From positions 1,292,773-1,356,772 of the forward strand of contig OZ252088.1 of NCBI GenBank assembly GCA_965248065.1: a DNA stretch of 64,000 nt. Reading direction: 5' to 3'. Of this stretch, positions 1-64,000 are shown one piece after another. How positions within the stretch are numbered: the stretch's first letter is position 1; each line of letters opens with the position of its first letter. Source of the stretch: Dehalococcoidia bacterium. GTDB taxonomy: Bacteria > Chloroflexota > Dehalococcoidia > Lucifugimonadales > Australimonadaceae. Both the position numbers and the translations under genes were made by a program. The notes under the pieces are model-generated. The model worked only from the letters and a program-made list of their open reading frames with translations, ran no database searches and was not told where the DNA came from.

Positions 1-1
1 G

Positions 2-664
2 GCGCTCAGTCACATCATGTTTACGACTGGGCTTCGCGTGCCGGCCGAAGAGATTGTGGCAGCGGCCCATGAGGCCGGAGCGCTGGTGTTGCTGGACGGG
101 GCGCAGACGGTGGGCCAGATTGCACTGGACCTGGCCGCGATGGACATCGATTTCTACGCCTCGTCGGGACAGAAGTGGCTGCTGGGGCCGACGGGGAGCG
201 GAGCTCTCTACGTACGGCCGGACCGAAGAGAGCTGCTTACGCCGCTGTTTACTCGACCCGGCCTCGGTTCGCGCCAAGGTCTCGCTGCGTATGCGCTGGC
301 GTCGCAAGGCGTGTCGGCACGAGCCGGGTACGCTGAAGCAGTCCGCATCAGTCGCGAGCTGGGCACGGAAAGGGTTGAAGAGTACACGAAGGGGTTAGCC
401 AAGATGCTCCGGGCGGGGTTGTCCGAGGTGGCGGGGGTCCGTATCAATGGGCCTGCTGAGGGTGAGACGGCGTGCGCCATCACTGCGATCAGCGTGGAGG
501 GATGGGACGCGCCGGAGTTCGCCGAGGCGCTTTGGCAAAGGCATCGGGTGGTCGCGCGGCACGTGCCGTACCCCGCGGGCGTACGGCTGTGCACAGCGGC
601 GTTCAATGACGAGCGCGACGTGGAGCGTGCGATCGCTGCAATCGCGGAGCTAGCCAGCCGATAG
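2..664 (+). CDS. class V (NifS/SufS/CsdA-like) aminotransferase / cysteine desulfurase family, 3' part; 5' end outside window
   Basis: Frame open from nt 2 (ALSHIMFTTG...). 'DFYASSGQKWLLGPTGSGALYVR' matches the PLP-lysine segment of class V enzymes. GC3-rich codons; stop TAG 662-664. Confidence 0.8.
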   Translation, partial: ALSHIMFTTGLRVPAEEIVAAAHEAGALVLLDGAQTVGQIALDLAAMDIDFYASSGQKWLLGPTGSGALYVRPDRRELLTPLFTRPGLGSRQGLAAYALASQGVSARAGYAEAVRISRELGTERVEEYTKGLAKMLRAGLSEVAGVRINGPAEGETACAITAISVEGWDAPEFAEALWQRHRVVARHVPYPAGVRLCTAAFNDERDVERAIAAIAELASR

Positions 665-3661
665 CTAGCTGGCGGCGGCGACCTCGTCGGGAATGGGTAT
701 CTCGACGCCGTACTTAGCGTTCCGTGCGCTCACCTCGTAAGCAGAGCAGTAGTTCTTGTTACCGACATCAAGGTCCCAATGCATCTCGTACTCGGAGATC
801 TCATAGGTCTCCGTGTCGAGCGTGATACTGACCTCAAGCGTCACGCCAAACGCCCATGTGACCGAAGCGCTGGCATTGTCGAGGGTTACGGTGAGCCTCA
901 ACGAACCCGATCCAGCCTGCGCAACGCTGATGTTGCGGGCGTCTGCGTAGCGGAGAACACTGATGAGCATAGCCGCAGGGTCGGTGAACGCGGCGCGCCA
1001 ATAGGTTGCGTCAGATAAGGCGTTTTTAGTTGTCGGAACCCATTCACCTCGCCGTTCCTCCCAATAGAGCCATTCCTTGTCCTCAGAGTACGCCAGGATA
1101 AAATTGCCTCGTTGTCCGTCGTAGTGCCGAAGGCGTGAGTTGCCCGTGCTTAGGTCGCCGACGGCGAGTGAGCCGTCGAAAGTGAAGCTGCTGCAACTGC
1201 GCCTATAGCCGCCCTGGACTCGGAAGCGGGCGGAGCCGGACTCAATCAGCGCAACGTAGGCCTGTTCAGCGAGCGCGATGCCGTCCAGCTCCGGCTCGTC
1301 CGGCGGGTCGAGGAGTTGGTCGGCGAACACGATGAGCGCCTCGACTTCGGCCATCGTCATGCCGGGCTTGACGAGTGGATGGCCGTGGATACGGTATAAC
1401 CCGATGTCCTGTGAGTTCAGGCGATCGAGGCGGAAGCCGCCCCTGTGGAACATGATGCTAAGCGGGCTCGGCGCATGGTGTACGCCGGTCAACGCGTGGA
1501 GGAGCTCGTGGATGGTTACGTACTTGACCTCGACGCGGTCGCTTTCCGAGTCCAACCACGCAGGCACGGGCTCCCAGTCGAGAGTGAATACAGGGCGGAG
1601 AGGTTTCCAGACGCCGAGGATTGCAGAAGTGATGGCGTTCCCGTTCTGCGTCCGGGGCCCGCCGCAGCCAGCGGCTTTAACGCAGGAGTCTGAAAGAAAT
1701 CCGATGGATGCTATCCATCGCCACTTGTCCACTCCTACGTATGCTTCAAGGTTCGCCTCCGACTTGCTCGCGACCCATTCGACGTCGAGGCCGAGCAGGG
1801 GCGCTAGTTCGTCGAGCGACTCCCTGAGAATGTCGATGGCGCGCCGGTCTCCGTCAGGATCCGCCCAAACGCGCACGGGAAGGTCCGGGTCCCACTTGAC
1901 GACGGTCGGCTCCGTCCAGCCAGCGCAGCCGCCGAGGAAGTCGTTGTCTTGATTGACCTCCCAGCCGGGCCTGTCGCTGAAGCACTCCCAGATGTCTCGG
2001 TCGACGCCGAGGATGCGCTCCGGCACGGCTAGACCGTCCGTCTCCTGCGCTCCGCCGGGGAGCGACGCCCGCAGCGTCATGCCCATCGGTACGCGGAAGG
2101 TCGCCGCGGCCGTCGCCGGGCTGAAGCCGTCGGCGAGCGCGACATCCGTTACGCCGCCGCAGTCCGCCACGGGCGCGCCGGGCTCTGCGTCCTCCCGGTA
2201 GCAGGCCACTGTTACGGCGAGCGTGTCCGTAACGGGCTGGTAGCCGTCGTTGCGGAGCGATAGGGCGAATTCCACCTCCGCCGTGCCGTCCGACCAGTAG
2301 CCGAGCACGTCCGCGGCCGCGTCGAACGTCAGCGCGACCGCCGGTTTGTCCGGCACGAGGATGGCGTCGTGGACGGTGTTGCGCTCGCCCCAGCGATAGC
2401 CGTCGTCGGGCGCGCCGGCGTAGGCGGTCAGCTGGGTCTCGCCTTGGGGGAGGGCGAGAGTGAGGGCAACGCTGGTGAAGTACACGGTCCCTTCGCGGCC
2501 GGTCCTCTTTCCCCATTCGGCGGGCGCAATCTCGCTCTCGCCGCATTGCGGCGGGGCGTTCCCGCCGCAGCGTACGCCAATCGTCACAGGGCCACTGGGA
2601 GGGAAGCCCTCGTTCGTTACCCGGAGGAGAATTTCCACGATGCCGTCCCCGTCGTGCTGGTAGCCGGTGCGTTCGCTCGCCCCAATCGTGATTACGAGGT
2701 CTACGTACTCCACCTCTACCGCGGTCTCGGCGGCGTTGTCGTCCGTCACGGCTTCGAGGCTGGAGGTCGCGGCGGAGAGGGTGAGGTCGTATGCGCCGGT
2801 GGGGATGGGGAGGAGAAGGGTTGCGGTCTCGCTCGCGCCGGGCGCGATGCGCTCGATGACGGCGGCGCGCTCGGCGCGCCCATCAACGCCGTCGGCGCCG
2901 AGTTGCGGCGTCCAAGCGACGTGGACGGCGACGTTCTCGGCTGACGCGCTGCCTGCGTTGGTTATGCGCGCCTGGAACGCCATAGAGCCGTCTCCAGCGA
3001 CGGCGTAATCGACCAATTCGAGCGTGAGGTCGGCTGCGAGGACGGCCACATTCGCCGTGTGCTCCGTTCCGCCGACGCTGAACGTAACGCTGTGGTCGCC
3101 TGGTTCGAGCGGCTGTGCGATGGCGAGGGTCGCCGTTTCGCCGCCCGCCAAGCGGGTGATGGCGCTGCTGTCGCGGGACCCGCCTCCGGTTGCGATGCGG
3201 ACGGGGATGTCCTGGCCAGCCGCCTCGCCGGTGTTCGTGACTGTGAGCGCGAGCTCAGTCTGCACGTAGCCATCGCCCGCGCCGGTGAACGAGGCGCCGT
3301 CGAAGGCGATGCGGTAGGAGGCCGGTAAGGGAGTCGGCGTTGGGGTAGGAGTAGGAGATGGCGTAGGGGTAGGGGACGGTGTTGGCGTGGGAGTAGGAGA
3401 CGGCGTTGGCGTGGGGGTGGGGGACGGTGTCGGAGTAGCGGATGGCGTCGGGGTAGGAACGGGGGACGGCGTCGGGGTAGGGATGGGGGACGGCGTGGGA
3501 GTAGGGGATGGCGTTGGCGTGGGGATGGGTGATGACGTTGGCGTCGGCGACTCGACGGACTCACCGCGAACCACGCTGGGCGTCGGCGTGGGGGTTGGGT
3601 CAGGGGCGCACGCCGTCAGCGCCGCAGCGGCGGCGATGCACGCGCACGCGGTCAGGGTCAT
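665..3661 (-). CDS. exported lipoprotein: Pro/Thr-rich linker, four CARDB-like repeats, C-terminal zinc-metalloprotease-like domain ([12 protein letters not shown])
   Basis: Track ORF 665..4441 trimmed to the in-frame ATG at 3659-3661 ([18 protein letters not shown] = signal peptide + lipobox Cys). The upstream 260 codons are an Arg/Pro/His-rich shadow of the transaminase gene. ~75-aa (T/S)P tract; four 'xTNxG...V' CARDB-like strands; HExxH motif followed by SIMF. Confidence 0.7.
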
Positions 3662-3681
3662 GGCTCTGAGGAGAGGGCGCC

Positions 3682-5046
3682 TCACGCCAGGCCGAGCTCT
3701 CTTTCGGTTTCCGTGAGGGCGCGGTCGAAGATGCCGACCATGTCGTCGATGTCCGACTCGGTTACGGTGAGGGGCGGGGCGAAGAAGACCTGGCGGGTCG
3801 CGCGGGTGTAGAGGCCGCTGTCGTTCAGCTTCTGGTTGAGGAGCTTGGTCGCGCCGGGGAGGTCGTTCAGGAGATCTTTGGTGTCCTTGTCGCTGACGAG
3901 CTCGACGGCGCACATGAGGCCGAGGCCGCGCACGTCGCCGACGGTTGGGTGTCCGTACAGGCCTTCGAGGTCTTGGAGAAGGCGCTCGCCCATGCGCTCG
4001 GAGTTCCCGATGAGGTCTTCGCGCTCCATGATGCCGGCGTTTGCGAGTCCGGCGGCGCCGCCCGCGGGATGGCCGCCGTAGGTGATGCCGTGGCGGTAGG
4101 TCTTCTCGGGGCCGCCCTTGAACTCCTCGAAGACGGCGTCGCGGACGACGCAAGCGCCAACGGGGAAGTAGCCGCTGGTGATGCCCTTGGCCATGGTCAT
4201 CATGTCCGGCACGACGCCCCAATGCTCCATGGCGAACCACTTGCCGGTGCGCCCCCATCCGGTGATGACCTCGTCGGCGATGAGGAGGACGCCGTGGCGG
4301 TCGCAGATGTCGCGGAGCATGGGCCAGTACTCGTCGCCGGGGATGGCGACTCCGGCGGAGAAGGAGACGGGCTCGGCGATGACGGCGGCGATGGTCTCGG
4401 GGCCCTCCTCGATGATGATGTCCTCGACGGCCTGGGCGCACTGGACCGTGAACTCGGACAAGGATAGGGACTGGTCCTCGCGGCGGTAGAAGGCGGGCTG
4501 GGGGGCGACGCGGAAGTTGTCGGGCAGGATCTCGGCGTAGCCGGGGCGGTCCAGATTACCGGAGGTCGAAACGCTCAACGCGCCCCGCGTGGTGCCGTGG
4601 TAGGAGCCGTCGCGTCCGATGAACTTGCGTCTGCCGGGCTCGCCGCGGTTGTAGTGGTAGCGGTAGGCGATCTTCAACGCCGTCTCGACGGCCTCGGAGC
4701 CGCCGCTCGTGAAGTACGTGCGATTGAGGTCGCCAGGCGTGAGCGACGCGACCTTCTCGGCGAACCGGATGACGGGCTCGGCGCCGTACTTGAACGTGTT
4801 GGCGTAGTGGAGCGCGCCGAGCTGCGCTGCGATGGCGTCGACGATTTCCTTACGTCCGTGGCCGACGTTCACGAGCATGAGGCCGGCGACGCCGTCGTAG
4901 CCCCAGTTGCCGTCGGAGTCCTTGATGCGGACGCCATCGCCCTCGGACATGACGGTCACGCCGTCCTCGGCGAGCTCGCTCCAATCCTGGGTGGGCATCC
5001 AGAGATGGGCGAGGGCTGCTTCCTGGAGGCTGTCGCGGCGCTGCAT
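3682..5046 (-). CDS. class III (omega) aminotransferase, PLP-dependent
   Basis: 454 aa from ATG 5044-5046 with AAGGAG upstream (ctcctt at 5054-5059 on + strand). Motifs [41 protein letters not shown]. Track start 5169 rejected. Confidence 0.9.
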
Positions 5047-5072
5047 GGCGTAACTCCTTATCGCGGGGGCGG

Positions 5073-5912
5073 CTATCGCGTGGTGATCGTTGGGCGTCCA
5101 AGCTGGGGCCAGCCAGCCGGCGCGCCGGCCTTCTCCAGACGCTCCTCGATGGGCAGGCTCTCGTCCCACAGCGCGGCGACGATGCGCCTGCCGTTGACGT
5201 CGTCGGCCTCGTCCGAGGCGAGCCAGACAGCGGGCGCGCGCATCACGTCGGGCTGGACGAGGGAGTTGCGGTCGAAGGCGAGGGATTCGGGGAGGAAGTT
5301 GGTGTTCGTGGCGCCGTCAGGCACGAGGACGTTGGCGGTGACGCCGCTGCCCGTAAGCTCTTGGGCTATGGAGGCAATCATCGCTTCGTGGGCGGCTTTC
5401 GACGGGCCGTAGGGCAGATTGCCGCCTCGAATCATGGTGTCCAAGCTGGTGGTGACGCCGATGATGCGTCCCCAGCCCTGTTCCCTGAGGCGGCCGACGG
5501 CGGCGAGAGACATCATGAACGAGCCATTCGCATTGATGGTGAAGACCCGGACCCACTCCTCGGGCGTCAGGCTCCAGAATGGGCCGTCGCCGGTAGGCCC
5601 GCTACCGTAGCTCCGGACTCCTGCGTTGTTCACGAGAATGTGCAAGCCGCCGAGGCCGTCGATGGTCTCGCGCACGGCCCGCTGGGCGTCGTCCCAACTG
5701 CTGATGCTGCCGACGACGGCAATGGCCGCATCGTCGCCGCCGATCTCGCGGGCGTCGTTCACGCTGCGTCCGAGGGCGCCGTCGTCGATGTCCATCATCG
5801 CGACCTTGGCTCCGGCCTCGACCATGGCTAGGGCCATCTCGCGCCCCATTCCGATCGGGCTTCCCGCGCCGGTAACGAGGGCGATTTTACCTTCGAGAGT
5901 CTTGACGGCCAC
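5073..5912 (-). CDS. short-chain dehydrogenase/reductase (SDR)
   Basis: GKIALVTGAGSPIGMG Rossmann motif, NNAG, YGPSKAA catalytic Tyr/Lys. GTG start at 5912 (VAVKTLEGK) chosen: GGAGGG lies 8 nt upstream and it aligns with the paralog start MATESLAGK at 16378. Track start 5963 is possible. Confidence 0.85.
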   Translation of the reverse strand: MAVKTLEGKIALVTGAGSPIGMGREMALAMVEAGAKVAMMDIDDGALGRSVNDAREIGGDDAAIAVVGSISSWDDAQRAVRETIDGLGGLHILVNNAGVRSYGSGPTGDGPFWSLTPEEWVRVFTINANGSFMMSLAAVGRLREQGWGRIIGVTTSLDTMIRGGNLPYGPSKAAHEAMIASIAQELTGSGVTANVLVPDGATNTNFLPESLAFDRNSLVQPDVMRAPAVWLASDEADDVNGRRIVAALWDESLPIEERLEKAGAPAGWPQLGRPTITTR

Positions 5913-6010
5913 GAGGCGAGCCCTCCACGGCGCCCGTGCCGGACGCTCGCTGGAGCCTATCATCGAACGGAGCGGGCCGGAATGCGGGGGATTAGGGCGC
6001 GCGGGGGCTA

Positions 6011-6824
6011 GGGCCTGTTCACACTAGTGGAGCGCATCGAGAATGAGGGCGAATAGGATGAAGCCGAGGAAGAGCGCGTCGAGTTTGTCGAATCGGGAGA
6101 AGATGCGGCGAAAGCCCTTCAACCGCCGGAACAGCCGTTCGATCTCATTCCGCCTCTTGTACAGCTCCCGGTCGTACTCCCAGGGGTGAACACGACGGCT
6201 CAGAGGTGGAACCACCGGCGTGAACCCCAGGGCCAACGCCAGCTGGCGGGTCTCATTGCCCTCGTATGCCCGGTCCATCAGCAGGGAGAGGTCCCGGTCC
6301 TGCGCCCCCAGGCGCTCGAGCAACTTCCGCCCTTCCGGCGCATCGTGGGCCTGTCCTGGGGAGAGGGAGAACGTCACGGCCGTTCGAGCATCCGCGGCAA
6401 CCATATGAATCTTGGTGGTCCATCCGCCGCGGGACTTGCCGATAGACTGAGGTCCGTTTTTTTAGCGCGCCTGTACCGTCGGGATGGACCTTGACGATGG
6501 TGCTGTCCATTGAGAACGCTTCCAGCTTGACGCGCACGATCTGTTCCCGCTGGAGGCGCTCGAAGACCCGGTCGAGCACCCCGTTCTTGGACCAGCGGCT
6601 CATCCGCGTGTAGATGGTGTGCCACTTGCCGAATCGAGGCGGCAGCCCCCGCCACTTGCAGCCCTGCTCGGCGACGTAGAGGATGGCGTTGAGCACTTGG
6701 AGGTTCGACAGACTCACGTTACCCCGTTGCACGGGAAGATACGGGGCGATGCGTTCGTACTGAGCTTCTGTAATTTCCATGCACGCCAGGATACCACAGC
6801 GGACCCATAAGTGTGAACACGCCC
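6011..6824 (-). mobile_element. IS5-family insertion sequence (IS427/IS1031-like), 814 bp
   Basis: Terminal IRs GGGCCTGTTCACAC (6011-6024) and GTGTGAACACGCCC (6811-6824), 13/14 match. Flanked by cTA / TAg, i.e. TA duplication in a CTAG target. Encodes a DDE_Tnp_1-type transposase. Confidence 0.85.
6024..6780 (-). pseudogene. IS5-family DDE transposase split into orfA (from 6780, MEITEAQYERIAPYLP...) and orfB (...NEIERLFRRLKGFRRI..., stop 6024) at an A7 run
   Basis: Track ORFs 6253..7128 and 6024..6404. The junction is AAAAAAA (T7 at 6457-6463 on + strand). orfB is in the +1 frame relative to orfA (7128-6404=724, remainder 1). Deleting one A gives a continuous 251-aa ORF. May be recoded rather than dead. 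Confidence 0.6.
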
Positions 6825-6829
6825 TAGCC

Positions 6830-7290
6830 GCTGCGGTCGCGCCTTCTACTGCCATTGCCTCGAAAATCCCCCTCCCGCAGACGGGAGGGGACGCGCGGAC
6901 TTCCCCCTCCGTTATTCCCGTGCAGGCGGGAATCTCGCAGCGGCGCGACAGCGGCGTGGTTCCTTCCCCCTCCGTCATTCCCGCGCAGGCGGGAACCTCG
7001 CAGCGGCGCGACAGCGGCGTGGTCCCTTCCCCTCCGTCATTCCCGCGCAGGCGGGAATCCATGTATCGGCGCCCCCTACTTTCGTCGGTTGTGATGTGGG
7101 GCGGGCCCCACATGAGAGACTGCCTCAAAAAAGAAAGGGAGCCTAGCCAAATAAGGGGCGCCTTACCCGAAATAGGGTTCGTGGTGAGCCTGTCGAACCA
7201 CGGGGCCTGCCAATCAACGCCCTGCAGGATGCAGCCCGCCCCCTCTCCGCCACTGCCTCGAAAAATAGGCGCCCGCCCCTCCCCCCACTC
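6830..7290. repeat. composite REP cluster
   Basis: Hairpin CCCTCCCGCAGACGGGAGGG (~6869-6889). A 62-63-bp unit repeated 2.5x (6901-7060), each copy with the palindrome ATTCCCG(C/T)GCAGGCGGGAA (6914, 6977, 7039). MITE-core fragment GGTTCGTGGTGAGCCTGTCGAACC (~7175-7200). Confidence 0.8.
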
Positions 7291-7308
7291 CGTCTACCCG
7301 TGAGAACT

Positions 7309-7557
7309 ATGACATCTGCCCGTTGCGCAAACGGACCCCCTTCTCCTACCCTGCCTCTCATGGCCCAACAGACCTGCCCTCTTGCCCCTCCGATGCCCGC
7401 GAGCCGCCTGTCGCAGAGTGTCGCATCACTGTCGCAAACTGTCGCATTTGTGTCGCAAAGTGTCATATTTGCTGTCGCAAACTGTCGGGCGCGGACCGCA
7501 CACTTAGGAGTGAATACCATGGAAAATCCGACAAATGCGACAGTTTCGAGAAAAATT
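7309..7557 (-). repeat. GCGACA-iteron element, copy A (inverted relative to copies B-D)
   Basis: Reverse complement aligns along its length with 19709-19963, 39171-39417 and 57228-57485. Carries 6-7 TGTCGC/GCGACA motifs at 10-12-bp spacing and the terminal hairpin CCGTTTGCGCAACGG. Confidence 0.75.
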
Positions 7558-7559
7558 CC

Positions 7560-7710
7560 CCTCCGTCACTGCCTCGAAAATCCCCCTCCCGTCTGCGGGA
7601 GGGGACGCGCAAGCGCAGCGAAGCGCGGGGGGGGGGAGAGAGGCGGCGGCGCGCAGACTTCCCCCGTCATTTCCGCCCCTCTCCGTCATTCCCGCGCAGG
7701 CGGGAATCCA
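7560..7710. repeat. REP cluster upstream of sdhA
   Basis: Hairpin CCCTCCCGTCTGCGGGAGGG (~7584-7604), module GCGCAAGCGCAGCGAAGCGCG, G10 run 7627-7636, palindrome ATTCCCGCGCAGGCGGGAAT 7688-7707. Confidence 0.75.
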
Positions 7711-7813
7711 GGACGGGGGAATGGCGTCGTCCCGTTCGTTGTCCGGTAAATCGTCGCTCTGATATATTCACTGGGCTGTTACTTCAGACTTCCGAACAGG
7801 TGACGAATAATCT

Positions 7814-9520
7814 ATGGCTGACCACGACGTTCTAGTTGTGGGGGCGGGACTCGCGGGCATGCGGGCCGCCATCGCTGCGCATCGGGCAGGCGCCAACGTG
7901 GCGATGATGAGCAAAGTGCATCCGGTCCGCAGCCACTCCAACGCGGCTCAGGGAGGAATCAACGCTGCGCTCCGAGGCGCCGACGACTCCGTCGACTCCC
8001 ATGTGTTCGACACGGTGAAAGGGTCCGACTACCTAGGCGACCAGGACGCCATCGAGTACATGTGCATCGAGGCGCCGGGCGAGATCATCGAGCTCGAGCA
8101 CATGGGCGTCATCTTCAACAGGGATGAAGAGGGGCGGCTTGGGACGAGGGCGTTCGGCGGCGCGAGCTATGCCCGGACGTTCTTCGTGGCGGACATCACC
8201 GGCCAGGCAATCCTGCACGTCATGTACGAGCAGATTATGAAGGCGGGCGTGCGCTCCTATGAGGAGTGGTTCGTCACCGACCTTATCGTCGAGGACGGGC
8301 AGTGCAGGGGGGTAGTGGCGATGGAGATGCTTACGGGCAGGCTCCAAGCTATCTCGGCCAAAGCCGTGATTCTTGCGGCCGGGGGCGTCGGCCGGGCTTT
8401 CGAGCCGAGCACCAACGCGCTCATTTGCACAGGCGACGGCATGGGGCTCGCCTATAGGGCCGGGGCCACACTGCTCGACATGGAGATGGTCCAGTATCAC
8501 CCGACTACCCTCGCGGGCAACGGCGTGCTGCTCACCGAGGCGGCCCGCGGCGAGGGCGCCTACCTGCTGAACTCCAAGGGCGAGCGGTTCATGGAGCAGT
8601 ACGCTCCCAAGATGAAGGAGCTTGCCTCCCGGGATGTCGTGTCCCGCTCCGAGCAGACCGAGATCGAGGAAGGGCGCGGTGTGAACGGCTGCGTGTTTCT
8701 CGACCTGCGGCACTTGGGGAGGGAGCTCATTCTGACCAAGCTGAAGTACATCCACGAGGTCGCCCGCGACTACGCGGGGGTCGATATGATTGAGGCTCCC
8801 GTGCCGATACGGCCGGGCCAGCACTACATCATGGGCGGCATCAAGACTGACGTGGATACGCGGGCGTGGGATATTACCGGGAGCGCCGGTTGGGACGGCC
8901 CTAGGGGGCTGTTCGCAGCCGGCGAGACGGCCTGCGTCAGCGTTCACGGAGGCAATCGTCTCGGCGCCAACTCGCTGCTGGAGACTGTGGTCTTCGGCAA
9001 GCGCGCCGGCGAAGTGGCTACTCAGTACGCCCGGGAGACGCCCGATTTCACGGTCTCGGGCGCTCATCTCCAGGAAGCGCAAGCGCGCATCAAGGGCGTC
9101 ATGGACAGGCCGGACAACGGCTTGATGACCGCGGCCCTCCGATTGGAGATGGGCGAGACGATGAACGAGCACCTAGCCGTCTTCCGCTCCGAGGAGGGCA
9201 TGCAGACCGCGCTGAAGAGCGTGCAGTCGCTCCAAGAGCGCTACCGGACGCTGCCGATCAAGCACAAAGGGAGCGTCTACAACACGGACCTCATCTTCCA
9301 CATGGAGCTCGGCTACATGCTCGACGTGTCCGAGACGATCGTGGCCTCCGGCCTGCTCAGAAGGGAGAGTAGAGGGGCGCACTTCCGCCGCGACATGCGC
9401 GAGCGGAACGACAAGGACTGGCTGAAGCACACCACCGCTCGCTACGACGAGGATGGGCCGAAGGTGGACACGCTGCCGGTGACGATGACGCGCTGGGAAC
9501 CCCAGGCGAGGGTCTACTAG
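7814..9520 (+). CDS. sdhA: succinate dehydrogenase / fumarate reductase flavoprotein subunit
   Basis: 568 aa. N-terminal FAD fold [28 protein letters not shown] (covalent-FAD His region), [21 protein letters not shown]. Confidence 0.95.
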
Positions 9521-9688
9521 ATTGTCCGGCTCCAAGCGTTTTCGGCCGGCGTTTCGCTTGACGAGAGCGTCACGGCCATCGTTTCCGGATTACATCGGGG
9601 AGCGAGACCGCGACGGCGACAGCGACAAACGACATAAAGATGGTTCGCTCCCTTTGATTCCGCAGTCAGTTTAAAGAGGACCAATCAG

Positions 9689-10645
9689 ATGCAGGCTACA
9701 GTAAAGGTGCGGCGCTACGACCCGGAGACTTCGGACCAGCCGCGGTTCCAGGACTATCAGATTGAGACGCCGGATCATTTCACCGTGCTGGACACGCTGG
9801 TGAAGATCCGTGAGGAGGTCGACCCGAGCCTTGCGCTGCGGTGCTCGTGCCGGGCGGCGATATGCGGCTCGTGCGCGATGCGCGTCGACGGCCAGGCGAG
9901 GCTTGCCTGCAACACGCGGCTCAGCTCGGTGGTACGGGACGGCGGCGAGGTCACGGTCGAGCCGATGGGCAATCAGCGGGTCGTGAAAGACTTGGTGATC
10001 GACCTGCAGCTCTTCTGGGGCAAGGTGCGGGCAGTGGAGCCCTACCTGCAGCCGGACGTGGAGCCAGAGGAGGAGTTCATCGCCTCCAACGAGTCGATGC
10101 TGAACCTCCTCACGCCAATGGGCTGCATTATGTGCGGCGCCTGCGTGTCCGACTGCACAGCCCTCGAGGTCGATAAGAACTTCTTGGGGCCTGCCGCCCT
10201 GGCCAAGTCCTACCGGTTCGTCGCCGACCCTCGCGATGACAAGGCGAAGCAACGCCTAGACACGTTGAACGAGTATGGCGGCGTGTGGGACTGCACGCGC
10301 TGCTACATGTGCGTGGAGGTCTGCCCCAAAGGCGTCGCGCCCATGGACCGAATCATGGAGTTGCGGGACTCGCTGATGCAGGCCGGCGTCACGAACACGC
10401 CGGGGGCGCGCCATGTGGAGTCTTTCGCCAAATCGGTCGCGAGGTCGGGGTGGTTGGACGAAACGATGCTGGCGGTCGATTCCTGGGGCAAGTTCAACGT
10501 GCCCAAGCTGGTCGGCGAGGCGCCCCTTGGCCTGCGGGTGTTGCGTCGCGGCAAGTTCCCGTTGCCCGGCCTCCTCCACCACAAGCGGCCCGGACACCAG
10601 AACGTCCGCCGGTTGTTCGAGCGGTTGGGCGCCCTCGACAACTAG
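9689..10645 (+). CDS. sdhB: succinate dehydrogenase / fumarate reductase iron-sulfur subunit, with ~60-aa C-terminal extension
   Basis: 318 aa. 2Fe-2S CSCRAAICGSCAM, 4Fe-4S CIMCGACVSDC and CTRCYMCVEVCPKG. AAGAGGA RBS before ATG 9689. Confidence 0.9.
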   Translation: MQATVKVRRYDPETSDQPRFQDYQIETPDHFTVLDTLVKIREEVDPSLALRCSCRAAICGSCAMRVDGQARLACNTRLSSVVRDGGEVTVEPMGNQRVVKDLVIDLQLFWGKVRAVEPYLQPDVEPEEEFIASNESMLNLLTPMGCIMCGACVSDCTALEVDKNFLGPAALAKSYRFVADPRDDKAKQRLDTLNEYGGVWDCTRCYMCVEVCPKGVAPMDRIMELRDSLMQAGVTNTPGARHVESFAKSVARSGWLDETMLAVDSWGKFNVPKLVGEAPLGLRVLRRGKFPLPGLLHHKRPGHQNVRRLFERLGALDN

Positions 10646-10682
10646 CCTTGGCCCACCGTCTGATTACGAGCAAGGAGCAACG

Positions 10683-11570
10683 ATGAAGTACGCCTTCTAT
10701 CCAGGATGTGTATCTCGCGGCGGAGCGCCGGAGCTTTACGCGTCCACGATGGCCATCGCGGGAAAGCTGGGCATCGAGCTCGAGGAGATCGTGGGCGCCG
10801 CCTGCACGGGTGCCGGCGTTCTCCAAGAGAAGGGCTTGAAGCTGGGCGACACGCTGAACGCGCGGACCTTTGCGATGGCGGAGCGGATGGGGCTTACGAC
10901 GGTCCTCAATATCTGCTCGACCTGCCAGGGCGTGATGGCGCAGGCGAACCACCGCCTGCTCGCCGATCCGGACTATCTGGCCGAGATCAACGAGGAGCTC
11001 AAGCCGGAGAGACTCGAATACACCGGCAGGGTGGTGATCAAGCATCTTGCATGGGTGATCGTCGAGGAGGTTGGCATTGACGTGCTGAAGAGCCTCGTCA
11101 CCAACCCGCTGCCGAATCTCAAGGTGGCGCCGTTCTACGGGTGCTACATCCTTCGGCCGTCCTGGGCGCTGGGCCTCGACGAGAACCCCGGCCGCGAGCA
11201 GTACCTAGAGCAGATTATCGAGGCGTGCGGCGCCGAGCCGGTGAATTTTCCCGGTAGGACCAAGTGTTGCGGCTTCCCAATCATGCTCATCAACGAACGG
11301 AACTCAATGGCGATGGTCGCGAACCACACCGCGAGCGCCCACGAGCACGGGGCGGATGCAATGGTCACCCCATGCCCGCTCTGTCATCTGAACCTGGACG
11401 GTCAGCAGCCCAAGGCGGCGGCGCAGCGGGGGCAGAAGATCAACCTGCCGATCCTTCACCTCCCGCAGATGATTGGCCTCGCGATGGGGCTGTCTCCCAA
11501 GCGGTTGGGTATGGGCCAGCACATCGTGAGCACCAAGCCGCTCTTGGAGAAGGCGAGCCTTCGGGCCTAG
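10683..11570 (+). CDS. HdrB/GlpC-like cysteine-rich (CCG) subunit, SdhE-type third subunit of a non-classical succinate:quinone or thiol:fumarate reductase
   Basis: Trimmed to ATG 10683 (MKYAFYPGC) with AAGGAG 6 nt upstream. Two CCG-type motifs (CSTCQG..., KCCGFP, PCPLCHLN). Directly follows sdhAB. Confidence 0.8.
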   Translation: MKYAFYPGCVSRGGAPELYASTMAIAGKLGIELEEIVGAACTGAGVLQEKGLKLGDTLNARTFAMAERMGLTTVLNICSTCQGVMAQANHRLLADPDYLAEINEELKPERLEYTGRVVIKHLAWVIVEEVGIDVLKSLVTNPLPNLKVAPFYGCYILRPSWALGLDENPGREQYLEQIIEACGAEPVNFPGRTKCCGFPIMLINERNSMAMVANHTASAHEHGADAMVTPCPLCHLNLDGQQPKAAAQRGQKINLPILHLPQMIGLAMGLSPKRLGMGQHIVSTKPLLEKASLRA

Positions 11571-12223
11571 CTGACGAAGCCGATGTCGGCCTCGTAGGCC
11601 GACATAATCTCGCCGGCGAGGTCTTGGAGGGACTCGAAAGGGTCGGGGCCGGGAGGGATGTCCTCTTCAGCCTCGCCTTCCGTGAAGTCTTCGACGGCCT
11701 CCTCCTGTGAGCGGTTGAAGGCATTGCGCAGGACGAGAGCCGCCGAGCGCTGGACGCGCGCCAGGATGAGGCCGTACTCGAAGCTCATACTGAGGGCGTT
11801 CTGGGCTGTCTCCGTATCGGCGTGTCCGCTTTCTCCATCTTCGAGGGCCTTGAGAAGTTGGTCGATGAAGTCCTCCGGTTCGAGGGGCTCCATCGAGCTC
11901 CTGGCGGCTGCGACCCGCTCTTCGAGTGGACCCCGGCACTCCTCGATGATGTGCTCGACTTGGTCCGGGTGCGTCTGCTCCAACACTGGCTCGATGCGCG
12001 CAGGGAAATCGACGCCGACCGCGCACCCGAGCGCGAACGCGCCGACAGTCGCCTCCGAAAGCGGCCCGCCGTCGTAGAAAGGCTCGCCGTCGTGCTCGTG
12101 GGCCGGAAGGCCCTCCAGGTAGAGGGCGACAACCACGTCGGTGAAGGCGATGGGGCCGCCGTCGGCGTCATCGTGGGGGTCGCGGGATTCCAGGGGGATG
12201 ATGCGGTCAGACATGGACGCCAT
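11567..12223 (-). CDS. hypothetical acidic protein
   Basis: 218 aa from ATG 12221-12223 (MASMSDRIIPLE...). Protein-like, Asp/Glu-rich composition with high GC3; the upstream part of the track ORF is Arg/Ser/Pro junk. No family recognised. Stop overlaps the sdhE-like stop (convergent). Confidence 0.5.
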   Translation of the reverse strand: MASMSDRIIPLESRDPHDDADGGPIAFTDVVVALYLEGLPAHEHDGEPFYDGGPLSEATVGAFALGCAVGVDFPARIEPVLEQTHPDQVEHIIEECRGPLEERVAAARSSMEPLEPEDFIDQLLKALEDGESGHADTETAQNALSMSFEYGLILARVQRSAALVLRNAFNRSQEEAVEDFTEGEAEEDIPPGPDPFESLQDLAGEIMSAYEADIGFVS

Positions 12224-12329
12224 TGTAGAGGAGTAGGCCGGATTTGGGGGCGGGTCCTCCTTCCCTAAGTCCCCACGCACAATGGCCCCTTCTTCAATCC
12301 TCCCCCGCATGTGGACAGGAGGACCTGCG

Positions 12330-13664
12330 TTACTGCGGGGCCTGCGGCGGAGGCAGCGTTCCCTTGAGCTGCCGGACGATGCTGGCCAGGAATGCCCCGA
12401 TGAGCAGGGCTGCAATCGCTACAATGGTGGGGAGCAGCCAAGGGTAACGTTCGGTGAAGGGTTTGGGCGGCTGGGCAGGCACGGCGAATGCCGGGTTCTG
12501 AGTGTGCGGTCCCAAAACTGCGACGGGAAGTCCCTCGGTGACCAGGTAAGGGAAGACTCGCTCTAGGTCATAGGATGGCGCGGACGCATCCGGGTTGTCG
12601 TAGAACAGCCGGTAGGACTGGCCCGGGTCTGCGGAGAACACCAGCTTCCTCACGAAGCCGCTGGCCTGTGCGCCTTCCACCGGCAGCGGCGGATTGTCTT
12701 CGTTGGCGATGGTGACCCGGTAATACCGGTACCGGGACTCTCCAAAACCGATGGACAGGTCGCTGCCAACAAACTTGGGTGTGTCGAAGTCGTAGAGCGT
12801 CTCGTTGCCTTGCACGGTGCGCCAGGTCGTCAGGTCGTCGCTTCCCTCCAACGACACCCGGCGGTGGAAGTTGCTTTCAGGAATGTCCAGTTCGATGCTG
12901 TTGGCCGGAAACCCGGCGCTAGCTCCGTCCAACAGTAAGACGGTCTCCTTCCGCTCCGGGTCATCCTCCCGTCCGGCGACCACCAACGGTAGAGTGGCGC
13001 GCCGGGGCTCCAGCCGCCGGGCGAAGAAGACCACGCCCCCGTGGATATTCAGTGGCCCCAGTCCCTCGTCGGTGATCCCCACCCTGAGAAAGCGTGCAGT
13101 GCTGTCTGGGTAGGTCACGCGGGTGTCCCTAGCCGTGAAGCCGCGTTCCTCGACGGTAAGGTCGAAGATGACACTGCTGCTCCGCAGAGTCCGCCAGGAC
13201 TCTCCGTCATCGCTGCCTTCGATCGCGACCTGTCTTTGAAAGTTCTGCGAAGAGGTCTGAATCTCCAGTTCGTTATGAAGAGCTCCGTCCGAGAGCAGGT
13301 CCAGAACAAAGCTCGTGTGCCGCCCGGCGGCGTGACCAAGGTCGCGCATCTTCGCCGCCACCGCCGCTCTTCGTTGGTCGCCCGACTCCACCAGCAGCTT
13401 ATAAGGCTCTTCCCTGCCCTCTCGCTGCCCGGTGACGCGGAGGTCTCGCAGCGCAGGGGAGGCGTGGGCGTACACCTCCGGGTCCAACTCCATCTCCACT
13501 AGACCAGGTCCCATGAAGTTGTCGGGCAGCATGGCCTGCTTGTAGAAGCGCCAGTCTTTCTCGGTGAAAGCTGCGAATAGCGGGAACGCGGTCAGCAGCG
13601 CCGCCAGCACCGAGAGGGCGGCCAGCGCGAGACGCGGCGCCGTTACCTTAGGTCCGCCGGTCAA
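12330..13664 (-). CDS. DUF3999-like exported protein with C-terminal TM anchor
   Basis: 444 aa. N-terminal signal/TM (LALAALSVLAALLTAF), C-terminal TM (WLLPTIVAIAALLIGAFLASIV). Family assignment is from memory of the DUF3999/DUF2339 gene pair. 17-nt overlap with the upstream gene. Confidence 0.6.
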   Translation of the reverse strand: MTGGPKVTAPRLALAALSVLAALLTAFPLFAAFTEKDWRFYKQAMLPDNFMGPGLVEMELDPEVYAHASPALRDLRVTGQREGREEPYKLLVESGDQRRAAVAAKMRDLGHAAGRHTSFVLDLLSDGALHNELEIQTSSQNFQRQVAIEGSDDGESWRTLRSSSVIFDLTVEERGFTARDTRVTYPDSTARFLRVGITDEGLGPLNIHGGVVFFARRLEPRRATLPLVVAGREDDPERKETVLLLDGASAGFPANSIELDIPESNFHRRVSLEGSDDLTTWRTVQGNETLYDFDTPKFVGSDLSIGFGESRYRYYRVTIANEDNPPLPVEGAQASGFVRKLVFSADPGQSYRLFYDNPDASAPSYDLERVFPYLVTEGLPVAVLGPHTQNPAFAVPAQPPKPFTERYPWLLPTIVAIAALLIGAFLASIVRQLKGTLPPPQAPQ

Positions 13665-16149
13665 AGAGGAACCCTCTGATGGCCTGGCTGTAGCGTTGGT
13701 AAACCAGGCCCGTTCCCAGAAGGAGGACTCCCAGGGTCACGAAGGCCGCGACCCGATACCCTCGCTCCAGGAGGAAGACGTCGAATACGAACAGCTTGGC
13801 CACCGGGATTGCCAGCAGCGCCATTCCTGTCAGCCTGACCTTGGTGGACCGCAGGACGATTCCGGCGCCGATTACCCCGATGGAGTAGACAGCCCAGAGC
13901 ACCGTTAGCGATAGATGCTTCGCGCTGAGGTAGTCCTCTCCCACCCGGACCTCAAGGCTGCCAAAGTAGTGCAGGATTTCTTGGCTCAAGGCCCACACCC
14001 CCACCAGGTTGGCGGCCGCGAGTAGAACTTGCCATGCATATGCTTCTGTTTCGGGCATTCGCGGCGATTCCCGCCGAAACCAGTAGGCCGTTCCCAGCAG
14101 CGCCGCAAGAACGAGGAAGAAGGTAAGGAATTGGATGTTCAGAAAGGCAGTGAAGGTCAACGGGTCCAGTATGACCCGCTCGGTGTCCCCCAAGAGCTTG
14201 AGCACGGCAAGACCCATCAGGACCAGCCCCGCCCATCTGACCAGGAGCAATCTGCGGCCCAGTCCCACCGCCATCAGTATGAAGGCGTACATGGTGAACA
14301 TGACCGTCAGGGACAGTTCCGTGGCGTTGTTTAAGCTCTGCAACTGTTCGAAGCTGGGATCTTCCATCCCTTGGCCCCGGCTGTCGAAGTAATTGACTAT
14401 CTCCAAACTGAGGAGCGCCAGAGTGAGCAGGTTGGCTATTCCAAAGAGCGTTGGAGCGGCATATTGCTCTTGCCGCATCAGCACGGCGCGGTTCCGCCAG
14501 TAGAGAAAGCCGGCGGCGTAGAACGCGGCAATCACAGCCAGAAATACAGGGAAGCGTTCGTTGATGACCGGTCGGAAATCGTCCAGATTGACCCCGACAT
14601 CAAACAGGGCCAGGTGCGCCACCGACAGGGCCACTGCCCCCAGCCCGAACGCACGCGTCGGCCATCGGCCCAGCGTGAACCCGGACCAGACCAGCACCCC
14701 CCCCTGCGCCGCCCAGGCAACGGTCACCCAGACCCCGCTGAGCTGCAGCGGCACGGCGATGGTCAGGAACACCAGCGCCACCGGCAGGGCAATCAGCGCT
14801 ATCTCAGGAGGGGCGCCGGGCCGCTTGACCGCTGCGTATGCAGTCAAGCCATAGAATAGGGCCAGCCCCAAGGCTATCGGCCCCAACCAGACCACGCGGT
14901 CCTCTCCCAAGATGCCCACGGTCAGCGCGAAGTATGCGGTGGCGTTGATGGCCACCAGGCCCATATCAAGCGGTGTGGGGATCCGCCGCCACAGCAGGTG
15001 GAATAGCGTGGTTGCCCCGGCGAATATCAGAAAAATTGCCGTAAGTGCAATCTGGATCAGGACTGGTCCGTAGTCTGGAAATGCGGCCAGTCCGTAGGTG
15101 AGGACTGCGTAAGAGCCGGCCCATCCCAGGAGGATGAACCACCGCCAGTTGCGGAAGGTCGAGACTCCTAGAATCCCCAGGTCAACCAACACAATGTAGA
15201 CCAGCAGCAGCCGGATGTCGGGCAGATCAGGTCCCAGCAGCACCGGAGCCAGGAAAGCCCCGACGACGCCCAACAGGGCGATGACCATCGATTCGTACCG
15301 GAGGGCCAGCAGCCCGGCCAGGGCGACCACCAGCGCCATGAAGAGGAACGCTGCATCGGGGCGCAGCAGCTGGTACAGGCCGAAGGAGGCGTAGATGGAT
15401 AGGTAGAGGATTGCAGCCCCGCTCGCCGTCACGGGTTGCGCCCACACGGGAATGCGCCGCTGGGCATATTCCCCCACGCCTAGCAGGGCTATCCCCAACC
15501 CGATGCCCAGGGCGATTCGTCCGGTGTTGCCAATCCAGTTGTTGTCGAAGGCCAGCTTCAGGAAGAAGCCGATGCCCAACACCAGGGCCACCGCTCCGAT
15601 GATGGCGAACCAGTTCCTGCCGAGCACCTGCTCCCAGTCGATTGAGACCTTCCGAAACCCGGCGTCGCCGCCGGAAGCCCTTCCGGCGCCGGGTGGAGGC
15701 GAGGGCGGCGAACCACCCAACGCCCCGGGACTGGCACCGGCATAAGCGCCCACCGAAGCTGGCCGAAGGCTGGACGGTGTTTCGTTCGGCGGCCGTGTGG
15801 ATTCTGCGACGCGAGGCTGGTCCGGCACCGGAGCCTCCGGCGGGTATCCAGGTGTGGCCGTGGGCGGAGGCGAGTCGGGGGCGAGAGTGGTTGGCGCTTC
15901 CTGGCCGAGCTCCAGTTGGGCTATCCGGTCTTGGAGGCGGTCGAGGAGCAACCCAGCTTCTCGGAGTTGGCTTCTCACCGACGCCAGCTCCCCCTGAAAG
16001 GCCCGCCGCTCTTCCTCCTCGACCGCCCCAGTGGGGGATTCCGAACCTGGGCCTTGGACAGAGGTCAAGCTACCGCCGCACCTGGCGCAGAAGGAGTTGC
16101 CAGCTAGGTTCGACTGTCGGCAATTGGGGCAGGTAATCTCGCCGGACAT
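13648..16149 (-). CDS. zinc-ribbon + coiled-coil + polytopic membrane protein (DUF2339-like)
   Basis: Trimmed to ATG 16147-16149 (MSGEITCPNCRQSNLAGNSFCARCGG = CxxC...CxxC zinc ribbon) with a GAAGGGAAGGGG RBS region. Followed by a Pro-rich linker and more than 15 hydrophobic helices. Confidence 0.7.
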   Translation of the reverse strand: MSGEITCPNCRQSNLAGNSFCARCGGSLTSVQGPGSESPTGAVEEEERRAFQGELASVRSQLREAGLLLDRLQDRIAQLELGQEAPTTLAPDSPPPTATPGYPPEAPVPDQPRVAESTRPPNETPSSLRPASVGAYAGASPGALGGSPPSPPPGAGRASGGDAGFRKVSIDWEQVLGRNWFAIIGAVALVLGIGFFLKLAFDNNWIGNTGRIALGIGLGIALLGVGEYAQRRIPVWAQPVTASGAAILYLSIYASFGLYQLLRPDAAFLFMALVVALAGLLALRYESMVIALLGVVGAFLAPVLLGPDLPDIRLLLVYIVLVDLGILGVSTFRNWRWFILLGWAGSYAVLTYGLAAFPDYGPVLIQIALTAIFLIFAGATTLFHLLWRRIPTPLDMGLVAINATAYFALTVGILGEDRVVWLGPIALGLALFYGLTAYAAVKRPGAPPEIALIALPVALVFLTIAVPLQLSGVWVTVAWAAQGGVLVWSGFTLGRWPTRAFGLGAVALSVAHLALFDVGVNLDDFRPVINERFPVFLAVIAAFYAAGFLYWRNRAVLMRQEQYAAPTLFGIANLLTLALLSLEIVNYFDSRGQGMEDPSFEQLQSLNNATELSLTVMFTMYAFILMAVGLGRRLLLVRWAGLVLMGLAVLKLLGDTERVILDPLTFTAFLNIQFLTFFLVLAALLGTAYWFRRESPRMPETEAYAWQVLLAAANLVGVWALSQEILHYFGSLEVRVGEDYLSAKHLSLTVLWAVYSIGVIGAGIVLRSTKVRLTGMALLAIPVAKLFVFDVFLLERGYRVAAFVTLGVLLLGTGLVYQRYSQAIRGFLFDRRT

Positions 16150-16377
16150 CCGCCCCTTCCCTTCTAAGACCTGAGGCCTGACTATACCACCTCCGTGCCG
16201 TACTCCCATCCTCGAATGGAAACCGCAAGGCTTCCACGTTCGCCCTCCTTCCCTAAGTCCAACGCACAATGAGGGAAGGGGCTTAGCGTTCCTCCCGGTG
16301 GGATCGGACATGCAGTCCTTCTTGCCGCGGGGGAGTGGTAGGCTCCCGTCTAGATTAGGTTGGAGATGGAGGGGCGG

Positions 16378-17208
16378 ATGGCTACCGAATCGCTTGCCGG
16401 GAAGGTCGCGATTGTGACGGGGGCTGGGAGCAGCCGAGGGATGGGGCGCGTGATGGCGCTGGCGCTAGTCGGGGCAGGCGCTCACGTCGCAATGCTGGAC
16501 GTCGACGCCAACTCGCTGGAGCTGACCGTCAACGAGGCCCGCGAGCTCGGGGGCGACGACGCGGCGATGCCTATCGTGGCGGACATCAGCGATTGGGGCG
16601 ATGCGCAGCGCGCGGTCAGGGAGACAATCGATGGTCTCGGCGGCTTGCACGTCCTGGTCAACCACGCCGGGGTCAACGCCCGCTTGGCTGGTCTACCTGA
16701 AGACGAGCATCCTCCTTTCTGGGAGCTGCCAACCGACGTGTGGTTCCGCACGGTGGCCGTCAACGTGAGCGGTCCGTTCCTCATGGCGCGGGCGGCGGTG
16801 GGGCACATGGCGGCGCAGGGCTGGGGCAGGGTGATTGGGGTGACGACGAACCTGGACACGATGATTCGAAGCCTGCCGTACGGGCCGACGAAGGCCGCGC
16901 ACGAGGCGCTCGTGGCTTGCATGGCCCCCGAGGTGGAGGGGACAGGCGTGACGGTGAACGCGCTGCTGCCGGGCGGCGGCACGAACACGAATTTCGGCGG
17001 CGCCGGGCCCGGCGACCCGGACAGGCTCGAACCCGAGATTATGGGCCCGCCGGCGGTTTGGCTGGCGTCCGACGCGTCGGCTGGCGTGAACGGCATGCGC
17101 ATCATCGCGATGCATTGGGACGCAGGGCGGCCTGCCGAGGAGAACCTGGCTGCGGCAGGCGCGCCTGCCGCGTGGCCGCAACTCGGCCGCCAGCCCAGGA
17201 GCGGGTAG
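16378..17208 (+). CDS. short-chain dehydrogenase/reductase, paralog of 5073..5912
   Basis: GKVAIVTGAGSSRGMG, NHAG, YGPTKAA. Long collinear identity with the other SDR (e.g. DAQRAVRETIDGLGGLH shared). ATG 16378 preferred (GGAGG 5 nt upstream); the track start 16360 is TTG. Confidence 0.85.
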   Translation: MATESLAGKVAIVTGAGSSRGMGRVMALALVGAGAHVAMLDVDANSLELTVNEARELGGDDAAMPIVADISDWGDAQRAVRETIDGLGGLHVLVNHAGVNARLAGLPEDEHPPFWELPTDVWFRTVAVNVSGPFLMARAAVGHMAAQGWGRVIGVTTNLDTMIRSLPYGPTKAAHEALVACMAPEVEGTGVTVNALLPGGGTNTNFGGAGPGDPDRLEPEIMGPPAVWLASDASAGVNGMRIIAMHWDAGRPAEENLAAAGAPAAWPQLGRQPRSG

Positions 17209-17220
17209 CCCCTACCCCCG

Positions 17221-17249
17221 GCCCCTCTCCCGTCTGCGGGGGAGGGGGC
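17221..17249. terminator. REP-type GC hairpin between convergent genes (possible bidirectional terminator)
   Basis: GCCCCTCTCCCGTCTGCGGGGGAGGGGGC lies in the 44-bp gap between stop codons at 17208 (+) and 17253 (-). It belongs to the same hairpin family as 6869, 7584 and 20126. Confidence 0.4.
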
Positions 17250-17252
17250 CGC

Positions 17253-18332
17253 CTAGAGGCCGTAGAACGCCTTGGGGTTGTCGTGGGTCATCTTCTCGAC
17301 GACCGTCGCCGGGACTTCTTCGCGCTCTACACGTTCTTCGAGCATGCGGCGGAACTCCAGCTCGTGGGAAGTGTCCTGATGGGTGTAGTCAGAGCCGATC
17401 AGGAGATTGTCCTCGCCGATGTAGTTCAGGATCATCGTGATGTCCTCGTCGACCTGGCACGCGACGTAGACGCGGTTGCTCTTGAAGATGTCGTCTTCGA
17501 GCTTGAACTCCAGCTTGCGGCCCGTCACGTTGCTGGAGAGCTCATGGCGGTCGTAAAGGCGGCGGAGCTGGTAGTCGGCGAAGGGGACCCATGAGGCGCC
17601 TGACTCCACGCAACCGATGCGGAGCGTGGGGAAACGCGCGGGCAGGTTGTCTTCCAGCAGCGAGTAGACCCCGTTGATGGCGGGGGCCTTCGAGCGCAGG
17701 AGCCCGCGCCGCTCGTCCGGGGCGCCGCTGCCGGTGTGGAAGCAGATGGGCATATCGAGCCGTTCCGCCTCCTCATAGATAGGGAAGAAGTAGGGGTCGT
17801 TCGGCTGGAAGCCGACCTCGTCGTCCCCTTTCTTGAACACGCCGCAAGCCCCGTGGTCCTTGGCGAACCGGATCTCTTCGATAGAGGCCTCAATGTCCGC
17901 GAGCGCCGGTACACACACCCAGCGCAGGCGGCCCTTGGACTCGGCGCAGCGGTCCGCGAGCCATCGGTTGTAGCTGCGCGCGAGGGCGATCTGGGCCTCG
18001 GGCGTCGATGCGGGGACCTGGAGGAAGAACGTGGGATAAATCACCTGGACGGCGGTGCCGAGCTCGTCCATGTGCCGGAGCCGCGCATCCACGTCCAGAA
18101 GCTCGCGGGCCTCGATCTTTGTTCCACTCTTGGCGTCGTTGCGAACCACGCGGCGGGTGCGAATGCCTTCGACGACCCAGTCCCGCAGCTGTGGGCGGTC
18201 CGGGGCGGCGTCGGGGTTGGGGTAGAGATCGACGATGGGCTTGAAGCGTTGGTCCTCGGGCGGCATGTACTCCCATGTGGCCTCGGTCTCGTCGACGTGG
18301 GTATCGGCATCGATGACGCTGGTCAGGTTCAT
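17253..18332 (-). CDS. amidohydrolase_2 (ACMSD-like metal-dependent hydrolase/decarboxylase) family
   Basis: 359 aa. N-terminal VIDADTHVDE metal-binding HxH-type motif; GSDYTHQD near the C-terminus; TIM-barrel hydrolase pattern. Confidence 0.85.
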   Translation of the reverse strand: MNLTSVIDADTHVDETEATWEYMPPEDQRFKPIVDLYPNPDAAPDRPQLRDWVVEGIRTRRVVRNDAKSGTKIEARELLDVDARLRHMDELGTAVQVIYPTFFLQVPASTPEAQIALARSYNRWLADRCAESKGRLRWVCVPALADIEASIEEIRFAKDHGACGVFKKGDDEVGFQPNDPYFFPIYEEAERLDMPICFHTGSGAPDERRGLLRSKAPAINGVYSLLEDNLPARFPTLRIGCVESGASWVPFADYQLRRLYDRHELSSNVTGRKLEFKLEDDIFKSNRVYVACQVDEDITMILNYIGEDNLLIGSDYTHQDTSHELEFRRMLEERVEREEVPATVVEKMTHDNPKAFYGL

Positions 18333-18362
18333 ATCGCGGCTCCTGTGTTCCCTAAGCGCGGC

Positions 18363-18473
18363 GGATTCCTCATGCCGCCGATGCTATGCCGGTGGGATGC
18401 CGTGCGCAAGGCGAGTCCTCCCGGCCTCCCCGCGCTTCGCTGCGCTCGCACGCTCCCTCCCGCAGACGGGGGG
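18363..18473 (+). repeat. ~110-bp direct repeat, left copy (brackets the SET gene)
   Basis: GGATTCCTCATGCCGCCGATGCTATGCCG...GTGCGCAAGGCGAG...CGCTTCGCTGCGCTCGCAC...CCGCAGACGGGG aligns in direct orientation with 19547-19650 (roughly 85% by eye). Confidence 0.7.
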
Positions 18474-18504
18474 TGTTGATGCTCGCCCGCGCGAAGGGGG
18501 CTGG

Positions 18505-18725
18505 ATGAGGAAGTTGTCCGTTTGCATGAAAGCTGCCCACCGCATTTTGGCTAGGCGTGAAAAAGTTGTCGGTTCCACATTTGCCAGGCGTGAAAAGTTG
18601 TCGGGTTTGCATGCTGGTCAGGAGTAAAAAGTTGTTGGATTTGCGGGGTGAGACGAGGGTTTTGGAGGGTGTTTTCGTGGCCGTGGCCTGCTTGCTGGGT
18701 CTCAAAAGTTGATCACCGAGATTTT
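18505..18725 (+). repeat. degenerate direct-repeat array, core (G)TGAAAAAGTTGTCGG(N)TTTGC, 4-5 units
   Basis: Units at ~18507, 18556, 18590, 18624 and 18702 with 33-34-bp spacing in the middle three. Lies in the 640-bp non-coding gap upstream of the amidohydrolase gene. Confidence 0.65.
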
Positions 18726-18970
18726 TGTTTGTGCGGTTGCAGCCCCAGTGGTCCTCTCTCGCAGCCGGAGGGAGTGGCCCTTCCTGGTAGGGGGTGAGGG
18801 CGGCATAGGGCATACAGGGTACGCTCTTGGGGTGGGCTGGGGTAAGGGGCAAGTGTCGCAGGCGCGCTCCTTCAGGCAGTAGTTGTCCCCGGAGGTGTGG
18901 GAGCACGCCAATCGGCCTCGCTTCTAGCAAACAAAGAATACCTATACCCCAGCTCGTGTGATGCGATGAG

Positions 18971-19484
18971 TCATAGAACGTCCAACCTTCTTTGGATGAA
19001 CCAGGAGAAATAGCCATCGTACTTACGCTGGACCTCTTTCTTCATCCAGTCGCGCCCTGTTATGAGCTTCCGGCAGGTCGGAGCGGCGCAGTTGCACTCC
19101 ATTTCGTAGGGCTCGTCGTCAGTCATCGCGTAGTCGAACGTGAGTTCCTCGCCCGGCGGCGATGTCGCGTAGGGCGACGAAAGCTATCTGGCCCTGAACG
19201 CCGAGGTTGGGCTCGCACGAGTGGTTGAGGTGCATCATGCCTCCCTCGCGCTCCGGCTGTGTGGCCGGGCCGAGGAAGAGGTCTTCCGTGACCTGAATCT
19301 CGGCAGGCCCCAGACGGCGCTCGACCTCATCCCGTTGAGCACGGGACATAACGTAGCCTCCCTTGACAACTACGATCTCATCCTTGGCGATTGGCTCTCG
19401 GGCGAAGAGGCCGCGTCCCTCGATGTTGCTGCCGCGCTTTTCAGTCTTTGGGGAGAAATAGGTCAAGTTCACACTGTTATTCAC
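18971..19484 (-). pseudogene. SET-domain (lysine methyltransferase-like) gene with a single-base frameshift
   Basis: N-part is track ORF 19119..19484 (IEGRGLFA, NHSCEPN). After ...DIAAG (codon 19152-19154) one extra base shifts the frame. The other frame (18971-19150) reads EELTFDYAMTDDEPYEMECNCAAPTCRKLITG..., i.e. the SET C-terminus plus a post-SET CxCx4C motif. Confidence 0.8.
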
Positions 19485-19546
19485 AACAATTCGTAGCGAA
19501 CGCTCCCTACCAATAGGCCCACCGCAGCCTAGCCGCTCGGCGCCTT

Positions 19547-19650
19547 GGATTCCTCATACCGCGGATGCTATGCCGTGAACTGCCGTGCGCAAGGCGAGCG
19601 CCCGGCCCCCCCTGCTTCGCTGCGCTCGCACTCCCCCGCAGTCGGGAGGG
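19547..19650 (+). repeat. ~110-bp direct repeat, right copy
   Basis: See 18363-18473. Ends in the hairpin CTCCCCCGCAGTCGGGAGGG. Confidence 0.7.
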
Positions 19651-19708
19651 ATTCGAGGCAATAGCGGAAGGCTTATGCAAAGGTCTGGCAGGCGGGGGAA
19701 AGCTTTTC

Positions 19709-19963
19709 GAGCGCCGATTTTCTCGAAAGTGTCGCATTTGTCGGATTTTCCATGGGATTCACTCCTAAACGGGGGTTTTGCGCGCTCCATTTTGCGACAG
19801 CAAATGCGACAGTTTGCGACATAAATCCGACACTTTGCGACATGAATGCGACACTTTCCGACAGGCGGCTCGCGGGCATCGGAGGGGCAAGAGGGCGGGT
19901 CTGTTGGGCCATGGGAGATAGGGTAGGAGTAGGGGGTCCGTTTGCGCAACGGGCAGATGTCAT
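19709..19963 (+). repeat. GCGACA-iteron element, copy B
   Basis: Seven (G/C)CGACA motifs in 19790-19866 spaced 12,10,11,10,11,10 bp (21-bp unit TGCGACAnTTTGCGACAnnAA x3.5). An inverted unit lies at ~19728-19750. Terminal hairpin CCGTTTGCGCAACGG ~19939-19953. Confidence 0.8.
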
Positions 19964-19984
19964 GGTTCTCACAGACAGACGGAG

Positions 19985-20162
19985 TGGGGCCAGGAGCGTG
20001 GGGCGTGGCCTGTCGGCCACTCTGGATTCCCGCCTGCGCGGGGATGACGGAAGGGGGCGCGGGGGTGACGGGGGAAGTCTGCGCGCCGCCGCCTTTCCTC
20101 CCCCGCGCTTCGCTGCGCTTGCGCGCCCCCTCCCGTCTGCGGGAGGGGGTTCCCGGGTTCCC
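19985..20162. repeat. REP cluster abutting IS30 copy 1
   Basis: GGATTCCCGCCTGCGCGGGGATGACGG (~20024-20050). CGCTTCGCTGCGCTTGCGCG plus hairpin CCCCCTCCCGTCTGCGGGAGGGGG (~20126-20149). Confidence 0.75.
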
Positions 20163-21186
20163 TGAATCCACAAACGAAGTGCAACACCAGATTAGGGTGT
20201 TGCCATGGAATACAGACAGCTCTGCATTGAGGAACGGTGTGAGATTGCCCGCTTACGCGCCAAGGGCTCCTCGGTCCGGCAAGTCGCTACAACTCTGGAT
20301 CGCGCGGCATCGACCGTGGCTCGGGAGCTGAAGCGGAACGCGCTGCGAACGGGCGGGTACCAAGCGTCGCCGGCCCAGGAGCGTGCCCGCGCGCGGCGCT
20401 GGACGGGGGCGCGGCTGGAACGGGACGAGGGGTTGCGGGAGCGGGTCTTGGCGGGCCTGAAGTGGGGGTGGTCGCCGGAGCAGGTCGCCCATGAGATGCG
20501 CAGAGAGGAGGGCCGGACGGTGACCTCGGACGAGAGCATCTACCGGTTCGTCTACGCCCAGGCCGCGCGGCACAAAGACCATGATTGGCGGCGCTACTTG
20601 CCGAGGGCGAAGTGGAAGCGGGGAAGGCGTGGCCGCAGGGGGGGAAGCTCGGTTTCCTTCATTCCCCTCCGCCGACCCGTTGCTGAGCGGCCTGCGGTGG
20701 CGGCCGACCGGCGGACCTTCGGGCACTGGGAGGCGGACACGATGCAGTTCGGGAGGTCGGGAGAGGTGGTGTTGGCCCTGCAGGAACGCTCCTCGCGCCT
20801 CTTGCTCCTCGCGCGTGCGCCGTCGAAGGAGGCGGGGCCGATCGCGGAGTCCATCGCCCGGATGCTGGGGCCGTTGCCGCCGGAGTTTCGCCAGACGGTG
20901 ACCTTCGACAATGGGACCGAGTTCACCCGTCACTACGAGCTCCACCGGTTGGGCATCGAGACGTTCTTCTGCGACACGTACTCGCCGTGGCAGAAGGGGG
21001 GAGTGGAGAACGCGATCGGCCGGCTGCGGCGGTTCCTGCCGCGGGGGACGAATCTGGGGGAGGTGTCGGATGAGCGGTTTGCGCTGATCGGGCAGGCGTA
21101 CAACAATACGCCGCGCAAGTGCCTGGGCTACCGGACACCGGCGGGGGTCGTCGAGGAGCAGGTGTTGCACTTCAAATGTGGATTCA
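20163..21186 (+). mobile_element. IS30-family insertion sequence, copy 1 (intact), 1024 bp
   Basis: IRL TGAATCCACAAACGAAGTGCAACAC and IRR GTGTTGCACTTCAAATGTGGATTCA (22/25 match). Near-identical copies at 24798-25822 and 39582-40606. Confidence 0.9.
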
Positions 21187-21209
21187 CCTTCCCGCCTGCG
21201 CGGGAATGA
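20205..21209 (+). CDS. IS30-family DDE transposase
   Basis: 334 aa. N-terminal HTH (CEIARLRAKGSSVRQVA), catalytic region GHWEADT ... DNGTEF ... PWQKGGVEN. The ORF runs through IRR and stops at the TGA inside the flanking REP (GGGAATGACGG). Confidence 0.95.
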   Translation: MEYRQLCIEERCEIARLRAKGSSVRQVATTLDRAASTVARELKRNALRTGGYQASPAQERARARRWTGARLERDEGLRERVLAGLKWGWSPEQVAHEMRREEGRTVTSDESIYRFVYAQAARHKDHDWRRYLPRAKWKRGRRGRRGGSSVSFIPLRRPVAERPAVAADRRTFGHWEADTMQFGRSGEVVLALQERSSRLLLLARAPSKEAGPIAESIARMLGPLPPEFRQTVTFDNGTEFTRHYELHRLGIETFFCDTYSPWQKGGVENAIGRLRRFLPRGTNLGEVSDERFALIGQAYNNTPRKCLGYRTPAGVVEEQVLHFKCGFTFPPARE

Positions 21210-21370
21210 CGGAAGGGTGGCGTGGGATGCCCCCTCCCGGCCTCCCCCGGGCTTTGCTTCAAAAGGCTGACTTTTGAGTCAGCGGCCTGTTTTGCCTCAA
21301 AAAGCAGCATGGCCCCCACCTTACGGTGCGGGCCACGAGCGAAGCAACTGACGCGTGAATGGAGAGGTAG

Positions 21371-21496
21371 CTAGGATCCCCCGCCCTTCGCCACGGCCTC
21401 GATGGCGGAGCCGAGCTTGACCACCAGCATAAGCACCCCGACCGAGACCAGCAGCGCCCCGACCGCAACCGTGAGGCCAGCGAACGCGGTAATCAT
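21371..21496 (-). CDS. possible 41-aa hydrophobic peptide (MITAFAGLTVAVGALLVSVGVLMLVVKLGSAIEAVAKGGGS)
   Basis: Own translation (below the track cutoff): ATG 21494-21496, TAG 21371-21373, one clear TM helix, GC3-rich codons. No RBS seen. Confidence 0.3.
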   Translation of the reverse strand: MITAFAGLTVAVGALLVSVGVLMLVVKLGSAIEAVAKGGGS

Positions 21497-22095
21497 CAAC
21501 GCGGTGTCTTCTATGACAACGCACCCCCATGAACAAGATGGCCCGCAAGATAGGCCCGCTAGACACGGTAGTCAAGTTGGGCATGGAGCAACCATGACTG
21601 GCGGGCGGCACAATGGGATGCTGGTCTGGGCCTGCTCGGTATGATAGGCCTGCTGGTTGAGTGTGCTCGCCGCGAGACGACCGAGATTAACTGGCATGCA
21701 TTCCTGGCGAGCATCCTGGGCGCTAACGTTGTCGGGTTTATTCTCGCTGCCATCGTTGGGTGATGGTGCTACGCGGGCTCTGGCTGGTTGCGTTAGCCGC
21801 CGTGGGGGTAGTCCTCACTCGCCTACAACAAAACCGGCGGACAATGGCGCCAAGCACAATTGCCCCCGACAGCAGTAGCGCGGCAGAAACAAAGCCGAGC
21901 AGGTACCCGATGGCGAACTCCTGTAGCGTGATATCGAACATGCACCTCATGTTAGCGGCCCGGCCGGTGGCCGCAAAGGGCCGCCGTCGGAGGCTGACTT
22001 TTGAGGCAGCGAGAGGCTTTTGGAAGGACTTATGGGGCAGCGACGGACTATTGGAGCAAAGCCGCCTTCCCGCGGACGGGGAGGGGAGTTGGGCG

Positions 22096-23037
22096 CTAGT
22101 CCTTGGGGGCGTTGGCCATGACTTCGACGAGCTCGCGGACGGCGTCGGCGGAGTTGTTGAGGAGGATTTTTTCGTCGGGGGTGAGGTCTAGCTCGACGAC
22201 TTTCTCTACTCCGCCGGCGCCAAGGATGACGGGGACGCCCATGTAGATGCCGTCGATGCCGTATTCGCCTTCAAGGAGGGCGGCGCACGGGAGCTGGCGC
22301 TTCTGGTCTAGCAGGATGGCGTCGACCATCTCGGCGACCGCGGCGGAAGGGGCGTAGAAGGCGCTGCCGGTCTTGAGGAGGGCGACGATCTCGCCGCCGC
22401 CGCCCTGGGTCCGCTTGATGATGCGGTCGAGGGCTTCGTCGCTCAGCAGGTCGCCGATGGGGACGCCGCCGATGGTGGTGTACTTGGTGAGGGGGACCAT
22501 CTGGTCGCCGTGTCCGCCGAGGACGTAGGCCTGGATGTCCTTGACCGATACGTTGAGCTCCCGGGCGAGGAAGGTGCGGAAGCGGGCGGTGTCGAGGACG
22601 CCGGCCATACCGACCACGCGGTTCTTGGGGAAGCCGGCGAGGGAGTAGGCGTGCTGCACCATCGCGTCCAGCGGGTTCGAGACGATGATGAGGGTTGCGT
22701 TGGGGGAGCGGCCCGCCACTTCGCCGATGACGGAGCCGATGATCTTCATGTTCGTGAAGAGGAGGTCGTCGCGGCTCATGCCCGGCTTGCGGGCGATGCC
22801 AGCGGTGACGACGACGACGTCAGAATCAGCGGACTCGTCGTAGCCGTTAGAGCCGATGATGCGCGCGTCGACGCCGAGCACGGGGCCGGACTCGGCGATG
22901 TCGAGGGCCTTGCCCTGGGGCATGTCCTCGACGACGTCGACGAGGACGATGTCCATGTATCCGCGCTCGAAGAGGCGTTGGGCGGTTGTGGCGCCGACGT
23001 TGCCCGCGCCGACGACGGTTACTTTCTTGCGCGCCAT
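22096..23037 (-). CDS. mdh: malate dehydrogenase (LDH-like, NAD-dependent)
   Basis: 313 aa. [42 protein letters not shown]. Typical LDH-like MDH. Confidence 0.95.
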
Positions 23038-23175
23038 GTGTTCTTCCGTTTCCTTTCGATGTTATGGCCTGGGTTCCCGCTTGCGCGGGAATGACGGACT
23101 CCTCCCCCGCGCGTCGCTGCGCTTGCGCGTCCCCTCCCGCAGACGGGAGGGGGGTTGCGTGGGTTCCCGCTTGCG

Positions 23176-23361
23176 GAGACCTTTGCATAACCTTTATTTT
23201 CCGGCGGGCGTAACTCTTCCCGCCCGCCCACCCGTTATGTTGTGGGGGACACCCCCACGCCCCCGGCAGAGGGGAATCCCCTCTGCACTCCCCAGTATTC
23301 CAGGCCGGTTCATGGTTCGACAGGCTCACCACGAACCAGTTTGGGGTTATGCAAAGGTCTC
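23176..23361 (+). mobile_element. MITE copy M1 (186 bp) between icd and mdh
   Basis: TIRs GAGACCTTTGCATAA / TTATGCAAAGGTCTC. Internal GGTTCGACAGGCTCACCACGAACC core. Flanked by CTTGCG on both sides (23170-75, 23362-67); the flanks rejoin to GGGTTCCCGCTTGCGCGGGAATGACGG, identical to the intact REP at ~23061-23087. Confidence 0.7.
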
Positions 23362-23388
23362 CTTGCGCGGGAATGACGGCGTGGTTTT

Positions 23389-24591
23389 CTAGGCGCGGAC
23401 GTAGCCCTCCCACTTGCTCTGCAGGCCGGAGTCGTTGACGGTGTCGACGATGTACTGGCCGAACTCGGTGGTGGTTGCGCCGGTGTTGCGGCCGGTGGTG
23501 ACGGCCTTCTTCTCGTACTGGCCGCAGACGTCGAGGGCCATGTTGACCTTCGCGCCGAGCTCCGGGAAGCCGATGTGATCGAGGAGCATTGCGCCTGCCC
23601 GGACCATCGAGCTGGGGTCGGCGAATTGGGCGCGGCCCTCGGTGACCATGCGGGGGGCGCTGCCGTGGATGGCCTCGAACATGGCGTATGCCGTGCCGAT
23701 GTTGGCCGAGCCCGCGGTGCCGACGCCGCCTTGGATCTGCGCCGCCTCGTCGGTGAGGATGTCGCCGTACATATTGGGCAGGGCGAGGACCTGGAACTCG
23801 TTGCGGCGGGCGGTATCGAGGAGCTTGGCGGTCATGATGTCGATGTACCAGGCGTCCCAAGAGATGTCGGGGTAGTTCTCGGCGACCTCTCGGGCGACAT
23901 CGAGGAACTTGCCGTCGGTGGTCTTGACGATGTTGGCCTTGGTGACGATGGTGACTCGCTCCTTGCCGGTCTTCCGGGCGTGGGCGAAGGCGGCGTTGAT
24001 GATGCGCCGGGAGCCCGGGGTGGTGATGACGCGGAAGTCCATGGCGAGGTCTTCGGTGATGTTGATGCCGTTGGAGCCGAGGGCGTACATGTCCTCTGTG
24101 TTCTCACGGAAGAAGGTCCAGTCGATGTCCTCGGCCGGGATGCGCACGGGGCGGACGTTGGCGAAGAGGTCGAGGGCCTTGCGCATGGAGACGTTGGCGC
24201 TCTCGATGTTGGGCCAGCCGTCGCCCTTCTCGGGGGTGTGGGTGGGGCCCTTGAGAGTGACGTGGCACTGCTTGATATCTTCGAGCACGTCGTCGGGGAT
24301 GGACTGGAGCTTGGCGGCGCGGTTCTCGATGGTGAGCCCATCGATGTTGCGGAACTCGACCTTGCCCGATCCGACCTCGCCGGCGAGGAGCTGTTCGAGG
24401 ATGCGCTGGGACTCGTAGGTGATGGTGGGGCCGATGCCGTCGCCGCCGAGGAGTCCGATGATGATGGGGCTGATGTTCGCGTAGTCGGCGGCCTCCGGGG
24501 ACTGCTTCAACCGTTCGACGCGTTCGAGCTGTTCCTTGACCAGCCCTCCGAAATGTTCCTTCGCTGCCTCGATAACGCCATTGTCAGCCAA
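23389..24591 (-). CDS. icd: isocitrate dehydrogenase (isocitrate/isopropylmalate dehydrogenase family)
   Basis: Trimmed to TTG 24589-24591 (AAGGAG 7 nt upstream; ADNGVIEAAKEHF...). The track extension to 24822 runs into IS30/REP sequence. Motifs GGDGIGPTI, NMYGDILTDEAAQIQGG, HGSAPR. Lies upstream of mdh. Confidence 0.75.
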   Translation of the reverse strand: MADNGVIEAAKEHFGGLVKEQLERVERLKQSPEAADYANISPIIIGLLGGDGIGPTITYESQRILEQLLAGEVGSGKVEFRNIDGLTIENRAAKLQSIPDDVLEDIKQCHVTLKGPTHTPEKGDGWPNIESANVSMRKALDLFANVRPVRIPAEDIDWTFFRENTEDMYALGSNGINITEDLAMDFRVITTPGSRRIINAAFAHARKTGKERVTIVTKANIVKTTDGKFLDVAREVAENYPDISWDAWYIDIMTAKLLDTARRNEFQVLALPNMYGDILTDEAAQIQGGVGTAGSANIGTAYAMFEAIHGSAPRMVTEGRAQFADPSSMVRAGAMLLDHIGFPELGAKVNMALDVCGQYEKKAVTTGRNTGATTTEFGQYIVDTVNDSGLQSKWEGYVRA

Positions 24592-24797
24592 TGTCCGGCT
24601 CCTTTCTTGACACGCTCGACCGCGCGCGGACGGGCATGGGCGGGCGCTGCGTATTGGGTTTCCGGGAAGTCCGTGAGTCGCGCGCCAACGACTGCGCGGC
24701 CCGTGATAGGGGCCGGGGGAGATTATAGGAGGGGCATGGGCGCCGGGCAAGCGCGCTCCCTCCCGGCAGACAGCGGAGGGGTGAATGCGAGGTTCCC

Positions 24798-25822
24798 TGA
24801 ATCCACAAACGAAGTGCAACACCAGATTAGGGTGTTGCCATGGAATACAGACAGCTCTGCATTGAGGAACGGTGTGAGATTGCCCGCTTACGCGCCAAGG
24901 GCTCCTCGGTCCGGCAAGTCGCTACAACTCTGGATCGCGCGGCATCGACCGTGGCTCGGGAGCTGAAGCGGAACGCACTGCGAACGGACGGGTACCAAGC
25001 GTCGCCGGCCCAGGAGCGTGCCCGCGCGCGGCGCTGGACGGGGGCGCGGCTGGAACGGGACGAGGAGTTGCGGGAGCGGGTCTTGGCGGGCCTGAAGTGG
25101 GGGTGGTCGCCGGAGCAGGTCGCCCATGAGATGCGCAGAGAGGAGGGCCGGACGGTGACCTCGGACGAGAGCATCTACCGGTTCGTCTACGCCCCAGGCC
25201 GCGCGGCACAAAGACCATGATTGGCGGCGCTACTTGCCGAGGGCGAAGTGGAAGCGGGGGAGGCGGGGCCGCAGGGGGGGAAGCTCGGTTTCCTTCATTC
25301 CCCTCCGCCGACCCGTTGCTGAGCGGCCTGCGGTGGCGGCCGACCGGCGGACCTTCGGGCACTGGGAGGCGGACACGATGCAGTTCGGGAGGTCGGGAGA
25401 GGTGGTGTTGGCCCTGCAGGAACGCTCCTCGCGCCTCTTGCTTCTCGCGCGTGCGCCGTCGAAGGAGGCGGGGCCGATCGCGGAGTCCATCGCCCGGATG
25501 CTGGGGCCGTTGCCGCCGGAGTTTCGCCAGACGGTGACCTTCGACAATGGGACCGAGTTCACCCGTCACTACGAGCTCCACCGGTTGGGCATCGAGACGT
25601 TCTTCTGCGACACGTACTCGCCGTGGCAGAAGGGGGGAGTGGAGAACGCGATCGGCCGGCTGCGGCGGTTCCTGCCGCGGGGGACGAATCTGGGGGAGGT
25701 GTCGGATGAGCGGTTTGCGCTGATCGGGCAGGCGTACAACAATACGCCGCGCAAGTGCCTGGGCTACCGGACACCGGCGGGGGTCGTCGAGGAGCAGGTG
25801 TTGCACTTCAAATGTGGATTCA
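24798..25822 (+). mobile_element. IS30-family insertion sequence, copy 2 (1025 bp)
   Basis: Same IRs and the same flanks (GGTTCCC | IS | CCTTCCCGCC...GGGAATGACGG) as copy 1. Confidence 0.9.
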
Positions 25823-25845
25823 CCTTCCCGCCTTCGCGGGAATGA
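24840..25845 (+). pseudogene. IS30 transposase, frameshifted (+1 C)
   Basis: Track ORFs 24840..25220 and 25234..25845. Copy 1 reads GTCTACGCCCAGGCC where this copy reads GTCTACGCCCCAGGCC (C4 at 25192-25195). Confidence 0.85.
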
Positions 25846-26035
25846 CGGGGGAGGGAGGCTGCGAGGTTCCCGCTGCGCGGGAATGACGGAAGGGGGCGCG
25901 GGCGTGACGGGGGAAGTCTGCGGGCCGCCGCTTCTCCTCCCCCGCGCATCACTGCGCTTGCGCGTCCCCTCCCGCGGCGGGAGGGGACTTTCGAGGCAAC
26001 GACGGGCTGCGCCCCCGCAGACGCAGAAGGGGAAT
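25823..26035. repeat. REP cluster
   Basis: Two ATTCCC-type palindromes (CCTTCCCGCCTTCGCGGGAATGACGG; GGTTCCCGCTGCGCGGGAATGACGG). CACTGCGCTTGCGCG plus hairpin CCCCTCCCGCGGCGGGAGGGG. Confidence 0.75.
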
Positions 26036-26039
26036 AGGG

Positions 26040-26219
26040 CTAGCCGCCGGCTTGGGGATTGACGGGGGACTCTTCCGTGGGGACGGTGTCCTCGCGGGTG
26101 AGGGTGTTGCTGTCCCACTCGTCATAGGGCAGCTTTTCGGCGGCGAGGGCCGCCTCTTTCTCGTTGGCGGCTTCGACAGTCGTTCGGTAGAGGACTTCGT
26201 GGCTGACGAGGAATCGCAT
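26040..26219 (-). CDS. possible small acidic protein (59 aa, MRFLVSHEVLYRTTVEAANEKEAALAAEKLPYDEWDSNTLTRED...)
   Basis: Own translation, just below the track cutoff. Protein-like composition and GC3-rich codons. No obvious RBS. Confidence 0.3.
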   Translation of the reverse strand: MRFLVSHEVLYRTTVEAANEKEAALAAEKLPYDEWDSNTLTREDTVPTEESPVNPQAGG

Positions 26220-26271
26220 GGGGTCGCTGGGCGGCTATCGGCGAGAATGGGGGTTCGCGGCAGGCGTTATG

Positions 26272-26361
26272 GAGACCATTGCATAACTGCTCAACGCCGG
26301 GGATTCGGGGGCGAGGTTCCCGCCTGAGCGGGAATGACGGAAAGGGCTATGCAAAGGTCTC
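26272..26361 (+). repeat. short MITE-like unit: the same TIRs enclosing one REP palindrome
   Basis: GAGACCATTGCATAA ... GGTTCCCGCCTGAGCGGGAATGACGG ... TATGCAAAGGTCTC. No clear target duplication. Confidence 0.5.
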
Positions 26362-26385
26362 CTGTCCGGGCGGGAAGCGGGAGCT

Positions 26386-27948
26386 TCACAGGGGGATGTT
26401 GCCGTGCTTCTTGGGCGGAAGGGTGTCGCGCTTGTTCTGGAGGGCGTCGAGGGCGTGAATCAGCTTGGGCCGGGTCTCGGCGGGGTCGATGACGTCGTCG
26501 ATGAAGCCTCGCTCGGCTGCTCGGTAGGGGTTCGCAAAGTTCGCGCGGTACTCCTCGATGAGCTCGGCGCGCGTGGCCTCCGGGTTCTCGGAGTCGGCGA
26601 GCCTGCGCCGGTGGATGATGTTCACGGCGGCGTCGGGGCCCATGACGGCGATCTCCGCGGACGGCCAGGCGAGGTTTATGTCGGTGCGCAAGTGCTTGCT
26701 GCCCATGACGACGTAGGCGCCGCCGTAGGCCTTGCGGGTCACCACGGTGATCTTCGGGACAGTCGCCTCGGCGTAGGCATAGAGGAGCTTCGCGCCCTGG
26801 CGGATGATGCCGCGGTGCTCCTGGTCCTTGCCGGGCATGTAGCCGGGCACGTCGGCGAAGGTGATGATGGGGATGTTGAAGGCGTCGCAGAACCGGACGA
26901 ACCGTGCAGCCTTGACGGAGGCGTGGATGTCGATGACGCCGGCCAGGTAGGCGGGCTGCTGGGCGACGATTCCGACGCTGCGTCCGTTGAGGCGTCCGAA
27001 GCCGATGATTATGTTCGGTGCGAAGGCGCTTTGGACGTTGAAGAAGTCGCCGTTGTCCACGATGCGTTCGAGCACGTCGAGCATGTCGTAAGAGCGGGCC
27101 GACTCTTCGGGGACGATGTCGCGGAGGGCCTCGTCCGCGCGCTCGGGGTCGTCGTCCTGGTCCCCGAGGGGCGTGTCGTCCAGGTTGTTGAGGGGGAGGA
27201 AGCTGAGGAGCCGCCGGATGGTCTCCATGCATTCTTCTTCGGAGTCCAGGGTGAAGTGGGAGACGCCGGAGAAGGTGGCATGGGCGTCGGCGCCGCCGAG
27301 CTCCTCGTGGGATATCTCCTCGCCGGTGACGGCTTTGATGACGTCCGGGCCGGTGATGAACATCTGGGAGACGCCGCGAACCATGAGGGTGAAGTCGGTG
27401 ATGGCTGGCGAGTAGACGGCGCCGCCTGCTGAGGGGCCGAGGATGGCGGATATCTGGGGCACGACGCCCGACGCGAGGGTGTTGCGCATGAAGATTTCGC
27501 CATAGCCGGCGAGGCTGAGGACGCCTTCCTGGATGCGCGCGCCGCCGGAGTCGCCGATGCCGATGATGGGCGCGCCGTTCCGCATGGCGAGGTCCATCAC
27601 CTTGCATATCTTCTCGGCGGTCACCTCGGAGAGGGAGCCGCCGAAAACGGTGAAGTCTTGGGAGTAGACGTAGGCGGTGCGTCCGTTGATCTTGCCGTAG
27701 CCGGTGACGACGGAATCGCCGGGGAATTTCTTGTCCGCGACGCCGAATTCGCTGGAGCGGTGGGTGACGAAGGAGTCGAGCTCCTCGAACGTCCCGGGGT
27801 CGAGGAGGAGGGCGATACGCTCGCGCGCGGTGAGCTTGCCCTTGGCGTGCTGCTGCTCGATGCGCGCGGCGCCGCCCGACGACTCGGGCCCCTGCTTGCG
27901 GAGCTTCAAGTCTTCGAGGCGGTCCTGGGCCTTCTTCTCAACGACCAT
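26386..27948 (-). CDS. pccB: acyl-CoA (propionyl-/methylmalonyl-CoA) carboxyltransferase beta subunit
   Basis: 520 aa. [51 protein letters not shown]. Classic carboxyl-transferase family. Confidence 0.9.
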
Positions 27949-28217
27949 AGCGCGCCTATGGGGCGGCGCATGACAAGGCGCGCGACCCCGGGGGAGGATA
28001 CGTCATCCTAGCACCGGCCCACGCGAGAGCCAAGTTGCCGGGGCGGCCCGTTTGGCGCGATACAGGGACTGCCGGTGCGGAAATCGGCTGGTTCCGTCAC
28101 CCTAGGCGGCATGGTATGGGGCGTGGGCGTTCTGGTATCATTCGCCGAGTTGCAAAGGTCCGGCGGACAACCGGACTCTCACATGCCGACTCTCTCAAAA
28201 TATCGCGACTGAGGAAA

Positions 28218-28898
28218 ATGACTACCGGCGTCTCTTATAACTCAGACGAAGAACTCGTGAAGCGTCTCCAGGTCGTGCTCCGCCATTACGCGAGAGCGGG
28301 GGATGACGGAAGGCTGGGCGGCGACGGCGTGCGGGAGGTGCGGAGCATTGCCGCCACGCTCGCGGGGCGCATCTATGACGACCCCCAGAAGTGGGGCATC
28401 GCCGATATCCGAGAGGACTTCCGGGACGACGCGGCCGCCGACACGCTGGCGAAGCTGCTCTCTGGGGCCGCCGAGCTCACGGGTAGGCAGGTCGTATCCG
28501 AGTGGTTCAGCCGGGCGGTGGAATCGAGGTTCCGCCAGCTGTGGAGCATGTCGGAGCGCCAGGCCGAGGAGCGGGAAACCAAGGCCGAGGAAGGCGTCCC
28601 TGCGCCGGACCCGGCCTCGGGCGCAGACGATGCCGCCGTATTCGAGGAGAACGGGGAGCTTTGGCGCCGGTTCGAGTCCGAGTTCCCGCGCGACGCGTTC
28701 GTTCTGCGCCTTCGCTACATGCTGGGCCGCAGCGCGGCCGAGATGGCCGTGATGTTGGACGCGCCAGGCCCCCAAGCTATCGGAATCCGCATCAACCGGG
28801 GCCGCGAGCGGTTCAAGATGTTCTGTGAGCAGGCGGGCTTCGGACGTCGCGAGGTCGCAGGGATCATGGCGCGGATCGCGGAGGAGCAGGAATCGTGA
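28218..28898 (+). CDS. sigma-70 region-4-like (ECF-type HTH) domain protein
   Basis: Trimmed to ATG 28218 (GAGGA upstream). The C-terminus FVLRLRYMLGRSAAEMAVMLDAPGPQAIGIRINRGRERFKMF fits the sigma70_r4_2 pattern. No recognisable region 2. Its TGA stop overlaps the GTG start of the next gene (GTGA). Confidence 0.5.
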   Translation: MTTGVSYNSDEELVKRLQVVLRHYARAGDDGRLGGDGVREVRSIAATLAGRIYDDPQKWGIADIREDFRDDAAADTLAKLLSGAAELTGRQVVSEWFSRAVESRFRQLWSMSERQAEERETKAEEGVPAPDPASGADDAAVFEENGELWRRFESEFPRDAFVLRLRYMLGRSAAEMAVMLDAPGPQAIGIRINRGRERFKMFCEQAGFGRREVAGIMARIAEEQES

Positions 28899-30400
28899 CC
28901 GAGCAGCCCATGAGCTCGATTGTCGTCGGTCGGCAGGCGTGGGTGCGCTTCGCTATGGATGCGACCGAGCGCTGGCTGAGCGTCTCCGGCGGGCTACCGT
29001 CCGAGATGACGCGCTTTGCCGCCTACATGCGGGAGCTGCGCTACCGCTCACGCCTCTCGCTGTTGGACCTGGCGGGCGAGCTTCAGGTCTCCTATGAGGA
29101 CCTGGCGATGCTCGAGCAGGGCCTGCTTCGGCCCTCGGAAGTTTCGACGGCCACCTGGGTCCGCCTGATGCGCTTACTGGAGGGGCGGGACATCCTGACC
29201 GTGCACGTGCCCCCTCCGCAGGAGGCGGACGTTCTGGCCGCGGCCGATTCCGACGAGCTTTGGGCGGTGGGGGAGATTTCCGGTTCCCAGTCCGGCACGA
29301 GCATGCGCGGGGCGGGCATGCAGCCGTTCGGCATCGCGCGTATCAAGGTCATAGGGGTAGGCGGCGGCGGCTCGAACGCAGTCAACCGCATGTACCGGCA
29401 GCGGATTGCAGGAGTGGACTACTTCGCGGTCAATACCGACGCGCAGCACCTGATCCACCTAGACCTGCCGGAGAAGATCCGCATCGGGGACCGTCTGGCG
29501 CGCGGGCTGGGGGTCGGAGGCGACCCGAGGCTTGGCCGCGAGTCCGCGGAGGAGTCGCGCGAGGACCTGTACGACATACTGAACGGCACCGATATGGTCT
29601 TCATCGCCGCGGGCATGGGCGGGGGGACGGGCACGGGGGCCGCTCCCGTCGTGGCGGAGATTGCAAAAGAGGTAGGCGCGCTCACCATTGCGGTCGTTAC
29701 GAAGCCGTTCCAGTTCGAGGGGCGTCGGCGGGCGCAGCAGGCCGACATGGGCATAAGCGCTCTGCGCGGGAACGTGGACACGCTGATCCTCATCCCGAAC
29801 GATAGACTCAACGCGGTGTCCGACGAGCGGATGACCGCCGAGAACGCGTTCCGGATCGCGGACGACGTGCTCCGGCAAGGCGTGCAGTCGATCGCCGAGC
29901 TCGTCACGATTCCGGGCGAGATAAACCTGGACTTCGCGGACGTGAGGGCGGTCATGCTCGGGGCCGGACCGGCCTGGATGGCGATCGGGCACGGGCGGGG
30001 AACTCAGCGGGCGCAGGAAGCCGCGAAAGAGGCGATGGCCAGCCCGCTGCTCGACGCGCCTATCGAGGGCGCGACCCGCGTCCTCCTGAACATCACGGGC
30101 GGCTCGGACCTGACGCTGCAGGAGGTGCAGGAGGCGGCAGACTTCATCTCGCGGCTGGTGGACCCGAACGCCAACATCATCTTCGGTATGGTCAACGACC
30201 CGAAGATGGAGGACGAGGTCCGTGTGACGGTGATCGCCACGGGCCTGCCCGAAGGAGAGGATGTCCTCAGCAAGTCGCTCGAAGACATGCTCGATCAGTC
30301 ATTCGACGATGATGCGGCGCCTTTCGAAGACTCGGAGCCGACGGTGGAGGTGCCGGGGTTCCTTCGCAGGTTGGGCTTCGGCCGGCGTTCCGACCGATAG
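28895..30400 (+). CDS. ftsZ: cell-division GTPase FtsZ with ~140-aa N-terminal extension containing an XRE-type HTH
   Basis: FtsZ core from ~aa 145: IKVIGVGGGGSNAVNRM, AGMGGGTGTGAAPVVAEIAKE, NLDFADV. The extension (MRELRYRSRLSLLDLAGELQVSYEDLAMLEQG) is in frame, has no stop, and is GC3-rich and protein-like. Internal ATGs at 29303 and 29318 are alternative starts. Confidence 0.85.
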   Translation: MTEQPMSSIVVGRQAWVRFAMDATERWLSVSGGLPSEMTRFAAYMRELRYRSRLSLLDLAGELQVSYEDLAMLEQGLLRPSEVSTATWVRLMRLLEGRDILTVHVPPPQEADVLAAADSDELWAVGEISGSQSGTSMRGAGMQPFGIARIKVIGVGGGGSNAVNRMYRQRIAGVDYFAVNTDAQHLIHLDLPEKIRIGDRLARGLGVGGDPRLGRESAEESREDLYDILNGTDMVFIAAGMGGGTGTGAAPVVAEIAKEVGALTIAVVTKPFQFEGRRRAQQADMGISALRGNVDTLILIPNDRLNAVSDERMTAENAFRIADDVLRQGVQSIAELVTIPGEINLDFADVRAVMLGAGPAWMAIGHGRGTQRAQEAAKEAMASPLLDAPIEGATRVLLNITGGSDLTLQEVQEAADFISRLVDPNANIIFGMVNDPKMEDEVRVTVIATGLPEGEDVLSKSLEDMLDQSFDDDAAPFEDSEPTVEVPGFLRRLGFGRRSDR

Positions 30401-30441
30401 CAGGCGTCGTCCTGAGACTTGCGCGGGCTGTCGTTCCGCTG

Positions 30442-31881
30442 TTGATTGTCTCGATTGCGGCTTTGGCCGCCGCTTCGCAGTCCCCAAATGCCGCGCTTCC
30501 CACGCTGGAGCTGGAGCGAACGTTTCCCGCGCTCAGGTTCGAGCGGCCGGTGCTACTCACCCATGCAGGCGACGGCTCGGGGCTCGTGTACGTCGTGGAG
30601 CAGGCCGGCGTCATCTACCGGCTGGACCCCGCGGAGCCGGAGCGGTCGGAGGTATTCCTCGACATCCGCGCTCGCGTGAGCCGGGACAGGAACGAGGAGG
30701 GCCTACTGGGTCTGGCCTTCGATCCGGCTTTCGGGGAGAGCGGGCGCTTCTATGTGTACTACAGCGCGGCGGCCCCTCGCCGGTCCGTCCTGTCGCGGTT
30801 TGAGGTCGGCGGCGGTCTGGGAGACGCGGGCTCGGAAGCGATGATTCTGGAAGTGGACCAGCCCTTTTCCAACCACAACGGCGGGATGATCGCGTTTGGG
30901 CCGGATGGGATGCTGTACGTTGCGTTGGGGGACGGCGGTTCGAGCGGGGACCCTCTGGGGAACGGGCAGAATCTCGGCACGCTCTTGGGCTCCATACTCC
31001 GGATCGACGTGGGGCAGGGCGCTCCTTACGTCACACCAACCGATAATCCCTTTTTGGGGAGGCCCGGCGCCCGCGGCGAGATATGGGCCTACGGGCTTCG
31101 CAATCCGTGGCGATTCTCCTTTGACAAGGAGACAGGCGAGCTGTGGACGGGCGACGTGGGCCAGGACGCCGTGGAAGAGGTCAACATCGTGCGCCGGGGC
31201 GCCAACTACGGGTGGAACGTGATGGAGGGGTCCCGCTGCTTTCGCGCCGCGTCGTGCGAGGCCGGCGGTATGGAGGCGCCTGTCGCGGAGTACGGCCATA
31301 GGCTCGGCTGCTCGGTAACCGGCGGGTACGTCTACCGGGGGGAGCGCCTGCCGGAGCTCCAGGGCGTTTACCTGTACGCGGACTTCTGCACCGGCCTCAT
31401 CTGGGGGCTCCGGCACGACGGCGAGCGAGTGACGGAGCAGGGGCAGATTGCCGACGCTCCATTCCAGATAGCGTCGTTTGGGGAGGACGAGGCCGGGGAG
31501 GTCTACATCCTTGGGTTCGACGGAGGCGTCTACACGTTTGCTCCGCCGCCCGGCCAAGCGCCGCCGACTCCAACGGCGACACTCATGCCAACTCCCACGA
31601 GCGCGCCGACGTCCGTGCTCGCGCCCACGGCCGCTCCGCCTGGTGGACCTACGCTTGCGCCGACATCCGGCCTCGCACCCACCGTTACCCCGTCCGGTGA
31701 ACCCACGCTCACGCCTACGCCCGTTTCGTCCATGAGCGCGCCCGCCGTCAGGCCAACGCCGACGCCGTCGGCGGAGCCCTCGTCCAATGCGTTGGCGTGG
31801 GTCCTCATGATAGTGGTCCCGGCGGTTGGGTTGGTTGTTGGAATCGTCGTCTACCTTGTGCGGAGGTCGAGGAGCGGTTAG
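30442..31881 (+). CDS. PQQ-dependent sugar (glucose/sorbosone) dehydrogenase-like beta-propeller with C-terminal Pro/Thr linker and TM anchor
   Basis: EGLLGLAFDP, FSNHNGGMIAFGPDGMLYVALGDGG, YGLRNPWRFSFD, GANYGWNVMEG. C-terminus PTPTATLMPTPTSAPT... then WVLMIVVPAVGLVVGIVVYLV. TTG start as in the track. Confidence 0.8.
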   Translation: MIVSIAALAAASQSPNAALPTLELERTFPALRFERPVLLTHAGDGSGLVYVVEQAGVIYRLDPAEPERSEVFLDIRARVSRDRNEEGLLGLAFDPAFGESGRFYVYYSAAAPRRSVLSRFEVGGGLGDAGSEAMILEVDQPFSNHNGGMIAFGPDGMLYVALGDGGSSGDPLGNGQNLGTLLGSILRIDVGQGAPYVTPTDNPFLGRPGARGEIWAYGLRNPWRFSFDKETGELWTGDVGQDAVEEVNIVRRGANYGWNVMEGSRCFRAASCEAGGMEAPVAEYGHRLGCSVTGGYVYRGERLPELQGVYLYADFCTGLIWGLRHDGERVTEQGQIADAPFQIASFGEDEAGEVYILGFDGGVYTFAPPPGQAPPTPTATLMPTPTSAPTSVLAPTAAPPGGPTLAPTSGLAPTVTPSGEPTLTPTPVSSMSAPAVRPTPTPSAEPSSNALAWVLMIVVPAVGLVVGIVVYLVRRSRSG

Positions 31882-33284
31882 ACGGCGCCCTGGTAGATGC
31901 GCGTGTCCGGCTTGAAGGCGGCCCAGGCGAACCAGAAGTGGTCTTGGGCGTTGACGCGCTCCAATTGTCGGCTGGTCATCGGCCCGGCGACCGCAGCCCC
32001 AAGGATGCTCCAGGAGCTGCCGGTCTCGTTGTCAACGATGGCGCCGGTCGCGGCGTCGCCTTCCAGCCGGAACGTGAGGGGTTGGCCGTCCAGCTCCGGC
32101 CTGAACACGCCAGTCGAGCCGAGGTCTTCGGCCTGGGCAATCTGGGCGGCGCCGAGGGCCGAGTTCGTTCCGAGCTCGAAGAAGACGACGATCTCCTCGC
32201 CGCCGACCTCGTCGTGAACGACGCGCTCTTCCCGGAGCAAGGGGTAAGGGAAGGCTGCGGCGTCGCCATTGATCTCGACGGCGGCTACGCGCTCCTTGGG
32301 GAGCAGTCGCGGGTCCGTGTTGGCGGGTCCGCCGGTCTCCGGGTCGATGTAGAGGAACGGCGGGTTGTCGACGCGGTCGTAGCCGACGTATGGATTGCTC
32401 CCGTACCGGCGGACGTGGCCGGTCTCCCGCGAGAGGACGTCGCCGTGGGGGTAGGCTTCCATGAACGTGGCCCAAGAGATGAGCTGCGCGGGGACGAAGG
32501 CGAGTTGGCCGCCAGCCAGCGCGCCGACGAGGCCTTCGCCAGTGAGCTGCTGCCACCAGCTTTCGGTCTGCCGGTCCCACATGATGAGGTCGCTGTTGCG
32601 CAGGTTGCCGGAGACGCCGAAGTCGTAGACGACGCCGTCGAGGTCGCGCTCGAACACGACCGCCGAGTTGCAGAGAGGGCAGAAGGTGACGGCGACCGGA
32701 ACGCCGCCGAGCCGGTCGTTGGCAATCTCATGCCAGGTGAGAATCTGCAGGGGATAGGCGCGGGCCTCGCCGTTCACCTCCAGCGCGATTACCGGCTCCA
32801 TGTCCTCTATCCATTCGTCGGCCTCGGCGATGGGGACGGACTTGGGGTCGTCGATGGGCGGGATGCCGTCGCGAGGCACGCCTCCGGAGAAGACTTCGTT
32901 GAAGGGGATGGTGTGGAAGCGGAAGTCGGTTTTCCAGACGCGGGTGGAGATGGGGGAAAGCCGGAGGTCCTCGGCGTAGTCAGGGTCGGCGGCGACGAGG
33001 TAGGCGTTGACCTCGGCATCCGGCCCGACGGTCGGCGCGGGACGGCTCGTCGGCGCGGGCGCCGCAGGAGGAGCCGTTGGGGTGGGAGCGGCTGTGGGGG
33101 CGGAGGTCGGCGCCGGCGTGGGAGTCGGGGTCTCGGGCTGTCGAGGCGTTTCGATAGGGGTCGCGGTCGGTGTTGGGGTGGGCGTGCTTGCGGGGCTACA
33201 GGCGGCCGCCGCGAGCGCTATCGCCGTTCCAACCGCCGCCAGCGCTAACCGACTATGTATATTCAGCAACCCCGCCTCCCTCAT
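31878..33284 (-). CDS. DUF3179-family lipoprotein with N-terminal Pro/Thr linker
   Basis: Lipobox LAAAAC; TPTPTPTATP... linker; conserved ILTWHEIAND and VTFCPLCNS segments characteristic of DUF3179 (from memory). Confidence 0.75.
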   Translation of the reverse strand: MREAGLLNIHSRLALAAVGTAIALAAAACSPASTPTPTPTATPIETPRQPETPTPTPAPTSAPTAAPTPTAPPAAPAPTSRPAPTVGPDAEVNAYLVAADPDYAEDLRLSPISTRVWKTDFRFHTIPFNEVFSGGVPRDGIPPIDDPKSVPIAEADEWIEDMEPVIALEVNGEARAYPLQILTWHEIANDRLGGVPVAVTFCPLCNSAVVFERDLDGVVYDFGVSGNLRNSDLIMWDRQTESWWQQLTGEGLVGALAGGQLAFVPAQLISWATFMEAYPHGDVLSRETGHVRRYGSNPYVGYDRVDNPPFLYIDPETGGPANTDPRLLPKERVAAVEINGDAAAFPYPLLREERVVHDEVGGEEIVVFFELGTNSALGAAQIAQAEDLGSTGVFRPELDGQPLTFRLEGDAATGAIVDNETGSSWSILGAAVAGPMTSRQLERVNAQDHFWFAWAAFKPDTRIYQGAV

Positions 33285-33334
33285 CGTTGATTGTTTGGAT
33301 GCGGAGGGCGGGGTTGGGGGTGCGGGTTAGGGGG

Positions 33335-34024
33335 CTAGGGATGGTTGGGTCCCTCCCCTAGGAGCGCGAGGATTCTGTTTTGTAACTGCTCACGCAGTTG
33401 GCTGGTGTCACTCCAGATTATGTGGGGATAGTGGTCGGTGTCGAATGCCAAGGTCGAGCCTTCGCGGCACAAATAGATCACAGGTATGCCTAAGCCGTGG
33501 GCGAAACCCGCCTCATAATAGACGCTTCCGCGCACCCCATCGCCGCCATGTGAAAAATCCGCTATCACAAAACGGGACCTGCGGATCTCGGCAATAATCT
33601 CATCGTCTATCTTACCAAGGAAATTCTTCTTGTCTATTCGCACCGGAGTGTAGCCGGTATCCTCGATAGCAGGTCTGATGCCATTCTCATAAGAATTGTT
33701 CATCGTATCATCGAACCACATGGCGACGAATGCTTGGGAAGTACTGAGATTGGTGTGTCGAGTTTCAAGATGGCGGTATCCGTTAGCGGTTACACGGAAT
33801 GTCTCTTGCGGTGCTGTCCACTGTATCAGTTCGCTATTGGACAAGTGTTCCAATAGTAAATAGATACGTTGCTGTGATATAACACTTAGCGATGAGTCCT
33901 TTGCTATTCTCGGAAGTAGTAAGTGTGTCTTTACATACGAACCTTCCGCATAATTCTCTGAGACAAATTGCAGCAGACGATTCGCTTGCTCATCTATGGG
34001 TAGCGCTTTAGGATTGTTGTTCAT
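33335..34024 (-). CDS. wHTH + nucleoside 2-deoxyribosyltransferase/TIR-like (Rossmannoid) domain protein, low-GC island gene 3
   Basis: Trimmed to ATG 34022-34024 (AAGGAG 9 nt upstream). The N-terminal ~90 aa are winged-helix-like. The C-terminal FVAMWFDD...DDEIIAEIRRSRFVIADFS...GSVYYEAGFAHGLGIPVIYL matches the D/E...YxEhGhAxGhGhPV pattern of NDT/TIR-like folds (pattern recognition only). Confidence 0.6.
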   Translation of the reverse strand: MNNNPKALPIDEQANRLLQFVSENYAEGSYVKTHLLLPRIAKDSSLSVISQQRIYLLLEHLSNSELIQWTAPQETFRVTANGYRHLETRHTNLSTSQAFVAMWFDDTMNNSYENGIRPAIEDTGYTPVRIDKKNFLGKIDDEIIAEIRRSRFVIADFSHGGDGVRGSVYYEAGFAHGLGIPVIYLCREGSTLAFDTDHYPHIIWSDTSQLREQLQNRILALLGEGPNHP

Positions 34025-34144
34025 TTGGAGTTTTCTCCTTACGGTATACTTATCCACTGTATGATTGCGGCTAGCTGGGCAACGTTTAGTGAGTGGATTC
34101 TTGACCGGAGTCTGCATCTCCCGTCTGACTAGATGGACTAGATG

Positions 34145-34630
34145 TTACTCGACGTTCAGTAACGCGGTCTTTGCTGCATTCGTCGAAATTAGCCCCGTTG
34201 CCCACCTTTCATAAATATCCATTACATCCTTTGTTTTGTCATCATCTGCGTACTGGTATGCATTCTGAATACCCGATTCAAGGTTATTGAATGCAGGTTC
34301 AGGAATTATCCATGTGACCCACTGGCGTTCATTGCATGAAAGAGTCACGAAGTAATCGCGGGGTTCACCAGAATCTCCTCCGATGTCGATTCTTCGTATT
34401 AAACCGACTTTCATGCTGACTTCTTCGCGACCACAAACTTGCACGAAGAAGTTGGCTAGGCTTCCTGGAGTATCACAGGCGATTGCAAGCTCATCATCAC
34501 ATGTACTAGTTCCACTGCTGTCCGAGATAAAAGGATACACGGATTGAACGAAAACCAATCCAAATAAGAGAAGGGCCCCTGCTATGGTCCCTAGAATGGA
34601 TAATAGCTTCTTGGGTACTGTCTCAGTCAT
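34145..34630 (-). CDS. N-terminally membrane-anchored protein of unknown function, low-GC island gene 2
   Basis: 161 aa. TM LLSILGTIAGALLLFGLVFV, then a Cys-containing soluble domain. AT-rich codon usage unlike the flanks. 8-nt overlap with gene 1. Confidence 0.6.
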   Translation of the reverse strand: MTETVPKKLLSILGTIAGALLLFGLVFVQSVYPFISDSSGTSTCDDELAIACDTPGSLANFFVQVCGREEVSMKVGLIRRIDIGGDSGEPRDYFVTLSCNERQWVTWIIPEPAFNNLESGIQNAYQYADDDKTKDVMDIYERWATGLISTNAAKTALLNVE

Positions 34631-34919
34631 GGTTGCTCTTCTCTGTCGCCGCTTTGATTATGCCGACCATAGCCGCGCCGAGAGCAAGGAGCCAAATCAC
34701 TATGCCGCCGATGAAGCCGATGAGCAGAAATATCTCGCAAATTCGGAACGCCGCGCCTATGGGCCAGATACCCCAGTTATAGAACTGTTCAGACGCATAG
34801 CTAACAATAACCAATGGCACTACCGCTATGAGCAACGCACAGAACCCGAACGCAAGGATTGCGCCGATGCCGAGAGACCCTTGCAAGATACCGAGGAAAG
34901 TGCGCTTACCTCTCTCCAT
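34623..34919 (-). CDS. small integral membrane protein (3 predicted TM helices), low-GC island gene 1
   Basis: 98 aa. Three long hydrophobic segments. AT-rich codons. First gene of the minus-strand triad. Confidence 0.6.
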   Translation of the reverse strand: MERGKRTFLGILQGSLGIGAILAFGFCALLIAVVPLVIVSYASEQFYNWGIWPIGAAFRICEIFLLIGFIGGIVIWLLALGAAMVGIIKAATEKSNHD

Positions 34920-34985
34920 AGGGGACCACCTGCGGGACGTTGTTGGTTGGTGTGGACACTAGCGCGTACCTGCAATCCCCAAGTG

Positions 34986-36671
34986 TCAGTCCGCTAGGGC
35001 CTCCGCCACTTCCGCCTCGGTGAGGCCGTAGACCGACATCGCCTTCTTTGGGCTGATGAGGCCGTCTTGGATGTCGCCTTTGACGAGATCGTGGTCTCGG
35101 TCGCGGGGGTCGAGGACGCCGCCGCCGCCGCCGGTCTGGATGCTGAAGACGTCGCCGGGCTTGAGGCCGATGTTCGACGCGATGCCCGGGTAACGCTCCT
35201 CGTTCTCCGTACCCGGATGCACGACGACGTAGGCGTTGACGCCGTGGCCGCCGCCGTCGGCGCCGGAGGCTTCGCGCTTCGCCGCGCCGCCGGAGAGCCT
35301 GCTGTTCGAGCGGACCTTGTACTCGCGGACGTAGCCGACCCCGCCGCGGGACTTGCCGTCGCCTCCGGTGTCGGGGATGACCTCGAACTTGGCGACGTCC
35401 ACGGGGAACTCGGACTCGATGATCTCGACGCTGGTGAAGCGTCCGCCGCTGGCCCTGGCGCCGACGCCGCTGAAGCCGTCGCCGCCGTCCCAAGCGCGAG
35501 CGCCCGCGTACATGAGCTCGTACTGCACGTACTGACGGTCGCTGTCGCCCTGGTAGCCGATGACGATGGAGCTCTGGGTGGAGCCGTGGGCAAGGGCGGG
35601 CCGACCGGCCGCCTTGGCCATCGCCGACATGATGACGCTCTCGGCGATGGAGACGGTCTTGGAGTAGAAGCCGACGGGCCCAGGGAACTCGGGCGCGATG
35701 ATGCTGCCCTTCCTGAAGCGGCACTCGATGGCGCTGCCGAGGCCGTGGTTGATGGGCAGGTACGGGTCTGTCATGGCGATGACGCCGTGGTAGACGAGGC
35801 CGCGGATGAACGGCTCGCGGACGTTGATGGGCGCGGCGGCCTGGTCGCCCGTCTGGGTGAAGTCCATGATCAGCCGGTCGCCCTCCTTGATGGCGGAGAC
35901 GTGCAGCCTGATGGGCTTGCCGGGGTTGGAAGGGTCGTCGACCCAGGTCTCGGACTCGTGGACGCCGTCGGCCCACTGGGCGATGTAGTCGCGCGCCTGC
36001 TGCTCCGTTCGCTCGCCGAGGTCGTCGAACATCTGGCGCATCGTGTCGGCGCCGTAGGTCTGGATGGCGTCCTTGACGCGCTCCTCGCCGATGGAGAAGC
36101 AGACGCCAGCCTTGGCGGTGAGGTCGCCAATCATCATTTCGGGAACGCGGCTGTTGGCGCGGACGAACGAGGCGGTGTCCTGCACGAGCTCGTAGTTGCG
36201 CATGTAGCGGACCGGCATGATCTGCAGGCCCTCGCCGAAGATGTCGCGGGAGGTCGCGTTGCGGCTGCCGGCGGCGACGCCGCCGATGTCGGGCGTGTGC
36301 CCCATGCTCGCGGCGAAGGCGATGACCTCGCCCTCGTGGAAGATAGGGGTGATGATCACCATGTCGTTGGCGTGGGGGCAGCCACTGTAGTAAGGATGGT
36401 TGGCGAGGAAGGCGTCGCCCTCCGCCATGTCATCGTGGCTATAGAACTGCAGCAGCCCTTTGATGGACTCCGGGTAGGCCGCCATGTGCGACGGGTGGTT
36501 GGACTGGCCCACCAGCCGTCCCTGGCGGTCGAGCACGCCGCAGCTGAAGTCGTGCGACTCGCGGACGATGGTTGAGAAGCCGGTGCGGAACACCGCCTTT
36601 TCCATCTCGCGGACGATGCCGTCGAGCCTGGCCCTCAGGACCTCGTAGGTGATTGGGTCGACGTGCGCCAT
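34986..36671 (-). CDS. hydantoinase B / oxoprolinase family subunit
   Basis: 561 aa. MAHVDPITYEVLRARLDGIVREME... and the HyuB-type pattern throughout. Paired with HyuA upstream. Confidence 0.9.
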   Translation of the reverse strand: MAHVDPITYEVLRARLDGIVREMEKAVFRTGFSTIVRESHDFSCGVLDRQGRLVGQSNHPSHMAAYPESIKGLLQFYSHDDMAEGDAFLANHPYYSGCPHANDMVIITPIFHEGEVIAFAASMGHTPDIGGVAAGSRNATSRDIFGEGLQIMPVRYMRNYELVQDTASFVRANSRVPEMMIGDLTAKAGVCFSIGEERVKDAIQTYGADTMRQMFDDLGERTEQQARDYIAQWADGVHESETWVDDPSNPGKPIRLHVSAIKEGDRLIMDFTQTGDQAAAPINVREPFIRGLVYHGVIAMTDPYLPINHGLGSAIECRFRKGSIIAPEFPGPVGFYSKTVSIAESVIMSAMAKAAGRPALAHGSTQSSIVIGYQGDSDRQYVQYELMYAGARAWDGGDGFSGVGARASGGRFTSVEIIESEFPVDVAKFEVIPDTGGDGKSRGGVGYVREYKVRSNSRLSGGAAKREASGADGGGHGVNAYVVVHPGTENEERYPGIASNIGLKPGDVFSIQTGGGGGVLDPRDRDHDLVKGDIQDGLISPKKAMSVYGLTEAEVAEALAD

Positions 36672-36682
36672 GGCGTGCTCCT

Positions 36683-38737
36683 TTATGCGATGTCGATGAT
36701 GATGTTCAGGTAGTCGTCGACGAGGGCGCGCTGCCCAGGATAGACGACCGTCGTCGAGTCCAACTGGTCAACGATGGCGGGGCCGTCGAAGCGGTGGCCG
36801 GGTTCGAGGAGGTCGCGGTCGTAGACGGGGCAGGGGGCGAGTCCGGTTGGGCTGTCGAAGCAGACCATTCGCTCGCCGGTCCGGGCCGCGTCCGACGTGG
36901 TCTTGGCGCGGTCGCGCTTCTTGAGCGAGGCTTTCGCGACGACCGCAGAGGCGCGGAGCCGGTAGTTCACGGCCTCCGCGTCCTCGTCGGGCGCCGCGTG
37001 GCCGAACATCTGCTCATGGGTGGCGTCGAAGCGCGTCCGCGCCGCCGAGACGTCCTGCTGGGAGACCGCGCTGTCGGAGCCTAGCGGGATGGTCAGCTCG
37101 TACCCCTGGCCGAGATAGCGGATGTCGATGCTGAACTCCAGCCTGAGCTGGTCGAGGGAGTAGCCCTCGGCGGTGAACTCGCGCTCGGCCTGGGCGCGCA
37201 GGTCGCGCATCAGCTCGCTGAGCTCCTCGGCCTTCAGCTCCGACACCGCCCGCAGCCGTGACCTGACGTAGTCGCGGCGCGGGTCGGCCATGAGCAGGCC
37301 AAGCGCGGACGTCACGCCCGGCGCCGGAGGGACGACCACCTTGGGCATCTTGAGGTCAGCCGCCAGCCGTCCTGAAGGCGCGGGACCGGCTCCGCCGAAC
37401 GCCACCAGCACGAAGTCCCGCAGGTCGTAGCCCTGCTCCGTGGAGACGGCTCGGATGCCCTCCTCCATCTTTGCGTTGATGATGCGGATGATTCCCTCGG
37501 CCGTCTCCAGTGTGCCGAGGCCGAGGCGCTTGCCCATCTCCTCGATGGCTCGCTCCGCTCCGTCCTTGTCGAGGGCGACCCGGCCCGCGAGCTTGGACTC
37601 GGCGTTGAGGAAACCGAGCACCAGATTAGCGTCAGTGACCGTCGGCTGGGAGCCGCCCTTGCCGTAGGACACGGGACCGGGGTCAGCCCCGGCGCTCTCA
37701 GGCCCGACGCGCAGGCCGCCGCCGGACTCGACCGTCGCGATGGTCCCGCCGCCCGCGCCGATGGTGTTGATCATCAGCATCGGCACGGCCAGCTCCCAGT
37801 CGCCGATTCGCCCGGTCGTCGTTTCGAGGACGCGGCCCCCCTGTCCCAGGGCGATGTCCGTGCTGGTCCCGCCCATGTCGAGCGAAACGGCGTTCTCGAA
37901 CCCGGCGGTCAACGCGACCTGCATCCCGGCCATCGCGCCGGCGCAAGGGCCGGAGAGCACCGTGGTGACCGGCGTGACGGTCCCGATGCGCGCGACTCCG
38001 CCGTTGCTCTGCATGACGTAGAGCGCGTCGCTCGTGACCTTCCGCTCGCGGATGCGCTGTTCGAGGGCGTCGAGGTACGCGACCATCATGGGGGCGATGT
38101 AGGCGTTGGCCACCGTGGTGCTGAGGCGCGGGAACTCCCGCATCTGCGGCAGGACTTTCGACGATAGCGAGACTGTGGCGTTCGGCAGCTCCCGCGCGAT
38201 GATTTCGGCGATGCGGTCCTCGTGCCGCGAGTTCAGGAACGAGAAGAGGAGGACGACGGCGATCGATTCGATGCCGCGCCGTCCGAGGGACCGGACGGCC
38301 TCCACGGCCGCCGCCTCGTCCAAAGCGGCGACCACCTCGCCCTTGTGGTTCACGCGCTCCTTCGCTTCCCGGCGGAACCTCGGCTGCACGGGCGGATTCT
38401 TCTCCACGTACACGCTCGTCGCCCTGCTCGAGTCCTCGCTCGGAGCGAGGTGCCACACGTCGTTGATCCCTCCAAACCCTTCGGTAACGAAGAGTCCGAC
38501 GCGTGCGCCGGAGCCGGTCAGCAAGGCGTTCGTGCCGACCGTCGTTCCATGCGACAGGGAGAGCACCTCAGCGGGAGAAAGGCTATCCCCGAACACCTCG
38601 GCCAGTCCGTCGAGGATGGCCTGCCCAGGGTCCGACGGGGTCGAAGGGAGCTTGGTCACGGACAGCGCGCCCGTATCTTGGTCGAGCACGACCATGTCGG
38701 TGAATGTCCCCCCGGTGTCTACTGCGATAGCCTTCAT
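36683..38737 (-). CDS. hydantoinase A / oxoprolinase family subunit
   Basis: 684 aa. IAVDTGGTFTDMVV ATPase start, LSGPCAGAMAG, DMGGTSTDIAL. Confidence 0.9.
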   Translation of the reverse strand: MKAIAVDTGGTFTDMVVLDQDTGALSVTKLPSTPSDPGQAILDGLAEVFGDSLSPAEVLSLSHGTTVGTNALLTGSGARVGLFVTEGFGGINDVWHLAPSEDSSRATSVYVEKNPPVQPRFRREAKERVNHKGEVVAALDEAAAVEAVRSLGRRGIESIAVVLLFSFLNSRHEDRIAEIIARELPNATVSLSSKVLPQMREFPRLSTTVANAYIAPMMVAYLDALEQRIRERKVTSDALYVMQSNGGVARIGTVTPVTTVLSGPCAGAMAGMQVALTAGFENAVSLDMGGTSTDIALGQGGRVLETTTGRIGDWELAVPMLMINTIGAGGGTIATVESGGGLRVGPESAGADPGPVSYGKGGSQPTVTDANLVLGFLNAESKLAGRVALDKDGAERAIEEMGKRLGLGTLETAEGIIRIINAKMEEGIRAVSTEQGYDLRDFVLVAFGGAGPAPSGRLAADLKMPKVVVPPAPGVTSALGLLMADPRRDYVRSRLRAVSELKAEELSELMRDLRAQAEREFTAEGYSLDQLRLEFSIDIRYLGQGYELTIPLGSDSAVSQQDVSAARTRFDATHEQMFGHAAPDEDAEAVNYRLRASAVVAKASLKKRDRAKTTSDAARTGERMVCFDSPTGLAPCPVYDRDLLEPGHRFDGPAIVDQLDSTTVVYPGQRALVDDYLNIIIDIA

Positions 38738-38769
38738 GCCCCTCCCTGTTCGCTCGGTCCATTCGCCCC

Positions 38770-39170
38770 GAGCCTTAGAGGGGCGAAACGCGCGCCATTA
38801 TAGGCGGCTCTGCCCTGTACTGCCCTCCCTCTTCAGTCCTTCCCGCAGACGGGACCCTCTCAGTTTCCTCCGCAGACGAGACCTTTGCGCAACTCCATAG
38901 TTGGGGCGGGCGGGCCTGAGCTGGGGGCGGCGCCCCGGTGAGACCGGAATCGGCTCCGGTCCGATGCATCGCACGACCGCAGGGCCTTGGTTTGTCCGAA
39001 GATGTCTTACCCGTCTCACTCGTAACTTTCCCCGACCTACGAGTGCGCGGGGACTGCCTCTCGCAAAAAGTGCGCCATTTGGTCTCATTTACTCCTGGCG
39101 AGACCACCCCTAGCCCCTCCTTGGTAAGGAGGGGAACAGGCGTAAGGCAGCCCCGGTCTGCGGGTGGGGT
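38770..39170. repeat. composite non-coding repeat region (REP hairpin, half MITE end)
   Basis: CCTTCCCGCAGACGGGACCC hairpin, then CGCAGACGAGACCTTTGCGCAA (MITE left TIR without a partner). No credible ORF. Confidence 0.5.
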
Positions 39171-39417
39171 GAGCGCCGATTTTTCAGAAACTGTCGCATT
39201 TTCATAGCTTTTACTCGTGTTTGGGGGGTTCGGGCGCGACAGTTCCGCGCCGGTTTGCGACAGCGAATGCGACACTTTGCGACAGTAATGCGACACAATG
39301 CGACACTTTGCGACAGGTGGCTCGCGGGGGCATCGGAGGGGCGAGCGTGCAGGGTGGTTGGGCCATGGGAGACAGGGTAGGGAACGAGGGGCCGTCTGCG
39401 CAACGGGCAAATGTCAC
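39171..39417 (+). repeat. GCGACA-iteron element, copy C
   Basis: GAGCGCCGATTTTTCAGAAACTGTCGCATTTT ... TTTGCGACAGCGAATGCGACACTTTGCGACAGTAATGCGACACAATGCGACACTTTGCGACAGG ... CCGTCTGCGCAACGGGCAAATGTCAC. Confidence 0.8.
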
Positions 39418-39581
39418 TATGGAGACGTGGGATACCTGGGTTCCCGCCTGCGCGGGAATGACGGAAGGGAGCGCGGGATGACGGGAAGGTGGCGGGGTGC
39501 TGACGGCGGGCGGACGTTTCTCCCTCACCCACGCTGCGCGCGACCTCTCCCGCTGTGAGAGGTCGGAGGGGCTAGGTTCCC
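39418..39581. repeat. REP cluster abutting IS30 copy 3
   Basis: GGGTTCCCGCCTGCGCGGGAATGACGG (~39437-39463). Hairpin CCTCTCCCGCTGTGAGAGGTCGGAGGGG. Confidence 0.7.
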
Positions 39582-40606
39582 TGAATCCACAAACGAAGTG
39601 CAACACCAGATTAGGGTGTTGCCATGGAATACAGACAGCTCTGCATTGAGGAACGGTGTGAGATTGCCCGCTTACGCGCCAAGGGCTCCTCGGTCCGGCA
39701 AGTCGCTACAACTCTGGATCGCGCGGCATCGACCGTGGCTCGGGAGCTGAAGCGGAACGCACTGCGAACGGACGGGTACCAAGCGTCGCCGGCCCAGGAG
39801 CGTGCCCGCGCGCGGCGCTGGACGGGGGCGCGGCTGGAACGGGACGAGGGGTTGCGGGAGCGGGTCTTGGCGGGCCTGAAGTGGGGGTGGTCGCCGGAGC
39901 AGGTCGCCCATGAGATGCGCAGAGAGGAGGGCCGGACGGTGACCTCGGACGAGAGCATCTACCGGTTCGTCTACGCCCAGGCCGCGCGGCACAAAGACCA
40001 TGATTGGCGGCGCTACTTGCCGAGGGCGAAGTGGAAGCGGGGGAGGCGGGGCCGCAGGGGGGGGAAGCTCGGTTTCCTTCATCCCCCTCCGGAGGGCGCT
40101 CTCGGAACGGCCTGCGGTGGCGGCCGACCGGCGGACCTTCGGGCACTGGGAGGCGGACACGATGCAGTTCGGGAGGTCGGGAGAGGTGGTGTTGGCCCTG
40201 CAGGAACGCTCCTCGCGCCTCTTGCTCCTCGCGCGTGCGCCGTCGAAGGAGGCGGGGCCGATCGCGGAGTCCATCGCCCGGATGCTGGGGCCGTTGCCGC
40301 CGGAGTTTCGCCAGACGGTGACCTTCGACAATGGGACCGAGTTCACCCGTCACTACGAGCTTCACCGGTTGGGCATCGAGACGTTCTTCTGCGACACGTA
40401 CTCGCCGTGGCAGAAGGGGGGAGTGGAGAACGCGATCGGCCGGCTGCGGCGGTTCCTGCCGCGGGGGACGAATCTGGGGGAGGTGTCGGATGAGCGGTTT
40501 GCGCTGATCGGGCAGGCGTACAACAATACGCCGCGCAAGTGCCTGGGCTACCGGACACCGGCGGGGGTCGTCGAGGAGCAGGTGTTGCACTTCAAATGTG
40601 GATTCA
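39582..40606 (+). mobile_element. IS30-family insertion sequence, copy 3 (1025 bp)
   Basis: Same IRs; left flank GGTTCCC, right flank CCTTCCCGGCTGCGCGGGGATGACGG. Confidence 0.9.
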
Positions 40607-40629
40607 CCTTCCCGGCTGCGCGGGGATGA
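39624..40629 (+). pseudogene. IS30 transposase, frameshifted (+1 G in a G run)
   Basis: Track ORFs 39624..40493 and 40000..40629. G8 at 40057-40064 where copies 1 and 2 have G7. Also a short substitution patch (PLRRALSERP vs PLRRPVAERP). Confidence 0.85.
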
Positions 40630-40642
40630 CGGAAGGGGTAGA

Positions 40643-41068
40643 TCAGAGAGGGTTGCGCCAGCGGAGGCCGGGGAAGCGGCTGAAGTCGGCGTCGTTGGAC
40701 TGGACCTCAGCCTGATGCTCCATGGCAAGAGCGGCGATGTGGCAGTCGGTCACCAGATTAGCGCCGACTCCTGCGGCGGCGAGGTTTCGCCGGAAGTAGG
40801 TCAGGTGGTCCGCTCCGGGATTTATCGGGGCGACGTGGGGGAACTCGAACCACCGGCGCACGTAGCCGACCGCCTCCTCGGGGGTCGCCGGGCGGGCGAG
40901 CGCTCTGGGGTGAGTCATCAGCCTTACGAAGCCCGTCGACACTACCCACGGCACTCCGATTCTCTCTGCGCCGTTGACCAGGCCTTCCCACCAGCGCCTG
41001 GCGGAGTCGTGCAAGGGCGTCCCGTCGTTATGGGCGTAGATGAGCAGATTGAGGTCAGGGACGATCAC
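40643..41068 (-). CDS. vapC: PIN-domain ribonuclease toxin VapC
   Basis: 141 aa. MIVPDLNLLIYA start, conserved acidic residues (D5, E, D near TDCHIAALA, D in SNDADF). 4-nt overlap with the upstream antitoxin gene. Confidence 0.85.
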   Translation of the reverse strand: MIVPDLNLLIYAHNDGTPLHDSARRWWEGLVNGAERIGVPWVVSTGFVRLMTHPRALARPATPEEAVGYVRRWFEFPHVAPINPGADHLTYFRRNLAAAGVGANLVTDCHIAALAMEHQAEVQSNDADFSRFPGLRWRNPL

Positions 41069-41322
41069 CGCGCGCTTGGCCCGGCGAAGTCCTCGGCCTC
41101 CAACTGATCGACGAGCTGGTTCAGCTTCAACGGGTCTACGCCTGGGGCGAACCCGCTGCGGTTCGGGACAACCCGGTATTCGGCGGCCGGCTCTCTCACG
41201 GCAGGCGACATCCCGCGGCGCAGAACGTCGTTCACCACTTGCTTGAAGGGCTTTTCGAGCAGCCGCGCCCGCTCCTTCAGCGAGTCGGCGATGTCGTCGT
41301 CCAAGGTCAGTGTAGTTCTCAT
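41065..41322 (-). CDS. vapB: VapB-type antitoxin
   Basis: MRTTLTLDDDIADSLKERARL... is a typical VapB N-terminus. Start at ATG 41322 preferred; the track start 41343 adds MMHHDAS. Confidence 0.75.
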   Translation of the reverse strand: MRTTLTLDDDIADSLKERARLLEKPFKQVVNDVLRRGMSPAVREPAAEYRVVPNRSGFAPGVDPLKLNQLVDQLEAEDFAGPSAR

Positions 41323-41373
41323 TGAAGCATCATGATGCATCATAGAATTGATGTCAAGATGCGCGCCGGGAGC

Positions 41374-42780
41374 TTAGGCATCACCGGGCCCCATAGCGGC
41401 GATGACCTGTGAGGCGGCGGCCTCTTCTTCAAATGCCCATAGCCGCGACAGCAGGGCGTCAATCTGCTCCTCGGGCAATGCGCCCGCGGCGAGAGACCGG
41501 AACTTGGCCTCGACCTCGCCGTCCGAGAGCGGGTTCGCGGCGTTGCCCTTCGCGTTCTCAATTTCCGTCAGGTACGTCTCGCCGCCTACGATGGCCTCGA
41601 TGCGCGCCGCTTGGGCGCCGGGGAAGCGACTGCTCATGGCCGGGTCCTCGGTCACTTCGATTCGCGTCATCAGCTCTTGTGCCGCGGGGTCGGCGATGCG
41701 CTCGTCCGTGAACTGTCGCGCCGTGACCTCGCCGTCGAGGAGCGCGACGGCGACGAGGTAGGGGATGGAATGATCAGCCGTCTCACGGTCGCGCACGCGC
41801 CATTTCTCGGGGTCGGCCGAGCTCGTGATTGCCTGCCGGTAGCTGCGGACAGCGATCCTATCGATCCTGTCGATCCTGTCCGGCCTGTCCGGCCTTTCCG
41901 GCTGCGCGCCTCCGAGCTGCTCCCGCAGCCCGAGCGCCGCCCAGATCGCCGCCTGCGCGTTGAACTGCGCGGGGAACGCCTTGATGCTCGTCAAGTCGGT
42001 ATGGAACGGATGCGACGGCCCGCCCAGCGAGGGCAGGGGCGTCCGTTCGCCGAGTATCCCCGCAAGCCCGCTGTCGGCGTAGAACGCTTCGTCGGGCCCT
42101 GTCATGCCCTTCTCCGCAAGCCTGGCCGCGAACACGCCGGCCTGCGCCGAGTTGGCGGCGGAACCCGCCTTCCACATCGACAGCCGGCCGTCGCGGGCAA
42201 TCCGCAACCCAAGGTTCGCGGTGAGCGCGATGGAGATGGCGTGCCCGGTGCGCTCGGCGTCCAGCCCAAGCGCCTTCGACGCGCCCGCCGCCGACCCGAT
42301 GGCGACGTGCAGCGAATGGTCGATCAGCTTAGCCGACGGCTTCTGCACCTCGCCGAGCCCGCAGAACACTTCGTATGCGGCGACCATCGCAACGAGGGCG
42401 TCCCGCCCGCTCAGCCCGAGCGCGTCCGACAGCGTCAGGGTCGCCGCGATGGTGTCGCTGGGGTGGCCGCCCTCGAACGCGAAGTAGGTGTCGTTGAAGT
42501 CGAGGTAGCGGACCATCAGCTCGTTGGTGAAAACGGCAAGCTCCGGCGTAGTGCGCTCGCCGGTGAGCCACACGCGCGCCGGCGTCGTGGCGGACGCCTC
42601 CCGCGCCAAGGCCCGGCCGAGCGCCACGGGCGGTCCATCCCGTCCGCCGATGGCGCACCCGATGGTGTCGACCAGCCGGACCTTCATTCCGTGCGCCGCC
42701 CGCGCGGGGATGTCGTCATAAGTCAGCCCGGCGACGTAGGCGCTGAGGTGCTCGGTCAACGCGTCCATGGCGCCGGGCAT
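41374..42780 (-). CDS. MmgE/PrpD family protein (2-methylcitrate dehydratase-like)
   Basis: YDDIPARAAHGMKVRLVDTIGCAIGG, LDFNDTYF, HPSD. Start ATG 42780 (or 42768). The track start 42888 would overlap the neighbouring gene. Contains an in-frame 9-bp x5 repeat (ERPDRPDRIDRIDRI). Confidence 0.8.
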   Translation of the reverse strand: MPGAMDALTEHLSAYVAGLTYDDIPARAAHGMKVRLVDTIGCAIGGRDGPPVALGRALAREASATTPARVWLTGERTTPELAVFTNELMVRYLDFNDTYFAFEGGHPSDTIAATLTLSDALGLSGRDALVAMVAAYEVFCGLGEVQKPSAKLIDHSLHVAIGSAAGASKALGLDAERTGHAISIALTANLGLRIARDGRLSMWKAGSAANSAQAGVFAARLAEKGMTGPDEAFYADSGLAGILGERTPLPSLGGPSHPFHTDLTSIKAFPAQFNAQAAIWAALGLREQLGGAQPERPDRPDRIDRIDRIAVRSYRQAITSSADPEKWRVRDRETADHSIPYLVAVALLDGEVTARQFTDERIADPAAQELMTRIEVTEDPAMSSRFPGAQAARIEAIVGGETYLTEIENAKGNAANPLSDGEVEAKFRSLAAGALPEEQIDALLSRLWAFEEEAAASQVIAAMGPGDA

Positions 42781-42814
42781 CGTATCAGGCGTTTGCACGC
42801 CTTGGGCTGCGGAG

Positions 42815-43912
42815 TTACGCGGCTGCTTCCACCCACGCGAACCGCTCTTTGAGGTCTGCCATCCTCGAGTAGGGCAGTAGACGCTCACGGTGAAGCCTTC
42901 CGACGACGATGCCGGGCGCGACGCCCGCCTCAGCCGCGAACCTCTTGATTGCGTCTCGCGTAAAGCCGCCCATGCTCGCGAACCCTCGCCACATGTCGGC
43001 GTTGATAAGGAAGTCGCCCGCCCAGTGGTTCGCCTCGTCTTCGATTGCCGCGTCGCTGCTGATGCCTTCGCCGTCTACGATGATGCTCCGGCCTTTGTTG
43101 TGCTTGAGCAGGTGAGCTACTTCGTGAAAAAGCGTGAACCAGAAGATGTCCGCCCACTTATAGCGCAGATTCAGCTGAATGAGCGCCTTGCTGGGGGCGA
43201 GGCGGCGCGCCACGCCGTTCGCGCCTGTCTTGGGCAGCTCGGGGACGATAACGAATGCGACGCCCGCATCCGCGAACAGGAGCTTCAGGCGAGGGACGAA
43301 CACGTCAGGGTTCGTGATGGTCAGCGCGCGGGCCTCCAATGCCGCTTCATAGAGGCGGTCCGTGTTGAAATCGCGCGTCTCCATGACCCTTGCCTCGGTT
43401 TCTCCCTTGCGGAGCCAGGCGGCGAGCGCCCCCGCGGACACTGTTGCCTTCTCGGTGAAGCGGAAACCGACGATGGGCGTCCGCCTGCGGTAGGCGGAGA
43501 CATTGGCCACGCCGAAGAAGCGCAAGATTTCTCGCACTTGCTCTTCCTTGTCCCGCGCCTTCGAGACCCAGCCGAACTTTGCCATCGCGTTGATGGGGAG
43601 TTCGGTGAGCCAGGCCTGGGCCGAGCGGAGCTGCTCGCGTTCGCGATTGCGGGCAAGGGTCATCCGGTACGTAGATTCCAGCCCTGCCCACACATGCGCG
43701 CCGATGCCTAGAACACGCTCCAGCTCCAACGCCGTCTCTTGGGTTATCGCCTTCTTGGCGTTGATGATTTCGTTCACCACCTGCACCGGCCGATCGAGGG
43801 CGGACGCCAGGTCCTTCTGGCTCATCCCCAGCGCTTCTATCTCCTCGCTGAGGACCTCGCCGGGGGGAACAGGGAGGTCGGACCAGGTTCTCTCTGCCTT
43901 CGGGCTAGTCAT
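42815..43912 (-). CDS. HigA-like XRE HTH antitoxin fused to an ImmA/IrrE-type metallopeptidase domain
   Basis: N-terminus PGEVLSEEIEALGMSQKDLASALDRPVQVVNEIINAKKAIT (HigA HTH). C-terminus FTLFHEVAHLLKH (HExxH, DUF955/ImmA-like). 8-nt overlap with higB. Confidence 0.75.
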   Translation of the reverse strand: MTSPKAERTWSDLPVPPGEVLSEEIEALGMSQKDLASALDRPVQVVNEIINAKKAITQETALELERVLGIGAHVWAGLESTYRMTLARNREREQLRSAQAWLTELPINAMAKFGWVSKARDKEEQVREILRFFGVANVSAYRRRTPIVGFRFTEKATVSAGALAAWLRKGETEARVMETRDFNTDRLYEAALEARALTITNPDVFVPRLKLLFADAGVAFVIVPELPKTGANGVARRLAPSKALIQLNLRYKWADIFWFTLFHEVAHLLKHNKGRSIIVDGEGISSDAAIEDEANHWAGDFLINADMWRGFASMGGFTRDAIKRFAAEAGVAPGIVVGRLHRERLLPYSRMADLKERFAWVEAAA

Positions 43913-44201
43913 AATGATTACTCACCTCCTCCACAGTGACGGCGCCGTCTGTCCCGCTCATGGTTACGATTAGGCGCCACTGGCCTGTGAGATTGATGGC
44001 GTACTGCCCGGCGCGCCCGCCCTTAAGTGGGTGTGTTCGCCATGAGGGTTGCCGAAAGACTTCAGAGAAGTCCCGCATCTCATAGAGCGTCGCGACGCGG
44101 CGAATGTATCGCCGTCCGACTTCCGCGCCCCATGTCCGGATAGCCTGGGCCGAGTCCTCATAGCAACGGCGCATCTTGTTGGAGCGGAACGCAACTTCCA
44201 C
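43905..44201 (-). CDS. higB: HigB-like (RelE/ParE superfamily, plasmid-killer type) toxin
   Basis: 98 aa. ...HPLKGGRAGQYAINLTGQWRLIV...VEEVSNHYD matches the HigB pattern (hpLkGdr.GqySIrIn.qwRl.f...i.DYH). GTG start. Confidence 0.75.
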   Translation of the reverse strand: MEVAFRSNKMRRCYEDSAQAIRTWGAEVGRRYIRRVATLYEMRDFSEVFRQPSWRTHPLKGGRAGQYAINLTGQWRLIVTMSGTDGAVTVEEVSNHYD

Positions 44202-44416
44202 CTATCACCCTATCACTGAATGATAGAGAGGAATGTCGGAAAGTCAATCCTTGCCGTCCTCACCCCCCGTCGGCCGCTGCACACTCAGCGCGAGGGTCGC
44301 GAGGCCTAGGCCCACGCCTAGGCGGCTGCCTCGCCATGATGACTACGCTGGCGGGGGCCGCCCAGGTCGCTGCTGAAGTTACGCAAAGGTCTTGCGGGGG
44401 CGGACAAGCATCTTCT

Positions 44417-44503
44417 TGGTGCCGAGGGTGGGACTCGAACCCACACGTCCGGGGAGGACAGCGGATTTTAAGTCCGCGGCGTCTGCCATTCCGCCACCTC
44501 GGC
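44417..44503 (-). tRNA. tRNA-Leu (anticodon UAA), class II with long variable arm, CCA encoded
   Basis: Minus strand reads GCCGAGG-TG-GCGGAATGGCAGACGC-CGCGGA-CTTAAAA-TCCGC-TGTCCTCCCCGGACGT-GTGGG-TTCGAGT-CCCAC-CCTCGGC-ACCA. 7-bp acceptor, 5-bp T stem, anticodon loop CU-UAA-AA. Confidence 0.9.
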
Positions 44504-44557
44504 CCGCACCGATTATAAGCCGCCCCCTGATGCGCCGCGCCGCGCTAAGATGGGGCC

Positions 44558-45925
44558 ATGAGTAGCTCCGCGTTCCGAAGCATCCCCAGCGTCGATAGAG
44601 TCCTAGCTGAGCCGGCGCTCGCCGGTCTGCTTGCCGCGTATCGCCGCGATATCGTCGTCGTCGCGGTCCGCGAGCGCATCGGGCTGGCCAGGGCTGCCGT
44701 CGCACGGGGAGAGGCGCCGCCGACAGCCGCCGATGTCGCGCAGGCTGTCGCAACGGGTATGGAGGCGCAGTGGGCCAGCTGGCCGGCGCCCGTTATCAAC
44801 GCGACGGGTGTCATCCTGCACACCAACCTTGGCCGCGCTCCGCTATCCGAGGAGAGCCTACGCGCCGTGGCCGCCGCCGCCGAGGACTACTCGGACTTGG
44901 AGCTGGAGCTCGACGAGGGCAAGCGCGGCTCGCGGCACACGGCTATCGCGCGTCTGCTCCGCCAGCTCACCGGCGCCGAGGACGCCATGGCGGTCAACAA
45001 CAACGCCGGGGCGATCCTGCTCGGGCTCGCGGCGGTCGCGACGGGCAAAGAGGTGATTGTGTCGCGCGGCGAGGCCAGCGAGATAGGCGGCGGCTTCCGC
45101 ATACCCGACGTTCTTGCTCAGAGCGGGGCCAAGCTCGTCGAGGTCGGCACGGTCAACCGCACCTACGACCGCGACTATGCGAGGGCTGTCACCGAGAACA
45201 CCGCCGCTCTGCTGCTCGTCCACCGCTCCAACTTTCAGGTCATCGGCTTCACTCACGAGCCCGCGCTGGCGGATGTCGCCGCCGTCGGCGCGGCGTACGG
45301 CGTTCCCGTGCTGCACGACCTGGGCTCCGGCGCGTTGCTGGACACCGCAGAGTTTGGGATCGGGCATGAGATCATGCCCCAGGAGAGCCTCGCCGCGGGG
45401 TCGGACCTCGTCTTCTTCTCCGGCGATAAGCTGCTTGGCGGTCCCCAGGCCGGCCTCGTCGTGGGCAGAGCGGACCTCGTAGCCAAGCTCAAGGCGCACC
45501 CCCTCGCGCGCGCCCTCCGCGCCGACAAACTGACGCTCGCCGCCCTGCACGAGACCCTCATGCATTACGTGCGAGGCGAGGCCAAGGAGAAGACTCCCGT
45601 CTGGCGCATGATCGCCGCATCCCGCGAGGAGCTCGACCTCCGGGCGACCGCGCTCGCCAACCTGATCGGCAAGACGGCGAGGGTGGTCGACGGCGCCTCT
45701 GCGCTGGGCGGCGGGAGCCTTCCGGCCGACGGGCTGCCATCGCGCATCGTGAGCATCGAGGCCTCGGCCGTGGGGGGGCCGGACGAGCTGGCGCGGCGTC
45801 TGCGGACCGGCTCGCCCGCGGTGATGGCGCGCATCGAGGACGATAGGCTGCTGCTCGACCCTCGCACCGTGCCGCCGGCCCGCGACGCCGATCTGGCCAG
45901 CGCGGTCGCGGCGGCGCTCGCTTAG
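44558..45925 (+). CDS. selA: L-seryl-tRNA(Sec) selenium transferase
   Basis: 455 aa. FRSIPSVDRVL, VINATGVILHTNLGRAPL, NNNAGAILL, SRGEASEIGGGFRIPDV, FSGDKLLGGPQAG (PLP Lys). Confidence 0.9.
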   Translation: MSSSAFRSIPSVDRVLAEPALAGLLAAYRRDIVVVAVRERIGLARAAVARGEAPPTAADVAQAVATGMEAQWASWPAPVINATGVILHTNLGRAPLSEESLRAVAAAAEDYSDLELELDEGKRGSRHTAIARLLRQLTGAEDAMAVNNNAGAILLGLAAVATGKEVIVSRGEASEIGGGFRIPDVLAQSGAKLVEVGTVNRTYDRDYARAVTENTAALLLVHRSNFQVIGFTHEPALADVAAVGAAYGVPVLHDLGSGALLDTAEFGIGHEIMPQESLAAGSDLVFFSGDKLLGGPQAGLVVGRADLVAKLKAHPLARALRADKLTLAALHETLMHYVRGEAKEKTPVWRMIAASREELDLRATALANLIGKTARVVDGASALGGGSLPADGLPSRIVSIEASAVGGPDELARRLRTGSPAVMARIEDDRLLLDPRTVPPARDADLASAVAAALA

Positions 45926-46053
45926 GCCCCCTCCTCGATCTTCTTCCACCGACGGGAGGGGATTTTCGATGCCATGGATAGGGATTGGGAAGGGTAAGTG
46001 CTATGCTTGTTGATGGCGAGGCTCCGCGACCCGTGGACTTCGGAGGAAGAGAC

Positions 46054-46302
46054 GTGGGGACTAATATCGAGTTGTTAAATCGCATCACCGTGCGCGCGGA
46101 CGTCTTTGGCGGCAAGCCAATCATCCGAGATATGCGCGTCGCGGTTGAGCACGTTCTAGGCATGCTCGCCTCCGGCGATTCTCCGGAGACGATTCTCCAA
46201 GAATACCCGTTCTTGGAGCCGGAAGACGTCCAGGCGTGCTTACTCTTCGCCCACCGCGTACTGGTCGGCGAACACGTCCACGAGCGCATACCTGTGCGAT
46301 AA
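46054..46302 (+). CDS. DUF433 domain protein (antitoxin-like partner)
   Basis: GGKPIIRDMRVAVEHVLGMLASGDSPETILQEYPFLEPEDVQACLLFA is the DUF433 signature. GTG 46054 preferred (GGAGGAAG 4 nt upstream); track start 45985 or ATG 46003 are possible. Confidence 0.7.
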   Translation: MGTNIELLNRITVRADVFGGKPIIRDMRVAVEHVLGMLASGDSPETILQEYPFLEPEDVQACLLFAHRVLVGEHVHERIPVR

Positions 46303-46307
46303 CCATT

Positions 46308-46664
46308 GTGAAGTTTCTTCTGGACGTGTGCGCGGCGTCCCACAGCATGCGCGCGACATTGACCAGCCTGGGCCACGATGTTGTTTCAGCCTTGGAGAGA
46401 GACCCTCGCGCCACGGATGAAGCGCTGCTTGCGCTGGCGAATGAAGAGCAGCGAGTGCTGGTTACCGAAGACAAGGACTTCGGTGAGTTGGTCTTCGTAC
46501 ACCGGTTGCCGCATCAGTGCATCATCCGGTTCGTTGACATGGAGGTTGCGGAGAAGGCAGCCTCGATGCGTGAATTGCTAAAGTTCCATGCGGATGCGAT
46601 GCGCGAGGGCGCTATCATCGTCGTTACGCGAAGACGGGTGCGGGTACGCACGGGGGAAGGCTAG
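46308..46664 (+). CDS. DUF5615/Mut7-C-like PIN-fold protein (toxin-like partner of DUF433)
   Basis: GTG 46308 gives MKFLLDVCAA..., a typical family start; ...EEQRVLVTEDKDFGELV. Starts 5 nt after the DUF433 stop. Confidence 0.7.
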   Translation: MKFLLDVCAASHSMRATLTSLGHDVVSALERDPRATDEALLALANEEQRVLVTEDKDFGELVFVHRLPHQCIIRFVDMEVAEKAASMRELLKFHADAMREGAIIVVTRRRVRVRTGEG

Positions 46665-46684
46665 CGAGGGAAATCGCCCCTCCC

Positions 46685-47980
46685 CTAGAGCCGGAGGCGG
46701 CGGAAGGACGGGGCCAGGAGGGTGACGACGGTCACCATCACGAGGCCAGTCGCGCCCCCAGCCAGCCAGGAGAAGGACACGCCGTAGTAGGTCGCGAGGA
46801 TTCCTGCGACGACTCCGCCAAGCGGCTGCATGCCGACGTCCAGCATGTAGATGCCCATGACCCGGCCGCGCATGAAGTCGGGGGTTACGCTCTGGAGAAT
46901 CGTGTTGTTCGTCGTCATCACCATGATGAAGAACATCTGCTGCACGACCAGGGCGAGCCAGGCCAGCTGCCACTGATCGACCTGCGACAGCGCAATCAGC
47001 GCCAGCGCGCCGCCAACCACGGCCCCGATGGACACACGCCCCTTGTGGCTGACTGTGTGGAACCTGGCCACAAATATGGCTCCGATGAATCCTCCTACGC
47101 CCATGCCGAGGCCCAACAGGCCGAGCAGACCGCCGTCGGGGTCTCCTAGGTCAACCGCCACGAATACCGGCAGCTGCGTTTGAATGAACGCCATCAGGAA
47201 CATCGTCGGAATGAAGCTCATAAGGACGGCGTAGCGCGGCACCGGCTGACGGGCCACGTAGGCCAGTCCTTCCTTCAGGTCGGCCAAAGGGGACTGCTGC
47301 TTGCGGCCCTCCCGGCTCTCCGCGTACTCCGCCCTATAGGGCAGCACGAGGAGCACGACGACGCCGTACATCAGGGTCTGCAGCACGAAGTTCACGTCCG
47401 GGCCAAAGAACGCGATCATCCCTCCGGCGATACCGGGGCCGATCATTCGCATCGAGTTGAACGCCATGGAGCTCAGTGCGATCGCATTCATCAGACGGTC
47501 TCGCGGGACCGAGTTGGCGACGAGCGTCTGCCGCAGCGGGTTCATCAAGCCCCAGCCTGCTCCGGTCAGGAACGAGAAGGCGTAAAGGTGCCAAAGCTCC
47601 ACCACGTCAAAGATGAGGAGGAGGGCGAAGCCGAGCGCCAGCGCGGCGAGATACGTCTGGTCGATCAGCAGCATCCTGCGCCGGTCGACCATGTCGGCGA
47701 TGACGCCCGCGATGGGCGCGGCGAGCATGGGCGTGGCTCGTAGACCGAGGACAATCGAGACCTGTAGCGGCGACTTGGTCATCTCGAAAGCCAGCCAGCC
47801 GATGGTTATCTGCTGGATCCAGGTGCCACCGCTCATAAAGACGGTGCCGAACCAGAGCAGCCGGAAGTTGCGGTAGCTGAGCGCCGAGAACGTATCCGCC
47901 CAAGCGGAACGTGGGGACGGCCGCGCGGTTTCTTCTGTCGGTCCAGATTGACGCATGGGGCCTCTCAGGTTACTCCTCAC
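46685..47980 (-). CDS. MFS transporter (MFS_3/EntS-like)
   Basis: 431 aa, ~12 hydrophobic helices, YRNFRLLWFGTVFMSGGTWIQ N-terminal motif. ATG 47956 is an alternative start. Confidence 0.85.
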   Translation of the reverse strand: MRSNLRGPMRQSGPTEETARPSPRSAWADTFSALSYRNFRLLWFGTVFMSGGTWIQQITIGWLAFEMTKSPLQVSIVLGLRATPMLAAPIAGVIADMVDRRRMLLIDQTYLAALALGFALLLIFDVVELWHLYAFSFLTGAGWGLMNPLRQTLVANSVPRDRLMNAIALSSMAFNSMRMIGPGIAGGMIAFFGPDVNFVLQTLMYGVVVLLVLPYRAEYAESREGRKQQSPLADLKEGLAYVARQPVPRYAVLMSFIPTMFLMAFIQTQLPVFVAVDLGDPDGGLLGLLGLGMGVGGFIGAIFVARFHTVSHKGRVSIGAVVGGALALIALSQVDQWQLAWLALVVQQMFFIMVMTTNNTILQSVTPDFMRGRVMGIYMLDVGMQPLGGVVAGILATYYGVSFSWLAGGATGLVMVTVVTLLAPSFRRLRL

Positions 47981-48160
47981 CGGCGCATTGCGTGCTAGGT
48001 CTCCTCCCTAACCCGTCGTCGCCGGTCCTCTTCCGCGAACGCAGATGGCAAAGGGAACCAGACGCTGGAGCGTCGACTGTGGGCGTTGGGCACAGGCCAT
48101 ATGAGGGATTTCCGTGGGAGCGTAGACCGGGGGGGCTTGGAGGGGAGGCGAGACGGGGCG

Positions 48161-49450
48161 TTAGAGCTCGAGGCGGCGGTAGCGAGGCAGGGCGAGGGAC
48201 ACGAGGGTGATGATGGTCAGGCTCGCTATGCCGCTGATCAGGAACGCGTTATCGACGCCGTAGGCGGCCGCGACGGCGCCTGCGATGAACCCGCCGAACG
48301 GCATCATGCCGATCTCCATCTGATACACCCCCATCACCCGGCCTCGCAGTCTGTCCGGCGTCACTGTGTGGATGACGGTCATGTGCGTCGTCATCACCAC
48401 CTGCACGAACATCTGCTGGAACATCAGCATGACCAGCGCCAGCCAGAGCACTGTGGTCTGGGAGAGGACCAGGATGCACACGCCCGACGCCGCGAACGCT
48501 CCCGTCGCCACCAACCCCTTCTTGCGGGTGCGGGAGAACACCGCGAGCACGCCGGTCCCCAGGAACCCGCCGACGCCCATCGACATCAGCAGTAGCCCCA
48601 GGTACGTTCCGTCGTCGTTGTCGAGTATCTCCGCCGAATAGACGGGGAGCTGGTTGAACACGATGGCCAGCGCGGTGAAGGAGAGGCCGAACGACACGCC
48701 CGCCACGATGCGTGTGATCGGATCGTGGATGACGTGCTTGAAGCCCTCCTTCAGGTTTCGGAACGGGGAGCTCTCCCTCGCCGCACGGTCCGCGGTGTAG
48801 TAGGGGGTGTGCAGTTTGCTCAGGAGCAACAGCGCGAAGAAGAAGAGCACGCTCTGGATGAGGAAGTTGACGTCCGGCCCGAAGAAGGCGATGACGAACC
48901 CGCCGATAGCCGGGCCCACTGCGCGCATCGAGTTGAACGCCATCGAGCTCATCGCGACCGCGTGCATCAGCGCCTCGCGAGGCACGGTGTTGGCGACCAG
49001 CACCTGCCGCACCGGGTTGTTGCCTGCCCATAGGAAGCCGAACGCGAGCGCGAACACGTATAGGTGCCACACCTGCTGGAGGTCGAGGAAGAGGAGCAGC
49101 GTGAAGCCGAAGACCAGCAACGTCACAAGGGCTTGATCGACCATGAGGAGGCGCTTGCGGTCGACCCGGTCCGCGATGACGCCGGTGATGGGCGAAAGGA
49201 GCAGGGGCAGGGTCCGTATGCCGACGACGCCCGCGACGTGCAGGGGGCTGCGGGTGAGGTCGTAGGCCAGCCACCCCAGCGTGACCTGTTGGAACCAAAC
49301 GCCGCCCGCGACGAGGCCCGTGGTCACCCAGAGGACGCGGAAGTCGGGGTAGCTGAGGGAGTTGGCGGACACCCGAGGCCGCTCAGTGCCCGATTGGGCT
49401 GACGCGGCTGGTTGGGCTTCGTTCGCTTCCATGGGAGGGTGGGAGTCCAC
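48161..49450 (-). CDS. MFS transporter, paralog of 46685..47980
   Basis: 429 aa, collinear with its neighbour (YPDFRVLWVTTGLVAGGVWFQ...; MSSMAFNSMR shared). Confidence 0.85.
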   Translation of the reverse strand: MDSHPPMEANEAQPAASAQSGTERPRVSANSLSYPDFRVLWVTTGLVAGGVWFQQVTLGWLAYDLTRSPLHVAGVVGIRTLPLLLSPITGVIADRVDRKRLLMVDQALVTLLVFGFTLLLFLDLQQVWHLYVFALAFGFLWAGNNPVRQVLVANTVPREALMHAVAMSSMAFNSMRAVGPAIGGFVIAFFGPDVNFLIQSVLFFFALLLLSKLHTPYYTADRAARESSPFRNLKEGFKHVIHDPITRIVAGVSFGLSFTALAIVFNQLPVYSAEILDNDDGTYLGLLLMSMGVGGFLGTGVLAVFSRTRKKGLVATGAFAASGVCILVLSQTTVLWLALVMLMFQQMFVQVVMTTHMTVIHTVTPDRLRGRVMGVYQMEIGMMPFGGFIAGAVAAAYGVDNAFLISGIASLTIITLVSLALPRYRRLEL

Positions 49451-49660
49451 TATACGCCTGCCTCTCGCGTCATTCCCGCGGGCGGGAACCCAGGAATCGA
49501 CTACTCATTTCCTCTCCCCCGTCTGCGGGGGAGAGTTAGAGAGGGGGCCGTCCGCGGGAAATCTCCTTCCGTCATTCCCGCGCAGGCGGGAACCTCGCAG
49601 CCCCTTCCCCTCGGCCTGCGCCTTGTGCGCAGCCTTTCCTACTGGGAGAGGCATTAGAAT
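49440..49660. repeat. REP cluster between the MFS and epimerase genes
   Basis: CGTCATTCCCGCGGGCGGGAACCC (~49468), hairpin CTCTCCCCCGTCTGCGGGGGAGAG (~49512), CGTCATTCCCGCGCAGGCGGGAACC (~49571). Confidence 0.75.
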
Positions 49661-49670
49661 AGCGCGCTGT

Positions 49671-50588
49671 ATGAACATCCTCGTGACAGGCGGCGCTGGG
49701 TTTATCGGCTCCCATCTCGTGGACCGGCTTGTCGAGGCGGGCTGCCGGGTTGCTATCGTTGACGACGTCTCGACCGGCAAGCAGGGCAACATCAACGCCG
49801 CCGCCGATTTTCACCAGGCCGACATCCGCAGTCCTGAGCTCGCTGCCGCATTCGATGCAGCCTCGCCGGAGGTCGTCTTCCACGTCGCGGCCCACGCCAG
49901 CGTGAGCGAGTCGGTGAGAGACCCCCGGCACGACGCGGAGGTGAACGTCCTCGGCACGCTGAACGTCCTCGAACAGTGCGCGGCGCATGATGTCCGGCGG
50001 CTGGTGTTCAGCTCGACCGGGGGAGCGCTCTACGGCGAGCCGGAGCGACTCCCCGCTGACGAGACGCACCCCGTGCGCCCGCTCTCTCCCTATGGCGCGT
50101 CGAAGGCCGCCGGAGAGGCGTACGTGACCGCGATGAGCCGGCTCGCGGGGATGCGCTACACGATTCTCCGGTACGCCAACGTCTACGGCCCCCGTCAGGA
50201 CCCTCACGGCGAGGCGGGAGTTGTCGCGATCTTTGCCGGAGCGATGCTCCAAGGGAGGCAGCCGACTATCTTTGGCGACGGCCTCCATGAGCGCGACTAC
50301 GTCTATGTCGACGACGTGGCGCGAGCCAACCTGCTCGCGATGGAGATGGACGGCGACGGCACGTTCAACATCGGCACGGGCGAGGGGACGACGGTGCGCC
50401 AGGTGTTCGACGCGGTCGCCACCGCAACCGGCTACGCCGGCGAGCCCCGGCATGCCCCCGACCGTCCCGGGGACGTGCGCCGCATCTACCTGGACGCCAC
50501 CCTTGCCGAGCGCGAGCTAGGCTGGACCGCGCAAGTCCCATTCGCCGAGGGCATCGCGCGGACCGTCGCCTTCATGCGGGTGGGGTAG
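49671..50588 (+). CDS. NAD-dependent epimerase/dehydratase (UDP-glucose 4-epimerase-like)
   Basis: Trimmed to ATG 49671: MNILVTGGAGFIGSHLV, YGASKAAGE (YxxxK). The upstream part of track ORF 49362 translates REP sequence. Confidence 0.85.
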   Translation: MNILVTGGAGFIGSHLVDRLVEAGCRVAIVDDVSTGKQGNINAAADFHQADIRSPELAAAFDAASPEVVFHVAAHASVSESVRDPRHDAEVNVLGTLNVLEQCAAHDVRRLVFSSTGGALYGEPERLPADETHPVRPLSPYGASKAAGEAYVTAMSRLAGMRYTILRYANVYGPRQDPHGEAGVVAIFAGAMLQGRQPTIFGDGLHERDYVYVDDVARANLLAMEMDGDGTFNIGTGEGTTVRQVFDAVATATGYAGEPRHAPDRPGDVRRIYLDATLAERELGWTAQVPFAEGIARTVAFMRVG

Positions 50589-50695
50589 GGGAGCGGCTCG
50601 TCGTAGAGGGTTGAAGAGAGAACGCGCCGCCGTTGACAGTCGGGCCGCGAACCATGACGATGATGGGCGTTCGGTCCATCTCTAGGAGAGCTTGC

Positions 50696-50821
50696 GTGAA
50701 AGACCTCATCTGGCCGTTCGGCCATGCTGAAGACATCGGATACATCCTCTGGCCGGTGGCGGCTGGCGGGGCCATCGGTCTGGCCTCGCTGCTGATACTG
50801 CTCAGTTTCGTCTGGCCGTAG
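50696..50821 (+). CDS. possible 41-aa membrane peptide
   Basis: GTG 50696 with AGGAGAG 5 nt upstream. VKDLIWPFGHAEDIGYILWPVAAGGAIGLASLLILLSFVWP has one TM helix. Ends 5 nt before the hydrolase gene. Confidence 0.35.
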   Translation: MKDLIWPFGHAEDIGYILWPVAAGGAIGLASLLILLSFVWP

Positions 50822-50826
50822 CCGCT

Positions 50827-51675
50827 ATGGGCGATCCGCATTTCGCCACCGTCGACGGCGTCCGCACGGCCTACGAGACGACGGGCGGCGGCTTCCCGCT
50901 TATCGCGCTGCACGGCTTTCCGCGCACTCGCCGGACGTGGGAGAAGGTCACGCCTGCGCTCGCCGGACGGTTTACCGTCGTCGCGCCGGACCGCAGGGGG
51001 TACGGCGATTCGGAGCGCATCGCCGACCCCGCCGCCTATGGGCTGGCGTCGATGGCCGCCGACGCCGTCGCGTTGATGGACCATCTGGGCCACGAGCGGT
51101 TCCTAGTCGTCGGGCACGACAAGGGCGCGCCAACGGCCAGGCGGCTCGCCGCCGACCTGCCGGACCGCGTCGCGGGCATGGTGCAGATCGACTCGAGCCC
51201 GCAGGGGGTTGGGGCGGAGCGGCGCGACCCGAGCGGGCGGCAGTGGTATTTCGATTTCTTTCGCCAGCGAAACGTGGCCGAGCCCATCGTGAACGCGATT
51301 CCCGAGTTGTTCTTCGGCCTCTTCTTGGACCGCAACCCGCACCTCACACCCGAGGAGCGCGCCTTTTACGTGGAGATGTTCTCGCGTCCCGGCACCGCTG
51401 ACGCGGTCATCTGGGACTATCGCCTAGCGCTGGAAGAGGACCTGGACTACTGGCGCGCCGAGGTGGCGGCCGGCCGGAAGCTCGCCGTGCCTGTCCTGTC
51501 CATCTGGGGCGCGTCGGGACCGTCGGCCAGAGCCGACGTGCTCGCCGCTTGGCGTGAAGTCGCGGACGACGTTCGCGGCTGGCCGGTCGAGGGCAGCGCT
51601 CACTACGTGCAAGAGCAGCAGCCCGAGGCGGTCGTGTCCGCCATCATGGGGTTTGCCGACGAGCTGGGGTTGTAG
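50827..51675 (+). CDS. alpha/beta hydrolase (epoxide hydrolase / haloacetate dehalogenase-like)
   Basis: 282 aa. LHGFPRTRRTWEKV, VVGHDKGA (Asp nucleophile type), GSAHYVQEQQPE. Confidence 0.8.
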   Translation: MGDPHFATVDGVRTAYETTGGGFPLIALHGFPRTRRTWEKVTPALAGRFTVVAPDRRGYGDSERIADPAAYGLASMAADAVALMDHLGHERFLVVGHDKGAPTARRLAADLPDRVAGMVQIDSSPQGVGAERRDPSGRQWYFDFFRQRNVAEPIVNAIPELFFGLFLDRNPHLTPEERAFYVEMFSRPGTADAVIWDYRLALEEDLDYWRAEVAAGRKLAVPVLSIWGASGPSARADVLAAWREVADDVRGWPVEGSAHYVQEQQPEAVVSAIMGFADELGL

Positions 51676-51702
51676 CCCTCTCCCTCAGTCCCTCTCGCAG
51701 AC

Positions 51703-51890
51703 GAGACCTTTGCGTAACCCTATTTTGGGGCGGGCGTAACTCTTCCCACCCACCCGCCCGTCATGCTGTGGGGGACACCCCCACGCCCCCGGCAGAGGGG
51801 CGTCGCCCCTCTGCGCTCCCCGGTATTCCAAGCCGGTCCATGGTTCGACAGGCTCACCACGAACCAGTTTGAGATTTACGCAAAGGTCTC
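51703..51890 (+). mobile_element. MITE copy M2 (188 bp)
   Basis: TIRs GAGACCTTTGCGTAA / TTACGCAAAGGTCTC. GCAGAC on both flanks (51697-702, 51891-896), i.e. inserted in the loop of a CCTCTC-GCAGAC-AGGGGAGG hairpin. Confidence 0.7.
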
Positions 51891-51922
51891 GCAGACAGGG
51901 GAGGAGGTTTCGAGCGTTTCCC

Positions 51923-53119
51923 TCAACGCGCCATCGCGCCCTCCTCGACCTGGCGGGCCTCGTCTGCCTTGGCGAAGTCCTCTTCACTGAAGTTGTAGAG
52001 GGACGCGCCGCCGTAGAGGATGGCCGCGGCGGTCTCTCTCGATACTCCCGCCAACAGGTTGTTCGACACGTTCGGGAAGTTAGAGTCGAAGTGAGGGTAG
52101 TCCGTGGATATGCACATGCGGTCGGCGCCGATGAGGGAGGCGGTGGCCTCGATTTCCGGCTCGCTCCCCTCGACGGCCGCCCAGCAGTTGCGCCGGAAGT
52201 ACTCCTTGGGCGTGAGCGAGAGGTAGGGCGCGTGGGTCTGCTGGTACTGGGGGTAGTCCCACTCGATGCGGCTCAGGACTCCCGGCGCCCATGAGTTCTG
52301 CGCTTCGAGGAATCCCACGCGCAGGTTGGGGTGGAACTCGAAGACGCCCCCGATGATCATGGCGATGAGCGCTTGCTGCATCTCGATCCAGTGGCTCGCC
52401 ACGTGACGGTAGAAGCGGTTCTCGCCGTAGAGGGTGTTCATGTTGGAGTACCACGCGCCGGTGCCCTCGTGGAAGCCCCACGTCACGTCGAGCTCCTCGT
52501 GCAGGCTGTAGAGGGGGTCCCAGTAGTTCGAGTGCCAGTAGCGTCCGTTCACCAGGTTCGGCCTGATGAATGAGCCGACCGCGCCGAGCTCGGTCACGCA
52601 CCGGCGCAGCTCCCTGCACGCGAGTGTGACGTCGTGAAAGGGGAGCATGGCGGCGAACTTCAGCCGGTCGGGACTGTGCTGGCAGAAGTCGTGTATCCAG
52701 TCGTTGTACGCGCGGCAGAGGGCCTCTGAGAGGAGCGGGTCCATGCCGTCGCGCGCGATGAGGCCGAGGCCCATGGTGGGGAAGAGGACGGCGATGTCGA
52801 CGCCTTCCATTTCCATGCCCATCACCTGGGCGACGGGGTCGTAGTTGCGCTCGATGGCGAAGCCCAGGTACGGCGCGGAGCGCGAGCCCGAGAGAGGCTG
52901 ACGCTGATTGGCGGAGACGGACTTGCTGCGTTTCCTGTACTGCTGCAAGTCATCGTCGCCGGACCGGGACAGGCCGTCGATCGTCACCTGCGCGCCGCCC
53001 GCCCGTCCGGGGGCGCTGATGACCCGGTGATGGAACTTGGGGTCGAGGTAGCGGTCGAACAGGTCGGCCGGCTCCATCACGTGCATGTCGCAATCAACGA
53101 ATCGTAAGCCGTCTTTCAT
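51923..53119 (-). CDS. amidohydrolase_2 family metal-dependent hydrolase
   Basis: 398 aa. FVDCDMHVMEP (HxH-type), ISTDYPHFDS. Confidence 0.85.
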   Translation of the reverse strand: MKDGLRFVDCDMHVMEPADLFDRYLDPKFHHRVISAPGRAGGAQVTIDGLSRSGDDDLQQYRKRSKSVSANQRQPLSGSRSAPYLGFAIERNYDPVAQVMGMEMEGVDIAVLFPTMGLGLIARDGMDPLLSEALCRAYNDWIHDFCQHSPDRLKFAAMLPFHDVTLACRELRRCVTELGAVGSFIRPNLVNGRYWHSNYWDPLYSLHEELDVTWGFHEGTGAWYSNMNTLYGENRFYRHVASHWIEMQQALIAMIIGGVFEFHPNLRVGFLEAQNSWAPGVLSRIEWDYPQYQQTHAPYLSLTPKEYFRRNCWAAVEGSEPEIEATASLIGADRMCISTDYPHFDSNFPNVSNNLLAGVSRETAAAILYGGASLYNFSEEDFAKADEARQVEEGAMAR

Positions 53120-53222
53120 CCATTCATCTCCTCAAGGGTAGCCTGCGCCCCCTCCTCGGTCCTCCCCCGCAACCGGGAGAGGATGTTTTACGAGAATCTT
53201 CCTCCGCAGCCGGGAGGAGGTC

Positions 53223-54032
53223 TTACGAGCCCGCCCTCACGTTCGCGATGAACTCGCGAACGTGCGGGATCATCGTGTCGGCCGCGAGGAACGCTTGCGC
53301 GTGCGTGTGGTCCGGCAGCGAGAGGAACGACGCGTTGGGTGCGAGGGACGCGCAGCGTTTGGCAGGCTCGTGGTTCCGCTGGTCCTTCGTACCGGCGTAG
53401 ACGAACGTGGGCAGGGTCATGTTGACGATGTCCTCGTCGGGCGCGCCCCAATCGAGGTTCGCAATCTGCTGGGCGGCGTAGGAGTCCTTATCGTTCGCCA
53501 GGAGACGTTCGCGGACGTCGGCGGGGAGCGGGCCCGCGTCCATCTCCATCGCGGCGACGTAGTAGTCCATGCCGACGCGCATGATTTTCGCGCGGGCCTC
53601 CCAGCGCACGCGGTCGAACTCGGGGACGTTCGCCGGTATGACGGGGTAGGAGCCGAGGACGAGAGCGTGGAAGCGGTCCGGGCTGAGCATGCCCAGCGCC
53701 CAACCGATGCTCGCGCCCATCGAATAGCCCCAGTAGTACGTCTTGTCGACGCCGAGATCGTCGAGCACGGCGATGACATCGGATACTTTCTGGGCGCGTC
53801 CGTAGTCGGCGGGGTCTTTCAGCTTGTCGCTCTGGCCGAAGCCGCGAGAGTCGATGAGGATGAGGCGGAACTCGCCGGCGAGCTTCGCGGTGTAGCCCGC
53901 GTTGTGCCAGTTCTGCGTGCTGCCGCCCATGCCGTGCATGAGCACGAGGGGAGGAGCGTCGTCCGGGGCGTCGTCGATCTCGTAATGGATGCGGACGCCG
54001 TTGTTGTCAATGAACCTGTCTTCGAACGGCAT
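53223..54032 (-). CDS. alpha/beta hydrolase
   Basis: 269 aa. LMHGMGGS, GYSMGASIG (GxSxG nucleophile elbow). AAGGAG RBS. Confidence 0.85.
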   Translation of the reverse strand: MPFEDRFIDNNGVRIHYEIDDAPDDAPPLVLMHGMGGSTQNWHNAGYTAKLAGEFRLILIDSRGFGQSDKLKDPADYGRAQKVSDVIAVLDDLGVDKTYYWGYSMGASIGWALGMLSPDRFHALVLGSYPVIPANVPEFDRVRWEARAKIMRVGMDYYVAAMEMDAGPLPADVRERLLANDKDSYAAQQIANLDWGAPDEDIVNMTLPTFVYAGTKDQRNHEPAKRCASLAPNASFLSLPDHTHAQAFLAADTMIPHVREFIANVRAGS

Positions 54033-54062
54033 GGAGTTGCTCCTTGGTCTGCCTGGCGCTCC

Positions 54063-54878
54063 CTAGCGCGAGTCCTCGACTCTCGCGATGAACTCCCGCA
54101 CGTAAGGGATGATGACGTCGCTCTCGCCGAATGCGGACGCGTGGGTGTGGCCGTCGAGGGGCAGGAATGTCGCGTTGGGGGCGAGGGACGCGGAGCGCTT
54201 GGTAAGCGCGTGGTTGCGCGGCATGGGGTATTCGTCCTCCGCGCCGGAGTAGACCAGCGCCGGCAGCTTCATGTTGATGATGTCCTCGTCGGGCGCTCCC
54301 CAGCTGATGTTCGCGATCTGCTGGGCGGCGTAGGCGTCTTTGTCGTTCGCCATGAGGCGGTCCTTCTGCGCCTGCGGCAGCGGCCCCTGCTCCATCTCCA
54401 TCGCAGCGATGTAGTAGTCCATGCCGAGGCGCATGAGCTTGGCGCGGGCCTCCCAGCGCACCCGGTCGATCTCCGGCACGTCGGGGGAGAGCACGGGGTA
54501 AGCGCCCAGAATGAGTCCCCGGAAGCGGTCCGGGCGCAGCATGCCGCACGCCCAGCCGACGCTCGCGCCCATCGAGTAGCCCCAGTAGTAGGCTGTGTCG
54601 ATGCCGAGGTCGTCCAGTACGGCGACCACGTCCGATACCTTCTGCGGGCGTCCGTAGTCGGCCGCGTCCGGGAGCTTGTCGCTCTTGCCGAACCCGCGTG
54701 AGTCGATGAGGACCAGGCTGAGCTCGCCGGAGAGCTTCTCCGGATAACCGGCGTTGCGCCAGTTCTGCGTACTGCCGCCCATGCCGTGGACCAGTACGAC
54801 CGGCGGGCCGTTCCCTTCCTCGACCTCGTAATGGATGCTGACCCCGTTGTTGTCCACAAACTTGTCTGTGAATGGCAT
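54063..54878 (-). CDS. alpha/beta hydrolase, tandem paralog of 53223..54032
   Basis: Start ATG 54878 (MPFTDKF..., AGGAG 6 nt upstream) aligns with MPFEDRF of the neighbour. GYSMGASVG. Collinear similarity along the whole length. Confidence 0.85.
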   Translation of the reverse strand: MPFTDKFVDNNGVSIHYEVEEGNGPPVVLVHGMGGSTQNWRNAGYPEKLSGELSLVLIDSRGFGKSDKLPDAADYGRPQKVSDVVAVLDDLGIDTAYYWGYSMGASVGWACGMLRPDRFRGLILGAYPVLSPDVPEIDRVRWEARAKLMRLGMDYYIAAMEMEQGPLPQAQKDRLMANDKDAYAAQQIANISWGAPDEDIINMKLPALVYSGAEDEYPMPRNHALTKRSASLAPNATFLPLDGHTHASAFGESDVIIPYVREFIARVEDSR

Positions 54879-54951
54879 CTCCCGCTCCTTTCGCAAGCGC
54901 GCTCGCGCGGGAGGGTATCAGATACAGGGGCGGGGGGTGTGCTATTGCCAG

Positions 54952-55338
54952 CTACCGTAAGCGTGTGACGGTGTACTCCCACTCTTCACGACTGCTACAC
55001 GCGGCGGCAATCAGAATCCACTCGATTCCTTCTCCGAGGGGGAGTGTCATGGGCAAGACAATAACACCTGGCATCGGTAGGCCCTCGCTCATCCGCTTGT
55101 ACGCGAGGTTCACCAGAGTGGCAGGATTGTCCGTGTTCGCATCGTGAGTGAGCAACACACGCCCGGTCTCCGCAGCCCACGCCAATACGGCGGAATCGTT
55201 TGCTCCTGCCAGATTCGTATCTTGTACGCGGATGATGTCTATGCGGGGATTGCTCCTGAGTATGCCTTCTACGATGTGGCGGTTGAAGTTCTCGTCTCCT
55301 GCGAACAGGGGAGGCCTAGGGCTATCGGGCTGTTGCAC
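54952..55338 (-). CDS. DUF5615/PIN-like putative toxin
   Basis: 128 aa. LFAGDENFNRHIV...DSAVLAWAAETGRVLLTHD matches the DUF5615 pattern. 17-nt overlap with the upstream DUF433 gene. Confidence 0.65.
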   Translation of the reverse strand: MQQPDSPRPPLFAGDENFNRHIVEGILRSNPRIDIIRVQDTNLAGANDSAVLAWAAETGRVLLTHDANTDNPATLVNLAYKRMSEGLPMPGVIVLPMTLPLGEGIEWILIAAACSSREEWEYTVTRLR

Positions 55339-55669
55339 GCTGCGCCTGCAGACGCTCCCGGAGCGCCTGGTTCTTCGAGTCGGCCTCTATCAACGCCCAA
55401 GTCCGCTCGGACGCTTCCTCCCGTGCTTGCAGGTAGGCGTCTACCTTCTCCCTATGCCGGAGGTAATAGGCGATGACCGCATAGACGTCTGCTAGTGAGA
55501 GGGTGTCAAAGCCTGTCACGATATCTGCTGGAGAGTCACCACAGTTGAAACGCCCGACAACTGTGTCGAGCGTTACGCGGGACTTCCCGATACGCACGGC
55601 ATCTGTGCCAGGCTCAATCCGCAGCGGTGCGGCCAGCGCGTCCGGTTTGGGCAGCGCTTCAATTGCCAT
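55322..55669 (-). CDS. DUF433 domain protein (antitoxin-like)
   Basis: ATG 55669 with GGGAGGA upstream. RIGKSRVTLDTVVGRFNCGDSPADIVTGFDTLSLADVYAVIAYYLRH is the DUF433 signature. Confidence 0.7.
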   Translation of the reverse strand: MAIEALPKPDALAAPLRIEPGTDAVRIGKSRVTLDTVVGRFNCGDSPADIVTGFDTLSLADVYAVIAYYLRHREKVDAYLQAREEASERTWALIEADSKNQALRERLQAQRATAR

Positions 55670-55739
55670 GTGATCCTCCCTCGGCGACACTGGCGTCGGC
55701 GAGCAGGGTAGCACAGGCCGAGCAGCCCGCGCTCTACGC

Positions 55740-56531
55740 CTAATGCCTGCCGCCGTCGGCTTCTATCGTTGCGCCGTTCATGTAGCCCGCGGCGTCGGAG
55801 ACGAGCCAGGCGACGGTCCCGGCGTGCTCGTCGGGGGTGCCGAGGCGGCCCATCGCGCTCCGGGTCGTCGTGGTTGCGCGGACGGTCTCGTTCCACATCG
55901 GCCGGTGGGGCGTCTCGATGCCGCCGAGGGCGATGGAGTTCACCCGCACCTCGGGCGCCCACTCGTAGGCCATGGACTTCGACATGTTGATGACGCCCGC
56001 CTTGGCTGCGCCGTAGGCCGCCTGCCCTGTGCCGGGGTTCACGCCGGCGCCCGACGCGATGTTCACGATTGCGCCCTTGCCCTGCGCCTTCATGATTGGC
56101 TGCACCGCCTTCGAGCACATGAACGCGGTGAGGACGTTCACCCGGTAGCACTCGATGAAGTCGTGGGGCTCCAGGCCCATGAGCGGGCCGGAGCGGAACG
56201 TCTCGCCCCAGCTTCCGCCTACCACGTTGACGAGGATGTCGATGCGTCCGAACTCGTCCATCGTCTTGGCGACGAGGTCGTCCACTTCTTCTTGGTTGCG
56301 GACGTCGACGGTGACGCCGAGGGCGCGGCTGCCGATGGCTTTGATCTCGTCGACGACGGGATAGACCGGCGCGTGAGGGCGCTCCCGCCCCACGGTTACG
56401 TTCTCCGGCTCGCGCGCGGCGACGACGACGCTGGCGCGCTCGCGGGCGAGGCGCAAGGCGATGGCTTTGCCGAATCCCTGGGAGCCGCCGGTGACGATGG
56501 CTACGCGGTCGGTCAGATCGAAACTGGGCAT
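55740..56531 (-). CDS. short-chain dehydrogenase/reductase (FabG-like)
   Basis: ATG 56531 with GGAGGAGGA upstream. RVAIVTGGSQGFGKAIA, YGAAKAG. Confidence 0.85.
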   Translation of the reverse strand: MPSFDLTDRVAIVTGGSQGFGKAIALRLARERASVVVAAREPENVTVGRERPHAPVYPVVDEIKAIGSRALGVTVDVRNQEEVDDLVAKTMDEFGRIDILVNVVGGSWGETFRSGPLMGLEPHDFIECYRVNVLTAFMCSKAVQPIMKAQGKGAIVNIASGAGVNPGTGQAAYGAAKAGVINMSKSMAYEWAPEVRVNSIALGGIETPHRPMWNETVRATTTTRSAMGRLGTPDEHAGTVAWLVSDAAGYMNGATIEADGGRH

Positions 56532-56905
56532 GGCGTCCTCCTCCTCTATCGAACGGCAGGATGATACATCGCCGCGCGCTCTCCCGGCCTCCCCCGCAGA
56601 CGACACCTTTGCATAACTCCCTTATGGCGGTTTAGGGGAGCCTGTCCCGTAAAGCTCGCGGCGTCCGTGGAGGAGGAAGAAGTTTTTTCCGCAGGCTCCT
56701 TCACCTCTTGGAATCTTTGATTTACGTGGCCGTGATGCGGTCGACGGGCGACGGGGACGGGGGGGCAAGAACTTATTTTCCCCGGAAGTTTCTGAACCTG
56801 TTTACTAGGCCGTGGCGCCATGGAAGGGGGTTAAGAATCCAAGAATCCACAAATTTCGGCCCCCCCGGTTTGCGTGGCCCCCCCCTCTCAGTCTCTCCCG
56901 CAGAC

Positions 56906-57096
56906 GAGACCTTTGCGTAACTCTATTTCTGGCGGGCGTAACTCTTCCCCCCCCCCCCCCCGCCCGTCATGTTGTGGGGGACACCCCCACGCCCCCGGCA
57001 GAGGGGCGTCGCCCCTCTGCGCTCCCCGGTATTCCAGGCCGGTCCGTGGTTCGACAAGCTCACCACGAACCAGTTTGAGGTTTGCGCAAAGGTCCC
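56906..57096 (+). mobile_element. MITE copy M3 (191 bp) carrying a C15 homopolymer
   Basis: TIRs GAGACCTTTGCGTAA / TTGCGCAAAGGTCCC. GCAGAC on both flanks. C15 at 56947-56961 where other copies read CCCACCCACCC. Confidence 0.7.
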
Positions 57097-57140
57097 GCAG
57101 ACCGGGAAAGCGGGCCGCAGAAGGCCGGTTTGGCGCGAAT

Positions 57141-57180
57141 TGCCCGCAATCGCCCGCAATCGCCCGCAATCGCCCGCAAT
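57141..57180 (+). repeat. 10-bp tandem repeat (C/T)GCCCGCAAT x4
   Basis: TGCCCGCAAT CGCCCGCAAT CGCCCGCAAT CGCCCGCAAT read directly, followed by the degenerate CGCGCCCGTC. Confidence 0.9.
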
Positions 57181-57227
57181 CGCGCCCGTCGCGCACTCGT
57201 AAAGTGCCCAGGTTCTACGAGTGGGGT

Positions 57228-57485
57228 GAGCGCCGATTTTTTCGAAACTGTCGCATTTTGTCGGATTTTCATGGCATTTACTCGTGTTTGGGGGTTTCGG
57301 GCGCGACAGTTCCGCGCCATTTTGCGACAGCAAATGCGACACTTTGCGACAGTAATGCGACACAATCCGACAATTTCCGACAGGGCCGGTAAGGGGCATG
57401 GGGGCAGCGATGAGGGCGGGACAGTTGGGAGCATACGAAGCAGGGTAGGGAAAAGGATGTCGTTTGCGCAACGGGCAGATGTCAC
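57228..57485 (+). repeat. GCGACA-iteron element, copy D
   Basis: GAGCGCCGATTTTTTCGAAACTGTCGCATTTTGTCGGATTTTCATGG ... TTTGCGACAGCAAATGCGACACTTTGCGACAGTAATGCGACACAATCCGACAATTTCCGACAGG ... CGTTTGCGCAACGGGCAGATGTCAC. Confidence 0.8.
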
Positions 57486-57585
57486 ACTCTTCCCCGCGCT
57501 TTCGTTGGGGCAGGCGTTGGTGCTGGAAGGAGCGTCGATACCCGGCATACGGGGGAACCCCCCTCTCTAACTCTCCCCCGCAGAC

Positions 57586-57772
57586 GAGACCTTTGCGTAA
57601 CTCTATTTCTGGCGGGCGTAACTCTTCCCACCCACCCGCCCGTCATGTTGTGGGGGACACCCCCACGCCCCCGGCAGAGGGGCGACGCCCCTCTGCGCTC
57701 CCCAATATTCCAAGCCGGTTCATGGTTCGACAGGCTCATCACGAACCGGTTTGAGGTTTACGCAAAGGTCTC
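57586..57772 (+). mobile_element. MITE copy M4 (187 bp)
   Basis: TIRs GAGACCTTTGCGTAA / TTACGCAAAGGTCTC. GCAGAC at 57580-85 and 57773-78. Flanks rejoin to CTCTCCCCC-GCAGAC-GGGAGAGAG. Confidence 0.7.
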
Positions 57773-57861
57773 GCAGACGGGAGAGAGTACCGGACACTCC
57801 GGCGCAGACGGGAGAGGGGCGAGGGGGCGCCGGGCCTGGTAGAGTCCCCGGCGGAGGCGCT

Positions 57862-58254
57862 ATGAGCGACGAACAGGAAGCCGCAGTCCTCGCGGCCAAT
57901 CAGGCCTTCTACGACGCCTTTGGGTCGTTGGACATCGGCCGCATGGAGGCGGTCTGGTCCAGGGGAGACGAGGTCACCTGCGTCCACCCGGGCTGGCCGA
58001 TTCTCACGGGCTGGTTCGAGGTGATGGGCAGCTGGGAGCGGATTTTCGAGGGCGCGGCGATGATGACGTTCACGATCACGGGCGCCGAGGCCACTGTCGC
58101 CGGAGAAGCGGCCTGGGTCACGTGTACTGAGAATCTCTCCTCCGTCGTGAACGGCCGGGTGATGGACGCGCGAATCGAGACCACCAACCTGTTCGTGAAG
58201 CGCGACGGACGATGGCTCGTCGTGCATCATCACGGCTCGCCGGTCGGAGGGTAG
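57862..58254 (+). CDS. NTF2-like / SnoaL-like (DUF4440-type) protein
   Basis: ATG 57862 with GGAGG 5 nt upstream. AANQAFYDAFGSLDIGRMEAVWS...CVHPGW...WLVVHHH pattern. Confidence 0.75.
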   Translation: MSDEQEAAVLAANQAFYDAFGSLDIGRMEAVWSRGDEVTCVHPGWPILTGWFEVMGSWERIFEGAAMMTFTITGAEATVAGEAAWVTCTENLSSVVNGRVMDARIETTNLFVKRDGRWLVVHHHGSPVGG

Positions 58255-58274
58255 GGCGGGCCCACGGAACCCCC

Positions 58275-58305
58275 TTGACCCTAACGTAACGTCAGCCTTT
58301 ACGCT
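58275..58305 (+). promoter_or_regulatory. putative MerR-type promoter/operator (19-bp spacer) of the downstream MerR/TipA-like gene
   Basis: TTGACC (58275-80), 19-bp spacer, TACGCT (58300-05). Imperfect dyad TGACnnTA...TAnnGTCA spans the spacer. The -10 box ends 6 nt before the GTG/ATG at 58312/58315, suggesting a leaderless mRNA. Confidence 0.4.
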
Positions 58306-58311
58306 GTCTTC

Positions 58312-59070
58312 GTGATGCAACACAGCCCGCGCCCCTACCGTATCGGCGAGCTTGCGGAACGCGCCGGGGTGTCCGTGCGGACGCTTCACCACTACGACCG
58401 GCTTGGCCTCGTGACGCCGTCGGGGCGTTCGGAGGCGGGATACCGGCTCTACGCGGAGGCCGATCTGCTGCGTCTCCAGCAGGTGCTAACGCTGAGGTAC
58501 CTCGGTTTCCCACTGAAGCGCATCGTCGAGCTGCTCGACCGCCCCGGCTTCGATGTTGCAGCGTCGTTGAGGGCGCAGCGGCGGGGGGTCGAGGAACGCC
58601 TGGCGGAGCTGCGCCGCATTCACACGGCGATATCCCGCGTCCTCGACGCGGGAAAGGTAGAGGGCGCGTGGGACTCGGACCTTGTGCTCGATGCGGCGGC
58701 TGCGGTTGGGGCGGGGACGAACAATAGGAGTGAGGACATGGAGAAGTACTACACGCCTGAGCAGATGAAGCAGTTCGAGGAGCTGCGGAATGAGACACCG
58801 GCGGAGGAGATAAAGGCTGTCGAGGAGGAGTGGGCTGTCTTGCTGGCCGAGGTCAGGGCCGCGCACAGCCTCGACCCGTCGAGCGCGGAGGCGAAGGCCA
58901 TCGCCGCCCGCTGGGACGAGCTGCTCGGCCGCACGATGAGCTACTACGCGGCCAAGCCGGGACTGATCGAGGCGATGGGACGGAACTACGCCGCGGGCAG
59001 CTTCGAGGAGACCGATGGCGCGCCAAAGGCCGGCGATTTGGAGTTCATTCGCCGCGTCAAGGGGGCTTAG
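58312..59070 (+). CDS. MerR-family transcriptional regulator with TipAS-like C-terminal effector domain
   Basis: YRIGELAERAGVSVRTLHHYDRLGLVTPSGRSEAGYRLY (MerR HTH). C-terminal YYTPEQMKQFEE...WDELL resembles the TipAS domain. Confidence 0.85.
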   Translation: MMQHSPRPYRIGELAERAGVSVRTLHHYDRLGLVTPSGRSEAGYRLYAEADLLRLQQVLTLRYLGFPLKRIVELLDRPGFDVAASLRAQRRGVEERLAELRRIHTAISRVLDAGKVEGAWDSDLVLDAAAAVGAGTNNRSEDMEKYYTPEQMKQFEELRNETPAEEIKAVEEEWAVLLAEVRAAHSLDPSSAEAKAIAARWDELLGRTMSYYAAKPGLIEAMGRNYAAGSFEETDGAPKAGDLEFIRRVKGA

Positions 59071-59165
59071 TGGTCCGCAGTGGTTGGCGCATGCGTTGAC
59101 GCATCGGCTCGTAAGTGGCAATCTGCGCGGAGCAGAGAGACGAAATAGTTCGAGGAGGACAGCCG

Positions 59166-60563
59166 ATGTTGACCAAAGAGCAGAACGATAGGCTGACGTT
59201 GGTGGGCCCTGGCACGCCGATGGGCGAGCTGATGCGACGCTACTGGCAGCCCATAGCGGGGGTGTCGGAGTTCAACGAGAACCCCACCAAGGCGGTGCGT
59301 CTGTTGGGGGAGGACCTGGTCCTCTATAAGGACGAGAGCGGCACGTTCGGCCTGATCGATGTCTCGTGCGCCCACCGGCGCGTCAACATGCTGTGGGGCA
59401 TCCCCGAGCCGAAAGGGCTGCGCTGTCCCTATCACGGCTGGCTGTACGACGAGACGGGCCAATGTCTGGAGATGCCCGCCGAGCCTGCCGACTCCACCTT
59501 CCCCCAGCGCGTGCGGATGAAAGCGTACCCGGTGCAGACGCTTGGCGGCCTCGTGTTCGCATACCTCGGCCCGCAGCCGGCCCCGCTGCTGCCCCACTAC
59601 TACCCGTTCGTGGAGGAGGGCAGAGTCAGGAGCATTGGCTGGACGGTCGTCACCTGCAACTGGCTTCAGATTATGGAGAACTCCCTGGACCCCATCCACG
59701 GGGAGTACCTCCACGGCTACTTCTCGAAGTACGCTCTCCAGCGGGTCGGCGTGCTAAAGCACCGAGGCGATATCTACGGCAAGCGCGCGCCGGAGCCGAA
59801 CGAGGACTTCGAATACTGGCGCAAGGCAGGCCGCAGCATGCGGCATGTCTCCGCCTCGTGCAGCAGGTTCGAGCACGGCGTTCTCAAGCATCGCTGGCTG
59901 GAGGGCGAGGAGCAGGAGGAGTCGATAGGCTGGAAGTACGGGCACCCGATACTCTTCCCGAACCTGGAGTCGGGCACGGGCGGGCACGATTTCCAGATCC
60001 GCGTGCCGATAGACGACACCCACACCTACTACGTCTACTACTACTCGGACTGGCCCCGGGAGGGCGAGAACACCAATCAGCGGGAGGACGAGATCCCCGT
60101 CTACCATGTGCCCATCGCGGGAGTGGACGAGGCGGGCCAACCCATCTGGGGGCAGCTCGACAACAACAGCGGACAGGACCACTTCGCCTGGACGTCGCAG
60201 GGCCCGCGCATGCGCCGCTACATGGAGAAGCTGGGGCAGTCGGACATGGGCATCATTCTCTTCCGCCGCATGCTCATGGAGCAGATGCAGCTGGTGGAGG
60301 ACGGCGGGGAGCCGATGAACGTGTTCAGAGACCCCGCCAAGAACGACATTCTCTGGATGCCGTTCGACCGTATGGACGACGAGGTCATCGAGGGGAAGAC
60401 GGCGACTCCCAAGAACCCGCACCGCAGCGGCGAGGCAATCTCGTCGGGCTCGTCGGGCAAGTTCAACCCGCTGAACCTGGAGTACGCCAAGCGAATCGGC
60501 GCGCCGCTGCCGCCCCCGTTCCCGCAGTCGGCCAAGACAACGGTCGAGGTGTCGCCGGGGTAG
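59166..60563 (+). CDS. Rieske [2Fe-2S] aromatic-ring-hydroxylating oxygenase, alpha subunit
   Basis: ATG 59166 with GGAGGA upstream. CAHRRVNMLWG...LRCPYHGW Rieske motif. Catalytic-domain His motif (ENSLDPIHGEYLH). Confidence 0.85.
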   Translation: MLTKEQNDRLTLVGPGTPMGELMRRYWQPIAGVSEFNENPTKAVRLLGEDLVLYKDESGTFGLIDVSCAHRRVNMLWGIPEPKGLRCPYHGWLYDETGQCLEMPAEPADSTFPQRVRMKAYPVQTLGGLVFAYLGPQPAPLLPHYYPFVEEGRVRSIGWTVVTCNWLQIMENSLDPIHGEYLHGYFSKYALQRVGVLKHRGDIYGKRAPEPNEDFEYWRKAGRSMRHVSASCSRFEHGVLKHRWLEGEEQEESIGWKYGHPILFPNLESGTGGHDFQIRVPIDDTHTYYVYYYSDWPREGENTNQREDEIPVYHVPIAGVDEAGQPIWGQLDNNSGQDHFAWTSQGPRMRRYMEKLGQSDMGIILFRRMLMEQMQLVEDGGEPMNVFRDPAKNDILWMPFDRMDDEVIEGKTATPKNPHRSGEAISSGSSGKFNPLNLEYAKRIGAPLPPPFPQSAKTTVEVSPG

Positions 60564-60587
60564 AAGAGGGAGTTTCGGAGTAGCGGT

Positions 60588-60833
60588 ATGAACCTACAAG
60601 GCATCGAGGCAGGCGCTCGCCTCGTGACGGTCGGCGGAGACGTTGTCGAACTGTTGGAGGTGAGCGCGGACGGCGCAAGCGCGAGCGTGCGCTACGTTGA
60701 AGTACTGGGCGGGGCGGAAGCGGCCGTGGGAGAAGAAGCGTCGCTCCCCGCCGAGGACATCGCGACAGTCGACGGCAACCGCTTCGTCGGCCCCGGTCGG
60801 ACGGCTTCATCCACGGGAGACAGCCGGGCGTGA
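60588..60833 (+). CDS. hypothetical small protein
   Basis: 81 aa directly downstream of the Rieske gene. Protein-like but low-complexity Ala/Gly/Glu composition. No family recognised. Confidence 0.35.
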   Translation: MNLQGIEAGARLVTVGGDVVELLEVSADGASASVRYVEVLGGAEAAVGEEASLPAEDIATVDGNRFVGPGRTASSTGDSRA

Positions 60834-60953
60834 GGGCTGCCTGACGTCAACGGCGCAGGGCCCCGGCCCCCACGCTGCGCCAGGCTTTACGCTAAGGCCG
60901 CTGGTGGACGGCAGCCCGCGCTCCTACACGGTGGACGTCGCCTACGCTACGCG

Positions 60954-61976
60954 CTACGGCCGCCAAGACTGAGCGCGCCGGAGGAAGACCTTCGGGTCGG
61001 CGCGCCATTCGGAGTGTCCGATTGCCTGATCGTTGGTCAGATAGTCGATTTTCTCATCGAGGCAAGCGGTGAGCGCCTCTTCGGAGGCCGACAACGTCCA
61101 GCCTCCGTACTCGACGGTCGGATCGAGCGCGGTGACGGCGAAGACTCCGTCGCCGGTCGCCTCGGCGTTGCCGATGGCGCCGCGGGCGAAGGCGTCTATC
61201 GAGCCGTCGCGCAGGGCCTCGATCAACTCCGCGTCGCCGACATCGGCTCCGAGGTAGATGACCACGGGCATATCCGGCGACGGCGGCAGCAGCCGCTCTC
61301 GTCCCTTCACGTTCGGCGACGATCCGCCGGCGGTGATGACATAGGCAGCCGTGCCGTCGGCGGTTGCCGCCCCCGACGCCGCGACAATCTGAGTTCCGGC
61401 GGCCAATACGCCTTCGGAGTCGGCGAGGCCGGTTAGCTGCAGGAGGCGTGCCTCGCCGGTCGTTCCAGCGATCGCGCCTACGAGGGTCTCACTGGTCAGG
61501 TCGTCATGAGTTGCGTAGCGCGCGGCATCCTCGAACCGCACCAGCAGCGAATGCCGGAACTCGATGTGCCCGGACGTGAAGCTGACCACGCGGGCACCCC
61601 CGGCGTCGCGGGTGCGAGAATCGAGGATTGTGATGCCGCCTCCGGCGATGTCGAAATCAGGCGTGGCGGGGAGCAGCCAGATACCGGGCCACTCGGCGAT
61701 GGGAATGCGGTTGAACCGCAGCCCCGCGCCGTCCATCGCTTCCAGGGCGGTGAGCAGGTCGGCCTCGTAGCCGGTGTGCTCGTGGAATCCCGCGGAATCC
61801 GGGTCTGGGTTCGCGCTGGAACTGACCGGCTCGAAAAAGGCGTAGAAGGCGAAGTTAAGCGTCCGCCCTTCCGAGCACGCCGCCGGAGGTTCGGCTTCGC
61901 CTCCGCAAGCGGCTGCTAGGGCCAGCGCCGATACTCCTATCAGGGTAGCGATGCTACGGAAGAGCGCTCTAGTCAT
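60954..61976 (-). CDS. lipoprotein, periplasmic substrate-binding (SBP_bac_3-like) fold
   Basis: Lipobox LALAAAC. GYEADLLTALEAM...DIAGGGITI resembles type-3 solute-binding proteins. Confidence 0.6.
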   Translation of the reverse strand: MTRALFRSIATLIGVSALALAAACGGEAEPPAACSEGRTLNFAFYAFFEPVSSSANPDPDSAGFHEHTGYEADLLTALEAMDGAGLRFNRIPIAEWPGIWLLPATPDFDIAGGGITILDSRTRDAGGARVVSFTSGHIEFRHSLLVRFEDAARYATHDDLTSETLVGAIAGTTGEARLLQLTGLADSEGVLAAGTQIVAASGAATADGTAAYVITAGGSSPNVKGRERLLPPSPDMPVVIYLGADVGDAELIEALRDGSIDAFARGAIGNAEATGDGVFAVTALDPTVEYGGWTLSASEEALTACLDEKIDYLTNDQAIGHSEWRADPKVFLRRAQSWRP

Positions 61977-62011
61977 GTGAGCATCTGGCTGACGCGGCGT
62001 TCAGCATCAGC

Positions 62012-63022
62012 CTAGTTTAGCGCTCTCCCCGCCCCGAGATACCGCAGCGCGTTGCGCCAGCCGATCAGCTCGCGCTCGGTGGAGCTGAGGCCCAGCGCCT
62101 CGAACTCTTCCTCCGGAGACGGGTCCTTTGGCCCCGTGCCCTGCCAGTCGGAGCCAATCATCACCTGGCTCGCGCCCACCTGGTCGATGAGATAGCGCAG
62201 GGGCGCCGTGCCGAACGCCATGTCGTCGTAGTACAGCATCGACGCGTACTCCATGGGCGAGCGCGGCAGCAGCTTGCGGACCGCGTCGCGGCTGCGCCAG
62301 TTCTCGTCGCTTCGGGCGAGGAGCTGCATGAGTACGCCGCCGCCGTGGCTGATGCAAACGCGCAGGTCCGGCAGCTCGTCCAGCAGGCCGCTCCAGATGA
62401 TCGACGCGCCGGCGAGTCCAGACTCGATGGGGAAGCCAAGCGGGGCGTCCGCGACCACCGCGGGGATGTGCGCGAGCCGGTCCGCGAACGTCGGCCTGTT
62501 GGCGTGGGGGAACACCGCCAAGCCCAGCGCCGCCGCCTCTCGGAAGAAGGGGCGGAATTCCTCCTCGCCGAGGCTCCGGCCCTCGATGTTCGACCGGATC
62601 TCGACGCCATGCAGGCCGAGCTCTTTGATGACGCGCAGCTCTGCGACGGCCAGCTCGATGTCCTGCATGGGCGCCGACCCCAGGCCGTAGAAGCGGTCGG
62701 GCTCGTCCGCGACCATGCCCGCGATGGTCTCGTTCAGATGCCGCGCCAAGTCGGCGCCGTCTTTCGGGTCGAGGTGGTACATCAGCAGCTCGGGCAGGGG
62801 AGATAGCACCTGCTTGTCGGTCCCCTGGCCGGCCATCTCCGCCGCGCGCTTTGGCGCGTCCCAGCAGACGTCGCGCACCGTGCGGTACTCGCGCCCGCTG
62901 ATCATGATGGTGGAGCGCTCCTCGTCTTGCGGGTCCATGGAGGGGAAGGCGTCGCCTGATGCGCGCTCGGGGAGGAAGGGGAAGTCCTTCGGGACGATGT
63001 GGGTGTGCATGTCGATAATCAT
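62012..63022 (-). CDS. amidohydrolase_2 (ACMSD-like) family protein
   Basis: Trimmed to ATG 63022 (MIIDMHTHIV; alternative ATG 63067). ISHGGG, MIGSDW. The remaining 290 N-terminal codons of the track ORF are antisense junk over the VOC and F420-family genes. Confidence 0.8.
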   Translation of the reverse strand: MIIDMHTHIVPKDFPFLPERASGDAFPSMDPQDEERSTIMISGREYRTVRDVCWDAPKRAAEMAGQGTDKQVLSPLPELLMYHLDPKDGADLARHLNETIAGMVADEPDRFYGLGSAPMQDIELAVAELRVIKELGLHGVEIRSNIEGRSLGEEEFRPFFREAAALGLAVFPHANRPTFADRLAHIPAVVADAPLGFPIESGLAGASIIWSGLLDELPDLRVCISHGGGVLMQLLARSDENWRSRDAVRKLLPRSPMEYASMLYYDDMAFGTAPLRYLIDQVGASQVMIGSDWQGTGPKDPSPEEEFEALGLSSTERELIGWRNALRYLGAGRALN

Positions 63023-63166
63023 TGGCTCGTTGCCCTTGCGCCTGACGCGCGCGACGTAGCCTACCATTGAGCGCGCCCCCTTCGCAGAGGAGCCGGCTTG
63101 CTGCGCGAGCTTGCGGGCGGGGGTATGCTGTGGAGGCAACGCAGCAAACGCACCGGGAGGCCAGCT

Positions 63167-63544
63167 ATGCCGCTCCAGCTCGATCACACCATTGTTCCCG
63201 CATACGACAAGGTGAAGTCGGCCGAGTTCATCGCGCGCGTCTTCGGCCTGGCGTACGAAGGCCCTTGGGGGCACTTCGCGCCGGTCAAGATCAACGACAT
63301 GCTCACGCTCGATTTCGACGACTCGAAGTCCCCACGCTCGAATCACTATGCCTTTCTCGCTTCCGATGAGGAGTTCGACTCTATCCTGCAGCGGGTGAAG
63401 GACGAGGGCATCGTGTTCGGGAGCGGTCCCGGTTCGCGTACAGACGGCGAGATCAACCACAAGCACCAGGGGCGCGGCTTCTACTTCGAATGTGAGAACG
63501 GCCACGTCTGGGAAGTCATCACGCACACCTACATCACGAATTGA
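63167..63544 (+). CDS. VOC (glyoxalase/bleomycin-resistance/dioxygenase) family protein
   Basis: ATG 63167 with GGGAGG 6 nt upstream. LDHTIVPAYD...HYAFLASDEEFD...GFYFECENGHVWEV. Confidence 0.7.
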   Translation: MPLQLDHTIVPAYDKVKSAEFIARVFGLAYEGPWGHFAPVKINDMLTLDFDDSKSPRSNHYAFLASDEEFDSILQRVKDEGIVFGSGPGSRTDGEINHKHQGRGFYFECENGHVWEVITHTYITN

Positions 63545-63556
63545 GGGGCTACCGCA

Positions 63557-63919
63557 TTGGACGACGCAGCACGCAAGGCTTTGGAGAACGACCGGCTCGT
63601 TGACATCACGACTATCGGGCGGAGGAGCGGCAAGCCCTCTCGCAAGGAGGTGCGGCTGCGCCAGCTCGACGGGCAGCCGTATCTCTCCAACAACCCCGGC
63701 GCCCGCGACTGGGCGGCCAACCTTTTTGCGAACCCGGAGTTCACGTACCACCTGAAGGAGAGCGCACAGCGCGACCTCCGGGCGAGGGCCACGCCGGTGC
63801 GCGACATCGACGAGAAGCGCGCGCTGTTGACGCGCATCCTCGAAAAGGAGGATGCGCTGGAGCAGGTGGAGGCGCGCGTCGCGGGCAGCCACCTCTTCCG
63901 CATCGAGGTGCTGGACTAA
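63557..63919 (+). CDS. deazaflavin(F420)-dependent nitroreductase-family (DDN/DUF385-like) protein
   Basis: ITTIGRRSGKPSRKEV...DWAANLFANPEF matches the TTGRKSGxxR...W..NL.AnP pattern. TTG start. Confidence 0.6.
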   Translation: MDDAARKALENDRLVDITTIGRRSGKPSRKEVRLRQLDGQPYLSNNPGARDWAANLFANPEFTYHLKESAQRDLRARATPVRDIDEKRALLTRILEKEDALEQVEARVAGSHLFRIEVLD

Positions 63920-63936
63920 GGGCCTGACGGGTGGGG

Positions 63937-64000
63937 CTAGAAGCCCTTCAGCTCGGGGAAGTAGGTCGCGTAGAAGCCGCGGTCCCGGGTGAGGAAGGCA
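63937..64000 (-). CDS. 3' end of an unidentified gene (continues beyond the window)
   Basis: Minus-strand reading ...AFLTRDRGFYATYFPELKGF* with a TAG stop at 63937-63939 and GC3-rich codons. Too short to classify. Confidence 0.3.
   Translation of the reverse strand, partial: AFLTRDRGFYATYFPELKGF

What the first reader, a model, noticed from the sequence alone, without database searches (positions are those of the whole stretch)
28218..30400. FtsZ fused to an N-terminal XRE-type HTH extension and translationally coupled to a sigma-70 region-4-like gene, outside any dcw context
Seen in sequence:
- The canonical FtsZ core starts near aa 145 (IKVIGVGGGGSNAVNRM, GGGTGTG).
- The reading frame is open and GC3-rich for another ~140 codons upstream. 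Their composition is protein-like, not the Arg/Pro/Gly junk of off-frames in this genome.
- The extension includes MRELRYRSRLSLLDLAGELQVSYEDLAMLEQG, which reads like a Cro/C1 HTH.
- The GTG start (28895) overlaps the TGA stop of the upstream gene (GTGA). The C-terminus of that upstream gene looks like an ECF sigma region-4 HTH.
- No ftsA, ftsQ or mur genes are adjacent. The neighbours are pccB (divergent) and a PQQ dehydrogenase.

Inference: this is either a regulatory domain tethered to the division GTPase, or a sigma/anti-sigma-like pair in which the partner domain is fused to FtsZ. I know of no described FtsZ with this architecture.
Basis: partly seen in the sequence, partly recalled or inferred. 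Interest (0 to 1): 0.7.

Follow-up and report, generated by a model that had tools for sequence, protein, structure and literature searches.

The report
Second FtsZ with HTH domain, sigma-coupled
This is a real, conserved second copy of the cell-division protein FtsZ in SAR202-type marine Chloroflexota; it carries an extra helix-turn-helix domain at its front end, always follows a divergent ECF-type sigma-factor gene, and I found no description of it in the literature.

Summary
ORF 28895-30400 encodes 501 aa:
- an ~100-aa XRE-type helix-turn-helix (HTH) domain with one extra N-terminal helix
- an acidic, variable linker
- a complete canonical FtsZ with its C-terminal FLR peptide

The extension is coding (dN/dS 0.15, GC3 0.87). 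It is conserved in about 97 protein clusters from Dehalococcoidia/SAR202 metagenome-assembled genomes (MAGs), and it occurs nowhere outside these FtsZ proteins.

The upstream 226-aa gene (28218-28898, GTGA overlap) is a highly divergent two-domain ECF-type sigma factor by fold. It sits directly upstream in all 15 loci inspected, even where the other neighbours differ.

The main correction is that this is a paralogue, here called FtsZ2, not the division FtsZ displaced from the dcw (division and cell wall) gene cluster. One 136.6-kb contig carries both the sigma-like/HTH-FtsZ pair and a canonical mraZ-rsmH-ftsZ cluster about 16 kb away. A second MAG carries both the pair and rsmH-ftsA-ftsZ.

NCBI annotation often truncates the extension, and I found no description of it in the literature.

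The mechanism is inferred. The HTH domain most likely docks the co-expressed sigma factor onto FtsZ2, an anti-sigma-like coupling of transcription to the division cytoskeleton. DNA tethering is the main rival. I class it as a new variant of a known kind, with moderately high interest.

The parts
28130..28141 (+). Conserved TTCTGGTATCAT element (extended -10-like, TGnTATCAT), 76 nt upstream of the sigma-like start codon. Probable housekeeping-type promoter of the two-gene operon.
   Evidence: TTCTG[GC]TA[TC][CA]AT is conserved in 9 of 10 aligned upstream regions whose other sequence is not conserved. The consensus scan did not call it because there is no good -35 hexamer. Promoter function is inferred.
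28158..28176 (+). GC-rich inverted repeat (GTCCGG-N7-CCGGAC) in the putative 5' UTR.
   Evidence: Read from the sequence. Relatives have GC-rich hairpins of different sequence at about the same place. There is no Rfam match. Function unknown; not followed up.
28218..28898 (+). Gene for a 226-aa divergent ECF-type sigma-like protein. The sigma-2-like domain is roughly aa 9-112, followed by a long variable acidic linker. The sigma-4-like domain is roughly aa 140-205 and carries an RxxRxR recognition helix (RINRGRE; RLNRARD in the family consensus).
   Evidence: 69 homologues of about 225 aa were found. The AF2 model has pLDDT 82. All of the top 18 Foldseek PDB hits are ECF sigma factors: AlgU, sigma-E, SigH, SigW and CnrH at probability 0.99-1.0. 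Region 2 alone gives TMt 0.79 (4lup) and region 4 alone 0.68 (2h27). A profile alignment to E. coli sigma-E covers regions 2.2-4.2 but only at E 0.23. dN/dS is 0.22-0.31.
28880..28886 (+). Shine-Dalgarno-like GGAGGAG, 8 nt before the GTG start of ftsZ2 and inside the end of the sigma-like gene.
   Evidence: Read from the sequence. The GTGA start/stop overlap recurs in relatives. L005-L007 have 4-nt overlaps, L009/L010 a 1-nt overlap, and L016 a gap of about 34 nt.
28895..29194 (+). FtsZ2 N-domain (aa 1-100). An extra helix (aa 13-29, with W16, R18, R26, W27) precedes an XRE-type HTH with helices at aa 36-52, 56-63, 67-74 and 85-95.
   Evidence: The AF2 model has pLDDT 84. The best Foldseek hits are C.AhdI, ClgR, HipB, DdrO and also RodZ, at probability 0.96-1.0 and TMt up to 0.76. 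32 of 53 family members match HTH_31 and 17 of 53 match HTH_25. dN/dS is 0.15-0.16. W16, R26, R49, E74, G76, P80, S81 and W88 are invariant.
29195..29332 (+). Variable acidic Ala/Pro/Glu/Ser-rich linker (aa 101-146), probably disordered.
   Evidence: Across the family the linker is 25-85 aa long, with mean net charge -5.8 and in-frame indels. dN/dS is 0.27-0.81.
29246..29269 (+). Short linear motif DSDELWAV (aa 118-125) inside the linker.
   Evidence: A D-x-[DE]-[EDQ]-x-W motif is present in 38 of 97 family linkers, otherwise surrounded by unconserved sequence. Its partner is unknown.
29333..30250 (+). Canonical FtsZ GTPase and C-terminal domains (aa 147-452).
   Evidence: Pfam Tubulin and FtsZ_C match, and TIGR00065 scores 416 bits. 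The core is 68% identical to canonical FtsZ1 of relatives. dN/dS is 0.06-0.10.
30251..30400 (+). C-terminal variable linker and conserved C-terminal peptide VPGFLRRL (aa 486-493, nt 30350-30373), then the stop codon.
   Evidence: P487, F489, L490 and R492 are invariant in the alignment. Canonical FtsZ1 paralogues end in a similar LPPFLR.

Best explanation
**What is shown.** The locus is a conserved two-gene module of SAR202-type Dehalococcoidia. A divergent ECF-type sigma-factor gene is followed, usually with overlapping stop and start codons, by a second FtsZ paralogue (FtsZ2). FtsZ2 is a complete, apparently polymerisation-competent FtsZ with its membrane-anchor-binding C-terminal peptide. 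Its N-terminus carries a family-specific helix plus XRE-type HTH domain on a 25-85-aa acidic flexible tether. Relatives also keep a canonical ftsZ in the residual mraZ-rsmH-(ftsA)-ftsZ cluster.

**What is inferred.** The HTH domain is a protein-docking module rather than a classical operator-binding domain. Its partner is the co-translated sigma-like protein. FtsZ2 would then hold the sigma factor on, or release it from, the division cytoskeleton. That is the role of an anti-sigma factor, with an FtsZ polymer in place of the usual 'sensor' domain. Transcription by this sigma factor would thereby be coupled to the assembly state or location of the division ring.

**Geometry, from my own knowledge.** The N-terminus of FtsZ lies on the face of the protofilament opposite the membrane-directed C-terminal tail (Osawa and Erickson 2011). 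The tethered domain would therefore point into the cytoplasm.
For: **The architecture is real**
- About 97 clusters of 467-549-aa FtsZ share the N-domain.
- dN/dS of the N-domain is 0.15 against 0.06-0.10 for the core, with equal GC3.
- Internal Met codons are not conserved.

**It is a paralogue**
- JGI contig Ga0133547_10000272 carries both gene sets about 16 kb apart.
- MAG GCA_036448115.1 carries both on two contigs.
- The two groups separate cleanly in a neighbour-joining tree of the cores.

**The link to the sigma-like gene is strict**
- The sigma-like gene is immediately upstream in all 15 loci inspected.
- This holds although the outer neighbours differ: pccB, a succinate-dehydrogenase-type flavoprotein, an aldo-keto reductase or a Rieske protein.

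**The upstream protein is an ECF-type sigma factor**
- The fold matches ECF sigma factors.
- The sigma-4.2 helix aligns to sigma-E RIFRARE.

**The N-domain is specific to FtsZ2**
- A profile search of 1.84 billion representatives found the whole domain only in FtsZ2 proteins or fragments of them. It found no free-standing form.
- The slot directly downstream of an ECF sigma gene, translationally coupled, is where anti-sigma genes normally sit (established knowledge).

**The HTH looks atypical for DNA binding**
- The recognition helix is P-Y-E-[QHD]-L-A-L-L-E-Q-G, with Glu68 in 51 of 53 members and Leu/Met at the usual base-contact positions.
- Mean domain charge is -0.9.
- 17 of 53 members match HTH_25, the RodZ type. 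RodZ (2wus) and its chlamydial homologue CT009 appear among the structure and sequence hits.
- RodZ shows that an XRE HTH can be a cytoskeleton-binding module.
Against: - No interaction was tested, and no multimer prediction was possible.
- The N-domain fold is XRE, not either known class of anti-sigma domain, and it has no HxxxCxxC motif.
- Most XRE domains bind DNA. Positions typical of phosphate contacts are kept (R46, R49, K/R79).
- A distance-matrix (mirror-tree) test did not single out the N-domain. Partial r for sigma versus N-domain given the core was 0.52. For sigma versus core given the N-domain it was 0.60.
- The conserved upstream element looks like a housekeeping extended -10 promoter. 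It does not look like an ECF-type autoregulated promoter.
- Gene overlap is not universal; L016 has a gap of about 34 nt.
- Whether the window's own genome has a canonical ftsZ could not be checked.
Confidence: 0.4

Rival explanations
1. DNA-tethered FtsZ. The XRE domain binds chromosomal DNA. FtsZ2 filaments are then physically linked to the nucleoid, for example to coordinate ring position with the chromosome. This would be analogous in outcome to the MatP-ZapB-ZapA Ter linkage, SlmA/Noc nucleoid occlusion, or the TubR-TubZ partition pair. On this reading the sigma factor only co-regulates expression.
For: The fold and the best sequence and structure matches are DNA-binding XRE regulators: C.AhdI, ClgR, HipB, DdrO and SinR. 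The E-x-G-x3-P-S signature and the basic residues R46, R49 and K/R79 are conserved. A long flexible tether on the cytoplasm-facing end of FtsZ suits reaching the nucleoid (my own knowledge of FtsZ geometry).
Against: The recognition helix is acidic and hydrophobic, and the domain is on average slightly acidic. No conserved palindromic operator was seen near the operon; the only conserved upstream block looks like a promoter. This reading does not explain why the sigma-like gene is the only invariant neighbour.
Confidence: 0.25
2. RodZ-like or self-association module. The HTH binds another cytoskeletal or division protein (FtsA, FtsZ1 or FtsZ2 itself), or it dimerises. Either way it would cross-link or modulate filaments. 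The sigma-like gene is functionally separate.
For: HTH_25 matches in 17 of 53 members. RodZ-MreB (2wus) and CT009 appear among the hits. Helix 85-95 (W-V-R-L-M-R-L-L-E-G-R-E) is almost invariant, as expected for a protein interface. A conserved D-x-D-E-L-W-A motif in many linkers could be an intramolecular or partner-binding peptide.
Against: ftsA is missing from the canonical cluster of at least one genome that has FtsZ2 (L013). There is no evidence for any particular partner. This reading also leaves the strict sigma linkage unexplained.
Confidence: 0.15
3. In this particular genome the gene is the only, relocated division FtsZ, so the HTH modifies the primary divisome rather than a paralogue.
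For: No second ftsZ, ftsA, mraZ or rsmH lies within the 64-kb window. The core is fully canonical.
Against: Two relatives carry both genes. A published survey reports mraZ-mraW-ftsA-ftsZ adjacent in all high-quality Dehalococcoidales and SAR202 genomes examined (PMC10608941). The window covers only 64 kb of a contig of about 3.17 Mb.
Confidence: 0.1
4. Annotation artefact. Translation really starts at an internal ATG (29303 or 29318), and the upstream open frame is not part of FtsZ.
For: NCBI's pipeline calls short forms of 353-410 aa in several MAGs. Internal Met codons exist in the window.
Against: dN/dS of the extension is 0.15 and its GC3 equals that of the core. The domain is conserved down to 40% identity, with in-frame indels in the linker. 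The internal Met is absent in many relatives. A Shine-Dalgarno sequence and a start codon at the homologous MT... position are present. In L011 the 'missing' extension is intact in frame upstream of the called start.
Confidence: 0.03

Closest known systems
Canonical bacterial FtsZ (TIGR00065), including the FtsZ1 of the same lineages in mraZ-rsmH-(ftsA)-ftsZ clusters
   Same: The GTPase and C-terminal domains are complete, with GGGTGTG, the T7 loop and the C-terminal P-x-F-L-R peptide. The core is 62-81% identical to the canonical paralogues.
   Different: It has an extra 100-aa N-terminal HTH domain plus an acidic tether. It lies outside the dcw remnant. It is always preceded by a sigma-like gene and coexists with FtsZ1.
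Dual-FtsZ systems: chloroplast/cyanobacterial-lineage FtsZ1/FtsZ2 (PMC3494859) and haloarchaeal FtsZ1/FtsZ2 (my own knowledge)
   Same: Two FtsZ paralogues occur in one cell. As in the haloarchaea, the host lineages are reported to lack a peptidoglycan wall.
   Different: None of those paralogues carries an HTH domain or is coupled to a sigma-factor gene. The duplication here appears to be lineage-specific within Dehalococcoidia.
ECF sigma / anti-sigma operons (e.g. sigma-E/RseA, AlgU/MucA, SigW/RsiW, CnrH/CnrY)
   Same: A two-domain ECF-type sigma is followed by a translationally coupled gene whose N-terminal ~100 aa are a small helical domain joined by a linker to a different C-terminal module.
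   Different: The sigma is below all curated sequence thresholds. The N-domain has an XRE fold, not an anti-sigma domain. It has no transmembrane segment. The C-terminal module is a cytoskeletal polymer.
RodZ (XRE/HTH_25 domain that binds the actin homologue MreB; PDB 2wus)
   Same: An XRE-type HTH is associated with a bacterial cytoskeletal protein. Part of the family matches HTH_25, and RodZ and CT009 are among the hits.
   Different: RodZ is a separate membrane protein with a transmembrane helix and DUF4115. Here the HTH is covalently fused to a tubulin homologue and has an extra N-terminal helix.
TubR-TubZ type III partition systems
   Same: An HTH protein works together with a tubulin/FtsZ-superfamily filament.
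   Different: TubZ is a distant family, whereas this core is bona fide FtsZ (Tubulin_2 matches only at E 0.036). TubR is a separate winged-helix protein. No centromere-like repeats were seen.
SpoIIE-FtsZ-sigma-F coupling in Bacillus sporulation (my own knowledge)
   Same: It offers a conceptual precedent for tying activation of a sigma factor to the division ring.
   Different: That coupling is indirect, through a phosphatase and a partner-switching cascade. There is no homology to the parts described here.

Membership tests
FtsZ (TIGR00065 / Pfam Tubulin + FtsZ_C) | Tubulin/FtsZ GTPase domain with the GGGTGTG signature, plus the FtsZ C-terminal domain, above curated thresholds | tested here: met
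   Tubulin 159.5 bits (cut-off 33), FtsZ_C 110 bits (cut-off 27), TIGR00065 416.6 bits (cut-off 295).
FtsZ (TIGR00065 / Pfam Tubulin + FtsZ_C) | T7 synergy loop (N-x-D-x-x-D) and conserved C-terminal anchor-binding peptide | tested here: met
   NLDFADV is present. VPGFLRRL has P487, F489, L490 and R492 invariant across orthologues.
FtsZ (TIGR00065 / Pfam Tubulin + FtsZ_C) | GTP-dependent polymerisation and a role in division | not testable with these tools
   This needs biochemistry or genetics.
Primary division ftsZ of the dcw cluster | Located next to ftsA, mraZ or rsmH, and the only ftsZ in the genome | tested here: not met
   No dcw genes lie in the window. Relatives carry a separate canonical ftsZ next to rsmH or ftsA. 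The window's own genome could not be searched.
XRE (Cro/C1-type) HTH domain | Five-helix XRE fold | tested here: met
   The AF2 model has pLDDT 84. Foldseek probability is 1.0 to C.AhdI, ClgR, C.BclI and HipB, with rmsd 1.7-2.3 Å over about 60 residues and TMt up to 0.76.
XRE (Cro/C1-type) HTH domain | Sequence match above Pfam's gathering score | tested here: inconclusive
   The window protein scores 23.5 bits against 27 for HTH_31. 32 of 53 family members match HTH_31 at E<0.01, best 1.8e-7.
XRE (Cro/C1-type) HTH domain | Sequence-specific DNA binding | not testable with these tools
   The recognition helix is atypical (Y-E-x-L-A-L-L-E-Q-G) and mean charge is -0.9. These are hints only.
ECF (group 4) sigma-70 family, for the upstream gene | Two-domain sigma-2 + sigma-4 architecture | tested here: met
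   The top 18 Foldseek PDB hits are ECF sigma factors. Region 2 gives TMt 0.79 and region 4 gives 0.68.
ECF (group 4) sigma-70 family, for the upstream gene | Match to Sigma70_r2/r4 or ECF models above curated thresholds | tested here: not met
   Sigma70_r4_2 scores 12.7 bits against 25.7. The best NCBIfam hit scores 17.7 bits against 236. The profile against PDB sigma-E gives E 0.23.
ECF (group 4) sigma-70 family, for the upstream gene | Binds RNA polymerase core and directs promoter recognition | not testable with these tools
   R191, R194 and R198 of the sigma-4.2 helix are invariant. This is suggestive only.
Anti-sigma factor (anti-sigma domain, class I/II), for the FtsZ2 N-domain | Anti-sigma domain helical-bundle fold, or the HxxxCxxC zinc motif | tested here: not met
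   The fold is XRE. There is no Cys/His motif in the domain.
Anti-sigma factor (anti-sigma domain, class I/II), for the FtsZ2 N-domain | Encoded directly downstream of, and co-transcribed with, its sigma gene | tested here: met
   This arrangement holds in 15 of 15 loci, mostly with overlapping stop and start codons.
Anti-sigma factor (anti-sigma domain, class I/II), for the FtsZ2 N-domain | Physical binding and inhibition of the sigma factor | not testable with these tools
   No multimer prediction was available. The mirror-tree test was not discriminating.
RodZ | HTH_25 domain + transmembrane helix + DUF4115 | tested here: not met
   Only the HTH resemblance is present (17 of 53 members). 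No transmembrane segment or DUF4115 was found, and the rest of the protein is FtsZ.

The most novel reading that the evidence does not exclude
FtsZ2 is a cytoskeletal anti-sigma factor. Each subunit carries a docking domain that sequesters the co-translated ECF-type sigma factor on FtsZ2 filaments at the division site. Assembly, disassembly or turnover of the polymer would release the sigma factor. This would be a direct, one-protein switch from the state of the division ring to a transcription programme, in some of the most abundant bacteria of the dark ocean.
Probability: 0.3. Interest if true: 0.85.

Novelty: new variant of a known kind. Interest (0 to 1): 0.66.

Why it matters
- FtsZ is among the most studied bacterial proteins. 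To my knowledge its known bacterial variants differ mainly in linker length or loss of the tail.
- A widespread, strongly conserved paralogue with a folded HTH domain on the cytoplasm-facing end would be a new way of wiring the division cytoskeleton to gene expression or to DNA. The obligate partnership with a sigma-factor gene adds to this.
- It occurs in SAR202-type Dehalococcoidia, which are reported to lack a peptidoglycan wall and are only beginning to be cultured (PMC10444878). It gives a concrete, testable handle on how such cells organise division.
- There is also a practical point. Automated annotation frequently truncates the extension, so the family is largely hidden in public databases.

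Tried and rejected
1. **Word-index search with the extension alone.** It found only three partial proteins and badly underestimated the family. The full-length search and the search with the sigma-like protein revealed it.
2. **Apparent 'short' close relatives.** P0164 and P0166 are contig-end fragments starting at an internal Met. P0169 is a start-site miscall. They are not evidence for loss of the extension.
3. **P0247 as a possible sigma::FtsZ2 'Rosetta stone' fusion.** It is a frameshift artefact.
4. **Mirror-tree / partial Mantel test for sigma/N-domain co-evolution on 24 pairs.** All partial correlations were significant and of similar size, so the test was uninformative.
5. **Search for an ECF-type autoregulated promoter or a conserved operator upstream.** Only an extended -10-like block is conserved.
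6. **Rfam scan of the locus.** No match.
9. **Literature searches for a described HTH-FtsZ or for FtsZ paralogues in Chloroflexota.** Nothing relevant was found.


Full report
**1. What is in the window**

ORF 28895-30400 (+, GTG start) encodes 501 aa.
- Residues 149-451 are an unambiguous FtsZ. Pfam Tubulin gives E 1.5e-46 and FtsZ_C gives E 7e-32. The NCBIfam equivalog TIGR00065 scores 416.6 bits against a cut-off of 295.
- GGGTGTG, the T7 loop NLDFADV and a C-terminal VPGFLRRL peptide are all present.
- The 146 residues before the core are open in frame. They give a sub-threshold HTH_31 match at aa 40-96 (23 bits against 27).
- The GTG overlaps the TGA of upstream ORF 28218-28898 (226 aa) in a GTGA. 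A GGAGGAG lies 8 nt upstream.
- The flanks are a divergent pccB-type carboxyltransferase and a GSDH-family dehydrogenase.
- tblastn finds no second ftsZ, ftsA, mraZ or rsmH anywhere in the 64-kb window.

**2. The extension is translated and conserved**

A full-length search returned about 97 clusters (at 90% identity) of 467-549-aa FtsZ proteins. All begin with the same domain, with the pattern ...W-[VL]-R-F-A...E-R-W.... Their sources label them Dehalococcoidia, Chloroflexota or 'SAR202 cluster' MAGs, and Tara Oceans sequences are among them.

The layout is constant:
- a ~102-aa domain, with W16, R26, R49, E74, G76, P80, S81 and W88 invariant in 53 diverse members
- a 25-85-aa linker rich in Ala, Pro, Glu, Ser and Asp, with mean charge -5.8 and in-frame length changes
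- the FtsZ core

Against two relatives, selection differs by region:

| Region | dN/dS |
|---|---|
| N-domain | 0.15-0.16 |
| Linker | 0.27-0.81 |
| FtsZ core | 0.06-0.10 |
| Sigma-like gene | 0.22-0.31 |

GC3 is 0.87 in the N-domain, the linker and the core alike. The internal Met codons that could give a short product are not conserved; several relatives read GRGIQPFGVAR there.

NCBI's pipeline often calls the gene short, at 353-410 aa. In L011 the 'missing' 143 codons lie intact in frame between the sigma-like gene and the called start. The artefact reading is therefore very unlikely.

**3. What the two extra parts are**

*N-domain.* AF2 on a 53-sequence alignment gives a confident model (pLDDT 84) with helices at aa 13-29, 36-52, 56-63, 67-74 and 85-95.
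- Foldseek against the PDB places the last four helices in the XRE family. Hits include C.AhdI, ClgR, C.BclI, HipB and DdrO at probability about 1.0 and rmsd 1.7-2.3 Å. RodZ from the MreB complex also appears.
- Profile-to-PDB sequence hits agree: DdrO, SinR and the chlamydial RodZ homologue CT009.
- Across the family, 32 of 53 members match HTH_31 and 17 of 53 match HTH_25, the RodZ type.
- A profile search of 1.84 billion representative proteins found the complete domain, including the extra first helix, only in FtsZ2 proteins, their fragments or frameshift artefacts. All other hits are generic HTH repeats covering profile positions of about 36-85.
- The domain is thus specific to this FtsZ and has no free-standing form.

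*Upstream protein.* It has 69 homologues of about 225 aa.
- By sequence it is below every curated threshold.
- Its AF2 model (pLDDT 82) matches ECF sigma factors in the first 18 Foldseek hits: AlgU, sigma-E, SigH, SigW and CnrH.
- Region 2 alone gives TMt 0.79 and region 4 alone gives 0.68.
- The profile alignment to E. coli sigma-E runs from region 2.2 to the 4.2 recognition helix, with ...EMAVMLDAP...RLNRARD aligned to ...EIAAIMDCP...RIFRARE.
- R191, R194 and R198 are invariant.
- I read it as a very divergent but probably functional ECF-type sigma factor.

**4. The pair is a unit**

The sigma-like gene lies immediately upstream of the HTH-FtsZ in all 15 distinct loci examined. These are the window, L001-L007, L009-L011, L016, L018, L020 and L021.
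- These loci span 40-100% identity.
- The outer neighbours change. They are pccB in most loci, a succinate-dehydrogenase-type flavoprotein in L004, an aldo-keto reductase in L016 and a Rieske protein in L018. Downstream genes also differ.
- Stop and start codons overlap by 4 nt or 1 nt in most loci. L016 has a gap of about 34 nt.
- Upstream, the only conserved block is TTCTG[GC]TATCAT, 70-95 nt before the start codon. It looks like an extended -10 element of a housekeeping promoter. The divergent neighbour's promoter region has a similar TGnTAnnnT form.
- I saw no ECF-type autoregulatory promoter and no palindromic operator.

**5. The key correction: it is a second FtsZ**

- The closest FtsZ proteins lacking the extension (358-392 aa, 62-81% identical in the core) sit in mraZ-rsmH-ftsA-ftsZ or mraZ-rsmH-ftsZ clusters.
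- JGI contig 3300010883|Ga0133547_10000272 (136.6 kb) carries both gene sets. The sigma-like/HTH-FtsZ pair is at about 106-108 kb and mraZ-rsmH-ftsZ (373 aa) at about 124-125 kb.
- MAG GCA_036448115.1 has the pair on contig 512 and rsmH-ftsA-ftsZ (361 aa) on contig 387.
- The two kinds of core separate cleanly in a neighbour-joining tree. The tree is unrooted and the canonical set is limited.
- A published survey states that mraZ, mraW, ftsA and ftsZ are adjacent in all high-quality Dehalococcoidales and SAR202 genomes examined, and that these lineages lack the rest of the dcw cluster and a peptidoglycan wall (PMC10608941; see also PMC11994032).

'FtsZ outside any dcw context' is therefore explained. 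This is a paralogue, FtsZ2, and the canonical FtsZ1 is expected elsewhere in the source genome. I could not check that genome directly.

**6. How it most likely works (inference)**

Shown by the analyses above:
- FtsZ2 keeps everything needed to polymerise and to bind the usual membrane anchors.
- It adds a folded, family-specific HTH domain on a long acidic tether.
- It is co-expressed with an ECF-type sigma factor.

Inferred:
- The N-terminus of FtsZ lies on the protofilament face opposite the membrane-directed C-terminal tail (Osawa and Erickson 2011, Mol Microbiol 81:571; my own knowledge, the paper was not held). The domain should therefore project into the cytoplasm.
- The recognition helix is P-Y-E-[QHD]-L-A-L-L-E-Q-G, with Glu68 in 51 of 53 members and Leu/Met where base-contacting polar residues normally sit. 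The domain is on average slightly acidic. Helix 85-95 is almost invariant.
- This looks more like a protein interface than an operator-binding surface. RodZ shows that an XRE HTH can bind a cytoskeletal protein.
- The only invariant candidate partner is the sigma-like protein. Its gene occupies the position, relative to the N-domain, that a sigma gene has relative to its anti-sigma gene.

My best explanation (confidence about 0.4) is that FtsZ2 docks the sigma factor and so couples its availability or location to the division cytoskeleton.

Rivals, with confidence:
- The HTH tethers FtsZ2 to DNA (0.25).
- It is a RodZ-like or self-associating module acting on FtsA or FtsZ (0.15).
- In this genome it is the sole FtsZ (0.1).
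- It is an annotation artefact (0.03).

The one co-evolution test I could run did not discriminate between these.

**7. Comparison with what is known, and novelty**

- It is a member of the FtsZ family; all sequence-level defining features are met.
- It is not the dcw-cluster ftsZ.
- Its N-domain is XRE by fold but fails the anti-sigma domain tests.
- The upstream protein is ECF-like by fold but fails the curated sequence thresholds.
- Dual-FtsZ systems are known in chloroplasts (PMC3494859) and in haloarchaea (my own knowledge). None has a fused HTH or a sigma partner.
- Seven literature searches found no description of this architecture.
- I class it as a new variant of a known kind: a widespread, previously overlooked FtsZ paralogue module.
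- Interest is moderately high. The architecture is surprising to a division specialist and directly testable, but its function is not established.

Noticed in passing
window 33335-34950: A low-GC islet (46-52% against about 66% around it) carries a 260-aa ORF (33338-34117, minus strand). The ORF matches a PADLOC TIR effector model (E 2e-13) and has no Pfam hit. In the close relative L020 the same slot, between DUF3179 and hydantoinase B, instead holds a 208-aa gene and a ParA/CbiA-like ATPase. This looks like a horizontally acquired defence-type insertion.
   Followed up: partly
window 20205-21209 and 24840-25845: Two IS30-family transposase copies (HTH_38 + rve). The first is intact (334 aa). 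The second is split by a frameshift into 126-aa and 203-aa ORFs.
   Followed up: partly
window 28158-28176; equivalent places in L001, L003, L004, L009, L010, L016: Each 5' UTR of the sigma-like/ftsZ2 operon contains a GC-rich hairpin. The sequence differs between lineages, so a structure may be conserved without sequence conservation. There is no Rfam match.
   Followed up: no
L011 5569-6001; clusters of P0081, P0083, P0117, P0169: NCBI annotation truncates FtsZ2 to 353-410 aa in several MAGs by choosing an internal Met. One member is labelled Planctomycetota. The extension is therefore hidden in many public records.
   Followed up: yes
window 29333-30250 compared with L020: Synonymous divergence of the FtsZ2 core (dS 0.32) is about half that of the adjacent N-domain (0.75) and sigma-like gene (0.63). 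Strong codon constraint or gene conversion with the FtsZ1 paralogue could explain it.
   Followed up: no
window 29246-29269 (aa 118-125, DSDELWAV): A short acidic-aromatic motif, D-x-[DE]-[EDQ]-x-W, is conserved in 38 of 97 family linkers inside otherwise unconserved sequence. It is probably a binding peptide for an unknown partner.
   Followed up: partly
P0171, P0172 (distant FtsZ2 proteins): P0171, a distant FtsZ2, ends in a Trp/Lys/Arg-rich tail (AWLKKVWTRARSW) instead of the P-x-F-L-R peptide. This may be a direct membrane-targeting helix.
   Followed up: no
L012-L015 (canonical ftsZ1 loci): The canonical cluster lacks ftsA in L013-L015 (mraZ-rsmH-ftsZ) but has it in L012 and L019. A conventional ECF sigma gene (followed by a DUF5667 gene in L013-L015; cut off at the locus end in L012) lies about 3 kb upstream of mraZ on the opposite strand.
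   Followed up: no
P0247: An apparent sigma-like::FtsZ2 fusion protein (427 aa) is a frameshift artefact. The sigma-4 region is read out of frame into the overlapping ftsZ2 frame.
   Followed up: yes

Follow-up and report, generated by a model that had tools for sequence, protein, structure and literature searches.

Swarozyc joins a TIR-like NADase to a winged helix-turn-helix (wHTH) auxiliary domain and is activated by the phage portal. It is found in defense islands and acts through abortive infection via NAD+ depletion (bioRxiv 10.64898/2026.05.01.722283). The effector of retron Ec86 (Retron-Eco1) has a domain like that of nucleoside 2-deoxyribosyltransferases (NDTs) together with a wHTH, and it depletes adenine derivatives (bioRxiv 10.1101/2023.08.16.553469). 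Fusions of NDT domains have been predicted to be Abi toxins (PMC3710099). The P2-like phage AC1 (genome deposited as ENA sample SAMEA9990737) carries a TIR protein and two transmembrane (TM) proteins that protect against lambda, LF82_P8, and P2 (PMC9122126). PrrC, which fires upon inhibition of restriction, is encoded within ecoprrI, a Type IC restriction locus (PMC12707154).

We analyzed a 64-kb stretch of DNA (the window) that contains a low-GC island with three genes, g1, g2, and g3 (Table 1). An earlier note on this DNA had read the island as one horizontally acquired conflict/defense module, in which g3 is a sensor and g1 and g2 are membrane effectors. We lean, with slightly better than even confidence, toward a different reading: the island is foreign DNA in a hotspot, and g3 is a single-gene, restriction-linked N-glycosidase defense effector, present here without a restriction partner.

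The predicted g3 protein resembles Swarozyc in that both are single proteins with a TIR/NDT-like N-glycosidase domain and a catalytic Glu (both predicted for g3), joined to an HTH or winged helix. However, Swarozyc carries its TIR-like domain at the N-terminus and g3 at the C-terminus, and Swarozyc has DUF4062, whereas g3 and six relatives gave no match to Pfam DUF4062 at E<=1. The text of the Swarozyc paper does not mention 'restriction'. A portal trigger and NADase activity are known for Swarozyc, not for the g3 family. The Ec86 effector, which is anti-phage, contains the same two fold classes as g3, with a conserved Glu (E106) in its NDT-like pocket. In contrast to g3, the order in Ec86 is reversed (NDT-like N-lobe, wHTH C-lobe), and Ec86 depends on a reverse transcriptase and msDNA. 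No reverse transcriptase ORF was found in the island or its flanks, no Rfam model (retron msr/msd, riboswitches, and others) matched at E<=1 across 31000-37000, and the neighbor census of related g3-family loci yielded neither a reverse transcriptase gene nor retron RNA.

The low-GC island and its hotspot

We found that the island differs in composition from its surroundings. In 200-nt windows, GC was 0.425-0.53 over ~33400-34900 and 0.62-0.755 in the flanks, in agreement with the low-GC segment and >60% flanks of the earlier note. In 500-nt windows, the island was the sole region below 0.53 GC in the 64-kb window (mean 0.652). The GC/GC3 values were 0.486/0.535 for g3, 0.453/0.432 for g2, and 0.532/0.646 for g1, versus 0.682/0.851 for DUF3179 and 0.676/0.932 for hyuB. 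Pfam matches and coordinates agree that the segment lies exactly between these two flanking genes.

Table 1. Features of the island and its flanks (positions in the window)
Feature	Position	Strand	Basis or remark
DUF3179 flank gene	31878-33284	minus	Pfam E=4e-104
G+C-rich inverted repeat, 19-nt arms + 12-nt loop	33267..33316	.	between g3 stop and DUF3179 start codon
Low-GC island, variable hotspot directly 3' of hyuB	33285..34985	.	DUF3179 start to hyuB stop
g3, 229 aa, short form of wHTH + NDT/TIR-like family	33335..34024	-	ORF, profile search, AF2
g3 C-terminal NDT/TIR-like Rossmannoid domain, aa 97-222	33359..33736	-	Foldseek, PADLOC, PHROG
Glu171 codon (VYYEAGFA), predicted catalytic Glu	33512..33514	-	invariant in 60 family members
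g3 N-terminal winged-helix region, aa 10-93	33746..33997	-	H-H-H-beta-beta topology in AF2 model
g3 RBS AAGGAG	34035..34040	-	10 nt ahead of g3 ATG (34022-34024), read from sequence
g2, 161 aa, N-terminally anchored, rare family	34145..34630	-	ORF, phmmer, AF2
g1, 98 aa, hydrophobic ORFan	34623..34919	-	ORF
hyuB flank gene, Hydantoinase_B	34986-36671	minus	Pfam E=5e-131

The island contains three co-directional minus-strand ORFs, arranged as originally described. g1 and g2 share 8 nt (ATGACTGA), and a 120-nt gap that contains the g3 RBS separates g2 from g3. A promoter-like site (34242-34214) lies upstream of g3. An alternative g3 start lies 31 codons earlier, at 34117; the start that gives 229 aa is at the position used by the short homologues and by the database copy P0001. 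One arm of the inverted repeat spans the DUF3179 ATG and RBS region, and the repeat may be a candidate terminator or attenuator.

We found neither an integrase ORF nor att-like direct repeats (short chance matches only), as the earlier note had also reported. There is no tRNA near the island (the sole tRNA is 9.4 kb away), and the window contains no homologue of the Type I or ISP/IIG restriction genes linked to the g3 family. Decayed restriction genes beneath g1 and g2 were considered and rejected: tblastx and blastn against the islands of relatives detected similarity over g3 only.

The region after hyuB is variable among relatives. In five related genomes with hyuB 84-88% identical, a g3-family member was found directly after hyuB in every case (5/5). 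Identity among these members is only 50-65%, and island content differs despite the similarity of hyuB. The alignment with four syntenic relatives ends exactly at the hyuB stop codon. In all five relatives the g3 homologue sits between hyuAB and an Amidohydro_3/EamA block; in the window, DUF3179 is found instead. The homologue is alone in one genome (L083), and elsewhere its companions are an 88-aa Cys-rich protein (L002), an 89-aa Cys-rich protein and a 132-aa TM protein (L084), or ParA-like, 188-aa, and 60-aa genes with a BsoBI remnant (L001). This remnant, a 94-aa fragment directly upstream of the g3 homologue, points to decay at the hotspot. The homologue closest to g3 (65% identical; L084) is preceded by a small multi-TM protein unrelated to g1. 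We conclude that the island is foreign DNA in a variable hotspot just downstream of hyuAB in a high-GC, Chloroflexota-type lineage, and that g3 is its only recurrent component. The break in GC and GC3 and the variability of the hotspot both bear out the earlier proposal of horizontal acquisition.

The g3 protein

The AlphaFold2 (AF2) model of g3 (pLDDT 86.7) and Foldseek matches to both NDT and TIR structures upheld the initial assignment of g3 as a wHTH plus NDT/TIR-like protein, and the motifs on which that assignment drew are present in the C-terminal half. The DSSP order in the N-terminal region was H10-24, H33-41, H51-63, E67-70, E75-78, and H80-93. Matches of this region were weak and non-significant, both for g3 with the wHTH region of P1 ParA and for one relative with Pfam wHTH-PRTase_assc.

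All Foldseek matches of the C-terminal domain had E values of 5e-4 to 3e-3. The NDT-type matches (NDTs 2a0k, 6qai, 7o62, and 8pqr; BcmB 4jen; DNPH1 9i6e) had E values of 5e-4 to 2e-3 and TM(target) of 0.5-0.69. The TIR matches were SARM1, TIR-1, SPARTA TIR-APAZ, AbTir, and RUN1. Because NDT and TIR structures match g3 about equally, the fold alone does not separate the two. The domain confidently models as a member of the flavodoxin-like NDT fold class, with TIR equally close.

Profile searches pointed in a related direction. The PADLOC model PDLC00733 ('Effector TIR'), a CBASS effector model, matched the C-terminal domain of g3 at E=2e-13 and six g3 relatives at E values from 5e-9 to 3e-14. 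This match covered ~105 of the 388 model positions and was the sole significant profile match of the domain. However, no CD-NTase or other CBASS gene adjoins g3, whose neighbors are hyuB, DUF3179, g1, and g2, all four without a PADLOC match. In the PHROG collection, phrog_16139 matched the C-terminal domain at E=9e-34. The score of g3 against Pfam Nuc_deoxyrib_tr (PF05014) was 15.2 bits (E=0.024), which does not reach the gathering threshold of 28.8 bits, and the six relatives scored 14-26 bits, all below threshold. Neither g3 nor the six relatives matched Pfam TIR, TIR_2, or ThsB_TIR at E<=1. Searches with a full-length profile and with a C-domain-weighted profile found no solved-structure relative at the sequence level.

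The catalytic Glu nucleophile of the Lactobacillus leichmannii NDT is Glu98. From its motif position, E171 of g3 would be the equivalent of this residue, or of the catalytic Glu of TIR domains. Also invariant in the 60 family members are D141, E146, D156, R165, G166, D195, and H201. Of 75 positions that are at least 90% conserved in 59 relatives, g3 retains 70, including all the invariant ones. With these positions and its own strong RBS, g3 appears to be intact. Classical NDTs, DNPH1, and BcmB (PF05014 clan) share the fold, and their Glu lies in a similar G-x-x-Y/F-E-x-G motif. In contrast to these enzymes, g3 falls below the Pfam threshold, has an additional wHTH, and belongs to a family with a conflict-type rather than a salvage-type context.

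The g3 family and its neighbors

The g3 family is large. We found 5,962 relatives at E<=1e-3 in at least 12 phyla, and confirmed 511 loci in GTDB species genomes from many phyla. The common form is ~320 aa and has an extra N-terminal domain that is absent from g3. Short forms of 226-246 aa are present in several genomes (P0002-4, P0007, P0036, P0058, P0072, and P0100).

Family loci are often next to restriction genes. We examined 80 loci, the best of the 511, among which one kind of MAG predominates and which are not independent; the restriction HMMs were derived from the same loci. Type I or Type ISP/IIG genes were within 8 kb at 29 of the 80 (a raw count, without a background rate), and ~60% of the sampled loci had no such gene. 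Because a nucleotidyltransferase domain is fused into the hsdS model, five loci scored as 'hsdS-only' are possibly over-counted. In 16 of the 80, hsdS, the family gene, and hsdR followed in that order on one strand, frequently with 4-nt overlaps. This arrangement, often translationally coupled, resembles that of PrrC and RloC. PrrC, however, is an anticodon nuclease, whereas g3 is predicted to have an N-glycosidase fold, and the g3 copy in the window is not inside an hsd operon. In a Pfam census, the adjacent genes included Methylase_S, N6_Mtase, N6_N4_Mtase, Type_ISP_C, ResIII, BsoBI, HSDR_N, and T1RH-like_C. In one genome (L085) a short-form g3 homologue directly follows an intact BsoBI restriction-modification pair.

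The family gene is ~10 points lower in GC than high-GC host loci almost everywhere, and relatives of g3 are found on conjugative plasmids, in prophages, and in 28 IMG/VR viral contigs. We found no systematic pairing with small TM proteins (~5/77 loci only). The recurrent partner of the family is restriction-modification, not membrane proteins. The embedding in restriction-modification operons and the occurrence on plasmids and in prophages make a conflict or defense role plausible for g3, through guilt by association. The earlier idea of a conflict/defense module is plausible for g3 and not supported for the triad.

g1 and g2 are not conserved partners of g3. Neither was found at any of 85 g3-family loci. 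Two long stretches of the g1 protein are hydrophobic (aa 7-47 and 51-92), with room for three to four helices, where the earlier note had counted three. No homologue of g1 was found among 5.8 billion proteins (self only), and there was no significant match in Pfam, PADLOC, or NCBIfam; its best PHROG match was marginal (phrog_25697, E=7e-4, function unknown). As an ORFan, g1 is only a putative gene. g2 has ~22 full-length relatives at 27-41% identity (phmmer, 1.84 billion representatives). It was absent from the word-indexed gene-call database, and its family emerged from the exhaustive phmmer search. As previously noted, g2 has one N-terminal anchor; to this we add four family-invariant cysteines (C44, C52, C66, and C99), which point to an extracytoplasmic domain with disulfide bonds and not to a pore former. 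The AF2 model of g2 (pLDDT 87.2) had no fold neighbors in PDB or BFVD at E<0.05.

We read six contexts of g2 homologues. None had a g3-family gene, and most neighbors encode lipoproteins or a secreted nuclease. At L086/L087, the g2 homologue is preceded by an 83-aa TM protein and adjoins a ThsB_TIR-like protein (Pfam E=0.0015, below threshold). The shared island and strand, together with this case, leave room for a local link between g1/g2 and g3. A PADLOC v2.0.0 scan gave only the CBASS TIR effector model for g3 and no match for g1 or g2.

Alternative explanations and the proposed role of g3

If the three genes formed one system, g3 would be the infection sensor and would synthesize or degrade a nucleotide, and g1 and g2 would kill the cell as membrane effectors. 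We consider this unlikely. The genes are co-directional in one island, with g1 and g2 overlapping; the L086/L087 context and the unrelated multi-TM protein before the closest g3 homologue are also in its favor. So is the AC1 cassette, which is protective (PMC9122126) and has the same gene types. The likeness to AC1 is loose (three genes at a variable hotspot, encoding multi-TM, single-TM, and TIR-type proteins) and is by gene types only. We take this phage system to be the one called Rst_2TM_1TM_TIR in DefenseFinder; the earlier note, which did not recognize the triad as any named system, missed this architecture. In contrast to a conserved cassette, g1 has no homologue, the g2 homologues (in the six contexts, bar the sub-threshold ThsB-like case) have no TIR/NDT partner, and the triad was found together nowhere in the data searched. 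The homologue in L083 stands alone, small TM neighbors are rare in the family, g3 is set apart from g2 by the gap with its own RBS and promoter-like site, g1 and g2 have no PADLOC match, and the g2 cysteines would not suit a pore. These points speak against the proposed pairing of a sensor with membrane effectors. Least probable in our view is a housekeeping role, in which g3 would serve the neighboring hydantoinase/amidohydrolase cluster of nucleobase-type catabolism as a regulator or salvage enzyme. NDT-fold enzymes work in nucleoside salvage, the position next to hyuAB is constant in the five relatives, and PGAP labels a Bacillus relative 'nucleoside 2-deoxyribosyltransferase'. However, g3 is ~20 GC points below the hyu cluster, its relatives at this site have diverged to 50-65% identity versus 84-88% for their neighbors, and its score for Pfam NDT does not reach the cut-off. 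In other lineages the family is found with restriction genes, plasmids, and prophages and has no hyu link.

Two other explanations accept the link to restriction. The g3 family might be a DNA-directed glycosylase that, guided by the wHTH, removes modified phage bases, as a Type IV-like partner covering phages that escape restriction. Its closest solved folds include DNPH1 and BcmB, whose substrates are modified or pyrimidine nucleotides, and a domain of nucleic-acid-binding type is fused to the predicted N-glycosidase fold. Anantharaman et al. proposed that defense-linked NDT domains act on DNA (PMC3710099), and at least one island, in Vibrio cholerae, is reported to carry a second, distinct restriction system alongside Type I (PMC11411939). 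The strongest sequence signal, however, is to the model of a CBASS TIR-type NADase effector, and in Swarozyc and the Ec86 effector the wHTH serves protein or msDNA binding and assembly, not recognition of target DNA. To our knowledge, the substrates of characterized proteins with this fold are free nucleosides, nucleotides, or NAD+ and never polymeric DNA. We regard a DNA glycosylase as improbable. Somewhat less probable still is that g3 in the window is a non-functional, decaying relic of a restriction-modification island, with g1 and g2 as chance or young ORFs. The missing restriction system and N-terminal domain, the BsoBI fragment in L001, the ORFan status of g1, and the absence of g2 from the gene-call database fit such a relic. 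In contrast, g3 has an intact ORF, a strong RBS, and 70 of the 75 conserved positions; short forms recur, one of them beside an intact BsoBI system; g2 has real homologues, conserved cysteines, and a confident fold; and tblastx detected no restriction-gene remnants under g1 and g2.

In the reading that we prefer, that of a restriction-linked N-glycosidase, the g3 family would be a self-contained, single-protein defense effector that travels with restriction-modification systems. The winged helix and, in the ~320-aa form, the extra N-terminal domain may be a sensor or assembly module. Once triggered, the C-terminal domain would act as an N-glycosidase that destroys NAD+ or the nucleotide pool, and phage growth would stop. 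The frequent position between hsdS and hsdR suggests that the family gene backs up or guards the restriction enzyme, in the manner of PrrC. The defense role, the substrate, the trigger, and this guardian logic are proposals, whereas family size, fold class, gene structure, and composition, the linkage to restriction, and the non-conservation of the triad are observed. The g3 copy in the window is an orphan. Because the 64 kb contain no restriction system and the N-terminal domain is missing, this copy may work differently or be idle. g1 and g2 would be unrelated cargo of the same hotspot, not effectors of g3.

A broader proposal is more tentative, and we think it rather less likely to be right than wrong. 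The family could be an undescribed, widespread class of restriction-linked effectors (NDT/TIR-like N-glycosidase plus wHTH) in Type I, ISP/IIG, and Type II operons, acting as a second line when restriction fails or is inhibited and spreading horizontally via symbiont communities across at least 12 phyla. The short form in the window would have shed the N-terminal domain and the restriction partner, and it may have recruited membrane proteins.

For the window, these results correct the earlier reading: what is inherited as a unit is a single hotspot gene and not a module of three. The g3 family has thousands of members yet is absent from Pfam as a family, and its only match in PADLOC v2.0.0 is to one CBASS effector model, in the TIR-like part. 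If the reading from gene context is true, a very abundant effector would be added to the short list of genes found inside restriction operons. It would also link the TIR/NDT-like enzymes that deplete NAD+ or nucleotides with restriction-modification, two themes that are usually studied apart.

Composition and layout of the island

We found that the segment between the DUF3179 gene and hyuB differs in composition from its surroundings. In 200-nt windows, the island (~33400-34900) had a GC content of 0.425-0.53 vs 0.62-0.755 in both flanks, and in 500-nt windows GC fell below 0.53 nowhere else in the 64-kb window (mean 0.652). GC3 was 0.43-0.65 for the three island ORFs and 0.85-0.93 for the neighboring genes. 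These values bear out the earlier note's description of a low-GC segment between high-GC genes. Reading of the ORFs also agreed with it on three co-directional minus-strand ORFs (g1, g2 and g3) and their sizes. The sole other 500-nt window with GC below 0.57 (18501-19000; 0.556) is a far weaker dip.

Features of the island and its flanks (positions in the window)
Feature	Position	Strand	Remarks
DUF3179 protein	31878-33284	minus	Pfam E=4e-104
g3	33335-34024	minus	229 aa
AAGGAG	34035-34040		within the 120-nt gap between g2 and g3
g2	34145-34630	minus	161 aa; 8-nt overlap with g1
g1	34623-34919	minus	98 aa
hydantoinase B (hyuB)	34986-36671	minus	E=5e-131
hydantoinase A (hyuA)	36683-38737		beyond hyuB

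A 260-aa reading of g3 was not supported; the short homologues and an identical database entry (P0001) begin at the 229-aa position. The stretch from the g3 stop to the DUF3179 start holds a G+C-rich inverted repeat (33267-33316; 19-nt arms, 84% complementary, 12-nt loop), one arm of which covers the DUF3179 ATG. The repeat could be a transcription terminator for g3 or could mask translation initiation of DUF3179. On the DUF3179 side of the island, two genes (30442-31881 and 31878-33284) encode long Pro/Thr-rich linkers, and the 479-aa product of the two also has a hydrophobic anchor at its end. From the linkers and anchor, the products of both genes look like surface-tethered proteins.

Structure and distribution of g3

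The sole Pfam match of g3 was sub-threshold, to Nuc_deoxyrib_tr (15.2 bits; cut-off 28.8), and an NCBIfam scan gave no match. PADLOC gave one significant match (E=2e-13), to the TIR-like part of the CBASS effector model PDLC00733. Six g3 relatives gave the same Pfam and PADLOC outcomes. An AlphaFold2 model of g3, made with 60 relatives as input, was confident (pLDDT 86.7). Residues 10-93 of the model have winged-helix topology (helix-helix-helix-strand-strand) and then a linker helix, and residues 97-222 form an alpha/beta domain. Foldseek matched this domain to two groups of PDB structures: nucleoside 2'-deoxyribosyltransferases, DNPH1 and the CMP N-glycosidase BcmB; and the TIR domains of SARM1, TIR-1, AbTir, RUN1 and SPARTA. 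Matches of the NDT and TIR types were about equal (all E 5e-4 to 3e-3), and from fold alone the modeled domain is not separable into one or the other. The earlier proposal that g3 is a wHTH joined to an NDT/TIR-like domain holds because of the model topology and the Foldseek matches.

Searches of solved structures, profiles included, found no sequence-level relative of g3. Residues invariant in the g3 family (the wHTH plus NDT/TIR-like relatives of g3) include E171 (in VYYEAGFA), D141, E146, D156, R165, G166, D195 and H201. The position of E171 in its motif suggests that it is the catalytic glutamate. g3 scores below membership level for Pfam NDT, belongs to no Pfam TIR family nor to DUF4062, and lies outside any CBASS operon or retron. 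It has its fold, and probably its chemistry, in common with NDT, TIR and DUF4062 proteins and CBASS/retron effectors.

The family is large: 5,962 proteins match g3 at E<=1e-3. Most members are ~320 aa and carry at the N-terminus a further ~90-aa domain (CxIWG...R.GG.Y...KARLTTW) missing from g3. In a 317-aa homologue on Bacillus mycoides plasmid p396 (locus L096, 4488-5441), named 'nucleoside 2-deoxyribosyltransferase' by PGAP, this domain is a four-cysteine zinc ribbon (CxxC...CxxC), whereas long forms of the Chloroflexota type have a single conserved Cys. The N-terminal domain of the family may thus be a degenerate zinc ribbon.

Scanning GTDB with each species represented by one genome gave 511 confirmed loci. 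In the best 80 of the 511, the family proteins are 42-63% identical to g3, and the hosts are Dehalococcoidia and other Chloroflexota, Caldilineaceae, Opitutales, Bdellovibrionales, Bacteriovoracales, Spirochaetia, Latescibacterota, Nitrospirales, Rhodothermales, Dadabacteria, Binatia, Gemmatimonadota-type and Acidobacteriota-type bacteria, and several proteobacterial MAGs. Names (Poriferihabitaceae, Palauibacter, sponge-style bin labels) suggest that many hosts are sponge symbionts. In nearly all high-GC hosts the family gene is ~10 GC points below its locus. Relatives of the C-terminal domain are carried by conjugative plasmids (one adjoins a ThiF-type E1 gene in Bradyrhizobium) and by 28 IMG/VR viral contigs, and are included in PHROG families of unknown function (phrog_16139, E=9e-34). 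Some genomes have two members, as in OZ253553.1 (Bdellovibrionales; L019 and L030, ~25 kb apart) and OZ244914.1 (Poriferihabitaceae; L034 and L071). Pfam has no family for this group, and PADLOC v2.0.0 matches it only with the TIR-like part of one CBASS effector model. We found no description of it in the literature searched, which does not prove that none exists.

Gene neighborhoods

ORFs were called in all loci and clustered by all-against-all BLAST. One set of neighbors alone recurred around the g3 family, of the Type I restriction-modification kind: HsdM in 16 loci, HsdS in 18, HsdR in 15, a small nucleotidyltransferase-substrate-binding/HEPN-type protein in 14 and a Type ISP/IIG enzyme in 4. 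A Pfam census of genes immediately upstream gave Methylase_S (10), N6_Mtase (5), N6_N4_Mtase (4), Type_ISP_C/Eco57I/MmeI (4), ResIII (3) and BsoBI (2). Downstream were ResIII, HSDR_N, T1RH-like_C and SWI2_SNF2, with single cases of TIR_2, UvrD-type helicases, RhuM and DUF4917. HMMs from the clusters located Type I or ISP/IIG genes no more than 8 kb away in 29/80 loci and the order hsdS, family gene, hsdR on one strand in 16/80; the 80 are the closest of the 511, the HMMs derive from the very loci counted, the hsdS model takes in a fused nucleotidyltransferase domain, and the counts are raw, not set against a background rate. Loci with this order frequently have 4-nt overlaps. At L009 the genes run hsdM-hsdS-family gene-hsdR.

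At locus L085 (a 4.7-kb contig), an intact methyltransferase-BsoBI endonuclease pair has a short-form homologue with 56% identity to g3 directly after it and a second family member upstream (the paralogues are at 298-1200 and 3773-4453). One to three of the small HEPN-type genes lie upstream of hsdS in Type I operons hosting the family (L004, L006, L007, L009, L013, L019, L031, L040, L043, L053, L072). HsdS proteins of such operons have an N-terminal nucleotidyltransferase fusion, an MNT/HEPN-like pair being built into the operon.

The window shares its hyuA-hyuB block with four metagenomic relatives (HyuB 84-88%, HyuA 83-84% identical), and a g3-family gene is immediately downstream of the block in all four. 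Identity of these genes to g3 and among themselves is only 50-65%, and they are either fast-evolving or repeatedly replaced. Nothing separates hyuB from the family gene in L083. The intervening genes are one for an 88-aa Cys-rich protein in L002; its 89-aa counterpart and an unrelated 132-aa multi-TM protein in L084 (g3 homologue 65% identical); and a ParA-like gene, two small ORFs and a 94-aa BsoBI fragment in L001. The relatives' islands are also low-GC, and nucleotide alignment breaks off exactly after the hyuB stop codon. On the far side are Amidohydro_3 and EamA genes in the relatives, neither found anywhere in the 64-kb window, and DUF3179 in the window. Since content varies and every island has a family gene, the site is a hotspot with the family gene as its constant element. 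The BsoBI remnant in L001 is C-terminal and directly upstream of the family gene. The 88/89-aa protein (CxCG...CxxC; L002 5572-5838, L084 453-722) is encoded immediately ahead of the g3 homologue in 2/5 syntenic relatives and at no other locus. Its two copies are 52% identical, a divergence about that of the g3 homologues, and the two genes may form a module in that sub-lineage.

g1 matched only itself among 5.8 billion proteins and had no significant family match (the best was a marginal PHROG match). It has two long hydrophobic stretches and, judging from the ORF, may be a real small membrane protein. For g2, a word-indexed search was empty, and exhaustive phmmer gave ~22 full-length relatives (27-41% identity, E down to 4e-21) with a common N-terminal anchor, four invariant cysteines and a C-terminal helical motif. 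Its model was confident (pLDDT 87.2) and had no fold neighbor in PDB or BFVD. The 26-residue C-terminal tail of g2 (34135-34207) is similar to the C-terminal end of a 117-aa protein whose gene comes right after the g3 homologue in L001 (6705-7058, minus; 50% identity, E=3e-4 in a small search).

In six contexts, g2 relatives neighbored lipoproteins, a secreted SNase-type nuclease, a mobile-element-like block or metabolic genes. Only L086/L087 had a small TM protein upstream (83 aa, multi-TM) and a convergent 193-aa protein with sub-threshold ThsB_TIR (E=0.0015) and TIR_2 matches (L086 2310-2891; L087 1259-1840), the sole hint that g2-type proteins may at times accompany TIR-like genes.

Possible function of the g3 family

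The earlier note proposed that the three genes form one undescribed conflict/defense module, a true triad of a TIR-like protein and TM effectors. Its architecture would be like that of the AC1 system (a TIR protein and two TM proteins of P2-like phage AC1), which DefenseFinder lists as Rst_2TM_1TM_TIR. The likeness is one of gene architecture, and g3 is not filed under the AC1 type on that basis. The AC1 system is validated (PMC9122126). The triad fails the test of conservation: g1 or g2 occurred in 0/85 g3-family loci, and a g3-family gene in 0/6 g2 contexts. A small TM neighbor of any kind occurred in ~5/77 family loci. The window is the one place where the triad occurs in the data searched, and the proposal of an undescribed module of three genes is not supported.

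Other alternatives concern g3 itself. It might be a decaying relic; g3 keeps 70 of the 75 positions conserved at >=90% in 59 relatives, and short forms (226-246 aa) occur repeatedly in the family, so g3 is one of a class and not a one-off truncation. It might serve the hyu cluster, beside which it lies, as a housekeeping regulator or a salvage enzyme; the family is clearly restriction-linked. Or modified phage DNA might be its substrate, with g3 working as a DNA glycosylase.

The reading with the best support makes the g3 family a single-protein effector that goes with restriction-modification. This reading starts from observed features, namely fold class, invariant glutamate and genomic association. 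The NDT/TIR-like N-glycosidase domain would deplete NAD+ or nucleotides, and the wHTH, with the N-terminal domain in long forms, would be the sensor or assembly part. We infer the substrate, trigger and defense phenotype, reasonably so because there are four precedents. The retron Ec86 effector, like g3, has an NDT-like domain and a wHTH, and once activated depletes adenine derivatives (bioRxiv 10.1101/2023.08.16.553469). Swarozyc likewise combines a TIR-like NADase with an auxiliary winged-helix domain, which functions in phage portal binding and NADase complex assembly (bioRxiv 10.64898/2026.05.01.722283). PrrC is encoded inside a Type I locus and is triggered by inhibition of restriction (PMC12707154); its likeness in placement is to the family loci only and not to the window copy. 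NDT fusions with variable N-terminal domains are predicted Abi toxins (PMC3710099).

No restriction genes accompany the window copy within 64 kb, and it lacks the N-terminal domain; it may work on its own, work in another way or be inactive. The parts and logic of the g3 family as an effector associated with restriction-modification are all of known kinds, and the family is a candidate effector rather than a new principle.
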